From contig CBDBGH010000003.1 of assembly GCA_965205265.1 (NCBI GenBank), positions 576,001-640,000 of the forward strand: a stretch of 64,000 nucleotides of DNA. Reading direction: 5' to 3'. The stretch is from Alphaproteobacteria bacterium. GTDB lineage: Bacteria > Pseudomonadota > Alphaproteobacteria > Bin95. Each line of letters starts with the position of its first letter. The first letter of the stretch is position 1. This document shows, piece after piece, positions 1-64,000 of this stretch. The notes under the pieces were generated by a model, which saw only the letters and a program-made list of their open reading frames with translations, ran no database searches and was not told the DNA's origin. The translations under genes were made by a program, and so were the position numbers.

Positions 1-882
1 CGGCGGCTCTCCTTCGGCAACACCGTCAAGAAGGCCGCCGATATCGAGGCCGCGCACAGGCTGGGCGTGGACCTGTTCGCCTTCGACAGCCGGGGCGAGC
101 TGCACAAACTGGCGGCGGCCGCGCCCGGCGCGCGCGTCTATTGCCGCATCGCCATGACGGGGGAGGGCGCGGACTGGCCGCTCGGGCGCAAGTTCGGCTG
201 CGAGGTCGATATGGCGCGCGACCTCATGCTGGAAGCGGGCCGGCTCGGCCTCGAGCCCCATGGCATCTCCTTCCACATCGGCTCGCAGCAGCGCGACGTG
301 CGCCAGTGGGACGTAGCCTTCGGCCAGACGGCGATGCTGTTCACCGCGCTCGACGAGGCGGGCGTGAAGCTCGGCATGGTGAATGTCGGCGGCGGCTTCC
401 CCGCCCGCACCCGCAAGGACGGGCCCGGCGCCGAAGCGCATATGGAGGCGCTGATGGCGGCCGCGCGCAGCCATTTCGGCAACCGGATGCCGAACCTGAT
501 CGTCGAGCCGGGCCGCGCGCTGGTGGGCGACGCCGGCCTGGTGCAGAGCGAGGTCGTGCTGATCTCCCGCAAGGGCTACCGGGACGAGGAACGCTGGGTC
601 TATCTCGATATCGGCAAGTTCGGCGGGCTGATCGAGACCATGGACGAGGCGATCCAGTACCGCATCACCACGGAGCGCGACGGCGCGGAATGCGGGCCGG
701 TCGTGCTGGCGGGGCCGACCTGCGACGAGGCCGATGTGCTCTACCAGCACAGCAATTACCGCCTGCCGCTGACCCTGGAGGTCGGCGACAGGGTGGCGAT
801 CGAGTCGGCGGGCGCCTACACCGCCTCCTACAGCTCGGTCAATTTCAACGGCCTGCCGCCGCTCGCGACCTACTGCATCTGA
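1..882 (+). CDS. Type III PLP-dependent ornithine/lysine decarboxylase (5' end outside window)
   Basis: Frame open from base 1 (RRLSFGNTVKK); motifs SFHIGSQ, NVGGGF, EPGR, GPTCD, GAYT. Confidence 0.9.
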   Translation, partial: RRLSFGNTVKKAADIEAAHRLGVDLFAFDSRGELHKLAAAAPGARVYCRIAMTGEGADWPLGRKFGCEVDMARDLMLEAGRLGLEPHGISFHIGSQQRDVRQWDVAFGQTAMLFTALDEAGVKLGMVNVGGGFPARTRKDGPGAEAHMEALMAAARSHFGNRMPNLIVEPGRALVGDAGLVQSEVVLISRKGYRDEERWVYLDIGKFGGLIETMDEAIQYRITTERDGAECGPVVLAGPTCDEADVLYQHSNYRLPLTLEVGDRVAIESAGAYTASYSSVNFNGLPPLATYCI

Positions 883-902
883 GCCGGAAAGGTCCCGACG
901 CA

Positions 903-932
903 TTGACAGCGCGCCTGCGGTCCCCAGATAAT
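903..932 (+). promoter_or_regulatory. Putative sigma70 promoter upstream of erpA
   Basis: TTGACA (903-908), 18 nt spacer, GATAAT (927-932), in the intergenic gap. Confidence 0.5.
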
Positions 933-959
933 CGGCGCCGGTTGGAGCATGGCGACACG

Positions 960-1292
960 ATGAGCGCAGGACTCAGCATTTCCGACAGGGCCGCCGAGCG
1001 GGTCTCGGTCCTGCTCGAACAACAGGACGGCGCGGACCTGATGCTGCGGGTCTCCGTGTCGGGCGGCGGCTGTTCCGGCTTCCAGTACGGCTTCGCCTTC
1101 GACGATGCGCGCAATGACGACGACCTCGTGTTCAGCCATGCCGGCGTCGATGTCGTGGTGGACGAGATGTCGCTGGAGCTGCTGGAAGGCGCGGAGATCG
1201 ATTTCGTCGAGGACCTGGCCGGCGCCGCCTTCCGGATCGACAACCCCAATGCGACGGCTTCCTGCGGCTGCGGCTCGTCCTTCGCCGTCTGA
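960..1292 (+). CDS. erpA: Iron-sulfur cluster insertion protein (HesB/IscA/ErpA family)
   Basis: GGGCSGFQY and C-terminal CGCGSSF; start reassigned to ATG 960. Confidence 0.9.
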   Translation: MSAGLSISDRAAERVSVLLEQQDGADLMLRVSVSGGGCSGFQYGFAFDDARNDDDLVFSHAGVDVVVDEMSLELLEGAEIDFVEDLAGAAFRIDNPNATASCGCGSSFAV

Positions 1293-2111
1293 ATGAAAAT
1301 CGCAAGCTGGAACGTCAACTCGATCAAGGCCCGCCTGCCCGCCGTGATCGAATGGCTGGAGACGGCCGCCCCGGACGTGCTGGCGCTGCAGGAGATCAAA
1401 TGCACCGCCGACGCCTTCCCGCACCTCGAGATCGAGGCGGCGGGATACCGGGCGGCGGTGCTCGGCCAGAAGACCTATAACGGCGTCGCGCTCATCTCGA
1501 AAACGGCGCCCGATTCGCTGCGGGAAGGCCTGCCGGGCGACGCCGGGGACGACCAGGCGCGCTATGTCGAGGCGGTGTTCGACGGGGTGCGCGTCGCCTC
1601 GATCTACCTGCCGAACGGCAACCCGGCCGGGAGCGACAAGTTCCCCTACAAGCTCGCCTGGATGGCGCGGTTGAAACGCCATGCGGCGCGCCTCTTGGCG
1701 GACGAGGTGCCGACGGTTCTCGGCGGGGATTTCAACGTCATCCCGGAACCGGAGGACTGCTACGACCCGGACGACTGGACGGGCGATGCGCTCTACCGGC
1801 CGGAGAGCCGCCGCGCCTTCCGCGAAATCCTCTATCTCGGCTGGGCGGACGCCTTCCGGTCGCTCCATGCGCGGCGGGGCGGCGCCTTCACCTTCTGGGA
1901 CTACCAGCGCGGCCGCTGGCAGCGGGGCGAGGGCATCCGCATCGACCATCTGCTGCTGTCGCCGGCGGCGCTGGACCGGCTGGAGGAATGCGATATCGAC
2001 ACCGTGCCGCGCAGCCGCCCCAAGGCCTCGGACCACACGCCCATCTGGTGCCGCCTCGTCCCCGCCCACGAGGCCGGGAACCTGTTCCACGCGCCCGGCG
2101 AAGACGGATAA
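1293..2111 (+). CDS. xth: Exodeoxyribonuclease III
   Basis: ASWNVNSI, LQEIK, GDFN, RIDH, SDH motifs. Confidence 0.93.
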   Translation: MKIASWNVNSIKARLPAVIEWLETAAPDVLALQEIKCTADAFPHLEIEAAGYRAAVLGQKTYNGVALISKTAPDSLREGLPGDAGDDQARYVEAVFDGVRVASIYLPNGNPAGSDKFPYKLAWMARLKRHAARLLADEVPTVLGGDFNVIPEPEDCYDPDDWTGDALYRPESRRAFREILYLGWADAFRSLHARRGGAFTFWDYQRGRWQRGEGIRIDHLLLSPAALDRLEECDIDTVPRSRPKASDHTPIWCRLVPAHEAGNLFHAPGEDG

Positions 2112-2120
2112 GGACCGCCC

Positions 2121-2825
2121 ATGGACTTCGCGAACAAGACGATCGTCGTGACCGGCGGCGCCTCCGGCATCGGGGCGGAAACGGTGGGGATGCTGCGCGC
2201 GGCAGGCGCCGAGGTGCTCGTGGTGGACCGGGACGCCTCCTCCGGCCTCGTCGGCGATGTGACCGATCCGGCGCTCGTGGCTCAGGCTATGGAGCGGTGC
2301 CCACGGCTCGACGGGCTGGTGACGGCTGCCGGCATTTCCGAGAGCGGCGTCGCCATCGAGGATATCGATCCCGAGGACTGGGACCGGGTCTTCGCCGTCA
2401 ATGTGAAGGCGACCTGGATGTGGCTCGCCGCGGCGGCGGGGCCGATGCGCGCGGCGGGCGGCGGCTCGGTCGTGGCCATTGCCTCGCAGCTCGCCTTCGC
2501 CGGCGGCTCCTTGAACGCGGCCTATATCGCCTCCAAGGGCGCCGTCGTTTCGCTGGTGCGCACCGCGGCGGTCGAGCTTGCCGGCGACGGCATCCGCGTC
2601 AACGCCGTCGCGCCGGGCGCCACCGAAACGCCGATGCTGAACCGCAGCATGTCGCGCCAGGCCGACCCCGACGCGGCCCGGGAACGCTCCCGCACCCGCC
2701 ACGCCATGGCCCGCTTCGGCAGGCCGAACGAGATCGCCGACGCGATCTGCTTCCTGCTCTCCGACCGCGCGAGCTTCATCACCGGCACGACGCTTCCCGT
2801 GGACGGCGGCTGGCTCGCCGCCTGA
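2121..2825 (+). CDS. SDR family oxidoreductase
   Basis: TGGASGIG, YxxxK (YIASK), NAVAPG. Confidence 0.9.
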   Translation: MDFANKTIVVTGGASGIGAETVGMLRAAGAEVLVVDRDASSGLVGDVTDPALVAQAMERCPRLDGLVTAAGISESGVAIEDIDPEDWDRVFAVNVKATWMWLAAAAGPMRAAGGGSVVAIASQLAFAGGSLNAAYIASKGAVVSLVRTAAVELAGDGIRVNAVAPGATETPMLNRSMSRQADPDAARERSRTRHAMARFGRPNEIADAICFLLSDRASFITGTTLPVDGGWLAA

Positions 2826-3443
2826 CTATCCGCCGGCCAGCCGCGCTTCCGCAGCGGCCAGGTCCTCCGGCGTGTTGATGTTGAAGAAGGGGTCGCCTTC
2901 GGGCGGGACCGGGAATTCGACATCGGCCATGCGGTGGCGCGCCGTCCAACGGTCCACCTTGCGGAGCCCTTCCCCGGCGAGCGCGTGGCGCAGGTCGTCG
3001 GCGAGGCGGACGGCCCAGAGCGCGAACACCGGGTGGCGCCGGCCGCCGGAGGTCGCGGTGACGATGTCGGCGTCCCCCGCTTCAGCCGCCAGGTCCCGGA
3101 CGAGCGTTTCGGGGAAGAAGGGCGCGTCGCAGGGGAAGCTTGCGACCCATCCGCAGCCGGCCCCGCGCGCCCAGAGCATGCCGGCGAGCACGCCCGCGAG
3201 CGGCCCGACGAAACCCGTGACGGGATCGGGCAGCACGGGCAGGCCGAGTTCCGCGAATTCCTCCGCCGGCGCATTGGCGTTGACGGCGAGGCAGGCAACC
3301 TGCGGACCGGCGCGCGCCGCCGCATGGGCGAGCAGCGGCCGGCCGTCGAGCAGCGCCATGCCCTTGAGGCCGCCGCCCATCCGCCGCCCGAGGCCGCCCG
3401 CGAGCAGCAGGCCGGCGCAGTCCCGCCGGGGATCGAGGGACAC
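2826..3443 (-). CDS. mobA: Molybdenum cofactor guanylyltransferase
   Basis: LLAGGLGRRMGG, GPLAG, PCDAPF, FNINTPEDL at the 3' end of a long ORF; GTG start inferred at 3443. Confidence 0.88.
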   Translation of the reverse strand: MSLDPRRDCAGLLLAGGLGRRMGGGLKGMALLDGRPLLAHAAARAGPQVACLAVNANAPAEEFAELGLPVLPDPVTGFVGPLAGVLAGMLWARGAGCGWVASFPCDAPFFPETLVRDLAAEAGDADIVTATSGGRRHPVFALWAVRLADDLRHALAGEGLRKVDRWTARHRMADVEFPVPPEGDPFFNINTPEDLAAAEARLAGG

Positions 3444-3448
3444 GGAGC

Positions 3449-4300
3449 TCAGGCGGCGTCGCCCGAGGCGACATCCGGGCTCGCGTCGAACACGAGGCGC
3501 TCGGTGCCGGAGAGCGCGATGAAGCGCTTGCCCTTGGCCCGCCCGACAAGCGTCAGCCCCGCCTGCCGGGCGAGCGACACGCCGGACGCCGTGAAGCCCG
3601 AGCGGGAAATCAGGATCGGCACGCCCATCTGCACCGTCTTGATGACCATCTCGCTGGTAAGCCGCCCGGTGGTGAAGAACAGCTTGCCGAGCGGCGAAAC
3701 ATCGTTGAGGCGCATATAGCCGGCGATCATGTCCACGGCGTTGTGCCGGCCCACATCCTCCAGATAGAGGATCGGCCTGTCGCCCTCGCAGAGCACGCAG
3801 CCATGGATGGCGCCCGCCGCCAGATAGAGGCTTGGCCGGCGCGCGATCTTGGCCGAGAGCGTGTAGATCCAGGAGGTGTAGAGCGGGTCGGCGGGCAGGT
3901 CCGCCGCCTCGAAGCTGTCCATCACATCGGCGAACACCGTGCCGACGGCGCAACCCGACGTGCGGACCCGGCGCTCCAGCCGGTGCTCGTAGTCGGTCTT
4001 GCGCGCCGTGCGCACGATCGCGGCTTCCAGCTCGTCGTCCACGTCGATGCCGGTGATCTCGTCGTCCGGGCGCAGCATGTTCTGGTTGGCGAGGAAGCCG
4101 ACGGCAAGCCAGTCCGCATGGTCGCCGACGGTCATCGCGGTCACGATCTCCTGGCTGTTCAGGTAGATGGTGAGCGGGCGCTCGACGACGACGCGCGTGC
4201 TGCGCTCCTGTCCTTCGTGGTCGATGCCGGTCACGGCTTCGGTCAGTCTCGGGTCGTCCGGGTCCGGCGCGACCAGGAACTCCTGCATGAACTCGCTCAT
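3449..4300 (-). CDS. fdhD: Formate dehydrogenase accessory sulfurtransferase
   Basis: TSGCAVG, EDVGRHNAVD, TTGRLTSEMV; GGAG RBS before ATG 4300. Confidence 0.92.
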   Translation of the reverse strand: MSEFMQEFLVAPDPDDPRLTEAVTGIDHEGQERSTRVVVERPLTIYLNSQEIVTAMTVGDHADWLAVGFLANQNMLRPDDEITGIDVDDELEAAIVRTARKTDYEHRLERRVRTSGCAVGTVFADVMDSFEAADLPADPLYTSWIYTLSAKIARRPSLYLAAGAIHGCVLCEGDRPILYLEDVGRHNAVDMIAGYMRLNDVSPLGKLFFTTGRLTSEMVIKTVQMGVPILISRSGFTASGVSLARQAGLTLVGRAKGKRFIALSGTERLVFDASPDVASGDAA

Positions 4301-4322
4301 GTTCTCCACTATGCTCCCGGCC

Positions 4323-5522
4323 ATGGAGAGGCTCAACGACTGTTTCGCGGCGGGCGACCGGCTGCTGACCGTCGGCGAGGCGGTCGAGTGGCTGAGGACG
4401 CGCCTCGGCCCGGCGGTCGGCCGGGAGCGGATTCCGCTGGCCAACGCGCGGGGCCGTATCCTGGCGGCGCCGCTGACGAGCCGGCTCGACGTGCCGGGTT
4501 ACGACAATGCCGCGGTGGACGGCTACGCCTTCGCGCATGGGCAGGCGCGCTACCGCATCGCCGGGCGGGCGGCGGCGGGGCGGCCCTTTCCGCATCCGCT
4601 CGGACCCGGCGAGGCGGCCCGCATCCTGACCGGCGCGCCGGTGCCGGAGGGCGCCGACACGGTGGCGATGCAGGAGGACTGCCGCCTCGACGGCGAGGTC
4701 GTGACGGTGCCGGCGGGCCTCAGGGCCGGTTCCAACTACCGCAGGGCCGGCGAGAACATCCGCCGGGGCGAGACGGTCTTCAAGGCCGGCCAGCGCCTCG
4801 GGCCGCTGCAACTGGGCGTCGCCGCCTCGCTCGGCGAGACCGCGCTTGAGGTTTTCCGGCCGCTGCGCATCGCGCTGTTCTCCACCGGCGACGAACTCGC
4901 GCTGCCGGGAGAGCCGCTGGCGCCGGGGCAACTCTACGACTCCAACCGCACGATGCTGCGCGCCTTCCTGGAGGCCGACGGCCTCGCCGTGACCGACCTC
5001 GGCATCCTTGCCGACGATGCGCCCTCGGTGAAGGCGGCGCTGGCGGAAGCGGCGGCCCGGCACGATGTGGTGATGACCTCGGCCGGCATCTCGACCGGCG
5101 ACGAGGACCATGTGGCGGCGGCCGTGCCGGAACTGCATTTCTGGCGGCTTGCGGTGAAGCCCGGCCGGCCGTTGGCGCTCGGCAGCATCGGAAGCGCAGC
5201 CTTCGTCGGCCTGCCGGGCAATCCGGTGGCTGCCGCCGCCTGCCTGCTGATGCTGGTGCGCCCGATGCTGGGCCTGCTCGGCGGGGCCGGCTGGGAAGCC
5301 CCGCCCTCGACGCCGGTGCCCGCCGGCTTCGCCATGAAGAAGAAGACCGGCCGGCGGGAATGGCTGCGCGTCCGCCTCGGCGCGGACGGCGCGGCCCGGA
5401 AGGCCGGCCCCGACGGCTCGGCGCTGCTCCGCGTCATGGCCGAGGCCGACGGCCTGCTCGACGTGCCCGAGGACGTGGCCGCCATCGCCCCCGGCGACCG
5501 CTTCGCGATGTTCCGGCTGTGA
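4323..5522 (+). CDS. moeA: Molybdopterin molybdotransferase
   Basis: DNAAVDGYA, ILTGAPVP, STGDEL, KPGRP, GLPGNP; start could also be ATG 4311. Confidence 0.92.
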   Translation: MERLNDCFAAGDRLLTVGEAVEWLRTRLGPAVGRERIPLANARGRILAAPLTSRLDVPGYDNAAVDGYAFAHGQARYRIAGRAAAGRPFPHPLGPGEAARILTGAPVPEGADTVAMQEDCRLDGEVVTVPAGLRAGSNYRRAGENIRRGETVFKAGQRLGPLQLGVAASLGETALEVFRPLRIALFSTGDELALPGEPLAPGQLYDSNRTMLRAFLEADGLAVTDLGILADDAPSVKAALAEAAARHDVVMTSAGISTGDEDHVAAAVPELHFWRLAVKPGRPLALGSIGSAAFVGLPGNPVAAAACLLMLVRPMLGLLGGAGWEAPPSTPVPAGFAMKKKTGRREWLRVRLGADGAARKAGPDGSALLRVMAEADGLLDVPEDVAAIAPGDRFAMFRL

Positions 5523-6139
5523 CGCCCCTCGCCGACGCGCCCATGCAGGTCCTGACCGTCGGCCATTCCAACCATGCGCCGGAAGCCTTCCTGGCGCTTC
5601 TGACCCGGCATGGCGTGACGGCGCTCGCCGATGTGCGCTCCGCGCCCCGGAGCCGTTTCAATCCGCACTTCAACCGCAACGCGCTCTCGGCCTCGCTCGC
5701 CGGCGAGGACATTGCCTATGTCTGGCTCGGACGCGAGCTCGGCGGGCGGCCGGACGACCCGGCCTGCTACGAGGACGGGACGGTCCGCTACGACCTTCTG
5801 GCGCACACGCCGCTCTACCGCGAGGGAATCGGGCGCGTTCTGCGCGGCGCGGCGGCGCATCGTCTGGCGCTGATGTGCGCGGAGAAGGACCCGCTCCATT
5901 GCCACCGGGCGCTGCTGGTCTCCCGCTCGCTCGAGGAACGCGGGCTGGAGATTGCGCATATCCTCGCCGACGGAAGCCTCGAACCGCATGAGAGCGTGAT
6001 GGACCGGCTGCTTGCCGCCCACTGCCCGGAAGAGGACCTGTTCTCGGAGCCGAAACCGCGCGCCGAACGGATCGAGGAAGCGGCCCGCACGCCGCCCCGC
6101 CGCCGCGCGACCGTTTCGGGGCATCTTCGAAAACGGTGA
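5519..6139 (+). CDS. DUF488 family protein
   Basis: TVGHSNH, DVRSAP.SRFNPHF, ELGGR, LMCAE, CHR; GTGA overlap with the moeA stop. Confidence 0.85.
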   Translation: MTPLADAPMQVLTVGHSNHAPEAFLALLTRHGVTALADVRSAPRSRFNPHFNRNALSASLAGEDIAYVWLGRELGGRPDDPACYEDGTVRYDLLAHTPLYREGIGRVLRGAAAHRLALMCAEKDPLHCHRALLVSRSLEERGLEIAHILADGSLEPHESVMDRLLAAHCPEEDLFSEPKPRAERIEEAARTPPRRRATVSGHLRKR

Positions 6140-6270
6140 CCGGCCCGCTCTCGAAGCCGTCTCGACCACGCTCGAAGGCAAGACCGAAAAACGGAAAAAC
6201 CCATCCCGAGTTCGCTGGCCTTCGTCGCATGGGTCTGCGCACGCCATCGGTGGATGGACCGCATACCACG
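6140..6270 (+). pseudogene. Degenerate IS4-family transposase C-terminus, left part (target of the composite transposon)
   Basis: Reads LEAVSTTLEGKTEKRKNP...GGWTAYH and continues after the TSD at 20698 as GKPGPVVM (one frameshift). Confidence 0.6.
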
Positions 6271-6355
6271 GTAAGCGATGCGGCAGGGGCACCTTCCGCT
6301 CGGTCTCGGGATTTGAGACTCCGCTACGTTCGGGAGGACGTAGAGGAGTTTCTCC

Positions 6356-6745
6356 ATGGAGCGCACTGCGGAGTTTCTCAGCCCGGTCGAGGTGATCGGT
6401 GGAGTGAAGGGTCGCCGTCGCTGGCCGGAAGAGTTGAAGGCGCGGATTGTAGCGGAGACGCTTGAGCCTGGCGCGAGGGTGGCCTCGGTAGCACGGCGTT
6501 ACGATCTTCGCCCAAGCCATCTGTCGGACTGGCGTCGCAAGGCGCGGGAGGGTCGCCTGGTTTTGCCTGCAGCGGACGAGGCAGTGGAGTTTGCGCCGCT
6601 GGTGGTCCGGGCTGAAGGGCACGGCGCCGAGGCGAACGGTGGGTGTCTGGAAGTGGTTCTGGACCGGGTTACGGTCCGTCTGGATGCGGCGGTGCCGGCG
6701 GGCCGGCTGGCGGAGATCGTGTCTGCGCTGAATGCGCTGTCATGA
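6356..6745 (+). CDS. tnpA: IS66 TnpA (HTH accessory protein)
   Basis: RRRWPEELKARIVAE...VARRY. Confidence 0.9.
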   Translation: MERTAEFLSPVEVIGGVKGRRRWPEELKARIVAETLEPGARVASVARRYDLRPSHLSDWRRKAREGRLVLPAADEAVEFAPLVVRAEGHGAEANGGCLEVVLDRVTVRLDAAVPAGRLAEIVSALNALS

Positions 6746-7095
6746 TCTTCCCGTCGAACCGGGTGCGGATCGTTGTCGCAACGAAGCCCGTCGACTTCCG
6801 CCGCCAGCACGACGGCCTTGTCGCGCATGTGAAGGGCGCGCTGCGGCGGGACCCGTTCACCGGCACGGTATACGTCTTTCGATCGAGGCGAGCTGACAGG
6901 CTGAAGCTGGTCTTCTGGGACGGGACCGGGCTGGTGCTGATCTACAAGCGTCTGGAGGACCAGGGCTTTGTATGGCCGGCGATCCGCGACGGGGTGATGT
7001 CGCTGAGCCATGCGCAGTTCGAGGCCTTGTTCGCGGGCCTGGACTGGCGTCGCGTGCGGGCGCTGTCGGCGCGGCGCCCGGCTGAGGCGGAGTGA
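6742..7095 (+). CDS. tnpB: IS66 TnpB accessory protein
   Basis: PVDFR..HDGL, FRSRRADRLKL..WDGTG; ATGA overlap with tnpA. Confidence 0.92.
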   Translation: MIFPSNRVRIVVATKPVDFRRQHDGLVAHVKGALRRDPFTGTVYVFRSRRADRLKLVFWDGTGLVLIYKRLEDQGFVWPAIRDGVMSLSHAQFEALFAGLDWRRVRALSARRPAEAE

Positions 7096-7150
7096 CTCAG
7101 CCGGTGGATCGGGGCGTCCGGCTCCGCGACACTGTGCTACCAAGCGAGCC

Positions 7151-8752
7151 ATGGCTGCGCTTGCGGAGATCGACCTTGAAACGCTGACACCCGAACAGCG
7201 GGAAGCGGCGGTGCAGGCGATCATGGCGCTGGAGACGCTTCGCACCGAGAACGAGGTGTTGACGGACCGCAATGAGGCGCAGTCCGAGCGCATCCGCCGT
7301 CTCGAACACCTGGTGCGCGAGCTGCAGCGCGTTATCTACGGGAAAAGGTCGGAGAAGCTGACGGCGGACGAGCGCCAGCTGGCGTTCGAGGACCTTGTTG
7401 CGGCGGCGGAAGAGATCGAGGAAGCGATCACGCCGGCCGATCCGGCGCCGGCCCAATCGCCGAAGCGTCCTCGCCCGGCGCGCAATCTCGGCCATTTGCC
7501 GGACCACCTGGAGCGGATCGAGCAGGTGATCGAGCCGGAGAGCACGCTCTGCCCCTGCGGCTGCGGGGAAATGGCGAAGATCGGCGAGGATCGCACGGAG
7601 CGCCTGGACATCGTGCCGGCGCAGTTGCGGGTGATCGTCACGGTGCGCCCGAAATACGCCTGCCGCCGGTGTGAGGAAGGCGTGACCCAGGCGCCGGCGC
7701 CGGCCCGGCTGATCGAAGGGGCGCTGCCGACCGAAGGCGCTATCGCGCATGTGCTGGTCTCGAAATACGCCGATCATTGTCCGTTGCACCGTCAGACGCA
7801 GATCTATGCCCGCTCAGGCCTCGATCTGGACCGCTCGACGCTGGCCGGCTGGGTCGGCAAGGCCTCGTTCCACCTCAGGCCGGTGGTTGACCGCCTGGCA
7901 CGGCACCTGAAACGGTCGTCCAAGCTCTTCATGGATGAGACGCGGGCGCCGGTGCTCGATCCGGGCCGCGGCAGGACGAAGACCGGCTGGTTATGGGCGC
8001 TGGCCCGCGACGACCGTTCCTGGGGCGGGCCCGATCCACCGGGCGTCGTCTACTTCTACGCCCCCGGGCGCGGCGGCGAACATGCGGAGCGCTTCCTTGA
8101 TGGCTTCGACGGCATCCTGCAGGTCGATGGCTATGCCGGCTACAGCCGGCTGGCCGGACCGAGCCGCAAGGGCGGCGCGCCGCTGCGGCTGGCCTACTGT
8201 TGGGCCCATTGTCGGCGCCGGCTTCGCGAAATCCACGACAGCAGCGGCTCGGAAATCGCAGCCGAGGGCTTACGCCGGATCGCCGAACTCTACGCCATCG
8301 AGGCCGATATACGCGGCAGCCCGCCGGAGCTGCGCCTCGCCGAACGGCAAACGCGCTCCGCGCCCCTGGTCGAGGCCTTCGGCGAATGGCTGACGCAGCA
8401 GCGCGTCCGCGTCTCGCCCAAGTCCCGGCTCGGCGAAAAGCTCGCCTATATCGCCCGTCATTGGGACGGCCTCCGGATCTTCCTCGACGACGGCCGCGTC
8501 GAAATGGATAGCAATGCCGTCGAAAACAGCCTGCGGCCCGTGGTCCTTACACGGAAAAACGCCTTGTTCGCCGGTCACGACGACGGCGCCGCCGCCTGGG
8601 GACGCATAGCATCCCTCATCCAGACGGCGAAGTTGAACGAGGTCGAGCCACACGCCTGGCTCAAGGCCACACTCGAAGCCATCGCAGCCGGTCATCCCAA
8701 TGACCGCCTCGATGAACTGCTTCCCTGGAACTTCAAGCCGTCGTCAAGCTGA
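7151..8752 (+). CDS. tnpC: IS66 DDE transposase
   Basis: CPCGCG zinc finger, KYADH.PL.RQ, MDET, QVDGY, CWAH.RR, DSN.VEN. Confidence 0.95.
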   Translation: MAALAEIDLETLTPEQREAAVQAIMALETLRTENEVLTDRNEAQSERIRRLEHLVRELQRVIYGKRSEKLTADERQLAFEDLVAAAEEIEEAITPADPAPAQSPKRPRPARNLGHLPDHLERIEQVIEPESTLCPCGCGEMAKIGEDRTERLDIVPAQLRVIVTVRPKYACRRCEEGVTQAPAPARLIEGALPTEGAIAHVLVSKYADHCPLHRQTQIYARSGLDLDRSTLAGWVGKASFHLRPVVDRLARHLKRSSKLFMDETRAPVLDPGRGRTKTGWLWALARDDRSWGGPDPPGVVYFYAPGRGGEHAERFLDGFDGILQVDGYAGYSRLAGPSRKGGAPLRLAYCWAHCRRRLREIHDSSGSEIAAEGLRRIAELYAIEADIRGSPPELRLAERQTRSAPLVEAFGEWLTQQRVRVSPKSRLGEKLAYIARHWDGLRIFLDDGRVEMDSNAVENSLRPVVLTRKNALFAGHDDGAAAWGRIASLIQTAKLNEVEPHAWLKATLEAIAAGHPNDRLDELLPWNFKPSSS

Positions 8753-8897
8753 AAGCCGGCTGCCTCGCCCGCACCGCATACCATGAAATGAAATTGACCA
8801 CTAAATGAACAAGGTGTAATGCGGTGACTTTCGACCGTCTGGGATTCACGGTATTGCACCCCTTGGTACAGTACCTGACATCTAGGCCGGCGATAAC

Positions 8898-10019
8898 CTA
8901 GTGTCCTGATTCTGAAGTTTTGATGATTTTCATCTGGCGTTCGGCAGTTTCCAGCGTCCGCAGACAGAAGCGCTTGATGGTGGCAAGGATGTCGTCGGCG
9001 GATTTGGTCCAGCGGAAGGGTCGCGGGTCGGCGTTGACGGTGTCGATGTAGTTCCGGATGGCCTGCTCGAGTTCCTGGGGCGAGCGATGAACCCCGCGCC
9101 TGAGCTGTTTCTCGGTCAAGAGTGCGAAGAAGCGCTCGACCTGGTTGAGCCAGGAGGCGCCGGTGGGCGTGAAGTGGACATGCCAGCGGGGATGCCGGGC
9201 CAGCCAACGCCGGACGGCGGGCGTCTTGTGGGTTGCGTAGTTGTCCATCACCAGATGGACGTCGAGTTCGCCGGGGACCTGGGCTTCGAGCGTGCGCAGG
9301 AACTTGAGGAACTCCCGGCTGCGGTGGCGCGGCAAGCACTGGCCGATGACCCGGCCGGTGGCGATGTCCAGCGCCGCGAACAGCGTGGTGGTGCCATGGC
9401 GCGTGTAGTCATGAGTACGCCGCTCGACCTGACCCGGCCGCATGGGAAGCAGCGGGCGGGAGCGGTCCAGAGCTTGGATCTGGCTCTTCTCATCGACGCA
9501 GAGCACCAGCGCGCGCTCGGGCGGGTCGAGATAGAGGCCGACAATGTCCCGCACCTTCTCCACAAACAGTGGGTCCGACGACAGCTTGAACGTCTCCGAG
9601 CGATGCGGCTGCAGGCCGAAAGCCTGCCAGATGCGATGGATCGTCGAGGGCGCATAGCCTGCAGCGCGCGCCATCGAGCGCAGGCTCCAATGCGTGCCGT
9701 CGGGGGGTGTTTCTTCCAGGGTGCGGGCAATGACCTCCGCAACCTCCTCGTCACCGATCTTGCGCGGAGCGCCCGGGCGCGGCTCGTCATAGAGCCCGTC
9801 AAGCCCGCGCTCGGCAAAACGCCGCCGCCATTTGCCGACCGTATTCGCATCCGCTCCCAAGCGCGCAACTATCGCCTTGTTCTCCAGACCCTCAGCAGCA
9901 GCCAGGACAATCCGAGCCCGACGCGCCAGTCCCTGCGCCGTCTTCCGACGCCGCGCCAAACCCTCCAACTCTCGTCGTTCTGCTGCCGACAAAGTAATCG
10001 CGACCGCTGCTCTCCCCAC
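8898..10019 (-). CDS. IS630 transposase
   Basis: [37 protein letters not shown]. Confidence 0.95.
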
Positions 10020-10078
10020 CGGTCAGCCCTCCATCAAAACCGATAATCTTATTCTAATAAACTTCTCGATCAGGATAC
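8901..10078 (-). mobile_element. IS630-family element
   Basis: Imperfect 20-bp TIRs GTGTCCTGATTCTGAAGTTT and AAACTTCTCGATCAGGATAC; TA duplication (CTAG context) on both sides. Confidence 0.9.
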
Positions 10079-10101
10079 TAGCAAAGAAAGGTAGTGAACA
10101 G

Positions 10102-10599
10102 ATGTGTACGAGACAATTCGACATAAAGGGTCTGATCGGCGTTGTTGTCGTACTGGGCGTTTCGGCAATGCTGGCCGGCCCCGCGTCGGCGCAGACCTCC
10201 TCTGTCCAGGCCCGGACGGGAAATCTCCACGAAGACTGCAACCAGTTCGTCCTGAATGTGGGTACATCGAAGGTCGATCTGAAGGCGAACTGCAGGACCA
10301 GCGACGACAACGACAACAGGAAGGGAACCCGAATCAACCTCTCCTCCAACATCGAAAATAACTTCGGCCGCCTGAGTTGGGATGGGAGCGACTTCCAAAA
10401 ATCCTGCTCCCTTATCAAAGTCGCGCGCCATTCCAACGGAGTGAAACTGACAGCTACATGCAAAACCGGGGAACGCGAGTTGGTGCCGGCTGAATACCCG
10501 AACAGGGGCGTCACGTCGGTAGACGTCACAAATAAGGCATCGCTGGAGTTGAACACCTACTACCGCGTGAACTCGAGCGGCGCGCTTGAGGTCAGATAG
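10102..10599 (+). CDS. Secreted cyanovirin-N homology (CVNH) protein
   Basis: Signal peptide ending ASA; 4 Cys; INLSSNIENNFGRLSWDGSDFQKSC parallels cyanovirin-N IDLNSVIENVDGSLKWQPSNFIETC. Confidence 0.8.
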   Translation: MCTRQFDIKGLIGVVVVLGVSAMLAGPASAQTSSVQARTGNLHEDCNQFVLNVGTSKVDLKANCRTSDDNDNRKGTRINLSSNIENNFGRLSWDGSDFQKSCSLIKVARHSNGVKLTATCKTGERELVPAEYPNRGVTSVDVTNKASLELNTYYRVNSSGALEVR

Positions 10600-10722
10600 G
10601 CCCGCCCGGCGACGACCCCGGCCAACCCGTCGGATTTGACGACCGCGCATGCCCTGTTGCTCACATGGCAACGGTGACACTCAAATCACAAGCTCAGCCG
10701 GAAGGTGTGCGGCGGTTCGCAT

Positions 10723-10885
10723 TAAGGTCCGGGAGGCCGTCAAGACCGCCGCGCGCCGCTTCGCCGACCTGGGCAGTCGCTTCGCTTTGTGCCTGAGTTG
10801 GAAGCCCGCCTACCCCAAGGCTGTCGCCTCCCCGCGCAACGATCTCGACGACCTGCTCACCTGCTTCCACTACAAGACCCTTACC
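10723..10885 (+). pseudogene. IS256-like transposase fragment
   Basis: ARRFAD...YPKAVAS.RNDLDDLLTCFHYK resembles the IS256 YPKAV.CL..D...LL.F motif; boundaries approximate. Confidence 0.55.
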
Positions 10886-10993
10886 GGCCCCTGCACGGCT
10901 GCGCCATCGTTGGCACGCGCATACTGCGCAGTCCGCCGGCGCGGGACTATCGCCCCTGTAGCCCTCACCAAAGGAACATGATAGGGTTCGAAC

Positions 10994-11215
10994 ATGACCA
11001 AGGCACTGCATAAACTGGGTTCCACTGCGACGGCCGCCGTGAACGGCCGGCTCGCGGAAGCCGCGCACTTGCAGGCGATCGAGGGCAATCCGCTGACAGC
11101 GGAGGAGATCGCCATGTTCGAGATGTTCGAGCGCGAGGGATGGCCACCCGAGCGGCGCCGCGCCCATATCCTGAGCCGGATCAAGGACCGCGGCCGCACC
11201 GCCGCGGCGGAATGA
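10994..11215 (+). CDS. Small antitoxin of a Fic toxin (VbhA/FicA-like)
   Basis: 73 aa; LQAIEGN resembles the inhibitory (S/T)xxxE(G/N) motif; ATGA overlap with the fic gene. Confidence 0.75.
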   Translation: MTKALHKLGSTATAAVNGRLAEAAHLQAIEGNPLTAEEIAMFEMFEREGWPPERRRAHILSRIKDRGRTAAAE

Positions 11216-11778
11216 GCGACCGCGACTACTGCTATCCGCCCGACTACACCGTTCTCCGCAACCTGCTGGACATCCGGGACGCCCCGGCGCTGGAAGCGGC
11301 CGAGCGCGAGTTGGTCGCCCAGCGCCTTCTTGAGACCGTGCCGGCGGGCGACTTCGATCTTGCCCACCTGAAGGCGATCCACCGCCATCTGTTCCAGGAC
11401 GTCTACGCCTGGGCGGGCGAGGTCCGCACAGTCGAGTTCGCCAAGGACGGGAGCCGATTCCAGCCGAGGCGGTTCATCGAGACCGGCATGGCGGACATCC
11501 ACCGCCGCATTGTGGCGGCCGGGTATTTCGCGGGGCTGGGGCCGGACGGGTTCGCCGGGGGTGCCGGCCCGGTGCTGGGCGACGTCAACCATGTCCACCC
11601 GTTCCGCGAGGGCAATGGGCGCACGCAGCTCCAGTATCTGAAGCAACTCGCCGCGCGCGCCGGGCATGTCCTCGACCTGACCCTGCTCGACCGCGCCGCC
11701 TGGCTGGACGCCTCGCGGCGGTCCAATACGGGCGATCATGCCGCCATGACCCGCTGCATCCGCTACGCGCTGATATAG
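11212..11778 (+). CDS. Fic-domain protein (FicT-like toxin)
   Basis: Y.YP...VLRN, IHRHLFQDVY.WAGE.R, canonical HPFREGNGRTQ. Confidence 0.92.
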   Translation: MSDRDYCYPPDYTVLRNLLDIRDAPALEAAERELVAQRLLETVPAGDFDLAHLKAIHRHLFQDVYAWAGEVRTVEFAKDGSRFQPRRFIETGMADIHRRIVAAGYFAGLGPDGFAGGAGPVLGDVNHVHPFREGNGRTQLQYLKQLAARAGHVLDLTLLDRAAWLDASRRSNTGDHAAMTRCIRYALI

Positions 11779-11995
11779 CCGACCGCGCTTTCATCCGCCG
11801 CCGTTGACGCTCACAGCACCCGACCGCCTCGCCTCCACCCGTGTTGCCGTCTCGTTGTCCTTGAGTGATCTCGCCGCCCGTCCGCTTCCCGCCGTCAAGA
11901 GGAGAGGTTTGGCCGTGAACGGGGCGGCGGTCGGGGCGTCCGTGGGAGGGTGTCCGGCTGCCGCTCATCATCACCGACAGGATGGAGACGGCACC

Positions 11996-12103
11996 ATGAC
12001 GGCAGCGATGGCAATACCCGGCAACACGGCGGAGACGTTCCTGGTTCATTTCTTCGGCACCGGCCTGGCCGACGACCGCTATGTGGTCGAACGCTACCGG
12101 GCC
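11996..12103 (+). pseudogene. 5' fragment of an unknown gene truncated by IS66-B
   Basis: GGAG RBS and ATG; 36 open codons ending exactly at the IS66-B left end. Confidence 0.45.
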
Positions 12104-12192
12104 GTAAGCGATGGAGTGGACGCCCCTCCCGACGGCATCGCAATGTGCCAGGTTGACGGTGTTGTAAACGCCAAGAGAGGAAAGGGGCGTCC

Positions 12193-13215
12193 ATGGAACA
12201 GGTTAGCATGATCGGGATCGATCTCGCGAAGAACAGCTTTCAGCTTCACGGTGCGCGACCCGAAGGATCGGTCGCGTTCCGGAAGAAGCTGAGCCGGGGT
12301 AAGGTGCTGGGGTTTCTGGCCTCGCAGCAGCCCTGCACAGTTGCGATGGAAGCCTGCGGCGGCGCGCATCATTGGGGTCGTGAGATTGGGCGTCTGGGCC
12401 ATGCGGTGCGGTTGGTTCCGCCGGCCTACGTGAAGGCCTACGTCAAGCGACAGAAGAACGATGCGGCGGATGCGGAGGCGATCTGCGAGGCGGCATCGCG
12501 TCCGACGATGAGTTTTGTGGCGGTGAAGACGGTCGAGCAGCAGGCCCGTGGCATGCTGTTCCGCACGCGCGATCTGCTGGTGCGCCAGCGGACCCAGACG
12601 ATCAACGCGCTTCGCGGCCACCTGGCGGAGTTCGGTGTCATTGCTCCCCAGGGCCCGGTTCATGTCGAGCGTCTGGCGTCGGCGCTTGAAGACCCGGACC
12701 TGGATCTGCCGGATGCGGTCCGCGAGCTGGCCGGCCTTCTGTTGAACCAGATTGGCGGGCTTGGCGAGAAGATCGATGGCCTTGACGGGGAAATCCGGGC
12801 GGCGGCTCGGCAGGACGACGAGGTACGTCGTCTGATGACGGTGCCGGGGATCGGCCCGATCACTGCGATGGCGGTTCAGGCCTTCGCGCCGCCGATGGAG
12901 ACCTTCCGGCGCGGACGGGACTTCGCCGCCTGGCTCGGCCTGGTGCCGCGCCAGCACACGACCGGCGGCAAGCCGCGGCTGGGCAAGATATCGAAGATGG
13001 GCCAACGCGATCTGAGACGGCTGCTGATTACAGGCGCCATGGCGGTCGTTCGCTGGGCGGCTCGGCGCGGCAGGACGAACGATCCATGGCTTGCCAGGAT
13101 GCTGGCGCGCAAGCCGCGTATGCTGGTCGCCGTGGCGCTGGCCAACCGGATGGCGCGCATCGTCTGGGCGCTGATGATGAAGAAGGAGAGTTACCGGGCT
13201 CCCGCCGCCGCCTGA
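12193..13215 (+). CDS. IS110-family DEDD recombinase/transposase
   Basis: GIDLAK, MEAC, KNDAADAEAI, VPGIGP, LGLVPRQHTTGGK. Confidence 0.95.
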   Translation: MEQVSMIGIDLAKNSFQLHGARPEGSVAFRKKLSRGKVLGFLASQQPCTVAMEACGGAHHWGREIGRLGHAVRLVPPAYVKAYVKRQKNDAADAEAICEAASRPTMSFVAVKTVEQQARGMLFRTRDLLVRQRTQTINALRGHLAEFGVIAPQGPVHVERLASALEDPDLDLPDAVRELAGLLLNQIGGLGEKIDGLDGEIRAAARQDDEVRRLMTVPGIGPITAMAVQAFAPPMETFRRGRDFAAWLGLVPRQHTTGGKPRLGKISKMGQRDLRRLLITGAMAVVRWAARRGRTNDPWLARMLARKPRMLVAVALANRMARIVWALMMKKESYRAPAAA

Positions 13216-13467
13216 CAGGGCGGCCGGACGGGTAGCTGTCGGGGACGCGGGCAGGTCTGAGGAAAGGCAAGGGCAAACGGTCAATCGAGACGGGATCGGG
13301 AAAACCAGTTCAGCTCCGCAGGGCCGTTGAGCTCGCGTAAGCGATTTGGACCCGGTCCGCGCATCTCCATGAGGGCCCGCGGCGCGTGACCTGCCGCATT
13401 GAGAGGCCGGACACACGACAGCGCCTGACCGCGCGCCGAGCCGCCCGAAGAAAATGCTTGCGTCACC
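13216..13467 (+). ncRNA. Putative bridge RNA/seekRNA locus of the IS1111 element
   Basis: Non-coding end contains CGTAAGCG (target left half), CTCCAT and ACACACGA (donor-junction halves) among hairpins; transcript boundaries unknown. Confidence 0.65.
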
Positions 13468-13550
13468 AGGGGCGTCCACACACGGGGCGAGCGGGGCACC
13501 TTCCAGGTTCGGTTCTGATTTGAGATTCACGCCTGCGAGTTGGGCAGGAG

Positions 13551-13955
13551 GTGAGTTTCACATTGTTGGGCTCAGTTGAGACACACAGGACGGTTGAAGT
13601 GCTTCCGGCGCGTGGCGGACGTCGTCGCTGGCCGGACGAAGTGAAGGCTCGGATTGTAGCGGAGACGCTGGAGCCTGGGGCGACGGTGCGCGCCGTTGCG
13701 CGGCGATACGATGTTCATTCGAACCAGCTGACGAGCTGGCGGCGTCTGGCGCGGGATGGGCGTCTTGTTTTGCCTGCGGCGGAAGCGGGCGTGGAGTTTG
13801 CGCCGCTTGTGGTGCGGGCTGAAGGGCGCGGCGGTGCCGAGGTGAGCGGCGCGCGTGTGGAAGTGGTCCTGGACCGGGTTACGGTCCGTCTGGACGCGGC
13901 GGTGCCGGCGGTCCGGCTGGCGGAGATCGTCTCTGCGCTGAACGCGTCGTCATGA
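13551..13955 (+). CDS. tnpA: IS66-B TnpA
   Basis: Paralogous to 6356-6745. Confidence 0.85.
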   Translation: MSFTLLGSVETHRTVEVLPARGGRRRWPDEVKARIVAETLEPGATVRAVARRYDVHSNQLTSWRRLARDGRLVLPAAEAGVEFAPLVVRAEGRGGAEVSGARVEVVLDRVTVRLDAAVPAVRLAEIVSALNASS

Positions 13956-14305
13956 TCTTCCCCTCGAACCGGGTGCGGATCATGGTCGCGACGAAGCCCG
14001 TCGACTTCAGGAAGCAGCACGACGGTCTTGTGGCCTATGTGAAGAGCGCGCTGCGCCGTGACCCGTTCACGGGCACGGTGTTCGTGTTCCGGGCGAAGCG
14101 CAGCGACAGGCTGAAGCTGATCTACTGGGACGGGACCGGCCTGGTCATGGTCTACAAGCGCCTGGAGGAGCAAGGCTTTGTGTGGCCGGCGATCCGGGAC
14201 GGGGCGATGACGTTGAACCATGCGCAGTTCGAGGCCTTGTTCGCGGGCCTGGACTGGCGTCGCGTGCGGGCGCTGTCGGTCAGGGCGCCGGCCGAGGCGG
14301 AATGA
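13952..14305 (+). CDS. tnpB: IS66-B TnpB
   Basis: Paralogous to 6742-7095. Confidence 0.92.
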   Translation: MIFPSNRVRIMVATKPVDFRKQHDGLVAYVKSALRRDPFTGTVFVFRAKRSDRLKLIYWDGTGLVMVYKRLEEQGFVWPAIRDGAMTLNHAQFEALFAGLDWRRVRALSVRAPAEAE

Positions 14306-14360
14306 CTCACCGCACGGATCGCGGCCTGCGGCTCCGCGACACTGTGCTATCGGGTGAGCC

Positions 14361-15009
14361 ATGGCTGCGCTTGCGGAGATGGACCTCGACACGCTGACGC
14401 CCGAACAGGCGGCGGCCGCGAGGCAGGCGCTTGCGGCGCTGGAGACGCTGCGTGCCGAGAACGAGACGCTGGCGGAAGAGAAGGCCTGTCTGGCGGGTGA
14501 GAACGAGGCGCAGGCCGAACGCATCCGCCGTCTGGAACATCTGAACCTGGAACTGATCCGGCTTCTGTATGGCAAGAGGTCGGAGAAGCTGTCGGCGGAC
14601 GAACGCCAGCTGGCGTTCGAGGAGCTTGAGGGCGCGTCTGCGGAGGTGGAGGCCGCGGCGCCGCCGGAAGACCCGTCGCCGGCGCGCTCGGCGAAGCGGC
14701 CTCGTCCGGCGCGCAATCTCGGCCATTTGCCGGAACACCTGCCCCGGATCGAGCAGGTGATCGAGCCGGAGAGCACGCTCTGCCCCTGCGGCTGCGGGGA
14801 GATGGTGCGGATCGGGGAAGATCGCGCCGAGAGGCTCGACATCGTGCCGGCGCAGTTGCGGGTGATCGTCACCGTGCGCCCGAAATACGCCTGCCGGACC
14901 TGCGAGGGAGGCGTCACCCAGGCGCCGGCGCCGGCCCGGCTGATCGAGGGCGCGCTGCCGACTGAAGGCGCCATCGCCCATGTTCTGATCTCGAAATACG
15001 CTGACCACA
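14361..15009 (+). pseudogene. tnpC: IS66-B tnpC exon 1
   Basis: Ends at KYADH; joins 19668 in frame to give DHTPLYRQ. Confidence 0.88.
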
Positions 15010-15714
15010 GTGTGTCCTGAAGCACCGCCATGAAAGGAGGTGCGCAACTGCAAGAGAGATGAGGGTAGGCCCCTCGGGGTCGACGATCAGGCGTCGGTCT
15101 CAAACCACCACGAGCTGCTGTCGTAAAGAGCGATGGTGGTGAGCGTCGTGGAAACGGCGGGACGACGATCTCGTCAGGTGAGGTCCGGGGAGACGAGCGA
15201 AAGCGAACCGCCGATGAACTGCCGAAAGCGTATGGTCGATGTCAGAACCGGGGGTGGTGGTCACTCCGGGATAAGCATGGGCGGAGTCCTGGAGTCCGGC
15301 CCACGCGGCATCCGGCTCGAAGGCGGCGTGAACCCGGAACAGGCTTTCTTGCGGAACAGGAGAACCTGTCGTCCCGATGCCAAGGGAGACGGCCAACCGG
15401 GCAGCCCCCGGAAGGCTCAGAGTACCGATGCGGGGCACAGGGGCAGAACAGCCTATAGCGCGACAATCTGGGTGAGAGCCGCGCGTCAATCAGGATGAGA
15501 TTCCCCGGCGGCATCGGCGAGTTGATGATTGTCGCGCGGGGCGCGGATTGCAAGCGGTTTCGGATTTTGATTGTCGCGGCGCGACAAACAAGGTTTTCGG
15601 AGAGCGTTTTGATTGTCGCGGGGGGGCCGTCGGGTCGGAGAAGAGACGGCCCGCGGAGGCGATTCCCGCGGGCCGTGAGTGTTGTGGCCGCTGGGCCGAT
15701 CTGGCGGCAGCGGT

Positions 15715-18062
<2,348 letters not shown>

Positions 18063-18344
18063 CTACTCGGAAAAACGTCACCGTTCGCCCAGCCGACCGA
18101 CCCCGCCAGAAGGTCCAGGAAAAATTTTTTGAGGCGGCGGCCCGGAACTCCGGTCGGGCTACGCCCTCCCTCCGTTCCGGGCCGCCGCCTTCCCCCGTCT
18201 CATCCTGATTGTCGCCAGCGTCTCAAGCTGATTGTCGCGCCGCAACAGCCCGTAGTAGGGATGAAGGCGCTGTAATGGCGCTGGACCGAAGGGGCTGTGG
18301 TGTTCAGCCGCTGCCGTCGGCCAACTGGTGACAGGAGGAGCCGG

Positions 18345-19604
18345 ATGACAGGGGCAAAGCCGTTCCCGATAGCAAAGAGGGAAGTCTGGGAAGCCTTCAA
18401 GCATGTGAAGGCAAACCGGGGAGCGGCTGGAGTAGATGGGCAGACGGTCGAGAGTCTGGAGGAACGGCTTGGTCCGGAACTCTACAAGCTCTGGAATCGC
18501 ATGTCCTCAGGCAGCTATATGCCGCCTCCGGTTCGCAGGGTGAACATCCCCAAGGAGGGCGGCGGGAAGCGCCCGTTGGGCATACCGACGGTCACGGACC
18601 GCATCGCTCAGGAGGTTGTTCGCCGACATCTGGAGCCCTTGTTGGAACCGATTTTCCATGAGGACTCATACGGATATCGGCCGAAGCGATCCGCCATTGA
18701 CGCCATCCGGACAGCGCGTCGGCGATGCTGGCGCTACGACTGGGTGCTGGACATGGACATCAAGGGGTTCTTCGACAACATCGACCACGAGTTGCTGCTG
18801 AAGGCCGTTCGTCACCATACGGACTGCCGGTGGGTGCTGCTCTATGTCGAGCGCTGGTTGAAGGCTCCCGTGATCGAGGAGGACGGCACCGTTGTCGCAC
18901 GGGACAGGGGCACGCCACAGGGCGGGGTAATTTCGCCAGTATTGTCCAACCTGTTCCTGCACTATGCGTTCGATCAATGGATGAAAAGGTCGATGCCGCA
19001 TGTTCCGTTCGAACGGTATGCGGACGATATAATCTGCCATTGTCGAACGGAGGAGGCGGCAAAGACCCTCTGGCGGCGGGTTGCGGACCGATTGGCCGAG
19101 TGCGGCCTGGAGGTCCATCCGCAGAAGACCAAGGTGGTCTACTGCAAGGATACCAACCGCAAGGCGGACTACCCGACGGTCGCGTTCGACTTCCTGGGCT
19201 ACCGTTTCCAGCCAAGGTTCGCGGCGTGGCGCGGCGGGTTGTTCGGGGTCTCGTTCCTTCCGGCTGCCAGCCCGACTGCGCTCAAGGCGTTTCGGCGCCG
19301 CGTGCGACAGTGGCGTTTGCAACGGCGTAGCGACAAGGCGCTGCTTGACCTTGCCCGCATGTTTCATCGCGAAATTGCAGGGTGGATCGGCTACTTCGGC
19401 GCATTCTACAAGTCGGCGCTCTATCCGACCCTTCGTCTGATAGACGCCCACTTGCAGCGATGGGCAATGCGGAAGTTCAAACGCTTCCGACAACGACCGC
19501 GTCAGGCTCGTCTCTGGCTTGCCAGAATCGCGAAAGCGGAGCCGTGGCGGTTCGCCCATTGGACCCTTTTGCACGGGCAGGGCCGGACGCTGGGAGCCGT
19601 ATGA
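18345..19604 (+). CDS. ltrA: Group II intron reverse transcriptase/maturase (no endonuclease domain)
   Basis: GAAGVDG, RPLGIPTV.DRIAQ, GTPQGG, RYADD, FDFLGY; AGGAGG RBS before ATG 18345. Confidence 0.95.
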   Translation: MTGAKPFPIAKREVWEAFKHVKANRGAAGVDGQTVESLEERLGPELYKLWNRMSSGSYMPPPVRRVNIPKEGGGKRPLGIPTVTDRIAQEVVRRHLEPLLEPIFHEDSYGYRPKRSAIDAIRTARRRCWRYDWVLDMDIKGFFDNIDHELLLKAVRHHTDCRWVLLYVERWLKAPVIEEDGTVVARDRGTPQGGVISPVLSNLFLHYAFDQWMKRSMPHVPFERYADDIICHCRTEEAAKTLWRRVADRLAECGLEVHPQKTKVVYCKDTNRKADYPTVAFDFLGYRFQPRFAAWRGGLFGVSFLPAASPTALKAFRRRVRQWRLQRRSDKALLDLARMFHREIAGWIGYFGAFYKSALYPTLRLIDAHLQRWAMRKFKRFRQRPRQARLWLARIAKAEPWRFAHWTLLHGQGRTLGAV

Positions 19605-19667
19605 GCTGAGAGGTTCACGTACGGTTCTGGGAGCGCGTGGGGGTGAGATTCCCCCGCGCGACTCGCT

Positions 19668-20660
19668 CCCCGCTCTATCGTCAGAGCCGGATCTACGCCC
19701 GCTCGGGGCTGGAGCTGGACCGCTCGATCCTAGCCGGCTGGGTCGGCAAGGCGGCGTTCCACCTCGGGCCCGTGTATGACCGCCTGAAGGCGGCGCTGAA
19801 GACGTCGAACAATCTGGGTCTGGACGAGACCACGGTTCGGGTTCTCGACCCGGGCCGGGGCAAGACGAAGACCGGCTATCTGTGGACGATGGCGCGCGAC
19901 CAGCGGGCCTGGTCCGGGGCGGACCCGCCGGGCGTGGCGTATGAGTATGCGCCCGGGCGTAGCGGCAAGCATGGCGAGAGGCTTCTCGAGGGCTTCAGGG
20001 GAACGGTGCAGATCGACGGCTACTCCGGCCACAACCGACTGGCTCGGCCGAACCGGGCGGGCGGGGCGCTGACGCGGGCTGCCTGTTGGGTCCATGCCAG
20101 GCGGGGCCTCGAGACGGTGTTCGACAGCAATGGCTCGCCGATCGCGAAGGCCGGACTGGACCGCATCGCGCAGCTCTATGCCATCGAGAAGAAGATCCGG
20201 GGTAAGCCGCCGGCGACGCGCCAGTTCGTCCGCTGGACCGAGACCGCGCCGCTGGTGAATGCCTTCGGCCTGTGGCTCGCCGAGCAGCGCTCGCTCGTCT
20301 CGCTCAAGTCCCGGCTCGGCGAGAAGCTGTCCTATATCGCCAACCAGTGGGACGGGCTGCTGGTCTTCCTGCGCGACGGGCGCGTCGAGATGGACAGCAA
20401 CTTCGTCGAAAATCGCATCCGGCCGATCAAGCTCACCGCGAAAAACGCACTGTTCGCCGGCCACGACGAGGGCGCGCGCGCATGGGGCCGCATCGCCAGC
20501 CTCATCGAGACCTGCAAGATGAACGGCGTTGAGCCCTACGCCTGGCTCAAGGACACGCTGGAGAAAATCGCCGGAGCCTGCCCCTGCGAAGGCGGGGGGC
20601 CACCCCAACAGCCGCATCGACGACCTACTTCCCTGGAACTTCATCCCGCCGTCAAGCTGA
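19668..20660 (+). pseudogene. tnpC: IS66-B tnpC exon 2, frameshifted near the C-terminus
   Basis: LDET, QIDGY, CWVHARR; 22 extra nt within 20573-20600 shift the HPN..DDLLPWNF tail out of frame. Confidence 0.85.
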
Positions 20661-20697
20661 AAGCCGGGTGCCCTTCGCGCACCGCTTACATACCACG

Positions 20698-21000
20698 GGA
20701 AACCCCGGACCCGTCGTCATGCGCCACGGCCTCTGTCAGGTCCGCGTCGTTCAACGCGGATACCGCATCAATCGGGATGTGTACTTCTATGCGCCCGGGC
20801 GCGGCGGCGAACATGCCGAAAAGTTCCCGAAGGGCTTCGACGGCATCCTCCAGGTCTTCCTGGCCGACGGGCGCGTCGAGATGGACAGCAACAGTGTCGA
20901 GAATCTCCCCGGACCGACTGCCCTGAATCGTAAAAGCGCATTGTTCGCCGGTCACGACGAAGGCGCCGTCGCATGGGCACGCATCGCCGCCCCCACCGGA
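20698..21000 (+). pseudogene. IS4 transposase tail fused to an internally deleted IS66 tnpC fragment
   Basis: PGPVVMRHG...GYRI, then YFYAPGRGGEHAE..GFDGILQV joined directly to FLADGRVEMDSN; end approximate. Confidence 0.65.
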
Positions 21001-21775
21001 TCGCAGTGCCGCGAATCACGTCATGCGCCGACGCGCCAGGAGTTTTTCAGCGGCCTGCTGGTGTTCTGGGCTTCGGCATCACCACTCCCGCGATTCCTCG
21101 TCGAATACCGAGGTCGGCAGGGAGAAGGAGTGCTCGAACTGGCCGAGATCGGCGACAGCGAACATCTGCGAAAATCTGGCCCTGGACCTTCGCGCGGCCA
21201 GACGGGGAGCAGCCCTCCGGAGCATCTGGTCCCCGAAATTTCTCAACCGCAGGAACGGCAGTTCCCTGATCAGCCTGGAAGGAGGATACCTCAACCGGTC
21301 CGCCAGATCGTTGCCGATCAGTTCGCGGGACACCTGGTACATATAGGCGGCCATAGACCGGCGCGCCCCGGCCTCCGTTATTCCCAGAACGATCGGCGCG
21401 CTGTTGACGATACTGTTGGCCATGATCATCGAGTCTTCGTCGGGGGGAGGTTCGCACAAGGCCCCGATCTCGAATATGCGGGCCGACGAGGCGAAATCCC
21501 GGAACATGATCTCCTCGGGCACGCCCATGAGCGACCCCGCATATCTCCAGACATGCACATAGCCCTCCCGCTCTTCCGCGCTGAAATCGCCTCCGAGGTT
21601 CCCTACATGCTGCATAAGCCGCCCGGAAAAGGCCGCTGCGCCCAGCAGCATGTGCGCCGTGCTGAGCGGCAGTCCGTACTCCGACTCGTCGTAAGCGATG
21701 CGGCAGGGGCACCTTCCGCTCGGTCTCGGGATTTGAGACTCCGCTACGTTCGGGAGGACGTAGAGGAGTTTCTCC

Positions 21776-22165
21776 ATGGAGCGCACTGCGGAGTTTCTCA
21801 GCCCGGTCGAGGTGATCGGTGGAGTGAAGGGTCGCCGTCGCTGGCCGGAAGAGTTGAAGGCGCGGATTGTAGCGGAGACGCTTGAGCCTGGCGCGAGGGT
21901 GGCCTCGGTAGCACGGCGTTACGATCTTCGCCCAAGCCATCTGTCGGACTGGCGTCGCAAGGCGCGGGAGGGTCGCCTGGTTTTGCCTGCAGCGGACGAG
22001 GCAGTGGAGTTTGCGCCGCTGGTGGTCCGGGCTGAAGGGCACGGCGCCGAGGCGAACGGTGGGTGTCTGGAAGTGGTTCTGGACCGGGTTACGGTCCGTC
22101 TGGATGCGGCGGTGCCGGCGGGCCGGCTGGCGGAGATCGTGTCTGCGCTGAATGCGCTGTCATGA
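21776..22165 (+). CDS. tnpA: IS66 TnpA
   Basis: Identical protein to 6356-6745. Confidence 0.9.
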   Translation: MERTAEFLSPVEVIGGVKGRRRWPEELKARIVAETLEPGARVASVARRYDLRPSHLSDWRRKAREGRLVLPAADEAVEFAPLVVRAEGHGAEANGGCLEVVLDRVTVRLDAAVPAGRLAEIVSALNALS

Positions 22166-22515
22166 TCTTCCCGTCGAACCGGGTGCGGATCGTTGTCGCA
22201 ACGAAGCCCGTCGACTTCCGCCGCCAGCACGACGGCCTTGTCGCGCATGTGAAGGGCGCGCTGCGGCGGGACCCGTTCACCGGCACGGTATACGTCTTTC
22301 GATCGAGGCGAGCTGACAGGCTGAAGCTGGTCTTCTGGGACGGGACCGGGCTGGTGCTGATCTACAAGCGTCTGGAGGACCAGGGCTTTGTATGGCCGGC
22401 GATCCGCGACGGGGTGATGTCGCTGAGCCATGCGCAGTTCGAGGCCTTGTTCGCGGGCCTGGACTGGCGTCGCGTGCGGGCGCTGTCGGCGCGGCGCCCG
22501 GCTGAGGCGGAGTGA
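22162..22515 (+). CDS. tnpB: IS66 TnpB
   Basis: Identical protein to 6742-7095. Confidence 0.92.
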   Translation: MIFPSNRVRIVVATKPVDFRRQHDGLVAHVKGALRRDPFTGTVYVFRSRRADRLKLVFWDGTGLVLIYKRLEDQGFVWPAIRDGVMSLSHAQFEALFAGLDWRRVRALSARRPAEAE

Positions 22516-22570
22516 CTCAGCCGGTGGATCGGGGCGTCCGGCTCCGCGACACTGTGCTACCAAGCGAGCC

Positions 22571-24172
22571 ATGGCTGCGCTTGCGGAGATCGACCTTGAA
22601 ACGCTGACACCCGAACAGCGGGAAGCGGCGGTGCAGGCGATCATGGCGCTGGAGACGCTTCGCACCGAGAACGAGGTGTTGACGGACCGCAATGAGGCGC
22701 AGTCCGAGCGCATCCGCCGTCTCGAACACCTGGTGCGCGAGCTGCAGCGCGTTATCTACGGGAAAAGGTCGGAGAAGCTGACGGCGGACGAGCGCCAGCT
22801 GGCGTTCGAGGACCTTGTTGCGGCGGCGGAAGAGATCGAGGAAGCGATCACGCCGGCCGATCCGGCGCCGGCCCAATCGCCGAAGCGTCCTCGCCCGGCG
22901 CGCAATCTCGGCCATTTGCCGGACCACCTGGAGCGGATCGAGCAGGTGATCGAGCCGGAGAGCACGCTCTGCCCCTGCGGCTGCGGGGAAATGGCGAAGA
23001 TCGGCGAGGATCGCACGGAGCGCCTGGACATCGTGCCGGCGCAGTTGCGGGTGATCGTCACGGTGCGCCCGAAATACGCCTGCCGCCGGTGTGAGGAAGG
23101 CGTGACCCAGGCGCCGGCGCCGGCCCGGCTGATCGAAGGGGCGCTGCCGACCGAAGGCGCTATCGCGCATGTGCTGGTCTCGAAATACGCCGATCATTGT
23201 CCGTTGCACCGTCAGACGCAGATCTATGCCCGCTCAGGCCTCGATCTGGACCGCTCGACGCTGGCCGGCTGGGTCGGCAAGGCCTCGTTCCACCTCAGGC
23301 CGGTGGTTGACCGCCTGGCACGGCACCTGAAACGGTCGTCCAAGCTCTTCATGGATGAGACGCGGGCGCCGGTGCTCGATCCGGGCCGCGGCAGGACGAA
23401 GACCGGCTGGTTATGGGCGCTGGCCCGCGACGACCGTTCCTGGGGCGGGCCCGATCCACCGGGCGTCGTCTACTTCTACGCCCCCGGGCGCGGCGGCGAA
23501 CATGCGGAGCGCTTCCTTGATGGCTTCGACGGCATCCTGCAGGTCGATGGCTATGCCGGCTACAGCCGGCTGGCCGGACCGAGCCGCAAGGGCGGCGCGC
23601 CGCTGCGGCTGGCCTACTGTTGGGCCCATTGTCGGCGCCGGCTTCGCGAAATCCACGACAGCAGCGGCTCGGAAATCGCAGCCGAGGGCTTACGCCGGAT
23701 CGCCGAACTCTACGCCATCGAGGCCGATATACGCGGCAGCCCGCCGGAGCTGCGCCTCGCCGAACGGCAAACGCGCTCCGCGCCCCTGGTCGAGGCCTTC
23801 GGCGAATGGCTGACGCAGCAGCGCGTCCGCGTCTCGCCCAAGTCCCGGCTCGGCGAAAAGCTCGCCTATATCGCCCGTCATTGGGACGGCCTCCGGATCT
23901 TCCTCGACGACGGCCGCGTCGAAATGGATAGCAATGCCGTCGAAAACAGCCTGCGGCCCGTGGTCCTTACACGGAAAAACGCCTTGTTCGCCGGTCACGA
24001 CGACGGCGCCGCCGCCTGGGGACGCATAGCATCCCTCATCCAGACGGCGAAGTTGAACGAGGTCGAGCCACACGCCTGGCTCAAGGCCACACTCGAAGCC
24101 ATCGCAGCCGGTCATCCCAATGACCGCCTCGATGAACTGCTTCCCTGGAACTTCAAGCCGTCGTCAAGCTGA
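22571..24172 (+). CDS. tnpC: IS66 transposase
   Basis: Identical protein to 7151-8752. Confidence 0.95.
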   Translation: MAALAEIDLETLTPEQREAAVQAIMALETLRTENEVLTDRNEAQSERIRRLEHLVRELQRVIYGKRSEKLTADERQLAFEDLVAAAEEIEEAITPADPAPAQSPKRPRPARNLGHLPDHLERIEQVIEPESTLCPCGCGEMAKIGEDRTERLDIVPAQLRVIVTVRPKYACRRCEEGVTQAPAPARLIEGALPTEGAIAHVLVSKYADHCPLHRQTQIYARSGLDLDRSTLAGWVGKASFHLRPVVDRLARHLKRSSKLFMDETRAPVLDPGRGRTKTGWLWALARDDRSWGGPDPPGVVYFYAPGRGGEHAERFLDGFDGILQVDGYAGYSRLAGPSRKGGAPLRLAYCWAHCRRRLREIHDSSGSEIAAEGLRRIAELYAIEADIRGSPPELRLAERQTRSAPLVEAFGEWLTQQRVRVSPKSRLGEKLAYIARHWDGLRIFLDDGRVEMDSNAVENSLRPVVLTRKNALFAGHDDGAAAWGRIASLIQTAKLNEVEPHAWLKATLEAIAAGHPNDRLDELLPWNFKPSSS

Positions 24173-24893
24173 AAGCCGGCTGCCTCGCCCGCACCGCATA
24201 CGACTCGTCCCACTCCTCCGTCTGCCTTATCAGCCGTCTCGCCTGGGCGTGGATCAGGCGGATCCTGATGCTCAGCCTCCAGCCGTCGCCGCCCGGAAGG
24301 ATGCCGCCGGGCATGTATTGGTCCAGGAGTTGCGCCAGGTTCTGTTTCAGCCGGCGAACGCCATTCTCGACGATCCTGCTCCTGATGCGGAACGACTTGC
24401 TGATCAGGGTCGAGAAGCCCTCGATGATCGCGCCTCCGACAAGCGCCCCGAGCACCATGTCGGAGTTACGCAGAAAGCCCCTGGTCGCCGCGGCGGCAAG
24501 CCGCTCGTCGAACCAGTCCGGAGCGTCGGCCAGCTTCGCCACGAAACTGCGCAGGCAGTCCGGGAGGTCCTTCGGGACGTCGCCGGAACTGTTGAGCGCC
24601 CTCGCCACGATTCCGTGGACTTCGCCCGGCGTGTACCGCTCCGCCAGCTCGGCCACCACCTCGTCGCCGGAGGGATCGCCGATGACAGTGTGGCGGACAT
24701 AAAGGTCGGCCACATCGCGGTCCGCCTTGCGGGCTGCCTCGTATCCGGCGACGTAGCAGGACGGAACGGGCGCGGCGGACACCCCGTCGAAGCCCGGTAA
24801 ACGCGGATCGTCCGTTCCTCGGAATTGTCTCGTGCCGGTTCCTGCCAAAACAATAATTCCCTCACGAGGTCCGACGGCCGATTCGCTTCCCCT

Positions 24894-25352
24894 CTATTGC
24901 GACCCTGCGTGTTTCGCTTCTGCGTAGCGTTTCAATTCCCTGCCCACAGTCGTGTAACTGCGGTGCATATGGTTGCCGAACAACAGCATGATAAGCGGGG
25001 CGAGCAGGCCGGTCATCCGCTCTATGCAGCAATAGCGGCAACTCGCCTCCCCCACGGGCTCCAAATGCTGCTCCCGCACACCTCGAAAGATCCAACCCGC
25101 TCCGAAAACCGTTCCCCAGGAAACGAACCTTGGGGGATCGTAGGCATGAACGGTAAGGGAGATTCTTTTCATCTTCCCAGAACCCATATCGAGCAACACA
25201 TGGATGGGCGAGCCCACCTTGAAATCCGTTTGCGCTTCCGGCGAGAACGAATTCCACTCCCCGTATTTCCCGGTGTCGGAAAGGACGTCCCAGACCGGTT
25301 CGACCGGCAAGTCGATCAGAAGCGGCTCGGTCCGTATCTCTTTTTTGAACAT
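24894..25352 (-). CDS. SRPBCC (polyketide cyclase/lipid-binding) family protein
   Basis: IDLPVEPVWDVLSD..KYGEWNSF; C-terminal helix ELKRYAE; GGAGG RBS. Confidence 0.82.
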   Translation of the reverse strand: MFKKEIRTEPLLIDLPVEPVWDVLSDTGKYGEWNSFSPEAQTDFKVGSPIHVLLDMGSGKMKRISLTVHAYDPPRFVSWGTVFGAGWIFRGVREQHLEPVGEASCRYCCIERMTGLLAPLIMLLFGNHMHRSYTTVGRELKRYAEAKHAGSQ

Positions 25353-25696
25353 GCCCGCCACCTCCGCGCCCCGGAACGGCCCTCTACCCATCTTCGATTT
25401 AATATCACAAAAAATCGATATAGGGGCGTGGGTTTGTCCGGTGGGCCGAAGCGAATCGGCAGATGCGCAGCGCCGGAGGCAGTCCCGAAACCGGCTTTCG
25501 ACCGGAGTGTAGCGCTGCCGGCGAACTCCGTTCCGCTTGACACCCGGTTCCCGCGCACGCAAAGTAAAATGGCTGTTATGCCGTTCGCCGGTTGCCGTTG
25601 ATCGTACTGTTCGGGCGGTAGGATCGGGCAGGGAAGCGGGCCGGGAGGACAAGTGAGCAGGATGGGCGCGCTCGACGCAAACTACTCTTCCCTTCC

Positions 25697-27088
25697 ATGC
25701 GCAGGGCAAGGCAGGCCGTGAACGGCGCCGGCACCGCCGCATCGTCCCTTCCGCCCGGCCCAAAGGGACGCAAGCTTCACAATCTTCGCCAGCGGCTCAA
25801 GCGGCACTCCGACTTCATGGACGAACTCCATGCGGAATACGGGGACATCGTCTTCTTCGATATCCCGGCCAAGAAGTGTTGCGCGGTTTTCAGCGCTGAA
25901 CTGATCCACGAGGTCCTTGTCGAGCAGGAACCCTGGTTCCAGCCCTACTATCCCAAGACCTCTTTCAACCTCATTCCGTCGCCTTGCCTGGCCACCTCCC
26001 GCTTCGAGACGCACACGCAGCTCGAGCAGGTGATGAGCGCGGCGTTCACGCCCGAACGCATGCCGGCCTACCGGGAGGCGATCGTCGACAACGCACATAT
26101 CTTCTGCGATCGGGTCGGCGCGGCCGGGAGCATCGACTTCAAATACGAGGCCGAGCGCTACACCTGGGGGTCGCTGCTCGATGCGGTGATCGGCGTCGAT
26201 TTCAAGGTCGAGCCCGAACTCGGCAAATCGGTGCTGGACGCGATGAAGCGGGACATGATGCTCGCGCTGCTCCCGTTCGGCCTGTTCCTGAAACGCCTGC
26301 CCCTGCCGCACAACATCAGGACCGCGCGCCAGATCAGGGCGCTCGACGACCAGACCTACCGGTCCATCGAGAGAGCCCGCGATCCCGGTCACAACGGCGA
26401 CGACGTGATTTCCCACTTCGTGCGCGCACATGAGCAGGGCATCGTGGACTGGGCCTTCCCGGACGATTCCGAGATCCGGGACGAGGCGTATACGCTTATG
26501 TTCGGCGCCGTGGACGCGCCCACCAGCACGCTGACGCACGCCGTCAACCTGCTGGCGCACAATCCGGCGGTCCTCCAGAGGCTCGAGCGGGAAGTGGACG
26601 AGGCGCTCGGCGGCCGTCGGCTCGCGCCGGGCGATCTGGACCGGCTGCCCTATACTCTCGCGGTGTTCCGGGAAACGCTGCGGCTCGAGCCGCCGGCGTT
26701 CGTCTTCATACCCAGGGAAACCATGGAGGACCGCTTCGTCGGCGGCTACCTAGTGCCGAAAGGCACGCTGATGAGCGTGTGTGTGCGCGTGATGCACCGC
26801 CGCCGGGATTATTGGGAGGAGGCGGACCAGTTCCGGCCGGAACGCTGGCTTGAAGACGCGGAACGCGGCGGCTCGCTCTGCCCGGCGCACTCATACCTGC
26901 CGTTCAGCACCGAGCCGCGAATCTGCCAGGGGGGAGACTTTGCCGAGGCGCTTTTCATTTCAGGTCTGGCGAGCCTCGTGCAGAAGCTCAGGCTGGAGCC
27001 GGAATCCGCTGAGCCACCGACCAAGACGAATATCGGTGTGGGGTTGATGGGCGCATTTCCGGTTCGCGTCGCCCGGCGAAAGCAGTGA
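25697..27088 (+). CDS. Cytochrome P450 no. 1
   Basis: LPPGP, ETLR (ExxR), FRPERW, FSTEPRICQG; start may be GTG 25718. Confidence 0.9.
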   Translation: MRRARQAVNGAGTAASSLPPGPKGRKLHNLRQRLKRHSDFMDELHAEYGDIVFFDIPAKKCCAVFSAELIHEVLVEQEPWFQPYYPKTSFNLIPSPCLATSRFETHTQLEQVMSAAFTPERMPAYREAIVDNAHIFCDRVGAAGSIDFKYEAERYTWGSLLDAVIGVDFKVEPELGKSVLDAMKRDMMLALLPFGLFLKRLPLPHNIRTARQIRALDDQTYRSIERARDPGHNGDDVISHFVRAHEQGIVDWAFPDDSEIRDEAYTLMFGAVDAPTSTLTHAVNLLAHNPAVLQRLEREVDEALGGRRLAPGDLDRLPYTLAVFRETLRLEPPAFVFIPRETMEDRFVGGYLVPKGTLMSVCVRVMHRRRDYWEEADQFRPERWLEDAERGGSLCPAHSYLPFSTEPRICQGGDFAEALFISGLASLVQKLRLEPESAEPPTKTNIGVGLMGAFPVRVARRKQ

Positions 27089-27466
27089 AGCGAACCGGGC
27101 GCGGGCCAAGGCGTCGGACGCTGCACCTGAGGGCTCGGAGCCAGCCGCCCTGGCGACGGGAGGACTTATGATGCCAAGCGCAAGCACAGCTCCGCCGCCT
27201 CCGGGACCGCCGCGGCGCAAGTTCCGCACCTTGAAGCAGCTTGCAACCGATCCGGCGGGTTTCTTCAAATCCCTCCACCGGGATTACGGCGACATCGTCA
27301 CCTACGAAGTGCCGGGAAAGAAGTATTGCGCAATCTTCTCGGCAGAACTGGTAGAAGAGCTCTTTACGAAAGACTCGGTGTTTCCGCCGCAATACCCGAG
27401 AAGTCGCTTCGACGTCGTCAAGTCTCCCGGCATGGCCCGCATGAGGGGAGAGGACCACCACAGGCT

Positions 27467-29382
27467 CCTGACTTCGACGGTTGGGCTGACTTCTGACCGA
27501 TCTCGCGTCTGGAGTTTTCAGTAAAGCCAATGAGTTGGCAGTTGCGGTGCGGTCAAGCTGCGTTGTAGTGCCTAGTAAATCTTTGAGACTGTCAATGCCT
27601 CCGCCACGCGCTACACTCCCCCCATGTTCGTGCGCATCAAGACCTCCCCCAACAGCCCGCGACGCTCGGTCCAGATCGTCGAGGCCGTGCGCGACGGCGG
27701 CAAGGTCCGACAGCGCATCGTCCGCCATGTCGGCGTGGCCATGGACGAGGACGAGCTCGAGCGCCTGAGGCAGCTCGGCGAGTACGTCAAGGCGAAGCTG
27801 GAGGACGAGCGTCAGCCGGCATTGTTTGCGCCCGAGAAGATCGCTGAGCAGGCGATCCGTGTCGGCCGCCGGGGGGACGGCAAGGAGGAACTCCCGGTCG
27901 ACCTCAAGCAGCTTGAAGAGGAGCAGCGCCTGATCACAGGCATCCACGAGGTCTATGGCGAGATCTACCGGCTGCTGGGCCTCGACGCGCTGCTGCCGCG
28001 CTCGCGCTACCGGGCCTCCCATGACGCGCTGTTCCATGTGGTGATGGCGCGGGTAGCCAACCCCGACAGCAAGCGGGGCAGCGTGCGCCGGCTCGAGGAG
28101 GACTTCGGCGTGAGTCTTCCGCTCGAGAAGGTCTACCGGATGATGGATCAGCTCGACGCGACGGTGATCGAGCGACTGCGCACGCGCGTCGGCGAGGCGA
28201 GCCGGTCGCTGCTGCCGGAGCCGGTCGCGATCCTCTTCTTCGATTGCACCACGCTCTACTTCGAGACGGCCGCCGAGGACGAGCTTCGCCAGCACGGCTT
28301 CAGCAAGGACGGCAAACACAAGGACTCGCAGGTTCTGCTGGCGCTGATGGTGACGCGCGAAGGGCTGCCGATCAGCTACGAGGTCTTCCCCGGCGCCACC
28401 TACGAGGGACACAGCATGGTCCCGGTCCTGCAGGACATGCAGCGCCGCCACCAGGTGGAGCGCACGGTATGCGTGGCCGACCGGGGCATGCTGAGCGCCG
28501 ACAACCTCGACGCCATGGACGCCATCGGCGGCGAGTATGTCGTCGGCGCGCGGCTGCGCAAGCTGCCGCTCGCGCTGCTGGGGCAGGTTCTCGACCCCGG
28601 GACCTATGCCCCGCTGGAGGGCTCACAGGACCGCCGGGTCGGCGAGTGGGAGTACAAGGGCCGTCGCCTGATCGTCGTCTTCTGCCCCCAGCGCGCACGC
28701 AAGGACGCGCACGAGCGCCGCCATCAGGTGGAACGCCTGCTCGACAGGCTGGCCCGCAGCGACAATCCCAGGGAACTGCTCTCCAATCACGGGGCGAAGC
28801 GCTTCATCGCCGTCGAGGGCGACGCACGGCTCACGGTGAACCCGGAGAAGATCGCCGAGGCCGCACGATGGGACGGGCTCACCGGCGTCATCACCAATCT
28901 GCGCGACGCGCGCGTCACCGAAGTGATGGCTCACTACCAGGGGCTCTGGCAGGTCGAGGAGAGCTTCCGGATCACCAAACACGACCTGAAGATACGTCCC
29001 ATCTGGCACTGGAACCCGGACCGGATCCGCGCTCACATCGCCATCGCCTTCCTGGCCTTCGCCTGCGTTCGACACCTTGCGTACCGCGTCGCCATCCAGA
29101 AGCGGCGGATGTCCCCGGAGGTCATCCGCTCCGCCCTCGTCCACCGCCAGTGCTCCCTGCTGCGCTGTCGGCAATCGGGCAACCGCTACGTCATCCCCTC
29201 GAAGCCGACACCGGCGGCGGAGCAGATTTACGCAACCATGGGGCTGCCCCTGACGATCACCCCGTATCAACTCGCCTGACCGTCGACGAAGCACGGCTCG
29301 AAGAAATGCCGGATGTAGTGCCTAGCCGAAATGAGAACCAGGCAATATCAACTACTTATGCGAATCAACCGTCGAAGTCAGG
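27467..29382 (+). mobile_element. IS1634-family element with a long target duplication
   Basis: 17-bp TIRs CCTGACTTCGACGGTTG; direct repeat 27321-27466 = 29383-29528. Confidence 0.9.
27624..29279 (+). CDS. IS1634-family transposase
   Basis: FFDCTTLYFE, GFSKDGK, VADRGM, WQVEESFR..K.DL.IRPI.H. Confidence 0.93.
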   Translation: MFVRIKTSPNSPRRSVQIVEAVRDGGKVRQRIVRHVGVAMDEDELERLRQLGEYVKAKLEDERQPALFAPEKIAEQAIRVGRRGDGKEELPVDLKQLEEEQRLITGIHEVYGEIYRLLGLDALLPRSRYRASHDALFHVVMARVANPDSKRGSVRRLEEDFGVSLPLEKVYRMMDQLDATVIERLRTRVGEASRSLLPEPVAILFFDCTTLYFETAAEDELRQHGFSKDGKHKDSQVLLALMVTREGLPISYEVFPGATYEGHSMVPVLQDMQRRHQVERTVCVADRGMLSADNLDAMDAIGGEYVVGARLRKLPLALLGQVLDPGTYAPLEGSQDRRVGEWEYKGRRLIVVFCPQRARKDAHERRHQVERLLDRLARSDNPRELLSNHGAKRFIAVEGDARLTVNPEKIAEAARWDGLTGVITNLRDARVTEVMAHYQGLWQVEESFRITKHDLKIRPIWHWNPDRIRAHIAIAFLAFACVRHLAYRVAIQKRRMSPEVIRSALVHRQCSLLRCRQSGNRYVIPSKPTPAAEQIYATMGLPLTITPYQLA

Positions 29383-30684
29383 AAGTATTGCGCAATCTTC
29401 TCGGCAGAACTGGTAGAAGAGCTCTTTACGAAAGACTCGGTGTTTCCGCCGCAATACCCGAGAAGTCGCTTCGACGTCGTCAAGTCTCCCGGCATGGCCC
29501 GCATGAGGGGAGAGGACCACCACAGGCTCAGCAGACTCATCGCCAGCGCATTCTCCGAGGAGCGCATGCAGATCCATGCGGACATTCTCGCGGAGCAGGT
29601 GGAAGAGCACTGTGGCAGACTCCGGGCGGGGGAAACGGTCGATTTCCGCTACATATCCGAATGTCTGGCCTGGGAGGCGACGTTCGGCGCCGTGTTCGGA
29701 CGCGACATGCGGCCGAAGGCCGAAGTCGGCAGAATTCTCGCCAGCGCCGTGAAGAAAGGCTACCTGCTCTCTTTTCTGCTAGGCGGATCGACGGTGGCGC
29801 GGTGGCCGTTGCCTTACATGCTGAAGGCGCTGCGCGCTTCGAAGGAGCTCGACGTCATGGCCTACGAGGCGATTCGGCGGGCCAGAGACCCGGCCCACCC
29901 CGGCCACGATATCGTGTCCCATCTGTTCCGCGCCTCGGAGCGGGGGCTCTACGATTGGCGTTTCGAGAACGACACCGCGCTTCGCGACGAGGCCTTCTCG
30001 ATCGTGTTCATCTCCTATGAGACGCAGGTCATTCCGCTCGTCTACAGCGTGTTCTACCTGTCCCGAAACGCTGCCGTGCGGGAACGTTTGGCGCAGGAAG
30101 CCGATGAAGTGGTCGGCGACCGGCCTCTCCGCGGAGCGGATTTCCCCGACCTCCGGTACGCCCAGGCGGTCTTCAAGGAGCTTCTTCGCATACAGCCGCC
30201 GGCCGAGACCTTTGTGCCGCGGCCCGCACTGGAAGACACCAGCCTCGCCGGCTACGCCATCCCGCGGGGAACGGTGATACAGGTTCCCTTGCACGTGCTC
30301 CACTCGCGCGCGGATTATTGGGACCGCGCCGACCGGTTCGTCCCCGAGCGCTGGTTGTCCGACTCGTCGGATGAGGCTGCCGCGTGCCCGAAAGGCGCAT
30401 TCGCGCCGTTCTGCGGAGGACCGCGCTACTGCATTGCTGCGCCCTTTGCGACCGTGCTCCTGGTCTTCGCCCTGACAAGCCTGGCGAGGAGGGTTCGCCT
30501 CGAGCCGGTCGTGGACGAGATTCCGAAACGGTTGAGCGCAGATGTCGGCTTCTTCGACGGCCCGATCTTCGCAACAGTAAGGGAGCGCAGCTATTCCCAT
30601 GCCGCCTGAAAACGGGGTCGGCCGGGCCGTCCAACCCGGCATGGCGGCACGCCAGCGCGCAAGGAGTCAGCCGGGAGACAGCCC

Positions 30685-32064
30685 ATGACAGCCGACACAA
30701 ACGCCAGACCGTCCCTGCCCCCCGGCCCGAAGGGACAGGGGCTCAAGAATATGCGCCGACTGGCGAGCGACCTGAACGGGTTCATGGAGTCCCTGCACGC
30801 CGATTATGGCGACATCGTTCACTACGAACTGCCGGGGGCGAAGTGCTGCGCCGTCTTCTCCGCCGAGGCGATGAAGGAAGTCATGGTGGATCGGGAGCCC
30901 ATCCTTCCCCCCGCCTATCCCTGGATGCATTTCGACATAGTCAAGTCCCCCGGTCTGGCGAGATGGCGGGGAGCGGACCACAAGCGGCTCACCGCGGTGC
31001 TGGTCGATGCGTTCAACGACGAGCACATGCAGCACTATTCCCAAATGCTCGCCGAGCGGACCACGACTTATCTCGAACGGCTTCGTCCGGGCGGAACGGT
31101 CGATATCGTGGCAGAGTTCGAGCGCCTTTCCTGGCAGCAGACCCTGACAGCCCTGTTCGGCACGGACGCCAATATGCGCCAGGAGATCGGGAGGCCCCTG
31201 CTGAAGTCCGTGAAGATGGGTTTTGTCGTCGAGGCGCTGCCGGGGAGACGGCTGGTCGAGCGCCTTCCGCTGCCCTTTGTCCGGCGTGCGAACAGGGCGG
31301 CGAAGGAGCTGGACGTTCTGGCGTATGAGGCAGTTCGCAGGGCAAGGGATCCGGATCATCCCGGCCGGGATGTCGTATCCCACCTCGTGCGCACCACCGA
31401 GGAGGGGCAGGCGGACTGGAAATACAACAATGACGAGGAGATCCGCGACGAGGCGTATGCCTTGCTCTTCGGAGCCTACGAGCCGCCCGCCATGGTGCTC
31501 GTTTATGCGCTCCACTATCTGGCCGGGAACCCCGACGCCCGCAGCCGGCTTGAGGAGGAGGCGGATACCGTGCTCGGCGGGCGGCGGATCGAAGGCGCGG
31601 ATCTCGAAAATCTGGAGTATGCGCGGGCGGTGGCCCTGGAGACGCTCCGGTTGCAGCCCGTCGCCGAGCCCCTGGTAGGACGCGTCGCGCTGGAGGACAC
31701 GACGCTTGGCGGCTATTCCATTCCCAAGGGCACCCGGGTGCAGGTCTCGCCGCGCGTGCTTCAGCGCAGGCCCGAATACTGGGACAAAGCCGGGGAATTC
31801 AAGCCCGAACGCTGGCTCGCCGACCCGCATAAGAGCGAACTCGGATGTCCGGCGCACCCGTTCCTCGCTTTCTGCAAGGAGCCGCGCCAGTGCCGGGGCG
31901 CGCGCTTCGCCACGGCGCTCATGGTCTGCGCTCTGGCCAGCATCGCTCGACGGTTCCGGTTCGAGCCGGTCGGGGATATGTTGCCGCAGCGCAAAGGGAT
32001 GGAGTTCGGTGCGTTCTCCGGTCCTGTGATGATGACCGTGAACGACCGACCTCGCGCTGCCTAG
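30685..32064 (+). CDS. Cytochrome P450 no. 3
   Basis: LPPGP, ETLR, FKPERW, FCKEPRQCRG. Confidence 0.9.
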   Translation: MTADTNARPSLPPGPKGQGLKNMRRLASDLNGFMESLHADYGDIVHYELPGAKCCAVFSAEAMKEVMVDREPILPPAYPWMHFDIVKSPGLARWRGADHKRLTAVLVDAFNDEHMQHYSQMLAERTTTYLERLRPGGTVDIVAEFERLSWQQTLTALFGTDANMRQEIGRPLLKSVKMGFVVEALPGRRLVERLPLPFVRRANRAAKELDVLAYEAVRRARDPDHPGRDVVSHLVRTTEEGQADWKYNNDEEIRDEAYALLFGAYEPPAMVLVYALHYLAGNPDARSRLEEEADTVLGGRRIEGADLENLEYARAVALETLRLQPVAEPLVGRVALEDTTLGGYSIPKGTRVQVSPRVLQRRPEYWDKAGEFKPERWLADPHKSELGCPAHPFLAFCKEPRQCRGARFATALMVCALASIARRFRFEPVGDMLPQRKGMEFGAFSGPVMMTVNDRPRAA

Positions 32065-32190
32065 AGGACCGTTGCCGTGAATTGCCCGGCCGTCAGGCAG
32101 TCCAGGCTTGTTGAGAGATTGCTCGTTTCGTTAACGTCGCCCTCGGCCGGTCCCGATTTGGCCCTTGGATTACCGGCAAGAGAGCTGCCC

Positions 32191-33396
32191 ATGGCAATCA
32201 TCGCGGCGCGGTTTCCCCTGCTGCACTTTGTTTTTTCGCTCGCCGGTTTGGCGGTGTTGGCGTTTTTGGCGCTGTGGCCTGCCGGGGCGGAGGCCCAGCG
32301 GCCTTCGCCGGTGCGGGTGGACAAGGTGGTCCTGCAACCGCTGGCGGAGACGGCGCCGGTGTTCGGCAGGCTTGTGTCGCGGATGCGGGGCGCTGTCGCG
32401 GCGCAAACCGAAGGTGCGGTGACCGAGATGCGCGTGCAGGTGGGCGACCGGGTGGCGGCGGGCGATGTTCTGGCGGTGCTCGACATCGAGAAACTTGCCT
32501 CCGAGCGCGCCGCCCGCGCTGCCACGGCGGACGCCGTTGCCGCGCGGGCCGTTGCCGCCGGGGCCCGTCTGGAGCGGGTGGAGCAGGAGATTGCGCGCTA
32601 TGAGAAGCTTCGCCGCTCGGCGGCCTTCAGCAAGGCGCGCCTGCAGGACAAGGAGCAGGAGCGGGCCTGGCTGCGCTCGGAGCAGGATGCGGCGCGCGCG
32701 CAGCTTGTGCAGGCGAGGGCCGGTCTGGGGCTTGCGGAGATGAACCTGGCGCGGGGCACGGTCCGCGCACCCTATGACGGCGTGGTGACGGCGCTTCACA
32801 CGGAGATCGGCTCCTATCTGAAGGAAGGCGGCGCGGTGCTGGTGCTGGTCAATGACCGCAAGCTGGAGATCGAGGCGGACGTGCCGGCGGCGCGCATAGG
32901 GGGGCTCGCGCCGGGCGTTGAGGTTGCGGTGCTGCTGCCCGACGGCACGAAGCACCGCGCGCGGGTGCGGGCCGTGGTGCCGGACGAGAACGCGATGACG
33001 CGCACGCGGCTCGTGCGCTTCACGCCGGAGTTCGGGCGGACGCAGACGCCGCTGGCGGCCAATGCGGCTGCGACGGTGGTGCTGCCGGTCGGCGCCGGCG
33101 CCCCGGCGCTTACGGTTCACAAGGACGCGATCGTGCGCCAGGGGCAGCAGGCGTTTGTGTTCGTTGCGAAGGGCGGCAAGGCGGACCGGCGCCGGGTGCG
33201 CCTCGGCCGCGCCTCGGGAACCCGTTTCGAGGTTCTGGACGGGCTGGCGGAGGGCGACCTCGCCATCGTGCGCGGCAATGAGCGGCTGCGCCCCGGCCAG
33301 CCGGTGCTCGTGCCCGGCGCGAAGACCGCCGAGCCCGGCAAGTCCGGCAAGTCCGGCACACCCGGCGAGGGTCCGCAGAAGGCGAAAGCGGGATGA
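32191..33396 (+). CDS. RND efflux periplasmic adaptor subunit
   Basis: N-terminal hydrophobic segment, VGDRV.AGDVLA, VRAPYDG, GLAEGD. Confidence 0.9.
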   Translation: MAIIAARFPLLHFVFSLAGLAVLAFLALWPAGAEAQRPSPVRVDKVVLQPLAETAPVFGRLVSRMRGAVAAQTEGAVTEMRVQVGDRVAAGDVLAVLDIEKLASERAARAATADAVAARAVAAGARLERVEQEIARYEKLRRSAAFSKARLQDKEQERAWLRSEQDAARAQLVQARAGLGLAEMNLARGTVRAPYDGVVTALHTEIGSYLKEGGAVLVLVNDRKLEIEADVPAARIGGLAPGVEVAVLLPDGTKHRARVRAVVPDENAMTRTRLVRFTPEFGRTQTPLAANAAATVVLPVGAGAPALTVHKDAIVRQGQQAFVFVAKGGKADRRRVRLGRASGTRFEVLDGLAEGDLAIVRGNERLRPGQPVLVPGAKTAEPGKSGKSGTPGEGPQKAKAG

Positions 33397-36300
33397 ACCT
33401 CGTCCGCTTCGCCATAGACCGCCCCATCGCGGTGATCGCGGCGGTGCTGATGGTTGTGCTGTTCGGGCTGGTGGCGCTGGAGACGATCCCGATCCAGCTG
33501 ACGCCGGATGTGCGCAAGCCGGTGATTACCGTCCAGACGCTGTGGTCCGGCGCCGCCCCGGCGGACGTCGAGCGCGAGATCGTCAACCGCCAGGAGGAGA
33601 AGCTGAAAGGCGTCGAGGGCCTGGAGGAGGTGGAGAGCCGGTCGGAAACCGGGCGCGGCACGATTACGCTTACTTTCGCCATCGGAGCCAATATGGAACG
33701 CGCGCTGCTTCGGGTCGCCAACCGGCTCGGCCGCGTGACCGGCTACCCCGCCGAGGCCGAACGCCCGACAATACATACGGCGAGCGCGGAAGATAACGCC
33801 ATCGCCTGGTTTGTGCTTCAAACCGCAAAAGGCAATTCGCGGCCGATCCACACCTATGGCGATTTCGTCGAGGAAGTGATTCTGGACCGGATTGAACGGG
33901 TGCAGGGCGTCTCACGCGCCGACGCCTTCGGATATGTCCGGCGCGAACTGCATGTCACCATTCGGCCTGAGCGCATGGCGCAATACGGTTTAACCGTAAC
34001 GGAGTTGGTCCAGAAGCTGCGGGCTGCCAACGCCTCTGCTTCCGCGGGCGATGTACAAGAAGGCAAGCGCCGTTACCTCGTGCGCGCCGAGGGTGAACTG
34101 AATACACCGGAAGCCGTGCGTGCCGTCGCGCTGCGTGCGCAGGCCGATATTGAGGCCGGGCGCATAACACGCGTGACGGTCGGCGACATCGCCGAGGTCT
34201 CCTACGGCTATTCCGAGCCGCGGGCATACATCCGTCGCCTGGGCGGAGGCGCCGTCATGTTGAGCATCAAGCGGGAGGCAGGCGCAAACGTCATCGAGAC
34301 CATGGAACGCCTGCGCGCGGCCGTCGCCGAACTGAACGAAACTGTGCTGCCTGGCGAGGGCCTCGTCATCGATCCGGTTTATGACGAGACCGAATACATT
34401 TTGTCCGCCGTCGGTCTCGTGCAGCAGAACATCGTCGTCGGCGGCGCGCTGGCCGCAATCATGCTGCTGCTGTTCCTGCGCTCCTGGCGGCCGACCCTGA
34501 TCGTCTCGCTGGCGATCCCGGTCTCGGTGGTGGGCTCCTTCGTCGCCATGGCCATGCTCGGCCGCTCGCTGAACGTCGTGTCGCTCGCCGGCATCGCCTT
34601 TGCGGTCGGCATGGTGGTGGACGCCGCCATCGTGGTGCTGGAGAACATCTACCGCCTGCGGGAGCGCGGCATGCCGCCGCGCGAGGCGGCGCTGCGCGGC
34701 GCCAGCCAGGTCTGGGGGGCGATCCTGGTCTCGGCGCTGACGACGGTGCTGGTCTTCGTGCCGATCCTCGCCATGGACCTCGAGGTCGGGCAGCTGTTCC
34801 GCGACATCGCGGTCGCGATCTCGGTGTCGGTCATGCTCTCGCTCATCGTTGCCGTCACGGTCATCCCACCGCTGTCGCACCGCCTGTTGGCCATGCCTTT
34901 TCGATCGGATGGGCGCATGGCACTGCCCGTAATCGACAGCTTGGCGAGGGGCTTCGAACATGCAGTCGTGACCTATACCAAGGCCGTGGTGCAGAACCGC
35001 GCGGCCGCCCTCCTTTCCGTCGCCGTCATCATATCGGGCACCATGGTGGTAGTTTGGTGGCTGACGCCGAAGCTCGATTACCTGCCTGATGGCAGCCGCA
35101 ATTTTGTAGTTGGCCGCATACTGACGCCGCCTGGCTACAACCTCAAAACTAACAGCAAAATCGCCAACGAGATCGAAGACGCGACGCGGGCGCTCTGGGC
35201 GAGCGAGACCGGCCCCGAGCCCGAGCCCGGCGGGCCACCCAAGATCGCCAATATCTTCTTCGCAGCATTGCCGTCTTACACATTCGTGGGAGCGACGGCA
35301 GTCGATTCCGCAAGGGCCGAGGAACTGGCGCCCATACTCCGGCGAGCGACGTTCCGGGAGCCCGGCACCTTCGGCTTCTTTACAGTCTCACCCATCTTCG
35401 GGCGCGGCCTCGGCGGCAAGGGGTCGATCGACCTGGATATCTTCGGGCCAGACCTGGAAGCCGTCATGGCGGCAGCGAGCCGGGCCGCCGGCAAGACCGC
35501 GAAGGTGCTGCCGCGCGGCGAGGGCAATCAGCTCCGCCCGATCCCCGGCCTCGAACTCGGCGCACCGGAAGTCCGGATGTTGCCCGACCGGCTCCGGCTC
35601 GCGGACAACGGCGTCTCGGCGCGGGAATTCGTCGACACCATCGACGCCTTCAATGACGGGCTCCGGGTCGCGCGGGTGACCATAGACGGGCGGCGCACCA
35701 ACCTCGTCCTCAAGGGGCCGACCGACAATGTCGCCTCCACGCAGGGCATCGACTTCCTGCCCGTGGTGACGCGGAACGGTCACATTGTGCCAGCCTCCTC
35801 GCTCGCCAACATAGAAGTGACCAGCGGGCCGACCGAAATCCGGCACAAGGAGCGGGTGCGCACGGTCACGCTGCAGATCCGGCCGCGCGCGCAGATGCCG
35901 CTGGAGGAGGCGATGGACCTCGTGCGCGCCGAGGTCATCGCCCCGCTCGAAGCCGACGGCCTGCCGCCCGGGGTGAAGCTCCGGCTCTCCGGCGCGGCCG
36001 ACCAGCTCACGATCACCTGGAACCACATCGTGCTCGACCTGCTGATCGCGGTGGCCATCGTGTTCCTGGTCATGGCGGTGCTGTTCGGGAACTTCGTCTA
36101 TCCGCTGGTCATCATGATCTCGGTGCCGCTGGCGACGGCCGGCGGCGTGCTCGGCCTGGCCGTGCTGAACCTGTTCGCCTTCCAGCCGCTCGACATGCTG
36201 ACATTGCTCGGCTTCATCATCCTGGTCGGCATCGTCGTCAACAACGCCATCCTGCTGGTCCACCAGGCGCTGTTCCATATCCGGGAGGGCAACATGGCGC

Positions 36301-36575
36301 CGTCCGACGCGATCCGGGAGGCGACGAAAGACCGGCTGCGCCCGATCTACATGTCCACCTTGACGAGCATATTCGGCATGGCCCCGCTGGTGCTGTTCCC
36401 GGGCGCGGGCTCGGAGCTCTACCGGGGGCTGGGCTCGGTGGTGCTGGGCGGGCTGTCGCTCTCGGCGGTGCTGACCTTGACCATCATCCCGCCGCTGCTC
36501 GGCCTGATCCTCGCCCCGCTGGAGGAGCGCCGCCGCACACGCCTCGAAGCGCCCGCGCCCGCAGCGGCAGAGTGA
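33393..36575 (+). CDS. RND efflux permease (AcrB/AcrD/AcrF family)
   Basis: 1060 aa; GMVVDAAIVVLENI, GIVVNNAILL, RLRPI.M. Confidence 0.95.
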   Translation: MNLVRFAIDRPIAVIAAVLMVVLFGLVALETIPIQLTPDVRKPVITVQTLWSGAAPADVEREIVNRQEEKLKGVEGLEEVESRSETGRGTITLTFAIGANMERALLRVANRLGRVTGYPAEAERPTIHTASAEDNAIAWFVLQTAKGNSRPIHTYGDFVEEVILDRIERVQGVSRADAFGYVRRELHVTIRPERMAQYGLTVTELVQKLRAANASASAGDVQEGKRRYLVRAEGELNTPEAVRAVALRAQADIEAGRITRVTVGDIAEVSYGYSEPRAYIRRLGGGAVMLSIKREAGANVIETMERLRAAVAELNETVLPGEGLVIDPVYDETEYILSAVGLVQQNIVVGGALAAIMLLLFLRSWRPTLIVSLAIPVSVVGSFVAMAMLGRSLNVVSLAGIAFAVGMVVDAAIVVLENIYRLRERGMPPREAALRGASQVWGAILVSALTTVLVFVPILAMDLEVGQLFRDIAVAISVSVMLSLIVAVTVIPPLSHRLLAMPFRSDGRMALPVIDSLARGFEHAVVTYTKAVVQNRAAALLSVAVIISGTMVVVWWLTPKLDYLPDGSRNFVVGRILTPPGYNLKTNSKIANEIEDATRALWASETGPEPEPGGPPKIANIFFAALPSYTFVGATAVDSARAEELAPILRRATFREPGTFGFFTVSPIFGRGLGGKGSIDLDIFGPDLEAVMAAASRAAGKTAKVLPRGEGNQLRPIPGLELGAPEVRMLPDRLRLADNGVSAREFVDTIDAFNDGLRVARVTIDGRRTNLVLKGPTDNVASTQGIDFLPVVTRNGHIVPASSLANIEVTSGPTEIRHKERVRTVTLQIRPRAQMPLEEAMDLVRAEVIAPLEADGLPPGVKLRLSGAADQLTITWNHIVLDLLIAVAIVFLVMAVLFGNFVYPLVIMISVPLATAGGVLGLAVLNLFAFQPLDMLTLLGFIILVGIVVNNAILLVHQALFHIREGNMAPSDAIREATKDRLRPIYMSTLTSIFGMAPLVLFPGAGSELYRGLGSVVLGGLSLSAVLTLTIIPPLLGLILAPLEERRRTRLEAPAPAAAE

Positions 36576-37399
36576 CCGATAGACTCCGGTCGAAATCATC
36601 CGCAATTCGTCCGCAATGCACTGCCCTATCGTCTCCGGCTTCGGTCGTTGCTGTGCTCAGGCGTTAACAGCCGTCCCGCGACCGTTTGGGCTTCATCGAG
36701 CTTATCCACGATTCGGTCTTCCGGAACGTATCTCAACACGTCGAACGCGTTCAGAATGCCTTTTACGTCTTCGGACATGCCCATAACGACGATTTCCGTC
36801 TTCTCCTTGACCGCGCGGTCCATCAGTTGGGCAATCAAATGGGCAGCACTGTCGTCGATATGTGTCACGCCCGAGAAGTCAAAGATCACAACTTCATGGC
36901 CCCGGATATCTCCTCCCACCATCCGTACCAGCTTGCGAGATGAAGCCACCGTCAAAACGCCCCGAAAGGCCAGGAGTCCGACGCGGGCATCGAACGGCGC
37001 GGCGTCGGTTTCCCTGGTGCCGGGGGTGAGGAAAATCCGGTCCAGCAAGGGCACCGAGACCACGCTGTCGAGCTCCATTCTTTCCAGCCTTGCGGCATTT
37101 GCGATACACGCCGCCACGAGCCCGAATACGATTGCCGAAAGAGGATCCACGAACACGGTCAGCGCGAGTGTCAGCAGCATCACGACCGCATATTCTCGCT
37201 GCATTTGCCTGACGCGTGCGAGGAATCGCCAGTCGATCAAACCCCAGCCGAATCTGATCAATATGGCGGAAAGCGCCGCAAGCGGAATCGGCTCAGCGTA
37301 ACTTCCGAGACCCATCAGCAGCGCGAGAATGCCCGCGGCGCGCACAATGCCGGCGACGACTGTGCGGCCGCCAAGGGGTGCACGTCGTATTTGTGAGAT

Positions 37400-38782
37400 T
37401 CATGGTATTGCGCCGGCTCGTCGTTCCCAGAAGTCGTCGAAGCGATTGCTCTCGACGGCGCAGCGCAGGGCGATGATGGCGTTGGCGCCGTTGACGGTCC
37501 AGCGCATACCTCCCTGCTTGAGGCGGGCGCCGACGATGTTCTTGCAGCCGCCCTCGACCACGCCGCTGGCCACGCACAAGCCCATCGCGCGGAACTTCGG
37601 GTAGTTCATGCGCTCGCGGTTGTTGGAGAAGTACTCGGCGTTCTTCCGGGCGTTCTCGCAAGTTTCGGCATGGCCCTTGAGGGCGGCGATCACCTCGTCG
37701 ACGCGGCCCTCGTCGAGTTCCTCGCGCCGCTTCCCGGCCCATCGCTCACCGATCTCGCTGCCGATCCCGTAGATCGCCTTGGCTGCGTCGAACAGGTGGC
37801 CCTTGGCATGGAAGATGTCGACGATCTGGATGGCGTCGGGGAAGTGCTCATCGGCGAAGTTCCAGATCCACGGCGCGCCGTCGCCGAGGATGACCCGGCG
37901 CTCGGCCGTGTCGAAGCCGCGGCGTTCGGCCTCGCGGATGACACGCCGGGCGAAGGGCGCGGGCTCGGGGTCGAACTCGCGGGTGGCGATGGATTCGATG
38001 GCGGCGTTGTAGGTGGCGGAGCCGGGATCGCGCACCGGACGCCCCTCCCTGTCGACGGTCTCCGCCGACCACACGACGGCGAGCTTGGCCTCGCGGGTGC
38101 TGGCGGAGCCGTCGGGCTGCTTGCCCGCGCGGCCCTCGACCTCGGTCTTGCGCGCCGGCACGCCGGTGCCGTCGAGGCCGAGATAGAGGGTGGGGGCGTC
38201 GGACGGCTCGGGTTCGATCACGCGGCATTCGTCGCCTGCGATCTCTCGCCCGAGCGCCTCGGCATGGCGTTCGACCGTCTTCGGCGCGACAGCCAGGCCT
38301 GCCAGTTCGCGCAACAGGGCGCTGGAGCCCTCGAAGCTGGTACGGGCAGCAGCAACGCCGATCATGCGCAGCGCCGCCGGTGAGAGGAAAGTATCTTGCA
38401 TGCCGAGGGTTCGATCACGCGGGCTGAAGCCGCGGTGGCAACGGTCGCAGTGATACCAGGCGCGCTCCAGCGTCAGAGGGCCGAGAGCGGTGGTGAAGGT
38501 CTTGGGCCGGCGGCCGGCGAAGCGCGCCTCGCCGCCGCACGCACACGACAGCCACGGTCCCCGGTTGTCGGAACGGTCGGCATTGAGCCTGTGGGCGACG
38601 GCCTGCCCCATGATCTGCAACGCAACCCGCCGCGCTTCGATCTCGATCGCCTGGAAGTCATCGACGACGCCCGCGCCGATCAGCCACTCGACCTCGGCCT
38701 CGACCTCCTCCGCGATCGCTGCGTCGAGACCCCCCTTTTTCCCGGCGCGGCCGGCTTGTCCGCGTCCAGCCTGGCATCGCAT
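37400..38782 (-). CDS. ISKra4-family transposase (start uncertain)
   Basis: CxC..CxxC, LDGTGVP, LGDGAPWIW, DIFHA, SGVVEGGCK. Confidence 0.88.
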   Translation of the reverse strand: MRCQAGRGQAGRAGKKGGLDAAIAEEVEAEVEWLIGAGVVDDFQAIEIEARRVALQIMGQAVAHRLNADRSDNRGPWLSCACGGEARFAGRRPKTFTTALGPLTLERAWYHCDRCHRGFSPRDRTLGMQDTFLSPAALRMIGVAAARTSFEGSSALLRELAGLAVAPKTVERHAEALGREIAGDECRVIEPEPSDAPTLYLGLDGTGVPARKTEVEGRAGKQPDGSASTREAKLAVVWSAETVDREGRPVRDPGSATYNAAIESIATREFDPEPAPFARRVIREAERRGFDTAERRVILGDGAPWIWNFADEHFPDAIQIVDIFHAKGHLFDAAKAIYGIGSEIGERWAGKRREELDEGRVDEVIAALKGHAETCENARKNAEYFSNNRERMNYPKFRAMGLCVASGVVEGGCKNIVGARLKQGGMRWTVNGANAIIALRCAVESNRFDDFWERRAGAIP

Positions 38783-39111
38783 ATCCGGCCGCTGACCTCG
38801 ACAAGCGCGCGCACCAGACCGCGAAGCCGCTGGTATTCCGCGATCTGCGCCCGCGTTCCCTCAATGGCGTCGGCGGGAACGGTGCGGCCGCGGGACTTCC
38901 CCGTCTCCCTGTCCGGCCAGGTCAACAACCAGTAGGGGCCATGCCCCTGCGCCCCCTCGACCGCGCAATGGCAGTTCGGTTTGCCGCACTTGCGGTACTG
39001 TGCCCTGAGCGAACCCTGACGGAGGTCGCCGATGCCCGCAATCTCCCGCAGCAGCTCGCCACGCTGTTCGACGAGGCCGTCGTGATCGGTCCTGGCCATG
39101 TCCGCCTCCAT
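38680..39111 (-). CDS. ISKra4 accessory protein (DUF6788-like)
   Basis: GSL..QYRKCGKPNCHC....GHGPY; start ATG 39111 or 39099. Confidence 0.75.
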   Translation of the reverse strand: MEADMARTDHDGLVEQRGELLREIAGIGDLRQGSLRAQYRKCGKPNCHCAVEGAQGHGPYWLLTWPDRETGKSRGRTVPADAIEGTRAQIAEYQRLRGLVRALVEVSGRICDARLDADKPAAPGKRGVSTQRSRRRSRPRSSG

Positions 39112-40549
39112 CTGCCCCCCGAATATAAGAAACAGATATCGTGGCGGAACCATGGCATTTCTCAACCTCGCAAAATCAGGACGTGCACCCGCCGCCAAGC
39201 TGCAGGTTGATAAGGGTGCCTGGGTTGGCGGCGCCGGGCATCGCTCCGAATATGCCCGCCGCTATGTTGCCGATCCCCTGCCCGACCAGCTCCCGGTTGG
39301 GGTTATGCTGGGCTCCCGTGATGGAGTCCGCCGTCAGCGAAATGATCAGGCTGTAGATGGAGCCGACCAAGGCGATCAAAAGGGCAGGCTCAACCGCAGC
39401 CATCAAAGAATCGAGCGACGGCAAGCTGAGGCTAGGGACAGGCAACCCGGTAGGCAAAGCCCCGATGACTTGGACCCCATCCAACCAGAAGGCCCCGAGT
39501 GGGGTCGCGACAGCCAGCGCTACCAGGGGCGCCGGCACCCATCTGTCCAGAATTCGCGGCCAGAACAGCATGAAGGCCATAGTCACGGCGAAAACGACTA
39601 CAGTGTCTGCATCCGCCTCAAGAACTGCCGCAGGCAACGCCGTTATCGCGCCGCCTGCGCCGCCTATATTTGGAGAGGGTATATCGGTTCCGAGAACAGT
39701 CTGGACTTGGGACAGGATCAGGATAATGCCGACGCCGGAAATGAATCCGGATAGCACGATATGGGGTATGTAGGAGACGAAACGCCCCACCCTGAACAGT
39801 CCGAACAGGATCTGGAAGCCGCCGGCCAGCGCTGCAATGATAGCAATTTCGGCTAAACTTGTGCCATCCGTCGCGATAATGACCGAGATCATAACCGCGA
39901 TCGCGACGTTCGGGCCGCTCGACTGGGCTTTGGTTCCGCCGAAGAGAGCCGCGAAGAATCCGACAATGGCGATACAATAAAGGCCGGCCAACGCTCCCAT
40001 GCCGGACGCGATTCCCAAAGCCATGCCACCCGGTGCCCCGGCTAGCAGCATGATAATGCCGCTGCGGGCGTCCGCTAGAAACGTCTTCCAACTGTAGGCT
40101 TCCGTCGCCACCGGCCTCCAGCCATGCACTATTCGACTCGTTTGCGCGCCGCTTGGGAGTGGCAGGGGCACGCCGGATGAAGTAGTTCGCGATTATGGCG
40201 AAAACTAAGGCCTGCTGAGAATCATCGAATATTTATGACGGTTGAGCAGGCGTAGAGCAAGGCTTGCAAGTGTCGTCGGAAGCTGCACGCAGGCCGACAG
40301 CCAGAGACTTCAGTTTGAAAAATGCCGCATTCGGTTTGATGACTGATCCTGTAAATCCCGGGCTGCAAGCTGGAGAATGAGACACATTATTCAATCTTTA
40401 CAATGCGCTATATGTACGATGCGAAAATCGCTTCGGCCTTGTTCCGGAAAGACTTCCGTGGCCGTAACGCCATGCGCAGTCATTGGCATCCTGCGCCGTC
40501 TCGTCCCCGCGGACGCGGTTCTCGATCTTCGCGGCATTTGCCTCGACTG

Positions 40550-41010
40550 CGCCCGGTCCTCAGGGGCGGTTTCGTCGAGCCTGTCGCGGTCGTGCAGCAG
40601 CAGGCGGATGGCATCGGCCTGCGGCCGCCGCGACGGCCGTTCCTCCACGAGCCGGTTCAGGGTTCGGTGAAGCCGGGCGGTCTCCTCCGCCGACAGGAAC
40701 CGGGTCATCTTCCCGCCCGGGTTCGGCCTGACGCCAGCGACCGGATCGGTACCGACATGGCCGGCGGCTCTGGCGGCGCTCATGATCTGGCGCCGCACGG
40801 CGAGCGCCGTGTTGGCTGCGCCCGGTGTCTTGCGGCTCATGGCGTCGAACCGGCGCTCGACATGGGGCCTGACTATCTCCGACTTGCGGCAGCCGGTCGG
40901 CGGAAGCAGGCGCAGGGCCGCAACCCGGAAGGGCTGCCGGGCCTCATGCCGGTCCAGCATCATGCCGAGGCGGCGATATTCCTCCGGGGACAGGAATCGC
41001 TCTTAGCGCT
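40550..41010 (-). pseudogene. Degenerate tyrosine recombinase/integrase fragments
   Basis: RFLS.EE..RL occurs twice; RLL..TGCRKSEI, PGAANTAL; no HxLR/Y end; boundaries approximate. Confidence 0.7.
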
Positions 41011-41125
41011 TCTGCCGGTAGCGCCTGCTCCCCTTGCAGGGATTGCCGCCGCCGACGCGCTATGGGCAGGGCGCGCCCCGGCCTGTATATCGGGCTGAAG
41101 GATCGGCGGGAAGGATGCGGGGGAC

Positions 41126-42799
41126 GTGCCGGAAGAAGCGGTGAAGCAGCGCCGGCGGGGGCGCACGCAGCCCAAGGGGCGCCAGGTCGAGCCCGAAGCG
41201 CTGGCGGAGATGCGGGCGCTGCTGGGCGAGGCGCCGCGCGAGCGGGAGTTCCTGATCGAATATCTGCATCTGGTGCAGGGCCGCTTCGGGCATCTCTCCG
41301 CGCGGCATCTGGCGGCGCTGGCGGAAGAGATGCGCCTTGCCATGGCGGAGGTCTGGGAGGTCGCGACCTTCTACGCCCATCTCGACACGGTGAAGGAAGG
41401 CGAGGAGGCGCCGCCGGCGCTCACGCTCCGCGTCTGCGACAGCCTCTCATGTGAGTTGGCGGGCGCGCCGGCGCTGCTGGAGTCGCTGCGCACGGCCTTC
41501 CCGGAGGCGAGGGTCGTCACCGCGCCCTGCATGGGCCGCTGCGACTGCGCGCCGGTCGTCGAGGCGGGGCACCGGCATGTGGACGAAGCCACGCCGGAGA
41601 CGGTGCGCGCGGCTGTTCTTGGAAGCCGCGTCGGCGCGGCTGTTGCGGACAAGTCGGAGCATGCCGCTCCGGCAGCGGCGGCAGGAGACTACGCACAGTT
41701 CCGCGCCTGCTTCGAAGGCCGGCGGAGCCGCGAGGAGGTGACGGCCGAAATAGAAGCGGCGGGCCTGCGCGGCATGGGCGGCGCGGGCTTCCCGAGCGCG
41801 CGCAAATGGGGCTTCGTGCGCGCGGGGCCGAAGCCGCGCCACCTGGCCGTCAATGCCGACGAGGGCGAGCCCGGCACCTTCAAGGACCGCCATTTCCTGG
41901 AGACAGCGCCGGCCGCCGTGCTGGAGGGCGCGCTGATCGCCGCCTGGGCGGTCGAGGCGGACACGGTCACGATCTACCTTCGCGACGAATACCCGGATGC
42001 GCGGGAGATCATGGCAGCAGAGATCGCGCGGCTGGGAGACCTCGCGCCGCCCGGCGGCGTGCATTTGCGCCGGGGCGCGGGCGCCTATATCTGCGGCGAA
42101 GAGTCGGCGATGATCGAGAGCATCGAGGGCAAGCGCGGCCTGCCGCGCCACCGGCCGCCCTATGTAGCCCAGGTCGGCCTGCACGGGCGGCCGACGCTCG
42201 TCCACAATGTCGAGACGCTCTACTGGATGCCGGCGATCCTGGAGCGGGGCGCGGCCTGGTTCGCGGAAACGGGGCGGCATGGCGGCAAGGGCTGGCGGGC
42301 CTATTCCGTCTCCGGCCGGGTGAAAGAGCCGGGCGTCAAGATCGTGCCCGCCGGCGTCACCGCGCGCGAGCTGATCGAGGAGTTCTCCGGCGGCATGGCG
42401 GACGGCCGCGCGTTCAAGGCCTATCTGCCGGGCGGCGCCTCGGGCGGCATATTGCCGGCGCGCCTCGCCGACATCCCGCTCGATTTCGGCAAGCTGGAGC
42501 TGCACGGATGCTTCACCGGCTCGGGCGCGGTGGTGGTGCTGGCGGAAGGCGACGACATCGGGGCTGCGGCGCTCAACCTCATGCGCTTCTTCGCCTATGA
42601 GAGCTGCGGGCAATGCACCCCTTGCCGCGTCGGCACGGAGAAGGCCGCGCTGCTGATGGCCGAGCCCGCCTGGGACCGCGACGTGCTGGAGGACCTCGCC
42701 GCCGTCATGGCCGATGCCTCCATCTGCGGCCTCGGCCAGGCCGCCCCCAACCCGCTGCGCTGCGCCATGAAATACTTCCCGGAGGACGTGGGGCTCTGA
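41126..42799 (+). CDS. NAD-dependent formate dehydrogenase beta-subunit-like protein (NuoE+NuoF fusion)
   Basis: CDSLSC, CMGRC, LRGMGGAGF, NADEGEPG, YICGEE, SCGQCTPCR, SICGLG. Confidence 0.85.
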   Translation: MPEEAVKQRRRGRTQPKGRQVEPEALAEMRALLGEAPREREFLIEYLHLVQGRFGHLSARHLAALAEEMRLAMAEVWEVATFYAHLDTVKEGEEAPPALTLRVCDSLSCELAGAPALLESLRTAFPEARVVTAPCMGRCDCAPVVEAGHRHVDEATPETVRAAVLGSRVGAAVADKSEHAAPAAAAGDYAQFRACFEGRRSREEVTAEIEAAGLRGMGGAGFPSARKWGFVRAGPKPRHLAVNADEGEPGTFKDRHFLETAPAAVLEGALIAAWAVEADTVTIYLRDEYPDAREIMAAEIARLGDLAPPGGVHLRRGAGAYICGEESAMIESIEGKRGLPRHRPPYVAQVGLHGRPTLVHNVETLYWMPAILERGAAWFAETGRHGGKGWRAYSVSGRVKEPGVKIVPAGVTARELIEEFSGGMADGRAFKAYLPGGASGGILPARLADIPLDFGKLELHGCFTGSGAVVVLAEGDDIGAAALNLMRFFAYESCGQCTPCRVGTEKAALLMAEPAWDRDVLEDLAAVMADASICGLGQAAPNPLRCAMKYFPEDVGL

Positions 42800-42801
42800 C
42801 A

Positions 42802-43030
42802 GACCGTTTGAGAATGGCGTCTATACGGGATCCGGTCCGGTTCCGTAATGCCCGAACGTCCCCCTTCGTCATGCCCGGACTTGTTCCGGGCATCCACTTT
42901 GGCCGCCGCAATGGCCCCCGAGGGAGATGCCCGGAACAAGTCCGGGCATGACGGGAAAAGGATCGGGGTAACGCCTTCGGTCCTGCCTCGAACCCCCCGG
43001 ATACCGTAAATGGTCAATTCTCAAACGGTC
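42802..43030. repeat. MITE-like element A containing a REP-like hairpin
   Basis: 14-bp TIR GACCGTTTGAGAAT; internal 28-bp perfect IR at 42867-42953. Confidence 0.75.
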
Positions 43031-43049
43031 GCTGAGAGGGGCTCGCAGC

Positions 43050-43187
43050 TCAGGGAATCAGCTTGGCGGCGGCAATCGTTATGCCGGCAATTGCGATAGC
43101 GATGGCATAGAGCCTGTAGGTCAAGCGCCGTTCGAATTCTGCGAGGTCCGCCTTCGTCGCGGGGTCTTCCAACCCTACTTGAGTCAC
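43050..43187 (-). CDS. 45-aa coiled-coil/tail-anchored peptide (resembles the DUF1640 C-terminus)
   Basis: GAGGA RBS and GTG; ATKADL..FERRLT plus hydrophobic tail. Confidence 0.5.
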   Translation of the reverse strand: MTQVGLEDPATKADLAEFERRLTYRLYAIAIAIAGITIAAAKLIP

Positions 43188-43198
43188 TGTCCTCTTTT

Positions 43199-44881
43199 CT
43201 ACCCCCGCGTGAGCGGTTTGTAGCGGATGCGGTGGGGGTTGTCGGCTTCCGCACCGAGGCGGCGGCGGCGGTCGGCCTCGTAGTCGGCGTAATTGCCCTC
43301 GAACCACTCCACATGGCTGTCGCCCTCGAAGGCGAGGATGTGGGTCGCGATCCGGTCCAGGAACCAGCGGTCGTGGCTGATGACCAGCACCGAGCCGGCA
43401 AACGCCAGCAGCGCCTCCTCCAGCGAGCGCAGGGTCTCGACGTCGAGGTCGTTGGTCGGCTCGTCCAGCAGCAGCAGGTTGGCGCCGGACTTGAGCATCT
43501 TGGCGAGATGGACCCGGTTGCGCTCGCCGCCGGAGAGCGAGCCCACCTTCTTCTGCTGGTCCGGGCCCTTGAAGTTGAAGGTGGAGACATAGGCCCGGCT
43601 CGCCACCTCGCGCCCGCCGAGCGCAACCGTGTCGAGTCCGCCCGAAATCTCCTCCCAGACCGTCCTGTCGGGCGCAAGCGCCTCGCGGCTCTGGTCCACC
43701 GCGCCGATCTTCACCGTCTCGCCGACGCGCAGAACGCCGGCATCCGGCGCCTCCTCGCCGGTCAGCATGCGGAAGAGCGTCGTCTTGCCGGCGCCGTTCG
43801 GCCCGATCACACCGACAATGCCCGCGGGCGGCAGGCGGAAGGAAACGCCCTCCATCAGCAGCCGGTCGCCGAAGGCCTTGGCGACGCCCTTGGCCTCGAT
43901 CACCACATCGCCCAGCCTCGGCCCCGGCGGAATGACGATCTCGGCCGTGTCGAGCGCCCGGCGCTGGCCCTCGGCCAGCAACTCCTCATAGGCCCGGAGC
44001 CGCGCCCGGCTCTTGGCCTGCCGGGCGCGCGGGCTCTGGCGGACCCATTCCAGCTCGCGCTGCAGCACCTTGCGCCGCGCGCTCTCCTGCTTCTCCTCCA
44101 GCGCGAGGCGGCGCTCCTTCTGCTCCAGCCAGGAGGAGTAGTTGCCCTCGAACGGCACGCCGCGACCGCGGTCCAGCTCCAGGATCCAGCCGGCGACATT
44201 GTCGAGGAAGTAGCGGTCATGGGTGACGGCCACCACCGTGCCTTCGTATTGCTCCAGGAAGCGCTCCAGCCAGGCGACGCTCTCCGCGTCCAGATGGTTG
44301 GTCGGCTCGTCCAGCAACAGCAGGTCGGGCCGCGAGAGCAGCAGGCGGCAGAGCGCGACCCGCCGCCTCTCGCCGCCGGAGAGCCGGCTTGTGTCGGCGT
44401 CGCCGGGCGGGCAGCGCAGCGCATCCATCGCGATTTCGACCGTGCGCTCCAGCTCCCAGCCGTTGGCCGCGTCGATCCGCTCCTGCAGTTCGCCCTGCTC
44501 CTCGATCAGCGCGTCCATCTCGTCGGCGGTCAGCTCCTCGGCGAAACGCGCGCTCACTTCGTTGAAGCGCTCCAGCAGCCGGGCCGTCTCCGCCACGCCC
44601 TGCATGACATTGCCCATCACGTCGCGGCCGGGGTCGAGCTCCGGCTCCTGCGGCAGATAGCCGACCCGCGCGCCGTCCGCGGCCCGCGCCTCGCCATCGA
44701 ATTCGGTCTCGATGCCGGCCATGATGCGCATGAGCGTGGATTTGCCGGCCCCGTTCGGTCCGAGCACGCCGATCTTGGCGCCCGGCAGGAAGGCGAGGCG
44801 GATATTGTCGAGCACCTTGCGCCCGCCCGGATAAGCCTTGGCGAGCCCGTGCATTACATAGACATACCGGTAGGAAGCCAT
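43199..44881 (-). CDS. ettA: Energy-dependent translational throttle ABC-F protein
   Basis: Two ABC domains, [30 protein letters not shown]. Confidence 0.93.
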
Positions 44882-44950
44882 GGCGCCGCTCATACCCCGC
44901 CGCCGGCTTCGCTGCAACGCGCCGGCGGCGACGGGCTATACTCCGGCGCG

Positions 44951-45388
44951 ATGCAGGAGAGGAGATGGGTCATGGATCTCCCGTTCGGCGGCGGCTGCGC
45001 GTGCGGCACCATACGCTACGAATGTTCCGGCGCGCCGGTCTATATGGGTAACTGCCACTGCCGGGACTGCCAGCAGGCCACGGGCAGCGCCTTTTTCCCG
45101 GCTGTGGCGGTCCGGGAGCGGGAGTTCAGCCTGCTCGGCGGCGCGCCCGCCTGGTTCGAAAGGCCCGCGGACCGGGGCCACCCCATGCGCCGCGCCTTCT
45201 GCCCCGAATGCGGCTCCCCGGTGTTCCTGATAAACGGGGCGTCCGAGTCGGTGCGGGTGCTCTATGCGGGAAGCCTCGACGATCCGGGCTGGTACCGGCC
45301 GAGCCGGGACATCTTCGTGGGCAGCGCGCAGCCCTGGTGCCCGATGGACCCCGGCCTCCCCAAGGACAGGGGCATGCCGGGAGGATAA
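44951..45388 (+). CDS. GFA (CENP-V/DUF636) family protein
   Basis: GGCACG, CHCRDCQ, FCPECGS. Confidence 0.88.
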   Translation: MQERRWVMDLPFGGGCACGTIRYECSGAPVYMGNCHCRDCQQATGSAFFPAVAVREREFSLLGGAPAWFERPADRGHPMRRAFCPECGSPVFLINGASESVRVLYAGSLDDPGWYRPSRDIFVGSAQPWCPMDPGLPKDRGMPGG

Positions 45389-45397
45389 GCCCGGCCC

Positions 45398-45850
45398 TCA
45401 GGCGGCCCTCGCCCGCTGGCGCTCCAGGCCGCGGGCGAAATTGTCGAGCGTGATCTTGCGGTCGAGCGTGAGGTCCTCGCGGAGGATGTCATAGACGTCG
45501 CCCTCCACCGCCTGCATGGAGAGCAGGATGATCGCGCCCTCCGGCCCGCCGCCCTCGACATGGGTCTCGTCGCCCCGGTTTTCGGAGAAGGTCCCGGCCG
45601 GGCGGATGTCGGGCGCTCCCGGCGCGCCGTCCGGCCCCGGCCTGTAGATGCGGTGCTCGCCTTCGAGCACCAGCGTCTTGGTGACGCCGACATGAGTGTG
45701 CGGCACGCAGTTGGTGTCGGGATCGAACTTCATCAGCATATCGACCCGGTTCAGCTCCCGGTCCACGCTCAGGATCGAATAGTAGAGGCCCTCGAAGCCG
45801 TTGAACGGCGCCCAGTCGATGGCGCGGTCGTCGAACCTGTATGCGGTCAT
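45398..45850 (-). CDS. Cupin (ChrR-like) domain protein
   Basis: PHTH...TLVLEGE, ETH.E.GG.EGA. Confidence 0.75.
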   Translation of the reverse strand: MTAYRFDDRAIDWAPFNGFEGLYYSILSVDRELNRVDMLMKFDPDTNCVPHTHVGVTKTLVLEGEHRIYRPGPDGAPGAPDIRPAGTFSENRGDETHVEGGGPEGAIILLSMQAVEGDVYDILREDLTLDRKITLDNFARGLERQRARAA

Positions 45851-46012
45851 GGCAAGCTGTCTCTGCTGGCGGGGAATCTCCCGACAATAGAGCGCAGGAA
45901 CGGCCCAAAAGGAAGGGCGGCGCGGGTGTCCGGACGCAACGCGGGGCCGAAACCGCAGCGGGAGGTGCGGGCTAGTGCAGTGTCCGTTCATGTTGAACCG
46001 GAGCGGCAGCCG

Positions 46013-46162
46013 CCCTTCGATACGCGCCCGCTGGCGCGGGCGCTACTCAGGGTGAGGGACAGGAGGAAGCGGTGCGGGGCTGCTCAGGGTGAGGGAAAGA
46101 AGGAAGGCAGAGCTCCGAAAATTCCCTCATCCCGAGTAGCGGCGCCAGCCGCGTATCGAGGG
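46013..46162. repeat. Intergenic palindromic element
   Basis: CCCTTCGATACGCG..CTACTCAGGGTGAGG and its near reverse complement CCTCATCCCGAGTAG..CGCGTATCGAGGG. Confidence 0.65.
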
Positions 46163-46200
46163 ACGGCTCGATTTCCGTTTCAGACTGAACGGGTCCCGCT

Positions 46201-46443
46201 CTAAAGGGAGGCGTTCCGCAGGGGCTCCGCGTCCCGCGTCGGCAGGTCATCGTCTTCCAGCCCCGAGGCGAGCAGCAAATGCCCGAATGACGGGACGCGG
46301 CTAAGGCGGTTCCATTCGTCGATTCCCACGAGGACCGCCCGGGGCTTGCCGCGGCTGGCGATGATGGAGCCTTCACCCCGCGCCGCATCTTCGACCAAGG
46401 ACGACAAGGCAGCCCGTGCCTCACGCAACCGAATCAATCGCAT
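46201..46443 (-). CDS. Phd/YefM-family antitoxin
   Basis: LREARAALSSLVEDAARGE..II..RGKPRAVLV. Confidence 0.8.
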   Translation of the reverse strand: MRLIRLREARAALSSLVEDAARGEGSIIASRGKPRAVLVGIDEWNRLSRVPSFGHLLLASGLEDDDLPTRDAEPLRNASL

Positions 46444-46598
46444 AGCGGTCCTTTCGTGACAGATACGGCGACGCTAAAGGAAAGTTTGGGCGCTGAGCAA
46501 CGCCCGTTCCACCGTCCGCCGGCAAAGTGCCGTGCCTGTGGACCGAACCGGCCCGGCGCGCGACCATGCCTCCTGCGCTGCTGCGCCGGGGGGTGTCG

Positions 46599-47129
46599 AT
46601 GCCCGAGAGAATGGGTTTCCTGCTGAAGCCGCTGGCCATGCTGTCGCTCCTGTTTTCGGGGGCGATGTTCGGCTTCTTCTTCGCCTGGGTGTGCTCGACC
46701 ATGTGGGGGCTGGACGCGGCGGACCCCAATACTGCCATCGCCGCCATGCAGGCCATGAATGCGAGCGTGCGCAACTGGGTCTTCGCGCCGGCCTTCTTCG
46801 GCACGCCCGTGCTGCTGATCTTCACGGCGCTGGCCGCCCTGAGGGCCGGGGAGCGGCGGGCCGCAACCGGCTTCGCGCTTGCCGGCCTCCTCTATGTGCT
46901 GGGCGCGATGGTTCCGACGATGACCGTCAACGTGCCGTTGAACGAGGCGCTGGCGCTGGTGGAGACGCCGCTCGGCGCTGCAGAAGCCGGCGATGCGTGG
47001 CGGGCCTATTCCGGGCCCTGGCAGGCCTGGAACGCCGTTCGCGCCGTGGCCGCCGGCTTCGTCCTCGCGCTGGCGGGCTGGAGCCTCCGGGGCGCGGGCG
47101 CCTGTCCGGTCAGGCGCGCCGGCGGATGA
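46599..47129 (+). CDS. DUF1772/anthrone oxygenase-family membrane protein
   Basis: AMQAMN, NVPLNEAL, W.AWNAVR; four hydrophobic segments. Confidence 0.82.
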   Translation: MPERMGFLLKPLAMLSLLFSGAMFGFFFAWVCSTMWGLDAADPNTAIAAMQAMNASVRNWVFAPAFFGTPVLLIFTALAALRAGERRAATGFALAGLLYVLGAMVPTMTVNVPLNEALALVETPLGAAEAGDAWRAYSGPWQAWNAVRAVAAGFVLALAGWSLRGAGACPVRRAGG

Positions 47130-47958
47130 GCCAGACGCCGGCCATGGTGAGCGCGAAGCCGGGCCACATGGCGGCCGGAAGGTCCTCGCCGAGAAAGGTC
47201 CAGGCGAGCAGCGCGGTCACCCCCGGCACCAAGTAGAAGTTGGATGCGGCGCGGCCGGCCTCGCCCTGGCGCAGCATGTAGAGCAGCAGCGCCATGGCGC
47301 CGAGCGAGACGCCGAAGGTGAGATAGGCGAGCGCGGCCACCATGCCGGGCGTCCAGACGGCGTGCGGCGTCTCGAACGCCCAGGTGAACGCCCATGCCGC
47401 GGCCGCCGCCGAGGCAAGCTGCACCGTATTGGCCCCGATGAGCGGCGCGTCGCGGCAGAAGCGCGCATGGTAGAGCGTGCCGGCGGTGAGCGCGGCGATG
47501 GAGCCGACGGCCCAGGCGATGCCAGCAGGCCGGCCGAGGTCGAAGGCGCCGATGCCCGCCACCAGCGCGACGCCGCCCGCGCCCAGCAGGAAGCCGGCCC
47601 ACTGCCGGCCCCGGAAGCGTTCGCCGAGCAGGGGGCCGGCCATGAGCGCCGTCGCAATCGGGTGCAGCGCGCCGATCAGCGCCATGGTGGCGCCGCGGAT
47701 TTCGGTCATGGCGAGATAGGCGCCGCCCAGATAGACGGCGTTGATGACGGCGCCCGACAACGCCAGATGGGCCAGCCCGGAGAGGCCCGGCCGCCAGTTC
47801 CGCACGACGAACGCCGCAGCGAGCGCCAGCACTGCCGCGGCGACGGTGAAGCGGATCGCCAGAAAGTAGAACGGCGTGATGTCCGGCAGGCCGGCGCGGA
47901 CTGCGACGAACGCGCCGGACCAGATCAGGACGAAGAGGAACGGGGCGAAGCGGGTCAG
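47110..47958 (-). CDS. DMT/EamA-family transporter
   Basis: FVLIWSG.F, FLAIRF, LLGER, FYLVPG...LGE; start uncertain (CTG 47958). Confidence 0.85.
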   Translation of the reverse strand: MTRFAPFLFVLIWSGAFVAVRAGLPDITPFYFLAIRFTVAAAVLALAAAFVVRNWRPGLSGLAHLALSGAVINAVYLGGAYLAMTEIRGATMALIGALHPIATALMAGPLLGERFRGRQWAGFLLGAGGVALVAGIGAFDLGRPAGIAWAVGSIAALTAGTLYHARFCRDAPLIGANTVQLASAAAAAWAFTWAFETPHAVWTPGMVAALAYLTFGVSLGAMALLLYMLRQGEAGRAASNFYLVPGVTALLAWTFLGEDLPAAMWPGFALTMAGVWLIRRRA

Positions 47959-48716
47959 CTTGCGCTGTCCTCGATCACCTCGCCGCCGAGTTCCTCGACG
48001 CAGGCGTAGATTTCGGTTGCCGCCGCGTCGATGCGCGCGCGGTCCGCCCCGCGCACGACCAGCGCGACGCCGGTGCCCTTGTCGGTGTTGTAGAAGGGGT
48101 AGGAGCCGAGGTCGAGTTCCGGGAAGCGCTGCTGCACCGCGCCCAGACCCTTGGCCAGCACGCCCTCCACCAGCCGGGTCGAGAGCGACCGGGAATGGAT
48201 CACCGTGCCGCGCCGGAGCGAGGGTTTGGCGGCCTCGAACATGGACTGCATGATCTGCGGCACCCCGGCGAAGACGAACACGTTCTCCATGCGGAATCCG
48301 GGCGCGATGGACACGGCGTTGTCCACGAGCTCGGCGCCGACCGGCGTGATCGTCATGCGCTTGCGCGCCTCGGTGAATTCCTGGCCGCGCCGGTCGTACC
48401 ACTCCGCCATCCGGCGGTAGCTTTCGGGGTGGTAATGCCACTCCGTCCCGAAGGCGGCGGCGACGGATTCGGGCGTGATGTCGTCATGGGTCGGCCCGAT
48501 GCCGCCGGTGGTGAACACGTAGTCGTAGCGCGCCCTGAGCTCGTTGACGGCCCCGACGATCTCGTCGCGGATGTCGGGCACGATGCGCACTTCCGAGAGC
48601 TGGATGCCGATCTCGTTGAGGCCGTTGCCGAGAAAGGCGATGTTCCTGTCCTGGGTGCGGCCGGAGAGGATTTCGTTGCCGATGACGCAGAGTGCGGCGG
48701 TAACCGTGGGGGCCAT
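47955..48716 (-). CDS. CinA-like molybdopterin-binding domain protein
   Basis: IGNEILSGRT.D.N, TTGGIGPTHDDIT, AGVP. Confidence 0.9.
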   Translation of the reverse strand: MAPTVTAALCVIGNEILSGRTQDRNIAFLGNGLNEIGIQLSEVRIVPDIRDEIVGAVNELRARYDYVFTTGGIGPTHDDITPESVAAAFGTEWHYHPESYRRMAEWYDRRGQEFTEARKRMTITPVGAELVDNAVSIAPGFRMENVFVFAGVPQIMQSMFEAAKPSLRRGTVIHSRSLSTRLVEGVLAKGLGAVQQRFPELDLGSYPFYNTDKGTGVALVVRGADRARIDAAATEIYACVEELGGEVIEDSAS

Positions 48717-48848
48717 GGAAGTCGTCCTCGGGCGGCGGGCGGGCGGAGGATAGCCCCGCCGGGCGCGCTCTTGAAGACAGCGCGGCCCGCGAGCCGAAAT
48801 GCTATGCTTGGGGCGAGCCCTTTCCGCCAGCACCCTTCGGGAGCCTCG

Positions 48849-49667
48849 ATGCAGCTCAAGCGCCAACAGACCCGCCGCCGGGAAGACGAGATCGCGATCC
48901 ATACCGAAGACGACCTTGAGGCCATGCGCAAGGCCGGGCGGCTTGCGGCGGAAGTGCTGGACCATGTGACGCCGCACGTCGTGCCGGGCGCGACGACGGA
49001 GCATCTGAATACGGTCTGCCACGAGTTCATCCTCGCCGCCGGGGCCGTGCCGGCGCCGCTCAATTACAGGGGCTTCCCGAAGTCGATCTGCACGTCGATC
49101 AACCATGTCGTCTGCCACGGCATTCCAGGCCCCCGCCGGCTGCGCGACGGCGACATCATGAATATCGACATCACCGTCGTACTCGACGGCTGGTACGGCG
49201 ACACCAGCCGCATGTTCCTGGTCGGCGAGCGCGTCGGCGTGAAGGCGCGCCGGCTCGTCTCGGCCACGCATGAGGCCTTGATGCGCGGCATCGACACGGT
49301 CCGTCCGGGCGCGCATCTCGGCGATATCGGCCACGCCATCCAGGCCTATGTCGAGCCGATGGGCTTTTCCGTGGTGCGGGATTTCTGCGGCCACGGCCTC
49401 GGGCGGGAGTTCCACCAGCCGCCGAGCGTGCTGCATTACGGCCGGCCGGGCGACGGGCCGATGCTGCGGGAAGGCATGTTCTTCACCATCGAGCCGATGA
49501 TCAATGCCGGCCGGTTCCATGTGAAGATTCTCGCGGACAACTGGACGGCCGTCACCAAGGACAAGTCGCTCTCGGCCCAGTTCGAGCACACGGTCGCCGT
49601 GGTGCCGGACGGCGTGGAAGTGCTGACCTGTTCTCCGAAGGGGTGGGACAAGCCTCCCTATGCCTGA
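48849..49667 (+). CDS. map: Methionine aminopeptidase type I
   Basis: CTSINHVVCHGIP, DIT..DGWYGDTS, GHG, FTIEPMIN, AQFEHT. Confidence 0.95.
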   Translation: MQLKRQQTRRREDEIAIHTEDDLEAMRKAGRLAAEVLDHVTPHVVPGATTEHLNTVCHEFILAAGAVPAPLNYRGFPKSICTSINHVVCHGIPGPRRLRDGDIMNIDITVVLDGWYGDTSRMFLVGERVGVKARRLVSATHEALMRGIDTVRPGAHLGDIGHAIQAYVEPMGFSVVRDFCGHGLGREFHQPPSVLHYGRPGDGPMLREGMFFTIEPMINAGRFHVKILADNWTAVTKDKSLSAQFEHTVAVVPDGVEVLTCSPKGWDKPPYA

Positions 49668-50448
49668 CGAGCCTCGAAACGAGGGCGGCAGCAACGTCGT
49701 TCCGCTCTTCGGCTCGGCCGCGCCGGCCCGTCCGGAGCAGAGCAGGGCTCCGGAGGATGAGGAACGGCTGAAGAAACAGCAGAAAGGACACAGGCAGCGC
49801 CTGCGCCGGCATTTCCTGAAGAATCTGCGCGGCGACATCCGCATGCGGGATTACGAGTTGCTGGAGCTGCTGCTGTTCGGCGCCTATCCCCGGCGCGACG
49901 TGCAGCAGATCGCGAGGGACCTGATCGAGGCCTTCGGCTCGCTGGCGGGCGTGCTGGCCGCCGAACCGGCGGCGCTCCGCAAGGTCCGGGATGTGGGCGA
50001 GGCGGCCGTCTCGCTCATCAAGGTCGCCGAGGCGCTCGGGATCGAGCTTGCCCGCGAGGCCGCGCTCGCCGGCGAGATGCTGAACGACTACGACGCGCTC
50101 GCCGCCTATTGCCGCGCCCGCATGGGCCGACGACCGGTGGAGGAGTTCCATATCCTGTTCCTCGACAAGAGGAACCGCCTGATCCTGGACGAACGCCAGT
50201 CCAGCGGCACGATCGACCAGGCTCCGGCCTATCCCCGCGAAGTCTGCCGCCGGGCGCTCGATGTCGGCGCGGCCTCCATCATCCTGGTCCACAACCATCC
50301 AAGCGGCGACCCGACCCCGTCCGCGGCCGATGTCGAGCTCACCCGGCGCATCCAGGCGGCTGCGAAGACGCTCAATATCTCCGTGTTCGACCATCTGGTG
50401 GTCACGCGCGGCCAGATCCTGAGTTTCCGGTCCAGGGGCCTGCTCTGA
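49660..50448 (+). CDS. radC: RadC (JAB domain) protein
   Basis: GHRQRLR, DYELLELLL, HNHPSGDPTPS..D, DHLVV. Confidence 0.93.
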   Translation: MPDEPRNEGGSNVVPLFGSAAPARPEQSRAPEDEERLKKQQKGHRQRLRRHFLKNLRGDIRMRDYELLELLLFGAYPRRDVQQIARDLIEAFGSLAGVLAAEPAALRKVRDVGEAAVSLIKVAEALGIELAREAALAGEMLNDYDALAAYCRARMGRRPVEEFHILFLDKRNRLILDERQSSGTIDQAPAYPREVCRRALDVGAASIILVHNHPSGDPTPSAADVELTRRIQAAAKTLNISVFDHLVVTRGQILSFRSRGLL

Positions 50449-50450
50449 GA

Positions 50451-50752
50451 GACCGTTTGAGAACAGTGTCTATGCAAGATCCGATACGGTTCTTTCATGC
50501 CCGAACGCCTCCCCGCGTCATGCCCGGACTTGTTTCATTGTTGTCCGGTTCAGGATTTACAGGCAGGACGCATGGCTTGGATTCAACCGGATTTCGAGGG
50601 GTTCGGCGGGATCGGGACCCGGATCGAAACCCGGCGGCCCGCCCCCTAACCCTTCGGCGGACTCCCGTTCAGCCTCGCCCAACGGCTAAACCGGACAGCA
50701 ACGGAACAAGTCCGGGTATGACGCTGGAGAGAAGGCGCGAAGCCTCGCAAAC
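50451..50752. repeat. Nested repeat: MITE A > REP-like hairpin > MITE B
   Basis: GACCGTTTGAGAA start as at 42802; REP arms 50516-50535 and 50704-50723 enclose 50536-50703, homologous to 60222-60584; right end degenerate. Confidence 0.7.
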
Positions 50753-50793
50753 CTGCCGTCAACCTGTCTATATAGGCCCCAAAGATTGCGACA

Positions 50794-51075
50794 ATGAGAG
50801 AATACGTTCCTGTCACATCCGGGAAAGGCTGCCCAGCCGCAAACTCGACCCCGACGGACAAGCTTCCGACTTATCGAAAGCCGAAGCTTGAACGACTCCG
50901 GTGCGAGGTTCGGATTGGACTTGCCGATCTGGAGGCAGGCAGGGTTGTAGACGGCAGTCAAGCATTCGAGGCTATCCGGCACGAACTTGGTGAACGACTT
51001 GCTGCGTCGATGGTTCGTAGCCTGCGCCGGCGGCTCGGAGCCCTCGGTGCGCGGTTGCTCCCCCGGCGCTGGTAA
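50794..51075 (+). pseudogene. Possible ParD-like antitoxin remnant
   Basis: KLERLRCEVRIGLADLEAGRVVDG resembles antitoxin C-termini; no DNA-binding N-terminus or toxin seen. Confidence 0.4.
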
Positions 51076-51091
51076 GGAAGAGGCGGCGGAG

Positions 51092-51790
51092 ATGTTGCGC
51101 CTGTTCGTCGATGCCGATCTCCGCGAGGGAGCGTCCGTTCCGTTGGACGGCGGGCAGGCGGCGTGGCTCGGCCGCGTGATGCGGCGGCGGGCGGGCGAGC
51201 GGCTTGCGCTCTTCAACGGCCGGGACGGGGAGTGGGAAGCGGAGATCGCGGCGCTGGAGCGCGGCTCGGGACGGGCGGCCGTGCTGCGGCGGCTTCGTCC
51301 CCAGGCCGCGTCGCCCGATATCTGGCTCGCCTTCGCCCCGGCCAAGCGCGGCATGGCGGACCTCGCCGTGCGCCAGGCGACGGAGCTCGGCGCCGCGCGC
51401 ATTCTGCCTGTCGTAACGGAGCGCAGCGTGGTGGACCGGCTCAATCCCGAACGCCTCGGCCGCATCGCCGTCGAGGCGGCGGAACAGTGCGGGCGGCTCG
51501 ATGTGCCGGCCGTCGCGCCGCTCGCTGCCCTGCGAGACCTGCTGGCGGCATGGCCGGCGGAGCGGCCGCTCGCGGCCTGCCATCCGGGCGGCGGCGCGAT
51601 GCGGGACGGACCCCCGCCCGGCGGCTTTTTGCTCGGGCCGGAAGGCGGCTTTGCAGCGGCGGAACTTGACGCTTTGGCCGAAACCGGTTTCGTTCGCCTG
51701 GTCGATCTCGGCCCGCGAATCCTGCGGGCGGAAACGGCGGTCGTGGCCGCGCTCTCCATGCGGCAGGCGATTTGGGGAGACGGAGCGTGA
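51092..51790 (+). CDS. rsmE: 16S rRNA m3U1498 methyltransferase
   Basis: QATELG, EAAEQCGR, GPEGGF, LGPRILRAETA. Confidence 0.93.
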   Translation: MLRLFVDADLREGASVPLDGGQAAWLGRVMRRRAGERLALFNGRDGEWEAEIAALERGSGRAAVLRRLRPQAASPDIWLAFAPAKRGMADLAVRQATELGAARILPVVTERSVVDRLNPERLGRIAVEAAEQCGRLDVPAVAPLAALRDLLAAWPAERPLAACHPGGGAMRDGPPPGGFLLGPEGGFAAAELDALAETGFVRLVDLGPRILRAETAVVAALSMRQAIWGDGA

Positions 51791-51806
51791 GGCGAGGGAG
51801 CGGCCG

Positions 51807-53171
51807 ATGGCGGCGGTGGCGGTAGAAGCGGAAGGCGCGATAGAGGACCGCCGCGAGCTCGTGGAATGGTTCGAGCAGGGCTGCAAGCCGCCGGAGGACT
51901 GGCGCTGCGGCACCGAGCACGAGAAATTCGTCTTCCGGCGGTCGGACCTTACCCGCCCCGGCTATGACGGCCCGGACGGCATCGGCGAACTGCTGCGCCG
52001 GCTGGAAGCGTTCGGCTGGAAGCCAAAGCGCGAGGCCGGCAAGACCATCGCGCTTGCCATGGATGCGGCCAGCATCACCCTGGAGCCGGGCGGGCAGTTC
52101 GAGCTTTCCGGCGCGCCGCTGGAGACCGTCCACCAGACCTGCGACGAGGTGCACGACCACCTCGACCAGTGCCGGCAGGTGGGCGACGCGATGGGGCTCG
52201 GCTTCCTCGGCCTCGGCTTCGACCCGAAATGGCGCCGGGAGGACATTCCCTGGATGCCGAAGGGCCGCTACGCCGTGATGCGCCGCTACATGCCGACGGT
52301 CGGCTCGCTCGGCCTCGACATGATGCTCAGGACCTGCACCGTGCAGGTGAACCTCGACTATACCGACGAAGCCGACATGGTGGACAAGTTCCGCCTGTCG
52401 CTTGCGCTCCAGCCGCTGACGACCGTGCTGTTCGCCGACTCGCCCTTCAAGGAGGGCAGGCCGACGGACCATGTGAGCCTCCGCTCGCATGTCTGGACGG
52501 ACACCGACCCTGACCGCTGCGGCATGCTGGGCTTCGTCTTCGAGGAGGGCTTCGGCTTCGAGCGCTACGCCGAATATTGCCTCGATGTGCCGATGTATTT
52601 CGTCTATCGCGACGGCCGCTATATCGACGTGGCGGGCCGGTCGTTCCGCGATTTCCTCGAAGGGCGGCTGCCGGAGCTGCCGGGCGAGCGCCCGCATATC
52701 GGCGACTGGTCGGACCATGTGACGACCGCCTTCCCGGAAGTGCGGATGAAACGCTATCTGGAGCTGCGCGGCGCGGACGGTGGACCGTGGGGGCGCCTCT
52801 GCGGGCTGCCGGCGCTCTGGATCGGCCTGCTTTACGACGGCGCGGCGCGGGCCGCCGGCTGGGACCTCTGCAAGCACTGGACGGACGAGGAGCGCGAACG
52901 GCTGCGCGCCGAGGCGCCGCGCATCGGCTTCGCCGCCGAGGTCGGGGGCCGCTCGCTCCGCGACATCGCGAAGGACATGGTCGCCATCGCCCGGCAGGGG
53001 CTGAAGGCGCGCGCGCGTCTCGACGGGGCCGGCAATGACGAGACCGGCTTCCTCTCCGACCTGGAGGAGATCGCGGAAAGCGGCATCACCGCCGCCGAAC
53101 GCAAGCGCGCGCTGTTCGAGGGCCGCTGGGGCGGCAGGGTCGAGCCCGTATTCGAGGAGTTCGCATATTGA
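51807..53171 (+). CDS. gshA: Glutamate-cysteine ligase (alphaproteobacterial/plant type)
   Basis: GTEHEKF, LEPGGQFELSG, WMPKGRY, TCTVQVNLD, FPEVRMK. Confidence 0.93.
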   Translation: MAAVAVEAEGAIEDRRELVEWFEQGCKPPEDWRCGTEHEKFVFRRSDLTRPGYDGPDGIGELLRRLEAFGWKPKREAGKTIALAMDAASITLEPGGQFELSGAPLETVHQTCDEVHDHLDQCRQVGDAMGLGFLGLGFDPKWRREDIPWMPKGRYAVMRRYMPTVGSLGLDMMLRTCTVQVNLDYTDEADMVDKFRLSLALQPLTTVLFADSPFKEGRPTDHVSLRSHVWTDTDPDRCGMLGFVFEEGFGFERYAEYCLDVPMYFVYRDGRYIDVAGRSFRDFLEGRLPELPGERPHIGDWSDHVTTAFPEVRMKRYLELRGADGGPWGRLCGLPALWIGLLYDGAARAAGWDLCKHWTDEERERLRAEAPRIGFAAEVGGRSLRDIAKDMVAIARQGLKARARLDGAGNDETGFLSDLEEIAESGITAAERKRALFEGRWGGRVEPVFEEFAY

Positions 53172-53341
53172 CCGACGATCCGCGCGCAAAAGCCGCCGGC
53201 CTCGACCACCTGAAGGGCGAGGACAGGGCCGCTCTCGACGCCGGCACGAAGCTGGCCGACGAGCTGGCCGCCGCGCTGCCCCGCGACCACCATATGTATG
53301 AGGAGCCGGCGCTGACCTGGCGGCCGGAGCCCGGCCGGTGA
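53168..53341 (+). CDS. 57-aa protein coupled to the amidase gene (not in ORF track)
   Basis: TTGA overlap with the gshA stop and GTGA overlap with the amidase start; ends EEPALTWRPEPGR. Confidence 0.6.
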   Translation: MTDDPRAKAAGLDHLKGEDRAALDAGTKLADELAAALPRDHHMYEEPALTWRPEPGR

Positions 53342-54717
53342 CGGCGCTGCACTGGCTGACGCTCGCGGAGGCGGCGCGGGCGCTCCGCCGGCGGGAGCTT
53401 GGGGCGCTCGAATACACCGAGGCGCTGCTGGCGCGCATCGAGGCGGTCAACCCGAAGCTCGACGCCTTCGTCGCCCTGCTGGCGGACCGCGCCCGCGAGC
53501 GCGCCGCCGCGCTGGACGACGGCCCCGTGCGGGGCGCGCTGCATGGCGTGCCCTTCGGCCTCAAGGACATCATCGACGTGGCCGGCGTGCCGACCACGGC
53601 GCATTCGGCGGTGCTGAGGGACAATGTCGCGGCGAAGGACGCCGGCGTGACGCGCCGCCTGGAAGCGGCGGCGGGCGTGCTGCTCGGCAAGCTCTCGACG
53701 CATGAATTCGCCATTGGCGGCCCGAGCTTCGACCTGCCCTGGCCGCCGGCCCGCAACCCCTGGAACACGGACTGCCATCCGGGCGGCTCGTCCTCCGGGT
53801 CCGGGGCGGGCGTGGCGGCGGGGCTCTTCCCGCTGGCGCTCGGCACGGACACGGGCGGTTCGGTGCGCAACCCGGCGTCCTGCTGCGGCATTGTCGGCAT
53901 GAAGGCGACATACGGGCGGGTGAGCCGGGCGGGTGTGGTGCCGCTCTCCTGGTCGATGGACCATATCGGCCCGATGACCCGCACGGTCGGGGACAATGCG
54001 CTGGCGCTGGAAGTGCTGGCCGGTTTCGACCCGGACGATCCGGCAAGCGCCAACGAGCCGGTGCCCTCCTACACGGCCGGGCTGGAACGGGGCGTGAAGG
54101 GCATGAAGGTCGGCCATGTCCGCCGCTGGCACGAGGACGACATGCCGGCCGCGCCGGAGATGCGCGCCGCCATAGACGACGCGCTCCGCGTGCTGGAAGG
54201 CGAGGGCGCGGAGATCGTCGAGGTCGATCCCGGCCCGCTGCAGGACTATTCGCGGGTGAACCGCATCGTCCTCTGGGCGGAGGCCTGGTCGATCCACGAG
54301 CGCTGGCTGAAGGAGAAGCCCGAAGCCTATGGACGCTTCGGCCGCGAACGGCTGATCGCGGGCGCCTATCTCTCCGCCGGCGACTATCTCCGCGCGCTCA
54401 GGCAGCGGGGCCGCTGCACAGAGCGCATGTCGGAGGCGCTCGCCGGCGTGGATGTGCTGGTCTGCGCGTCCAGCATGGAGCCCGCCTGCGCCATCGAGGA
54501 CGAGGCGGAAGTGCTGCGCACCTATTCGCGCCAGGCGCGCCAGCCCTTCAATGTCACCGGCCATCCGGCGCTCGCCGTGCCGGCGGGCTTCTCTTCCGCC
54601 GGCATGCCGCTGTCGTTCCAGATTGCCGGCCGGAATTTCGACGAGGCCACGATCTACCGCGCCGCCCGCGCCTATGAGCGCGCAACCGGCTGGCCGGACC
54701 GCCATCCGGACCTCTGA
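53338..54717 (+). CDS. Amidase signature family protein
   Basis: GLKDI, GGSSSGS, GTDTGGSVRNPA. Confidence 0.93.
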   Translation: MTALHWLTLAEAARALRRRELGALEYTEALLARIEAVNPKLDAFVALLADRARERAAALDDGPVRGALHGVPFGLKDIIDVAGVPTTAHSAVLRDNVAAKDAGVTRRLEAAAGVLLGKLSTHEFAIGGPSFDLPWPPARNPWNTDCHPGGSSSGSGAGVAAGLFPLALGTDTGGSVRNPASCCGIVGMKATYGRVSRAGVVPLSWSMDHIGPMTRTVGDNALALEVLAGFDPDDPASANEPVPSYTAGLERGVKGMKVGHVRRWHEDDMPAAPEMRAAIDDALRVLEGEGAEIVEVDPGPLQDYSRVNRIVLWAEAWSIHERWLKEKPEAYGRFGRERLIAGAYLSAGDYLRALRQRGRCTERMSEALAGVDVLVCASSMEPACAIEDEAEVLRTYSRQARQPFNVTGHPALAVPAGFSSAGMPLSFQIAGRNFDEATIYRAARAYERATGWPDRHPDL

Positions 54718-54758
54718 CCCGGAAGGCGGGAGGGCGGCGCAAGAGGAGGGACGGACCC

Positions 54759-55364
54759 ATGGAGGCGCTGCTGGTTGTGGATGTGCAGAACGATTTCTGC
54801 ACGGGCGGGGCGCTCGCGGTGCCGGGCGGCGAGGCGGTCGTGCCCGGCATCAACCGGCTCTGGGACGGCTATGCCTGCAAGGTGCTGACCCAGGACTGGC
54901 ACCCGCCGGGCCATGCCTCCTTCGCCAGCAGCCATGAGGGCAAGCGGCCCTTCGATACCGGCCGGCTCGACTATGGCGAGCAGGTGCTCTGGCCGGACCA
55001 TTGCGTGCAGGGCACGCCCGGCGCGGCCTTCCATGCCGACCTGCGCACCGACGGCGCCGACCTCGTGCTGCGCAAGGGCTTCCGGCCGGGCATCGACAGC
55101 TATTCCGCCTTCTTCGAGAACGACCGCGAGACGCCGACCGGGCTCGCCGGCTATCTGCGCGAGCGCGGCGTCGGGCGGGTCGTGCTGACGGGCCTCGCAA
55201 CCGACTTCTGCGTCGGCTTCTCGGCGCTCGACGCGCTCGCCGCCGGCTTCGAGACCGTCGTGCTGGAAGACCTTTGCCGCGGCCTCGACATGGAGGGCTC
55301 GCTCGCCCGGATGCTGGACGATATACGCGCTGCCGGCGGGCGCATCGAACGCAGCCCTGCCTGA
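54759..55364 (+). CDS. pncA: Nicotinamidase/pyrazinamidase
   Basis: VDVQNDF, QDWHP, WPDHCVQG, DSYSAF, GLATDFCV. Confidence 0.93.
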   Translation: MEALLVVDVQNDFCTGGALAVPGGEAVVPGINRLWDGYACKVLTQDWHPPGHASFASSHEGKRPFDTGRLDYGEQVLWPDHCVQGTPGAAFHADLRTDGADLVLRKGFRPGIDSYSAFFENDRETPTGLAGYLRERGVGRVVLTGLATDFCVGFSALDALAAGFETVVLEDLCRGLDMEGSLARMLDDIRAAGGRIERSPA

Positions 55365-55431
55365 CGCATTGCCAAAGCCCGGCCGCATCCCAATCTGAAA
55401 GGGAGCGGAGGCGGGCGAAGCGGGAGGACAT

Positions 55432-56418
55432 ATGCGCGCGTTGATCGACCGGGGCGCGGGCTGGCTGACGACAGCGCGCGACCGTATCCGGATGCATGAC
55501 TGGCGCGGCTCCCGGCCCTGGCTCCGCTGGAGCCTCGTCGGCGTGGTGTCGTTCCTGCTGCTCTGGTACCCGGTCGGCATGGCGGTCTATACCCATATCG
55601 ACGACGATACGGGCTTCGAGCCGAGGCCGACCGCCTACGACGCCGGCGGCTCCAAGGCGGTGGCGACGGCGGCGGCCTTGGTCGAGCGGGAGATCGAACG
55701 CTGGGCGCCCAACAAGCCGTTCTGGCACCCGGCGGCGGCGCTCGACAACATGCCGAACTACCAGCTCGGCCTCATGTACGCCGTCTCGCGCTTCGCCATC
55801 GAGATGGGCGACCAGCTGGGCCGCACGCGCGGTTCGAGCGCCATCGACAAGGACCTCGACCGGGCCGCCGGCCTGCTGAAATACGACGGGCGCATCTGGT
55901 ATTGGGGCTCGGGCGGCCTGCTGCCCGTGGCCCCGGCGCAGCGGCAATACCAGAACGCCGCCGAGGCGCTCGCCCGCTACAATGAGCGCCTCGCCAACGG
56001 CGAGGCAACCTACGACCGTCGCGCCGACAACCTGATCGCCCTGCTCGACCGGGTGGGTGCGGACCTCGGCGCATCCAGCGCCGCGCTCGACAAGCGGGCT
56101 CTGGAGACCAATGCCGGCTGGTTCGACACCATCGCCGACGACCTGCTGTTCAACGTCAAGGGCCGGCTCTACGCCTATTACCTGCTGCTGCGCGACATCG
56201 GCACGGACTTCGACAAGGCCATCGCCGAGAAGCAAGCGAGCAAGATCTGGCAGCAGATGCTGGCGAGCCTCCGCCAGGGTGCGGAACTCTATCCGCTCCT
56301 GGTCTCCAACGGCTACGAGGACGGCTTCCTGATGCCCTCGCACCTCACCGCGCTAGGCTTCTACCTCCTCCGCGCCCGGACGCAGTTGAAGGAAGTGGCG
56401 GACGCGCTGTCGAAATAG
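55432..56418 (+). CDS. DUF2333-family protein
   Basis: N-terminal TM; LDNMPNYQLG, GRTRGSS.ID.DL, RADNL. Confidence 0.75.
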   Translation: MRALIDRGAGWLTTARDRIRMHDWRGSRPWLRWSLVGVVSFLLLWYPVGMAVYTHIDDDTGFEPRPTAYDAGGSKAVATAAALVEREIERWAPNKPFWHPAAALDNMPNYQLGLMYAVSRFAIEMGDQLGRTRGSSAIDKDLDRAAGLLKYDGRIWYWGSGGLLPVAPAQRQYQNAAEALARYNERLANGEATYDRRADNLIALLDRVGADLGASSAALDKRALETNAGWFDTIADDLLFNVKGRLYAYYLLLRDIGTDFDKAIAEKQASKIWQQMLASLRQGAELYPLLVSNGYEDGFLMPSHLTALGFYLLRARTQLKEVADALSK

Positions 56419-56425
56419 AGCCGTC

Positions 56426-57193
56426 CTACCGCGGCGCGAGCCTTATCGCGCCGTCGAGGCGGATGGTTTCGCCGTTCATGTAGTCGTTGCGGACGATCTC
56501 CATGACGAGGGAGGCGAATTCGCGGTCGCGGCCGGTGCGCTTCGGGAAGGGCACCTGCTTGCCGAGCAGGTCCAGGGTCGAGTCCGGCAGGCCGGCGAGC
56601 AGCGGCGTGTCCATGATGCCGGGGGCTATGGTGCACACGCGCACGCCCCAACTGGCGAGGTCGCGCGCCGCCGGCAGCGTCATGCCGACAATGCCGGCCT
56701 TGGCCGACGCATAGGCGATCTGGCCGATCTGGCCCTCGTAACCGGCGACCGAGGCGGTGTTGACGACCACGCCGCGCAGGCCCTCGCCGTCCGCCGGCTC
56801 CAGCTTCGCCATGTCCTCGGCCGCCTGCGAGAGCACGTTGAAGGAGCCGAAGAGGCAGATATCGACGATGCGCTTGTAGTTCTCGAACGGGATGCGCCGG
56901 CCGTTGCGGTCCACGATGCGCTGCGAGCCGCCGACGCCGGCGCAATTGATGCAGATGCGGGCGATGCCGTGCGCCTCCCGGGCCGTGGCGATGGCGGCGG
57001 CCACCCCCTCCTCGCTCGTCACGTCGCAGGGCACCGCGAGCGCGCCGAGCTCCGCCGCAGTCTCCTCCGCGAGCGCCGCATTGCGGTCGAGCAGCGCCAC
57101 CCGCGCGCCCGCTTCCGCAAGCGCCGCCGCCGTTGCGCGCCCGAGGCCGGACGCCCCGCCGGTCACCAGCGCCGCTTCTCCCCTTGCTTCCAT
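56426..57193 (-). CDS. SDR, 3-hydroxyacyl-CoA dehydrogenase type-2-like
   Basis: TGGASGLG, GQIGQIAYASAK, NGETIRLDGAIR. Confidence 0.9.
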   Translation of the reverse strand: MEARGEAALVTGGASGLGRATAAALAEAGARVALLDRNAALAEETAAELGALAVPCDVTSEEGVAAAIATAREAHGIARICINCAGVGGSQRIVDRNGRRIPFENYKRIVDICLFGSFNVLSQAAEDMAKLEPADGEGLRGVVVNTASVAGYEGQIGQIAYASAKAGIVGMTLPAARDLASWGVRVCTIAPGIMDTPLLAGLPDSTLDLLGKQVPFPKRTGRDREFASLVMEIVRNDYMNGETIRLDGAIRLAPR

Positions 57194-57304
57194 CGGTCCG
57201 CCCCTCCCGTGTCCGGATGCCGGGCGCACTCTGCCATAGCGGGCCCCGGCTTTCGACGCCCTTGATTTCCGCGCGCCCTCGTCCATTATGCGCCCCTGCC
57301 GCGC

Positions 57305-57380
57305 GGCCCCTTCGTCTAGCGGTCCAGGACGCCGGCCTCTCACGCCGGAAACACGGGTTCGAGTCCCGTAGGGGTCACCA
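57305..57380 (+). tRNA. tRNA-Glu (anticodon CTC)
   Basis: Acceptor stem GGCCCCT/AGGGGTC, anticodon arm CCGGC-CTCTCAC-GCCGG, GTTCGA T-loop, encoded CCA. Confidence 0.93.
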
Positions 57381-57458
57381 GAGCCGCCGGAAGCGGCTGC
57401 CGCGGAACGGCGTCCCTGAACATCGAAGGGCGGGCCGAAGCCCGCCCCCGAAGCGGCC

Positions 57459-58448
57459 CTATTTCAGGGCTTCGTCGGTGATCGCATGCGTCCAGGCGCC
57501 TTCCGGAGCCCTGGTGATCACCGGGTCCGAGCCGCCTTTCAGCAGCGTCTCGACGGTGCGCTCGTAATCGGCGGGGTTCAGCGCGCCGCTGCTGCCGGCG
57601 GTCAGCTTCGCGATCTCGCCCATCATGCGCTTCTGGTGCTTCTCGGTCTGGGCGCCGGTCGCGTCGTTCTCCAGCACGATCTCGGCGGCGGCGTCCGGGT
57701 TCGCCTCGGCCCATTTCCAGCCCTTCATCGAGGCGCGCACGAAGCGGACCATCCTGTCCTTGAACGCGGCGTCTTCGAGCGCGGATTCGAGCACGTAGAT
57801 GCCGTCCTCCAAGGTGGCGACGCCCTGGTCCTCATATTTGAAAACCACGAGGTCGTCGGCCGAGAGGCCGGCGTCGATGACCTGCCAGTATTCGTTGTAG
57901 GTCATGGTCGAGATGCAGGCGGCCTGGCCCTGCAGAATCGGATCGACGTTGAAGCCCTGCTTGAGCACGGTCACGCCTTCCGCGCTGCCGTCGGTCGGGA
58001 TGCCGAGCTGGCTCATCCAGGACAGGAAGGGGTATTCGTTGCCGAAGAACCAGACGCCGATGGTCTTGCCCCGGAAGTCCGCCGGCGTCTTGATGCCGGT
58101 GTCCTTGCGGCAGGTCAGCATCATGCCAGAGCGCTTGAAGGGCTGGGCGATGTTGACCAGCGGCAGGCCCTTCTCGCGGGTGGCGAGCGCCGAGGGCATC
58201 CAGTCGAGGATCACGTCGGCGCCGCCGCCGGCCAGCACCTGGGGAGGCGCGATGTCCGGGCCGCCGGCCTTGATTTCGACCTCCAGCCCTTCCTCGGCGT
58301 AGAAGCCCTTGTCGGCGGCCACGTAGTAGCCGGCGAACTGGGCCTGCGTGACCCACTTCAACTGGAGCGTGACCTTGTCGGCGGCCTGCGCAAGGCCGGC
58401 CGACAGGGCGAACATCGCCGCCGCTGCAAAGATTGCTGTCCTTCTCAT
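57459..58448 (-). CDS. ABC transporter substrate-binding protein (NMT1/THI5-like, likely pyrimidines)
   Basis: Signal peptide; LKWVTQAQFAGYY; operon context. Confidence 0.9.
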   Translation of the reverse strand: MRRTAIFAAAAMFALSAGLAQAADKVTLQLKWVTQAQFAGYYVAADKGFYAEEGLEVEIKAGGPDIAPPQVLAGGGADVILDWMPSALATREKGLPLVNIAQPFKRSGMMLTCRKDTGIKTPADFRGKTIGVWFFGNEYPFLSWMSQLGIPTDGSAEGVTVLKQGFNVDPILQGQAACISTMTYNEYWQVIDAGLSADDLVVFKYEDQGVATLEDGIYVLESALEDAAFKDRMVRFVRASMKGWKWAEANPDAAAEIVLENDATGAQTEKHQKRMMGEIAKLTAGSSGALNPADYERTVETLLKGGSDPVITRAPEGAWTHAITDEALK

Positions 58449-58484
58449 GTCGCTCTCCCTGGCAATGAAGCGTTGCGGTTGCCG

Positions 58485-59321
58485 CTATCCCCGGATCGAC
58501 GGATGCCAATGGGTGACCGTCCGCTCGACCAGCGTGACGCAACCATAGAATGCCGATCCCGCGAAGGCCGCAACTGCAATCTCGGCCCAGACCATGTCGA
58601 GCGCCATGCGGCCGATCTCGGTCGAGATGCGGAAGCCCATCCCCACAATCGGCGTCCCGAAAAATTCTGCAACGATGGCGCCGATCAGCGCAAGCGTGGT
58701 GCAGATCTTCAGCCCGTTGAAAATGAAGGGGCAGGCCGCGGGCAGGCGCAGCTTCCAGAGCGTCTGCCAGTAGCCCGCCGCATAGGTGCGCATCAGGTCC
58801 CGCTGCATGGGCTCGGCCATGCGCAGCCCCTCTATGGTGTTCACCAGCATCGGGAAGAAGCACATCACCACGACCACGGCGGCCTTGGACTGCCAGTCGA
58901 AGCCGAACCACATCACCATGATGGGCGCGATGCCGACGATGGGCAGGGCCGCGGCGAGATTGCCCATGGGCAGGAGGCCCCGTTGCAGGAACGGCGACCG
59001 GTCCACGGCGACCGCCATCAGGAACGCCGCCCCGCAGCCCATGACGTAGCCCGGCAGCACCGAGCGGATCACCGTCTGCACGAAATCCGCCCAGAGGACC
59101 GGCAGGTTGCCCGCGAACGCCCCGGAGATCGCGGAGGGCGCCGGCAGGATGACCGCCGGCACGTCCAGCCCGCGGACCAGCCCCTCCCAGATCGCCAGCA
59201 GCGAGATGCCGAAGACCGCGGGCACCAGCAGGCGCGTCGCCCGGCCCGTCCGCCGCACGAGCAGAATGTTGGCGGCCCAGCCCCCGAGCCATGCGGCAAT
59301 GGCGGCGAGAATCCAGCTCAT
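58485..59321 (-). CDS. ABC transporter permease
   Basis: LPAPS, APIMVMWFGF, KLRLPAA.P, IGAIVAEF. Confidence 0.9.
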   Translation of the reverse strand: MSWILAAIAAWLGGWAANILLVRRTGRATRLLVPAVFGISLLAIWEGLVRGLDVPAVILPAPSAISGAFAGNLPVLWADFVQTVIRSVLPGYVMGCGAAFLMAVAVDRSPFLQRGLLPMGNLAAALPIVGIAPIMVMWFGFDWQSKAAVVVVMCFFPMLVNTIEGLRMAEPMQRDLMRTYAAGYWQTLWKLRLPAACPFIFNGLKICTTLALIGAIVAEFFGTPIVGMGFRISTEIGRMALDMVWAEIAVAAFAGSAFYGCVTLVERTVTHWHPSIRG

Positions 59322-60181
59322 CGCGCCTGCCCCGTCCGGCCGAGCACCGCGCGCTGCGCCGCCCCGATGGCGCCCACCATCAGCGCCGCGCAGATCGCGG
59401 CGCCGAAGAGTGCCGACCAGATAATGAGCACCTGGCCGTAATAGCTGCCGTTCAGCATCCGCGCCCCGAAGCCGCCCTGGCTGCCGGTGGGCAGCTCCCC
59501 GATGATCGCGCCGACGAGCGCAATGGCGATGGCGACCTTCAGCGACGCGAAGAGATAGGGCAGCGAGGACGGCCAGCGCAGCTTCCAGAAAACCTGCCAG
59601 GCGGATGCATTGTAGGTGCGCATCAGGTCGAGCTGCATGTCGTCGGGCGCGCGCAGCCCCTTCACCATGCCGACCGCCACCGGGAAGAAGCTGAGATAGG
59701 CCGAGATCGCGGCCTTCGCGACGAGGCCGGAGATGCCGACATTGTAGAGCACCACGATAATCATCGGCGCGACCGCCAGAATGGGCACGGTCTGGCTGGA
59801 GATGACCCAGGGCATGACGGAGAGGTCCATCGCCCGGTTGTGGACGATCCCGACGGCCAGCAGGATTCCGAGGCCGACGCCCATGACGAAGCCCAGCAGG
59901 GTCGCCGACAGTGTGATCCAGCCGTGATAGACGAGGCTTCTCTTTGACGTGATGCGCTTTTCGACCGTGGTCTTCCAGATCTCCACGGCGACCTGGTGCG
60001 GCGCGGGCAGGACGGGGCGGTCCTGGGACATGGTGGCGGGGAGGATTTCCGCCCAGCCGATCTCGACGCCCGCGCGGGCGGCCTGGTCGCGTTCCCATTT
60101 GGCGTTCAGGAAAACGGCCCCGACATACCAGACGGCCACGATGGCCAGGCAGATCGCCGCGATGGGAACGATGCTGCGCAT
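59318..60181 (-). CDS. ABC transporter permease
   Basis: LPAPH, SQTVPILAVAP, KLRWP, GAIIGE. Confidence 0.9.
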   Translation of the reverse strand: MRSIVPIAAICLAIVAVWYVGAVFLNAKWERDQAARAGVEIGWAEILPATMSQDRPVLPAPHQVAVEIWKTTVEKRITSKRSLVYHGWITLSATLLGFVMGVGLGILLAVGIVHNRAMDLSVMPWVISSQTVPILAVAPMIIVVLYNVGISGLVAKAAISAYLSFFPVAVGMVKGLRAPDDMQLDLMRTYNASAWQVFWKLRWPSSLPYLFASLKVAIAIALVGAIIGELPTGSQGGFGARMLNGSYYGQVLIIWSALFGAAICAALMVGAIGAAQRAVLGRTGQAR

Positions 60182-60221
60182 CAGCCCCGCCGCGCTGCCG
60201 GCCGGAATGCCGCGCCGGCCG

Positions 60222-60584
60222 CATTGCTGTCCGGTTCAGCCATTGGGTGAGGCTGAACGGGAGTCCGCGGGGGGTTTCGGGGGCGCGCGGCGTCTGCGAT
60301 CCGCCCCTTGCCCGTGAGGCTCGAACGCCCCCTTTCGGCAGGCTCGGGGCAGGCTCTTTCGTCATGCCCGGACTTGTTCCGGGTATCCATACGGCCGCCC
60401 GGCGGAGCCGCTTGAGAGAGATACCCGGAACAAGTCCGGGCATGACGATATGGGGGTCGGGCATGACGACTTGGGGGCCGGGCCGCCGGGCGTCGATCCG
60501 GGTCCCGATCCCGCCGAACCCCTCGAAACCCGGTTGAATCCAGGCCATGCGCCCTGCCCGCAAATCCTGAACCGGACAGCAATG
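60222..60584. mobile_element. MITE B (IS4-like ends) containing a REP-like hairpin
   Basis: 18-bp TIR CATTGCTGTCCGGTTCAG; 9-bp TSD CGCCGGCCG (60213-60221, 60585-60593); hairpin at 60360-60447. Confidence 0.8.
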
Positions 60585-60598
60585 CGCCGGCCGCTGCC

Positions 60599-61387
60599 TC
60601 ACTCATCGTAGCTGTGCCCCGCGCGCAGGCCTTCGCGCACCCGCCCGGCCAGTTCCAGGAAGGTGGCGCTCTCGCGTATGTCGAGCGGACGCTCCGGCGG
60701 CAAGGTGCTGTCGATCACGTCGATGATGCGTCCCGGCCGCGGGCTCATCACCACGATCCTGGTGGAGAGGTAAACCGCTTCCGGGATCGAGTGGGTGACG
60801 AAGCAGACCGTCTTGCCCGTCCGCGCATGCAGCGCCAGCAATTGCTCGTTCAGGTGGTCGCGCACGATCTCGTCGAGCGCCCCGAAGGGCTCGTCCATCA
60901 GCAGCAGGTCCGCATCGAAGGCGAGCGCGCGCGCAATCGAGGCCCGTTGCTGCATGCCCCCCGAAAGCTGCCAGGGGAACATGCGCCCGAAATCGCCGAG
61001 GCCGACGAGGTCGAGGACGCGGCTCACCCGCTCCGCCCGTTCCTGCGCGGGGTAGCCCATGACCTCGAGCGGCAGGCGCACATTCTTTTCGATCGTGCGC
61101 CAGGGATAGAGCCCCGCCGCCTGGAACACATAGCCATAGGCCCGGTTCAGCCGCGCCTCCCTCGGCGTCATCCCGTTGACGGCGATGGCGCCGCCCGTCG
61201 GCTGCTCAAGGTCGGCGATCACGCGCAGCAATGTCGTCTTCCCGCAGCCCGACGGCCCGATGAAGCTGACGAACTCGCCGGGCGCCACCTCCAGATCGAC
61301 GTCGGACAGCGCGTGGACGGGCCCGTCATTGGTCTGGAAGACCAGGTCGAGCGCAGACGCGGCTATCGCTGCTTCCGTACGATTCAT
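60599..61387 (-). CDS. ABC transporter ATP-binding protein
   Basis: GPSGCGKT, LSGGMQQR, MDEPFGALD. Confidence 0.93.
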   Translation of the reverse strand: MNRTEAAIAASALDLVFQTNDGPVHALSDVDLEVAPGEFVSFIGPSGCGKTTLLRVIADLEQPTGGAIAVNGMTPREARLNRAYGYVFQAAGLYPWRTIEKNVRLPLEVMGYPAQERAERVSRVLDLVGLGDFGRMFPWQLSGGMQQRASIARALAFDADLLLMDEPFGALDEIVRDHLNEQLLALHARTGKTVCFVTHSIPEAVYLSTRIVVMSPRPGRIIDVIDSTLPPERPLDIRESATFLELAGRVREGLRAGHSYDE

Positions 61388-61448
61388 CGCAGAGCGCCGC
61401 CCCGGCTCAGGCGAAGCGCCGGGACGCGCGGCCTCGCGCCCGGCGGGC

Positions 61449-62909
61449 TCAAACCCCGCTCGGGATGTTCAGCGGGTCGCGCTGCACCTTGCGCGGCGCG
61501 GTCAGCTCCTTCCAGCGGGCGAGCGCCTCATGCACGGCGGGGAACGCCCGGCGCCGCACGAACCGCCCGCGGCCGGGGCGCGGCTGCGAGTTCTTGCCGT
61601 ATTCCCAGATCACCTCGCCGCGACTCAGCGTGTAGCGCGCCTGGGCCGACACCTCTATGCCCTCGAAGACGTTGTAGTCGATGATCGATTTCTGGGTGGT
61701 GGCGGAGATCGTCTTGCTGATCTTCGGGTCCCAGACCACGACATCGGCGTCCGCCCCTTCCACCAGCGCGCCCTTCTTCGGATAGACGTTGAGGATCTTG
61801 GCGATATTGGTGGAGGTGACGGCCACGAACTCGTTGGGCGTGAGGCGTCCGGTGTCGACGCCCTTGGTCCAGAGCACCGGCATCCGGTCCTCGAGCCCCC
61901 CGGTGCCGTTGGGGATCATCGGGAAGCCGGCCAGCCCCATGCGCTTCTGGCCCGTGGTGAAGGCGGCGTGGTCGGTCGCCACCACCTGCAGGGAGCCGGC
62001 CGCCAGCCCGTTCCAGAGCCCGTCCTGGTGGTCCTTGCCGCGGAAGGGCGGCGACATGACCCGCTGCGCGGCATAGTCCCAGTCCCGGTCGAAATATTCC
62101 GACTCGTCGAGTGTGAGATGCTGGATCAGCGGCTCGCCATAGACCCGCATGCCCTTCTGGCGCGCGCGCCGGATCGCCTCATGCGCCTGCTCGCAGGACA
62201 CATGCACGATGTAAAGCGGCACGCCCGCCGCATCGGCGATCATGATGGCGCGGTTCGCGGCCTCGCCCTCGACTTCCGGCGGGCGCGAATGGGCGTGCCC
62301 CTCGGGCCCGGTCATGCCCTGCTCCATGTATTTTTCCTGGAGCGCCGCCACGATGTCGCCGTTCTCGGCGTGGACGAGCGGCATGGCGCCGAGCGCCGCG
62401 CAGCGCCGGAAGGACGCGAACATCTCGTCGTCCTCGATCATCAGCGCGCCCTTGTAGGCCATGAAGTGCTTGAAGGTGTTGATGCCCCGCCTGACGACCT
62501 CTGCCATCTCGTCGTGGATCCGCTCGTTCCAGTCCACGATCGCGCAGTGATAGCCGATATCGACGCAGATCTGGTCCTTCGACTTGGCATCCCAGGAATC
62601 GACGGCGCTCAACAGCGAGCCGTCCTCGCCGGGCAGCACGAAATCGACCAGCATGGTGGTCCCGCCGGTCGCCGCCGCCCAGGTGCCGGACTCGAAGGTC
62701 TCGGCGGCGGTCGTGCCCATGAAGGGCATTTCCAGATGCGTGTGCGGGTCGATCCCGCCCGGGATGACATAGGCCTCCGAGGCATCGACGACCTCGTCGC
62801 CGCTCAGGTTCTCGCCGATGGCGGCGATCTTCTCGCCTTCGATCAGGACATCGGCCTTCCAGGTCCGGTCCGCGGTGAGAACCGTGCCGCCCTTGATGAC
62901 TTTGCTCAT
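61449..62909 (-). CDS. hydA: Dihydropyrimidinase
   Basis: PGGIDPHTH, FKHFMAYKG, VHAENG, VMSPP, ATDH. Confidence 0.93.
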   Translation of the reverse strand: MSKVIKGGTVLTADRTWKADVLIEGEKIAAIGENLSGDEVVDASEAYVIPGGIDPHTHLEMPFMGTTAAETFESGTWAAATGGTTMLVDFVLPGEDGSLLSAVDSWDAKSKDQICVDIGYHCAIVDWNERIHDEMAEVVRRGINTFKHFMAYKGALMIEDDEMFASFRRCAALGAMPLVHAENGDIVAALQEKYMEQGMTGPEGHAHSRPPEVEGEAANRAIMIADAAGVPLYIVHVSCEQAHEAIRRARQKGMRVYGEPLIQHLTLDESEYFDRDWDYAAQRVMSPPFRGKDHQDGLWNGLAAGSLQVVATDHAAFTTGQKRMGLAGFPMIPNGTGGLEDRMPVLWTKGVDTGRLTPNEFVAVTSTNIAKILNVYPKKGALVEGADADVVVWDPKISKTISATTQKSIIDYNVFEGIEVSAQARYTLSRGEVIWEYGKNSQPRPGRGRFVRRRAFPAVHEALARWKELTAPRKVQRDPLNIPSGV

Positions 62910-62973
62910 TCGAGGCCTCCGCTGCATCTCTTTGCCTGCGCGGGCCGATCCGGCCTGCCCGCAGCCGTCCGCC

Positions 62974-64000
62974 CTACTCCAGGAGCTCCGCGGTCTCGAC
63001 CACCGCATGGAAGAGCACGTCGCAGCCCCGGGCGGCCCATTCCGGCGAAATCTCCTCGGCCTCGTTGTGGCTCAGCCCGTCCACGCAGGGGCACATCACC
63101 ATCGCCGCCGGCGCGATCTTGTTGATCCAGCAGGCGTCGTGGCCGGCGCCCGAGACGATATCCATGTGGGAATAGCCGAGCCGCTCCGCTGCATCGCGCA
63201 CCGCCGTGACGCAGCCGTGATGGAACTCGGGCGGGTCGAAGCTGCCGACGATCTCCGTTTCGATTTCGCAGCCCAGCGCCTCGCAGATCGCGGGCGCCTT
63301 CTCCATGACCTCGGCCACCATGCCCTCCAGCGTTTCCAGCACATGGCTGCGGAAATCGATGGTGCACACGACCCGGCCCGGGATGATGTTGCGCGAGTTC
63401 GGATAGACATCGACATGGCCGATGGCGCCGACCGCGTTGGGCTGGTGCTTCATCGCGACCTCGTGGACCAGCTCGGTGATCTGCGCCAGCCCGCGCCCGG
63501 CATTGCGGCGCATGGCCATGGGCGTCGAGCCGGTATGGCTTTCCTTGCCGGTTATCCGGCACTCGATCCAGCGCAGTCCCTGGCCGTGGGTGACGACGCC
63601 GATATCGCACTCCTCGGCCTCCAGGATCGGCCCCTGCTCGATGTGCAACTCGAAATAGGCGTGCATCCTGCGCGCGCCGGTCTCTTCCTCGCCGCGCCAG
63701 CCGATGCGCTCGAGTTCGTCCCCGAAGCGCTTGCCGTCCGCGTCCGTCAGGCCGTAGGCCCAGTCCTGGGTGTGGACGCCGGCGAAGACGCCCGACGCCA
63801 GCATGGGCGGCGCGTAGCGCGTGCCTTCCTCATTGGTCCAGTTGATGACCGCGATCGGGCGCCTGGTGCTGATTCCCAGATCGTTGAGGGTCCGCACGAT
63901 CTCGAGCCCGCCGAGCACGCCGAGCACGCCGTCATACTTGCCGCCGGTCGGCTGCGTATCGAGATGGCTGCCGACGAAGACCGGCAGCGCGTCGGGGTCG
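62974..64000 (-). CDS. Zn-dependent hydrolase, beta-ureidopropionase-like (5' end outside window)
   Basis: GSHLDTQPTGGKYDG, NEEG.R, ELHIEQG, SGAGHDA. Confidence 0.9.
   Translation of the reverse strand, partial: DPDALPVFVGSHLDTQPTGGKYDGVLGVLGGLEIVRTLNDLGISTRRPIAVINWTNEEGTRYAPPMLASGVFAGVHTQDWAYGLTDADGKRFGDELERIGWRGEEETGARRMHAYFELHIEQGPILEAEECDIGVVTHGQGLRWIECRITGKESHTGSTPMAMRRNAGRGLAQITELVHEVAMKHQPNAVGAIGHVDVYPNSRNIIPGRVVCTIDFRSHVLETLEGMVAEVMEKAPAICEALGCEIETEIVGSFDPPEFHHGCVTAVRDAAERLGYSHMDIVSGAGHDACWINKIAPAAMVMCPCVDGLSHNEAEEISPEWAARGCDVLFHAVVETAELLE

Follow-up and report, generated by a model that had tools for sequence, protein, structure and literature searches.

RNA-guided insertion sequences and their repeated targets

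IS4321 and IS5075 are IS1111-type insertion sequences that reportedly insert at a fixed position and in a fixed orientation inside the terminal repeat of another transposon. The repeat that they target, 38 bp long, is that of Tn21-family transposons. Elements of the IS66 family possess terminal inverted repeats starting with GTAAGCG and generate an 8-bp target duplication.

The sections of PMC11187229 that define the IS1111 group give its members a transposase of 330–350 aa with the motif GL-P----S(t)G, subterminal repeats, and a non-coding region that lies on the downstream side of the gene for the transposase. For ISEc11, ISKpn4/ISPst6/ISPa25, and ISPa11, a seekRNA has been shown experimentally, and in these elements the match to the top target strand lies 5' of the match to the bottom strand (PMC11187229, in its account of these members). 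Their targets include attC sites and repeated extragenic palindromes (REP). IS621 and ISCro4, which belong to the IS110 family, also combine a DEDD recombinase with a guide RNA, whose two loops recognise target and donor on either side of a 2-nt core. They lack subterminal repeats. Their guide RNA is described as encoded upstream with the guide order reversed (PMC11187229, where the two layouts are compared). Other members of the IS110/IS1111 group that target REP sequences, such as ISPpu9, use a repeated, harmless genomic sequence as their insertion site (as outlined in PMC12288879).

The element described here lies in a stretch of 64,000 nucleotides from an alphaproteobacterial genome (the window) and occupies one end of an IS66 element, IS66-B. 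It is known from its sequence, and the comparison with the IS1111 members above is made through their described features.

Anatomy of the element

The element is 1374 bp long, and its boundaries are free to slide by the length of the 2-bp CG core (Table 1). Its transposase matches the two Pfam domains DEDD_Tnp_IS110 and Transposase_20 (PF01548 and PF02371; E 2.7e-14 and 4.2e-24) and the NCBIfam model NF033542, "IS110 family RNA-guided transposase" (E 3.4e-97; it scores 325.7 bits, where the cutoff is 140). The subterminal repeats are complementary at 12 of 12 positions and are found 5 nt and 4 nt from the element ends; the same layout recurs in 60 of the 82 relatives' loci, a count of loci at which both ends could be defined by the script. 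Non-coding DNA amounts to 82 bp upstream of the transposase gene and 269 bp downstream. Since the domain matches, the length of 340 aa with the motif GLVPRQHTTG, the 12-bp subterminal repeats, and the longer non-coding side downstream all agree with the published traits, the element can be assigned to the IS1111 type, as the initial annotation had proposed. Among PDB entries, phmmer retrieved only the transposases of ISCro4 and IS621 as relatives (9t56, E 9e-16; 8wt6, E 1e-11), with residues 212–328 of the C-terminal domain aligned and the N-terminal domains of both entries unmatched. A promoter scan of 12050–13560 returned no promoter-like site, sigma-70-like promoters included, and the three terminator-like sites in the same interval are all within the transposase gene, with none at the RNA.

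Table 1. Features of the element and its insertion site, in window coordinates.
Feature	Position	Strand	Basis
Tip of the IS66-B left inverted repeat, 7 bp (GTAAGCG)	12104..12110	+	Uninterrupted GTAAGCGGGGCGAGC sites in the same genome
IS1111-type insertion sequence	12111..13484	+	Two 100% identical genome copies; ends set against empty sites
Left subterminal inverted repeat GTGGACGCCCCT	12116..12127	+	Reverse complement of 13469–13480; conserved in relatives
DEDD transposase, 340 aa, GLVPRQHTTG (GL-P----TG motif)	12193..13215	+	Pfam, NCBIfam, motif
Target-binding module; closing stem GGGAUCGGG..CCA (13292–13307) with UGGACCCGGUCC (13347–13358)	13292..13358	+	RNAalifold, pair counts
Right-target guide AGCUC-CG	13312..13318	+	In relatives, this segment is reverse-complementary to core plus right flank
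Small hairpin between target guides, GGG 13321–13323 with CUC 13332–13334	13321..13334	+	RNAalifold, pair counts
Left-target guide GUAAGCG (top strand of left flank, core included)	13337..13343	+	Co-varies with left flank family-wide
Right-donor guide CUCCAU (reverse complement of left end ATGGAG)	13365..13370	+	Compared with relatives
Donor-module scaffold: GGCC/GGCC stem 13374–13377 with 13405–13408; GCGGC/GCCGC hairpin 13379–13383 with 13393–13397	13374..13408	+	RNAalifold
Left-donor guide ACACACG (identical to the element's final 7 nt, with the core)	13411..13417	+	Changes with right end
Right subterminal inverted repeat AGGGGCGTCCAC	13469..13480	+	Partner of 12116–12127
Rest of IS66-B: inner left repeat GGGCGAGCGGGGCACC, tnpA, tnpB, tnpC start, right repeat	13485..20689	+	Pfam, repeats

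The IS66 element at the insertion site

On its left, the element is flanked by GTAAGCG, whose final CG is a copy of the recombination core, and on its right by GGGCGAGCGGGGCACC. This inner repeat is followed by the IS66 genes tnpA (13551–13955), tnpB (13952–14305), and tnpC (from 14361), which Pfam identifies as a tnpA/tnpB/tnpC set through HTH_Tnp_1 (tnpA), TnpB_IS66 (tnpB), zf-IS66, and LZ_Tnp_IS66. In the window copy, tnpC is broken at about position 15010 by a group II intron. An Rfam search of 11000–17000 (E up to 1) placed this intron at 15061–15179 (RF01999) and otherwise gave a weak chance match to a snoRNA, with no family for the guide RNA. The left repeat of IS66-B, GTAAGCGGGGCGAGCGGGGCACC, and its right repeat, GTAAGCGGTGCGCGAAGGGCACC, which ends in CGCTTAC at 20689, both have tips that fit GTAAGCG. 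The outer flanks of this IS66 copy, ACCGGGCC and ATACCACG, do not match each other, and the copy must therefore have been rearranged. After GTAAGCG, the inner sequences of IS66 ends vary: GGGCGAGC; GTGCGCGA, found in the right repeat of this same IS66; ATGCGG, found in IS66-A; and TCCGGT.

The host genome contains GTAAGCGGGGCGAGCGGGGCACCT uninterrupted at two places, together with a GGGACGAGC variant. Because these empty copies of the repeat are present in the same genome, the insertion point GTAAG-CG-GGGC is exact, and the initial placement of the element 7 bp inside the left repeat of IS66-B holds.

Guide segments in the 3' non-coding region

The layout of the guides was fixed by comparing about 80 relatives. 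Of the two segments that match the target strands, the one complementary to the top strand lies 5' of the one complementary to the bottom strand, which is the order given for IS1111 elements and counts for the seekRNA model (PMC11187229, as far as its description of guide order goes). The left-target guide and the left-donor guide repeat the left flank and the right end of the element, respectively. In relatives, the left-donor guide follows the right end (ATAGACG, ACAGATG, ATACACG), and right-donor guides CUCCAU or UUCCAU face left ends ATGGAG or ATGGGG, combinations that G:U pairs make compatible. In first-order Markov resampling of the 252-nt non-coding region (20,000 draws), GTAAGCG arose in 0.7%, ACACACG in 1.4%, and CTCCAT in 2.0% of the draws, and the three together in none.

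The right-target guide is imperfect at its own site. GCUCCG (GCTCCG at 13313) pairs with top-strand CGGGGC through one G:U beside the core region, and the match ends at 4 nt; no perfect GTAAGCGGAGC site for this guide was found in the host genome.

The initial annotation had named GTAAGCG at 13337, CTCCAT at 13365, and ACACACG at 13411, all of which are present at these coordinates, and had read them as the left-target, right-donor, and left-donor guides. These three assignments stand, as the segments co-vary with flanks and ends in relatives. The fourth does not: neither GCTCGC (13331–13336) nor CCGCA is the right-target guide, which is AGCTCCG at 13312–13318. GCTCGC is present, but it is a strand of a conserved hairpin and is rejected as a guide because the strand is kept in relatives with differing targets. 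CCGCA, which had been set against the TGCGG of IS66-A, is out of register with the core position of the family. No copy of the element occurs at the GTAAGCGATGCGG-type (ATGCGG, IS66-A) ends of the host genome, all 18 of which are uninterrupted.

A conserved RNA fold supports the layout. In a consensus of 23 relatives built with RNAalifold, helices 3 and 4 of the target module are 98–100% paired, with two pairs changed on both sides. The hairpin between the target guides, which holds most of GCTCGC, contains a pair (columns 96/108) changed on both sides in nine sequences, and its strands GAGCTCGC/AAGCCCGC are kept whatever the target. In the donor scaffold, helix 8 is invariant and helix 9 has three pairs changed on both sides. 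Overall, 97.5% of cells are paired, against only 26–42% in slid registers, and seven pairs are changed on both sides; shuffles give 2.3 such pairs, and 0 of 500 shuffles reach the seven. Both target guides fall in unpaired stretches of this fold, as expected from the first proposal.

Co-variation of guides with flanks

The agreement between guides and target was scored as a match run, that is, the consecutive exact matches outward from the core with the core counted. Between left guide and left flank, runs of at least 6 occur in 15 of 19 unique pairs and in 8% of 320 mismatched pairings. Right guides reach the same threshold against their right flanks in 16 of 30 pairs, compared to 3.4% of 842 mismatched pairings, and within the GTAAGCG class alone in 9 of 13, compared to 14% of 146; because the relatives are not independent, these permutation contrasts overstate the significance. 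The matching segments therein were predicted from the start to co-vary with target and donor sequences, and they do.

The clearest case is provided by three close relatives with a near-identical non-coding region, in which the right guide fits its own flank each time: AGCTC with GGGC in the window element, CCGGA with TCCGG in L007, and CCAAA with TTTGG in L140. Between the window element and L007, which are 92.5% identical overall, differences peak at 8 of 20 positions in the bin 13311–13330, so that the right-target guide sits in the most divergent 20-nt bin. The right end of L140 is tandemly duplicated. On a Sinorhizobium fredii plasmid, guide CACCGGACG faces the flank CG TCCGGTG; an element on a plasmid of Rhizobium T1473 has GTGAGCG in guide and flank alike, and L210 has it in left guide and left flank.

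Distribution of relatives and association with IS66

The left guide GTAAGCG was found at 20 loci in the host genome, other genomes and metagenome-assembled genomes, metagenome contigs, and a Sinorhizobium plasmid. Relatives were also sought independently of their flanks, using a guide-context pattern in metagenomes; of 118 stretches, 13 were real elements, and the remaining 105 were treated as chance matches because they lack the RNA framework under the filters applied. The pattern matched in only 3 of 401 genomes of the class, the host among them. One hit (L088, in genome G335) falls by chance within a kinase-like gene, and another (L089, in G006) was excluded from the counts as 5'-truncated, with an internal deletion and a flank that does not fit the guide. 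The left flank was scored neither for L140, L195, and L208, which are 5'-truncated or consist of the non-coding region only, nor for L098, L113, L185, and L190, which stop before the left junction.

All 11 distinct readable left flanks of loci with the GTAAGCG guide are GTAAGCG. Of the 20 loci, 9 have IS66 genes next to them, compared to 0 of 55 relatives with other guides. The adjoining IS66 is entered at its left end in the window and L001 and at its right end in L008, L009, L092, L113, L156, L190, and L204. Insertion always follows GTAAGCG with the left end of the element toward the IS66 tip, and the occupied ends, left and right, represent at least four inner-repeat types. This bears out the earlier expectation that other copies carrying this guide would be at GTAAGCG sites, now in several IS66 types. 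No IS66 gene was found beside L007, L098, L149, L185, L208, and L209, for each of which about 1 kb or more of the right flank is present, and no partner inverted repeat was found downstream of any insertion within the available flanks. Malate synthase G, beside L098, is the only Pfam match among 10 long ORFs next to L098, L185, L208, and L149; the lack of matches there is weak evidence because the DNA is GC-rich with many spurious ORFs. The transposase lineage of the window element has alphaproteobacterial and marine relatives. The element L010 is without the core base of its target in its own copy.

Probable guided insertion at IS66 ends and its alternatives

Comparison among relatives shows, at the level of sequence, where the guides lie, that they co-vary with flanks and ends, and that the elements with this guide are associated with IS66. 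These comparisons give good support to a targeting of IS66 ends, and it is very probable that the element inserts there by means of a guide RNA of the seekRNA/bridge type encoded in its own 3' region, as first suggested and as co-variation across relatives supports.

The initial annotation saw in the element a hyperparasite that disables IS66 ends, which it may be, but the same mechanism may have another role. There is an even chance that IS66 tips are used as an abundant and harmless landing site that often rides on plasmids, much as REP sequences are for related elements, with no adaptation to disable IS66 and with any inactivation of it a by-product. Sister lineages do target repeated extragenic palindromes and other repeats, as ISPpu9 does (PMC12288879, in what it describes for such elements); the window element differs in having as its repeated target the end of a different, autonomous transposable element. 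Some copies with the GTAAGCG guide are away from any IS66 gene, and several targeted IS66 elements are already remnants, reduced in L009, L156, and L190 to the C-terminus of tnpC. Conversely, insertion separates the outermost 7 bp from what remains of the repeat, and an end divided in this way would be expected to be impaired. Lineages with GTAAGCG or a one-base variant as left guide also occur at several backbone places in a quick tree, which suggests a long-standing specialisation, although the midpoint root gives no direction of change.

It is quite improbable that the link to IS66 is passive, that is, that one old insertion was carried along by IS66 transposition or recombination between copies with no ongoing guided targeting. 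Over the 2.9 kb between the IS66 tip and window position 15009, the two local copies in the host genome show 100% identity, which falls to 94% beyond, and they may come from a single insertion event. The IS66 of the second copy is bounded on both sides by an intact 8-bp duplication, GCGAAATC, compatible with composite movement, and a third copy is a relic that keeps GTAAGCG at a new junction inside the tnpC of another IS66. Yet this genome holds the same repeat both empty and occupied, at least four inner-repeat types at left and right IS66 ends are occupied across genomes, and the right guide of each element matches its own inner repeat. Passive carriage is disfavoured because it would not re-set the guide. 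Least probable is that the site is chosen by the protein or the subterminal repeats and that the 3' matches are coincidental or serve another role such as regulation: the single-sequence fold of 13288–13432 is indeed no more stable than shuffles (z = 0.36), but across the family four separate segments vary in concert with flanks and ends, the joint chance probability of the three exact matches is below 1 in 20,000, and other IS1111 members depend experimentally on seekRNAs (PMC11187229, for the members treated there).

Under guided insertion, the DEDD recombinase would be directed by an RNA composed of two like modules, each with a closing stem, a guide, a hairpin, and a second guide. In the target module, AGCUCCG would pair with the top strand over core and right flank (CG GGGC, with the one G:U) and GUAAGCG with the bottom strand over left flank and core. 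In the donor module, CUCCAU and ACACACG would read the joined ends of an excised circle (...CCACACA-CG-ATGGAG...). We infer that the RNA is made and bound, that the circle forms, and that strands are exchanged at the common CG core, which would put the element between GTAAG-CG and GGGC, 7 bp inside the IS66 repeat. The left guide would stay on the tip common to IS66 ends, whereas the right guide would be re-set to the inner repeat of the subtype present.

Implications

The fixed site and the nine loci with adjoining IS66 genes fit the behaviour of IS4321 and IS5075. The window element belongs to another transposase lineage, and unlike in those elements, the right guide of its lineage visibly diversifies across IS66 subtypes. 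No description of IS110/IS1111 insertion into IS66 ends was found in the literature searched, although the supplementary target logos of PMC11187229 (more than 300 insertion sequences) may already show such a target. As far as this literature goes, the mechanism is known and the target class, the ends of IS66-family elements, is new.

The finding adds IS66-family ends to the natural repertoire of targets of RNA-guided IS1111 recombinases. Elements that are nearly identical apart from a re-set right-target guide provide a natural series for studying guide positions and the tolerance of mismatches and wobble pairs. IS66 elements are common on rhizobial symbiosis and Ti-type plasmids and in marine alphaproteobacteria. 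An element that splits IS66 ends could influence how active IS66 is and how plasmids are rearranged, and guided insertion at these ends may explain some annotations of nested insertion sequences. More tentatively, and with somewhat less than an even chance, IS66-tip targeting may be an old and possibly ancestral niche of a large IS1111 clade, in which one guide half is held to the constrained IS66 tip and the other tracks the divergence of subtypes; retargeting to REP-like repeats would have arisen from it repeatedly, and L010 would have been retargeted to the guide-RNA gene of sibling elements. If so, these elements would represent a natural case in which one transposon is tied to another through a guide RNA.

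Insertion of an IS1111-type element into the left terminal repeat of IS66-B

The element at window 12111-13484 is 1374 bp long and contains a single ORF, which matches the NCBIfam model NF033542 ("IS110 family RNA-guided transposase", E 3.4e-97) and leaves 82 bp of non-coding sequence 5' and 269 bp 3' of the gene. The transposase carries GLVPRQHTTG, an instance of the motif GL-P----TG. This motif, subterminal inverted repeats and a longer 3' non-coding region are among the traits that, in PMC11187229, separate the IS1111 family from IS110 proper; by this list, and judged from its sequence, the element is IS1111-type. Among proteins of solved structure, only the ISCro4 and IS621 transposases are relatives, with a match limited to the C-terminal domain. 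The host genome (G000) also encodes a distant IS110-family paralogue on contig C3 (G000:C3:2142118-2142761, loci L004-L006; ~39% amino acid identity to the transposase of the window element).

Features of the IS1111-type element (window coordinates)
Feature	Position	Strand	Sequence or description
Transposase ORF	12193-13215	+	340 aa; Pfam DEDD_Tnp_IS110 and Transposase_20
Left subterminal inverted repeat	12116-12127		GTGGACGCCCCT; 12 bp, perfect
Right subterminal inverted repeat	13469-13480		AGGGGCGTCCAC; 12 bp, perfect
Right-target guide	13312-13318		AGCTCCG
Left-target guide	13337-13343		GTAAGCG
Right-donor guide	13365-13370		CTCCAT
Left-donor guide	13411-13417		ACACACG

The element is flanked by GTAAGCG on the left and GGGCGAGCGGGGCACC on the right, the latter followed by IS66 tnpA, tnpB and the start of tnpC. 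Uninterrupted GTAAGCGGGGCGAGCGGGGCACCT is present twice in the host genome, together with one GGGACGAGC variant, and these empty sites are the left ends of IS66 copies that are 95-97% identical. The uninterrupted sites thus place the insertion point at GTAAG-CG-GGGC, 7 bp into the left repeat and with CG at both junctions, as the initial annotation had proposed. The right end of the window IS66 reads GTAAGCGGTGCGCGAAGGGCACC inward. In the host genome, two of six sites of the GTAAGCGGGGC type are occupied and none of 18 GTAAGCGATGCGG-type ends (IS66-A and a third type); the two GTAAGCGGTGCGCG right ends, which would set U opposite T, are both empty (small numbers throughout). An ORF with a Fic/DOC domain (window 11140-11778; Pfam PF02661, E 2.8e-11) lies just 5' of the IS66-B left end. 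The flanks of IS66-B in the window show no matching 8-bp duplication (left, 12096-12103, ACCGGGCC; right, 20690-20697, ATACCACG), and ATACCACG is also the left flank (6262-6269) of the IS66-A copy at window 6270, a sequence pattern that points to recombination of IS66 copies with one another in this region.

Two full copies of the element, 100% identical, are found in the host genome: that in the window and one at C3:2334336-2335709. Both lie in an IS66 left repeat of the same type with different outer flanks, and an 8-bp duplication, GCGAAATC, borders the IS66 around the second copy on either side. Identity between the two loci is 100% from the IS66 tip up to window 15009 and 94% past it, the switch falling exactly where a group II intron (~15010-19660; Rfam RF01999 at 15061-15179, E 1.6e-23) breaks tnpC of the window copy. 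Given this identity pattern, the local pair may stem from one insertion spread through recombination or composite movement. The window IS66 has been hit by two different mobile elements, the IS1111-type element and the intron. A relic (L003; G000:C3:432577-432670, minus strand) retains 87 bp of the left end at 94% identity, preceded by GTAAGCG and followed by unrelated sequence. Its junction lies inside tnpC of another IS66, ~115 bp before the right end of that copy, where intact copies read CCACCC, which argues that an occupied IS66 tip was once joined there.

Layout and structure of the predicted guide RNA

Relatives were collected by a protein-seeded scan with one genome per species, and the best 80 loci of 456 relatives were retained; both ends were defined by script in 60 of 82 loci examined (with the patterns used, the left end was missing in 12 and the right repeat in 10). 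The 3' non-coding regions share a common framework: GGGAUCGGGAAAACCAG, a variable segment of 7-9 nt ending in the core complement, a small hairpin, a variable 7 nt ending in the core, AUUUGGACCC and, further 3', GCGCAU, CUCCAU, a hairpin closed by GGCC and GGCC, GG, a 7-nt segment and ACAGC. The first of the variable segments reads as the reverse complement of the core and right flank (TTGACCG in L010, CCGGACG in L007, GGGTCA in L015), and the second repeats the left flank and core of its own element (GCAAACG in L010, AGATCCG in L014, AAAATTG in L015, AAGTCCG in L031, GGGACG in L024, GTAAGCG in the window). The last 7-nt segment is the element's own right end (ATAGACG, ACAGATG, ACACACG). By this framework, the left-target guide and both donor guides fall where the initial annotation had put them. 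The two target guides follow the order reported for IS1111 seekRNAs, in which the top-strand complement precedes the bottom-strand complement (PMC11187229). The right guide of the window element pairs with CG GGGC via one G:U (GCUCCG vs CGGGGC), and a perfect GCCCCG is found in two metagenome relatives at GGGC-type sites (L185 and L190). GCTCGC (13331-13336), put forward earlier as one possible right-target guide, did not hold up: it overlaps the 3' strand of the small hairpin, and relatives with different targets all have GAGCTCGC or AAGCCCGC there. The match to the window IS66 is therefore a coincidence.

Tabulating the flanks of homologues, a check proposed at the outset, showed guides fitting their own flanks more often than those of other elements. 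Scored as the run of exact matches from the core outward, the left guide reached at least 6 in 15 of 19 unique pairs vs 8% of 320 mismatched pairings, and the right guide in 16 of 30 vs 3.4% of 842; these contrasts are descriptive and carry no probabilities, since related sequences are not independent.

A consensus fold of 23 non-redundant relatives (RNAalifold) places a closing stem around the target module and a hairpin between its two guides; the donor guides are separated by a GGCC/GGCC stem and a GCGGC hairpin. The target guides themselves are unpaired. In this structure 97.5% of cells are paired, a count favoured by derivation from the same alignment and including many pairs that never vary; sliding the partner by 1-3 columns lowers pairing to 26-42%. 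Two-sided changes occur at 7 pairs (18 cells) vs 2.3 pairs in column shuffles, with none of 500 shuffles reaching 7. A single-sequence fold of the guide region showed nothing special. In the alignment of 3' non-coding regions (A1, columns 138/197), one element, L016, has the core TG in place of CG. The base 5 nt 5' of CUCCAU, otherwise G, is A in L016 and so varies together with the core base of its left-donor guide, which could reflect pairing within the RNA or a second site at which the donor module reads the core.

Association with IS66 ends beyond the host genome

Metagenome contigs were searched for the guide in its RNA context, so as to avoid conditioning on the flank. The framework was found in 13 of 118 stretches, representing 12 distinct sites (L149 = L183); with the window, L001, L007-L009, the truncated L089 and a Sinorhizobium fredii plasmid copy (L209), this gives 20 loci with a GTAAGCG guide. 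All 11 distinct sites with a readable left flank have GTAAGCG there, the remaining loci being 5'-truncated or cut by contig ends. One metagenome contig aligned to the window has yet another sequence left of GTAAGCG. Right flanks are of several inner-repeat types (TCCGGTCTGACTG..., TCCGGCCTGACC..., TTTGGTCTGACC..., TTCGGCG..., GGGCGAGCGGGGCACC, GGGCGTCCGCCCCACC, CCCGCCCC... and CTCGGCCC...), and the right guide tracks the type: within this class, runs of at least 6 occur in 9 of 13 pairs vs 14% of 146 mismatched ones, and the right guide of L140, outside this count, also fits its flank by eye.

At nine of these loci, IS66 tnp genes follow directly in the right flank, the occupied end being the left one in the window and L001 and the right one in L008, L009, L092, L113, L156, L190 and L204. 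Among 55 relatives with other guides, none has an IS66 gene within 1.5 kb. Six GTAAGCG-guide loci have no IS66 gene in at least ~1 kb of right flank (L007, L098, which adjoins malate synthase G, L149, L185, L208 and L209). The flank of L185 is nearly that of L190, which adjoins tnpC, so solo or relic repeats may account for some of these loci; others may be sites merely resembling the address. A Rhizobium sp. T1473 plasmid element (L210) has GTGAGCG in both guide and flank. In its record (L210:1538-3223), the annotation places a XopAG/AvrGf1-family type III effector gene immediately 5' of this relative and genes for group II intron maturases 3' of it. IS66 tnpC/B/A lie beside a further element, on a Ti-type plasmid, in which guide (CTAAGCG) and flank (GTAGGCG) have come to disagree.

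Changes of target among relatives

Close relatives differ chiefly in the right guide. Between the window element and L007, overall identity is 92.5% and the differences are densest at 13311-13330 (8 of 20 positions); a third right guide is found on the same scaffold in L140. A quick maximum-likelihood tree was built for 76 transposases (midpoint root, SH-aLRT only), and nine of its rows were labelled as carrying GTAAGCG or a one-base variant (including six GTAAGCG, L210 with GTGAGCG and L211 with CTAAGCG). They occupy successive backbone positions and need five label changes, at least two forced by well-supported branches. The tree, which gives no direction, fits either long-standing use of IS66 tips with retargeting on several occasions, or gains on several occasions.

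A relative, L010 (L010:2501-3877; Alphaproteobacteria MAG contig CBDHDJ010000004.1, 85% amino acid identity), has inserted into a sibling IS1111 element, in the non-coding region 3' of its gene, between GGGCAAACG and GTCAATCG, in a family-conserved stretch ~35 nt 5' of the target module, and its guides (GCAAACG and TTGACCG) match this site. Its own copy of the stretch (GGGCAAA-GGTCAA) is alone among the 23 aligned in lacking the core C; in this single case, the sequence suggests that the loss would shield L010 from itself. L031-L033 (75% amino acid identity) are inserted between GGAACAAGTCCG and GGCATGACG in a palindromic unit with several unoccupied occurrences in the window, including 42866-42953 and 60359-60448 (inverted repeats I5, I8, I10 and I13), and L015-L021 and L027 sit between CAAAATTG and ACCCCC, within another short repeat. 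Tandem duplications occur at some junctions, namely the right end of L140 (GGGGCGTCCACAAACG then GGGGCGTCCACACACG), L211 (GTCCACACAC three times) and the left flank of L149/L183 (ACGGTCGGTAAGCG); they may be remnants of recombination events that were abortive or repeated.

Proposed mechanism and significance

Most likely, an RNA from ~13290-13430 is bound by the transposase. Its donor module would read the joined ends of the excised circle and its target module GTAAG-CG-GGGC, and exchange at the CG core would leave the element inserted with its left end adjoining the IS66 tip. The positions of the guides, and the way they co-vary with flanks and ends, come from the comparison of relatives. Production of the RNA, formation of a circle and the chemistry are inferred from other IS1111 and IS110 members (PMC11187229), on the IS110 side from Durrant et al. 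and the IS621 structures, to which PMC13604230 also refers.

With its outer 7 bp cut off from the remainder of the repeat, the IS66 end would be expected to work less well. It is just as plausible that the element uses IS66 tips as a plentiful and harmless place to land. Insertion into the terminal repeat of another transposon is already known from IS4321/IS5075, which share this habit with the window element but target Tn21-family repeats rather than IS66. In the literature searched, no paper was found linking IS110/IS1111, seekRNA or bridge RNA with IS66 ends; this target may already be described, for instance in ISfinder or among the target logos of PMC11187229. The kind of system is known, and IS66 ends would be a new target class within it. 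The specialist interest lies in a natural series with a fixed left guide and a re-set right guide, and in the sibling-targeting L010.
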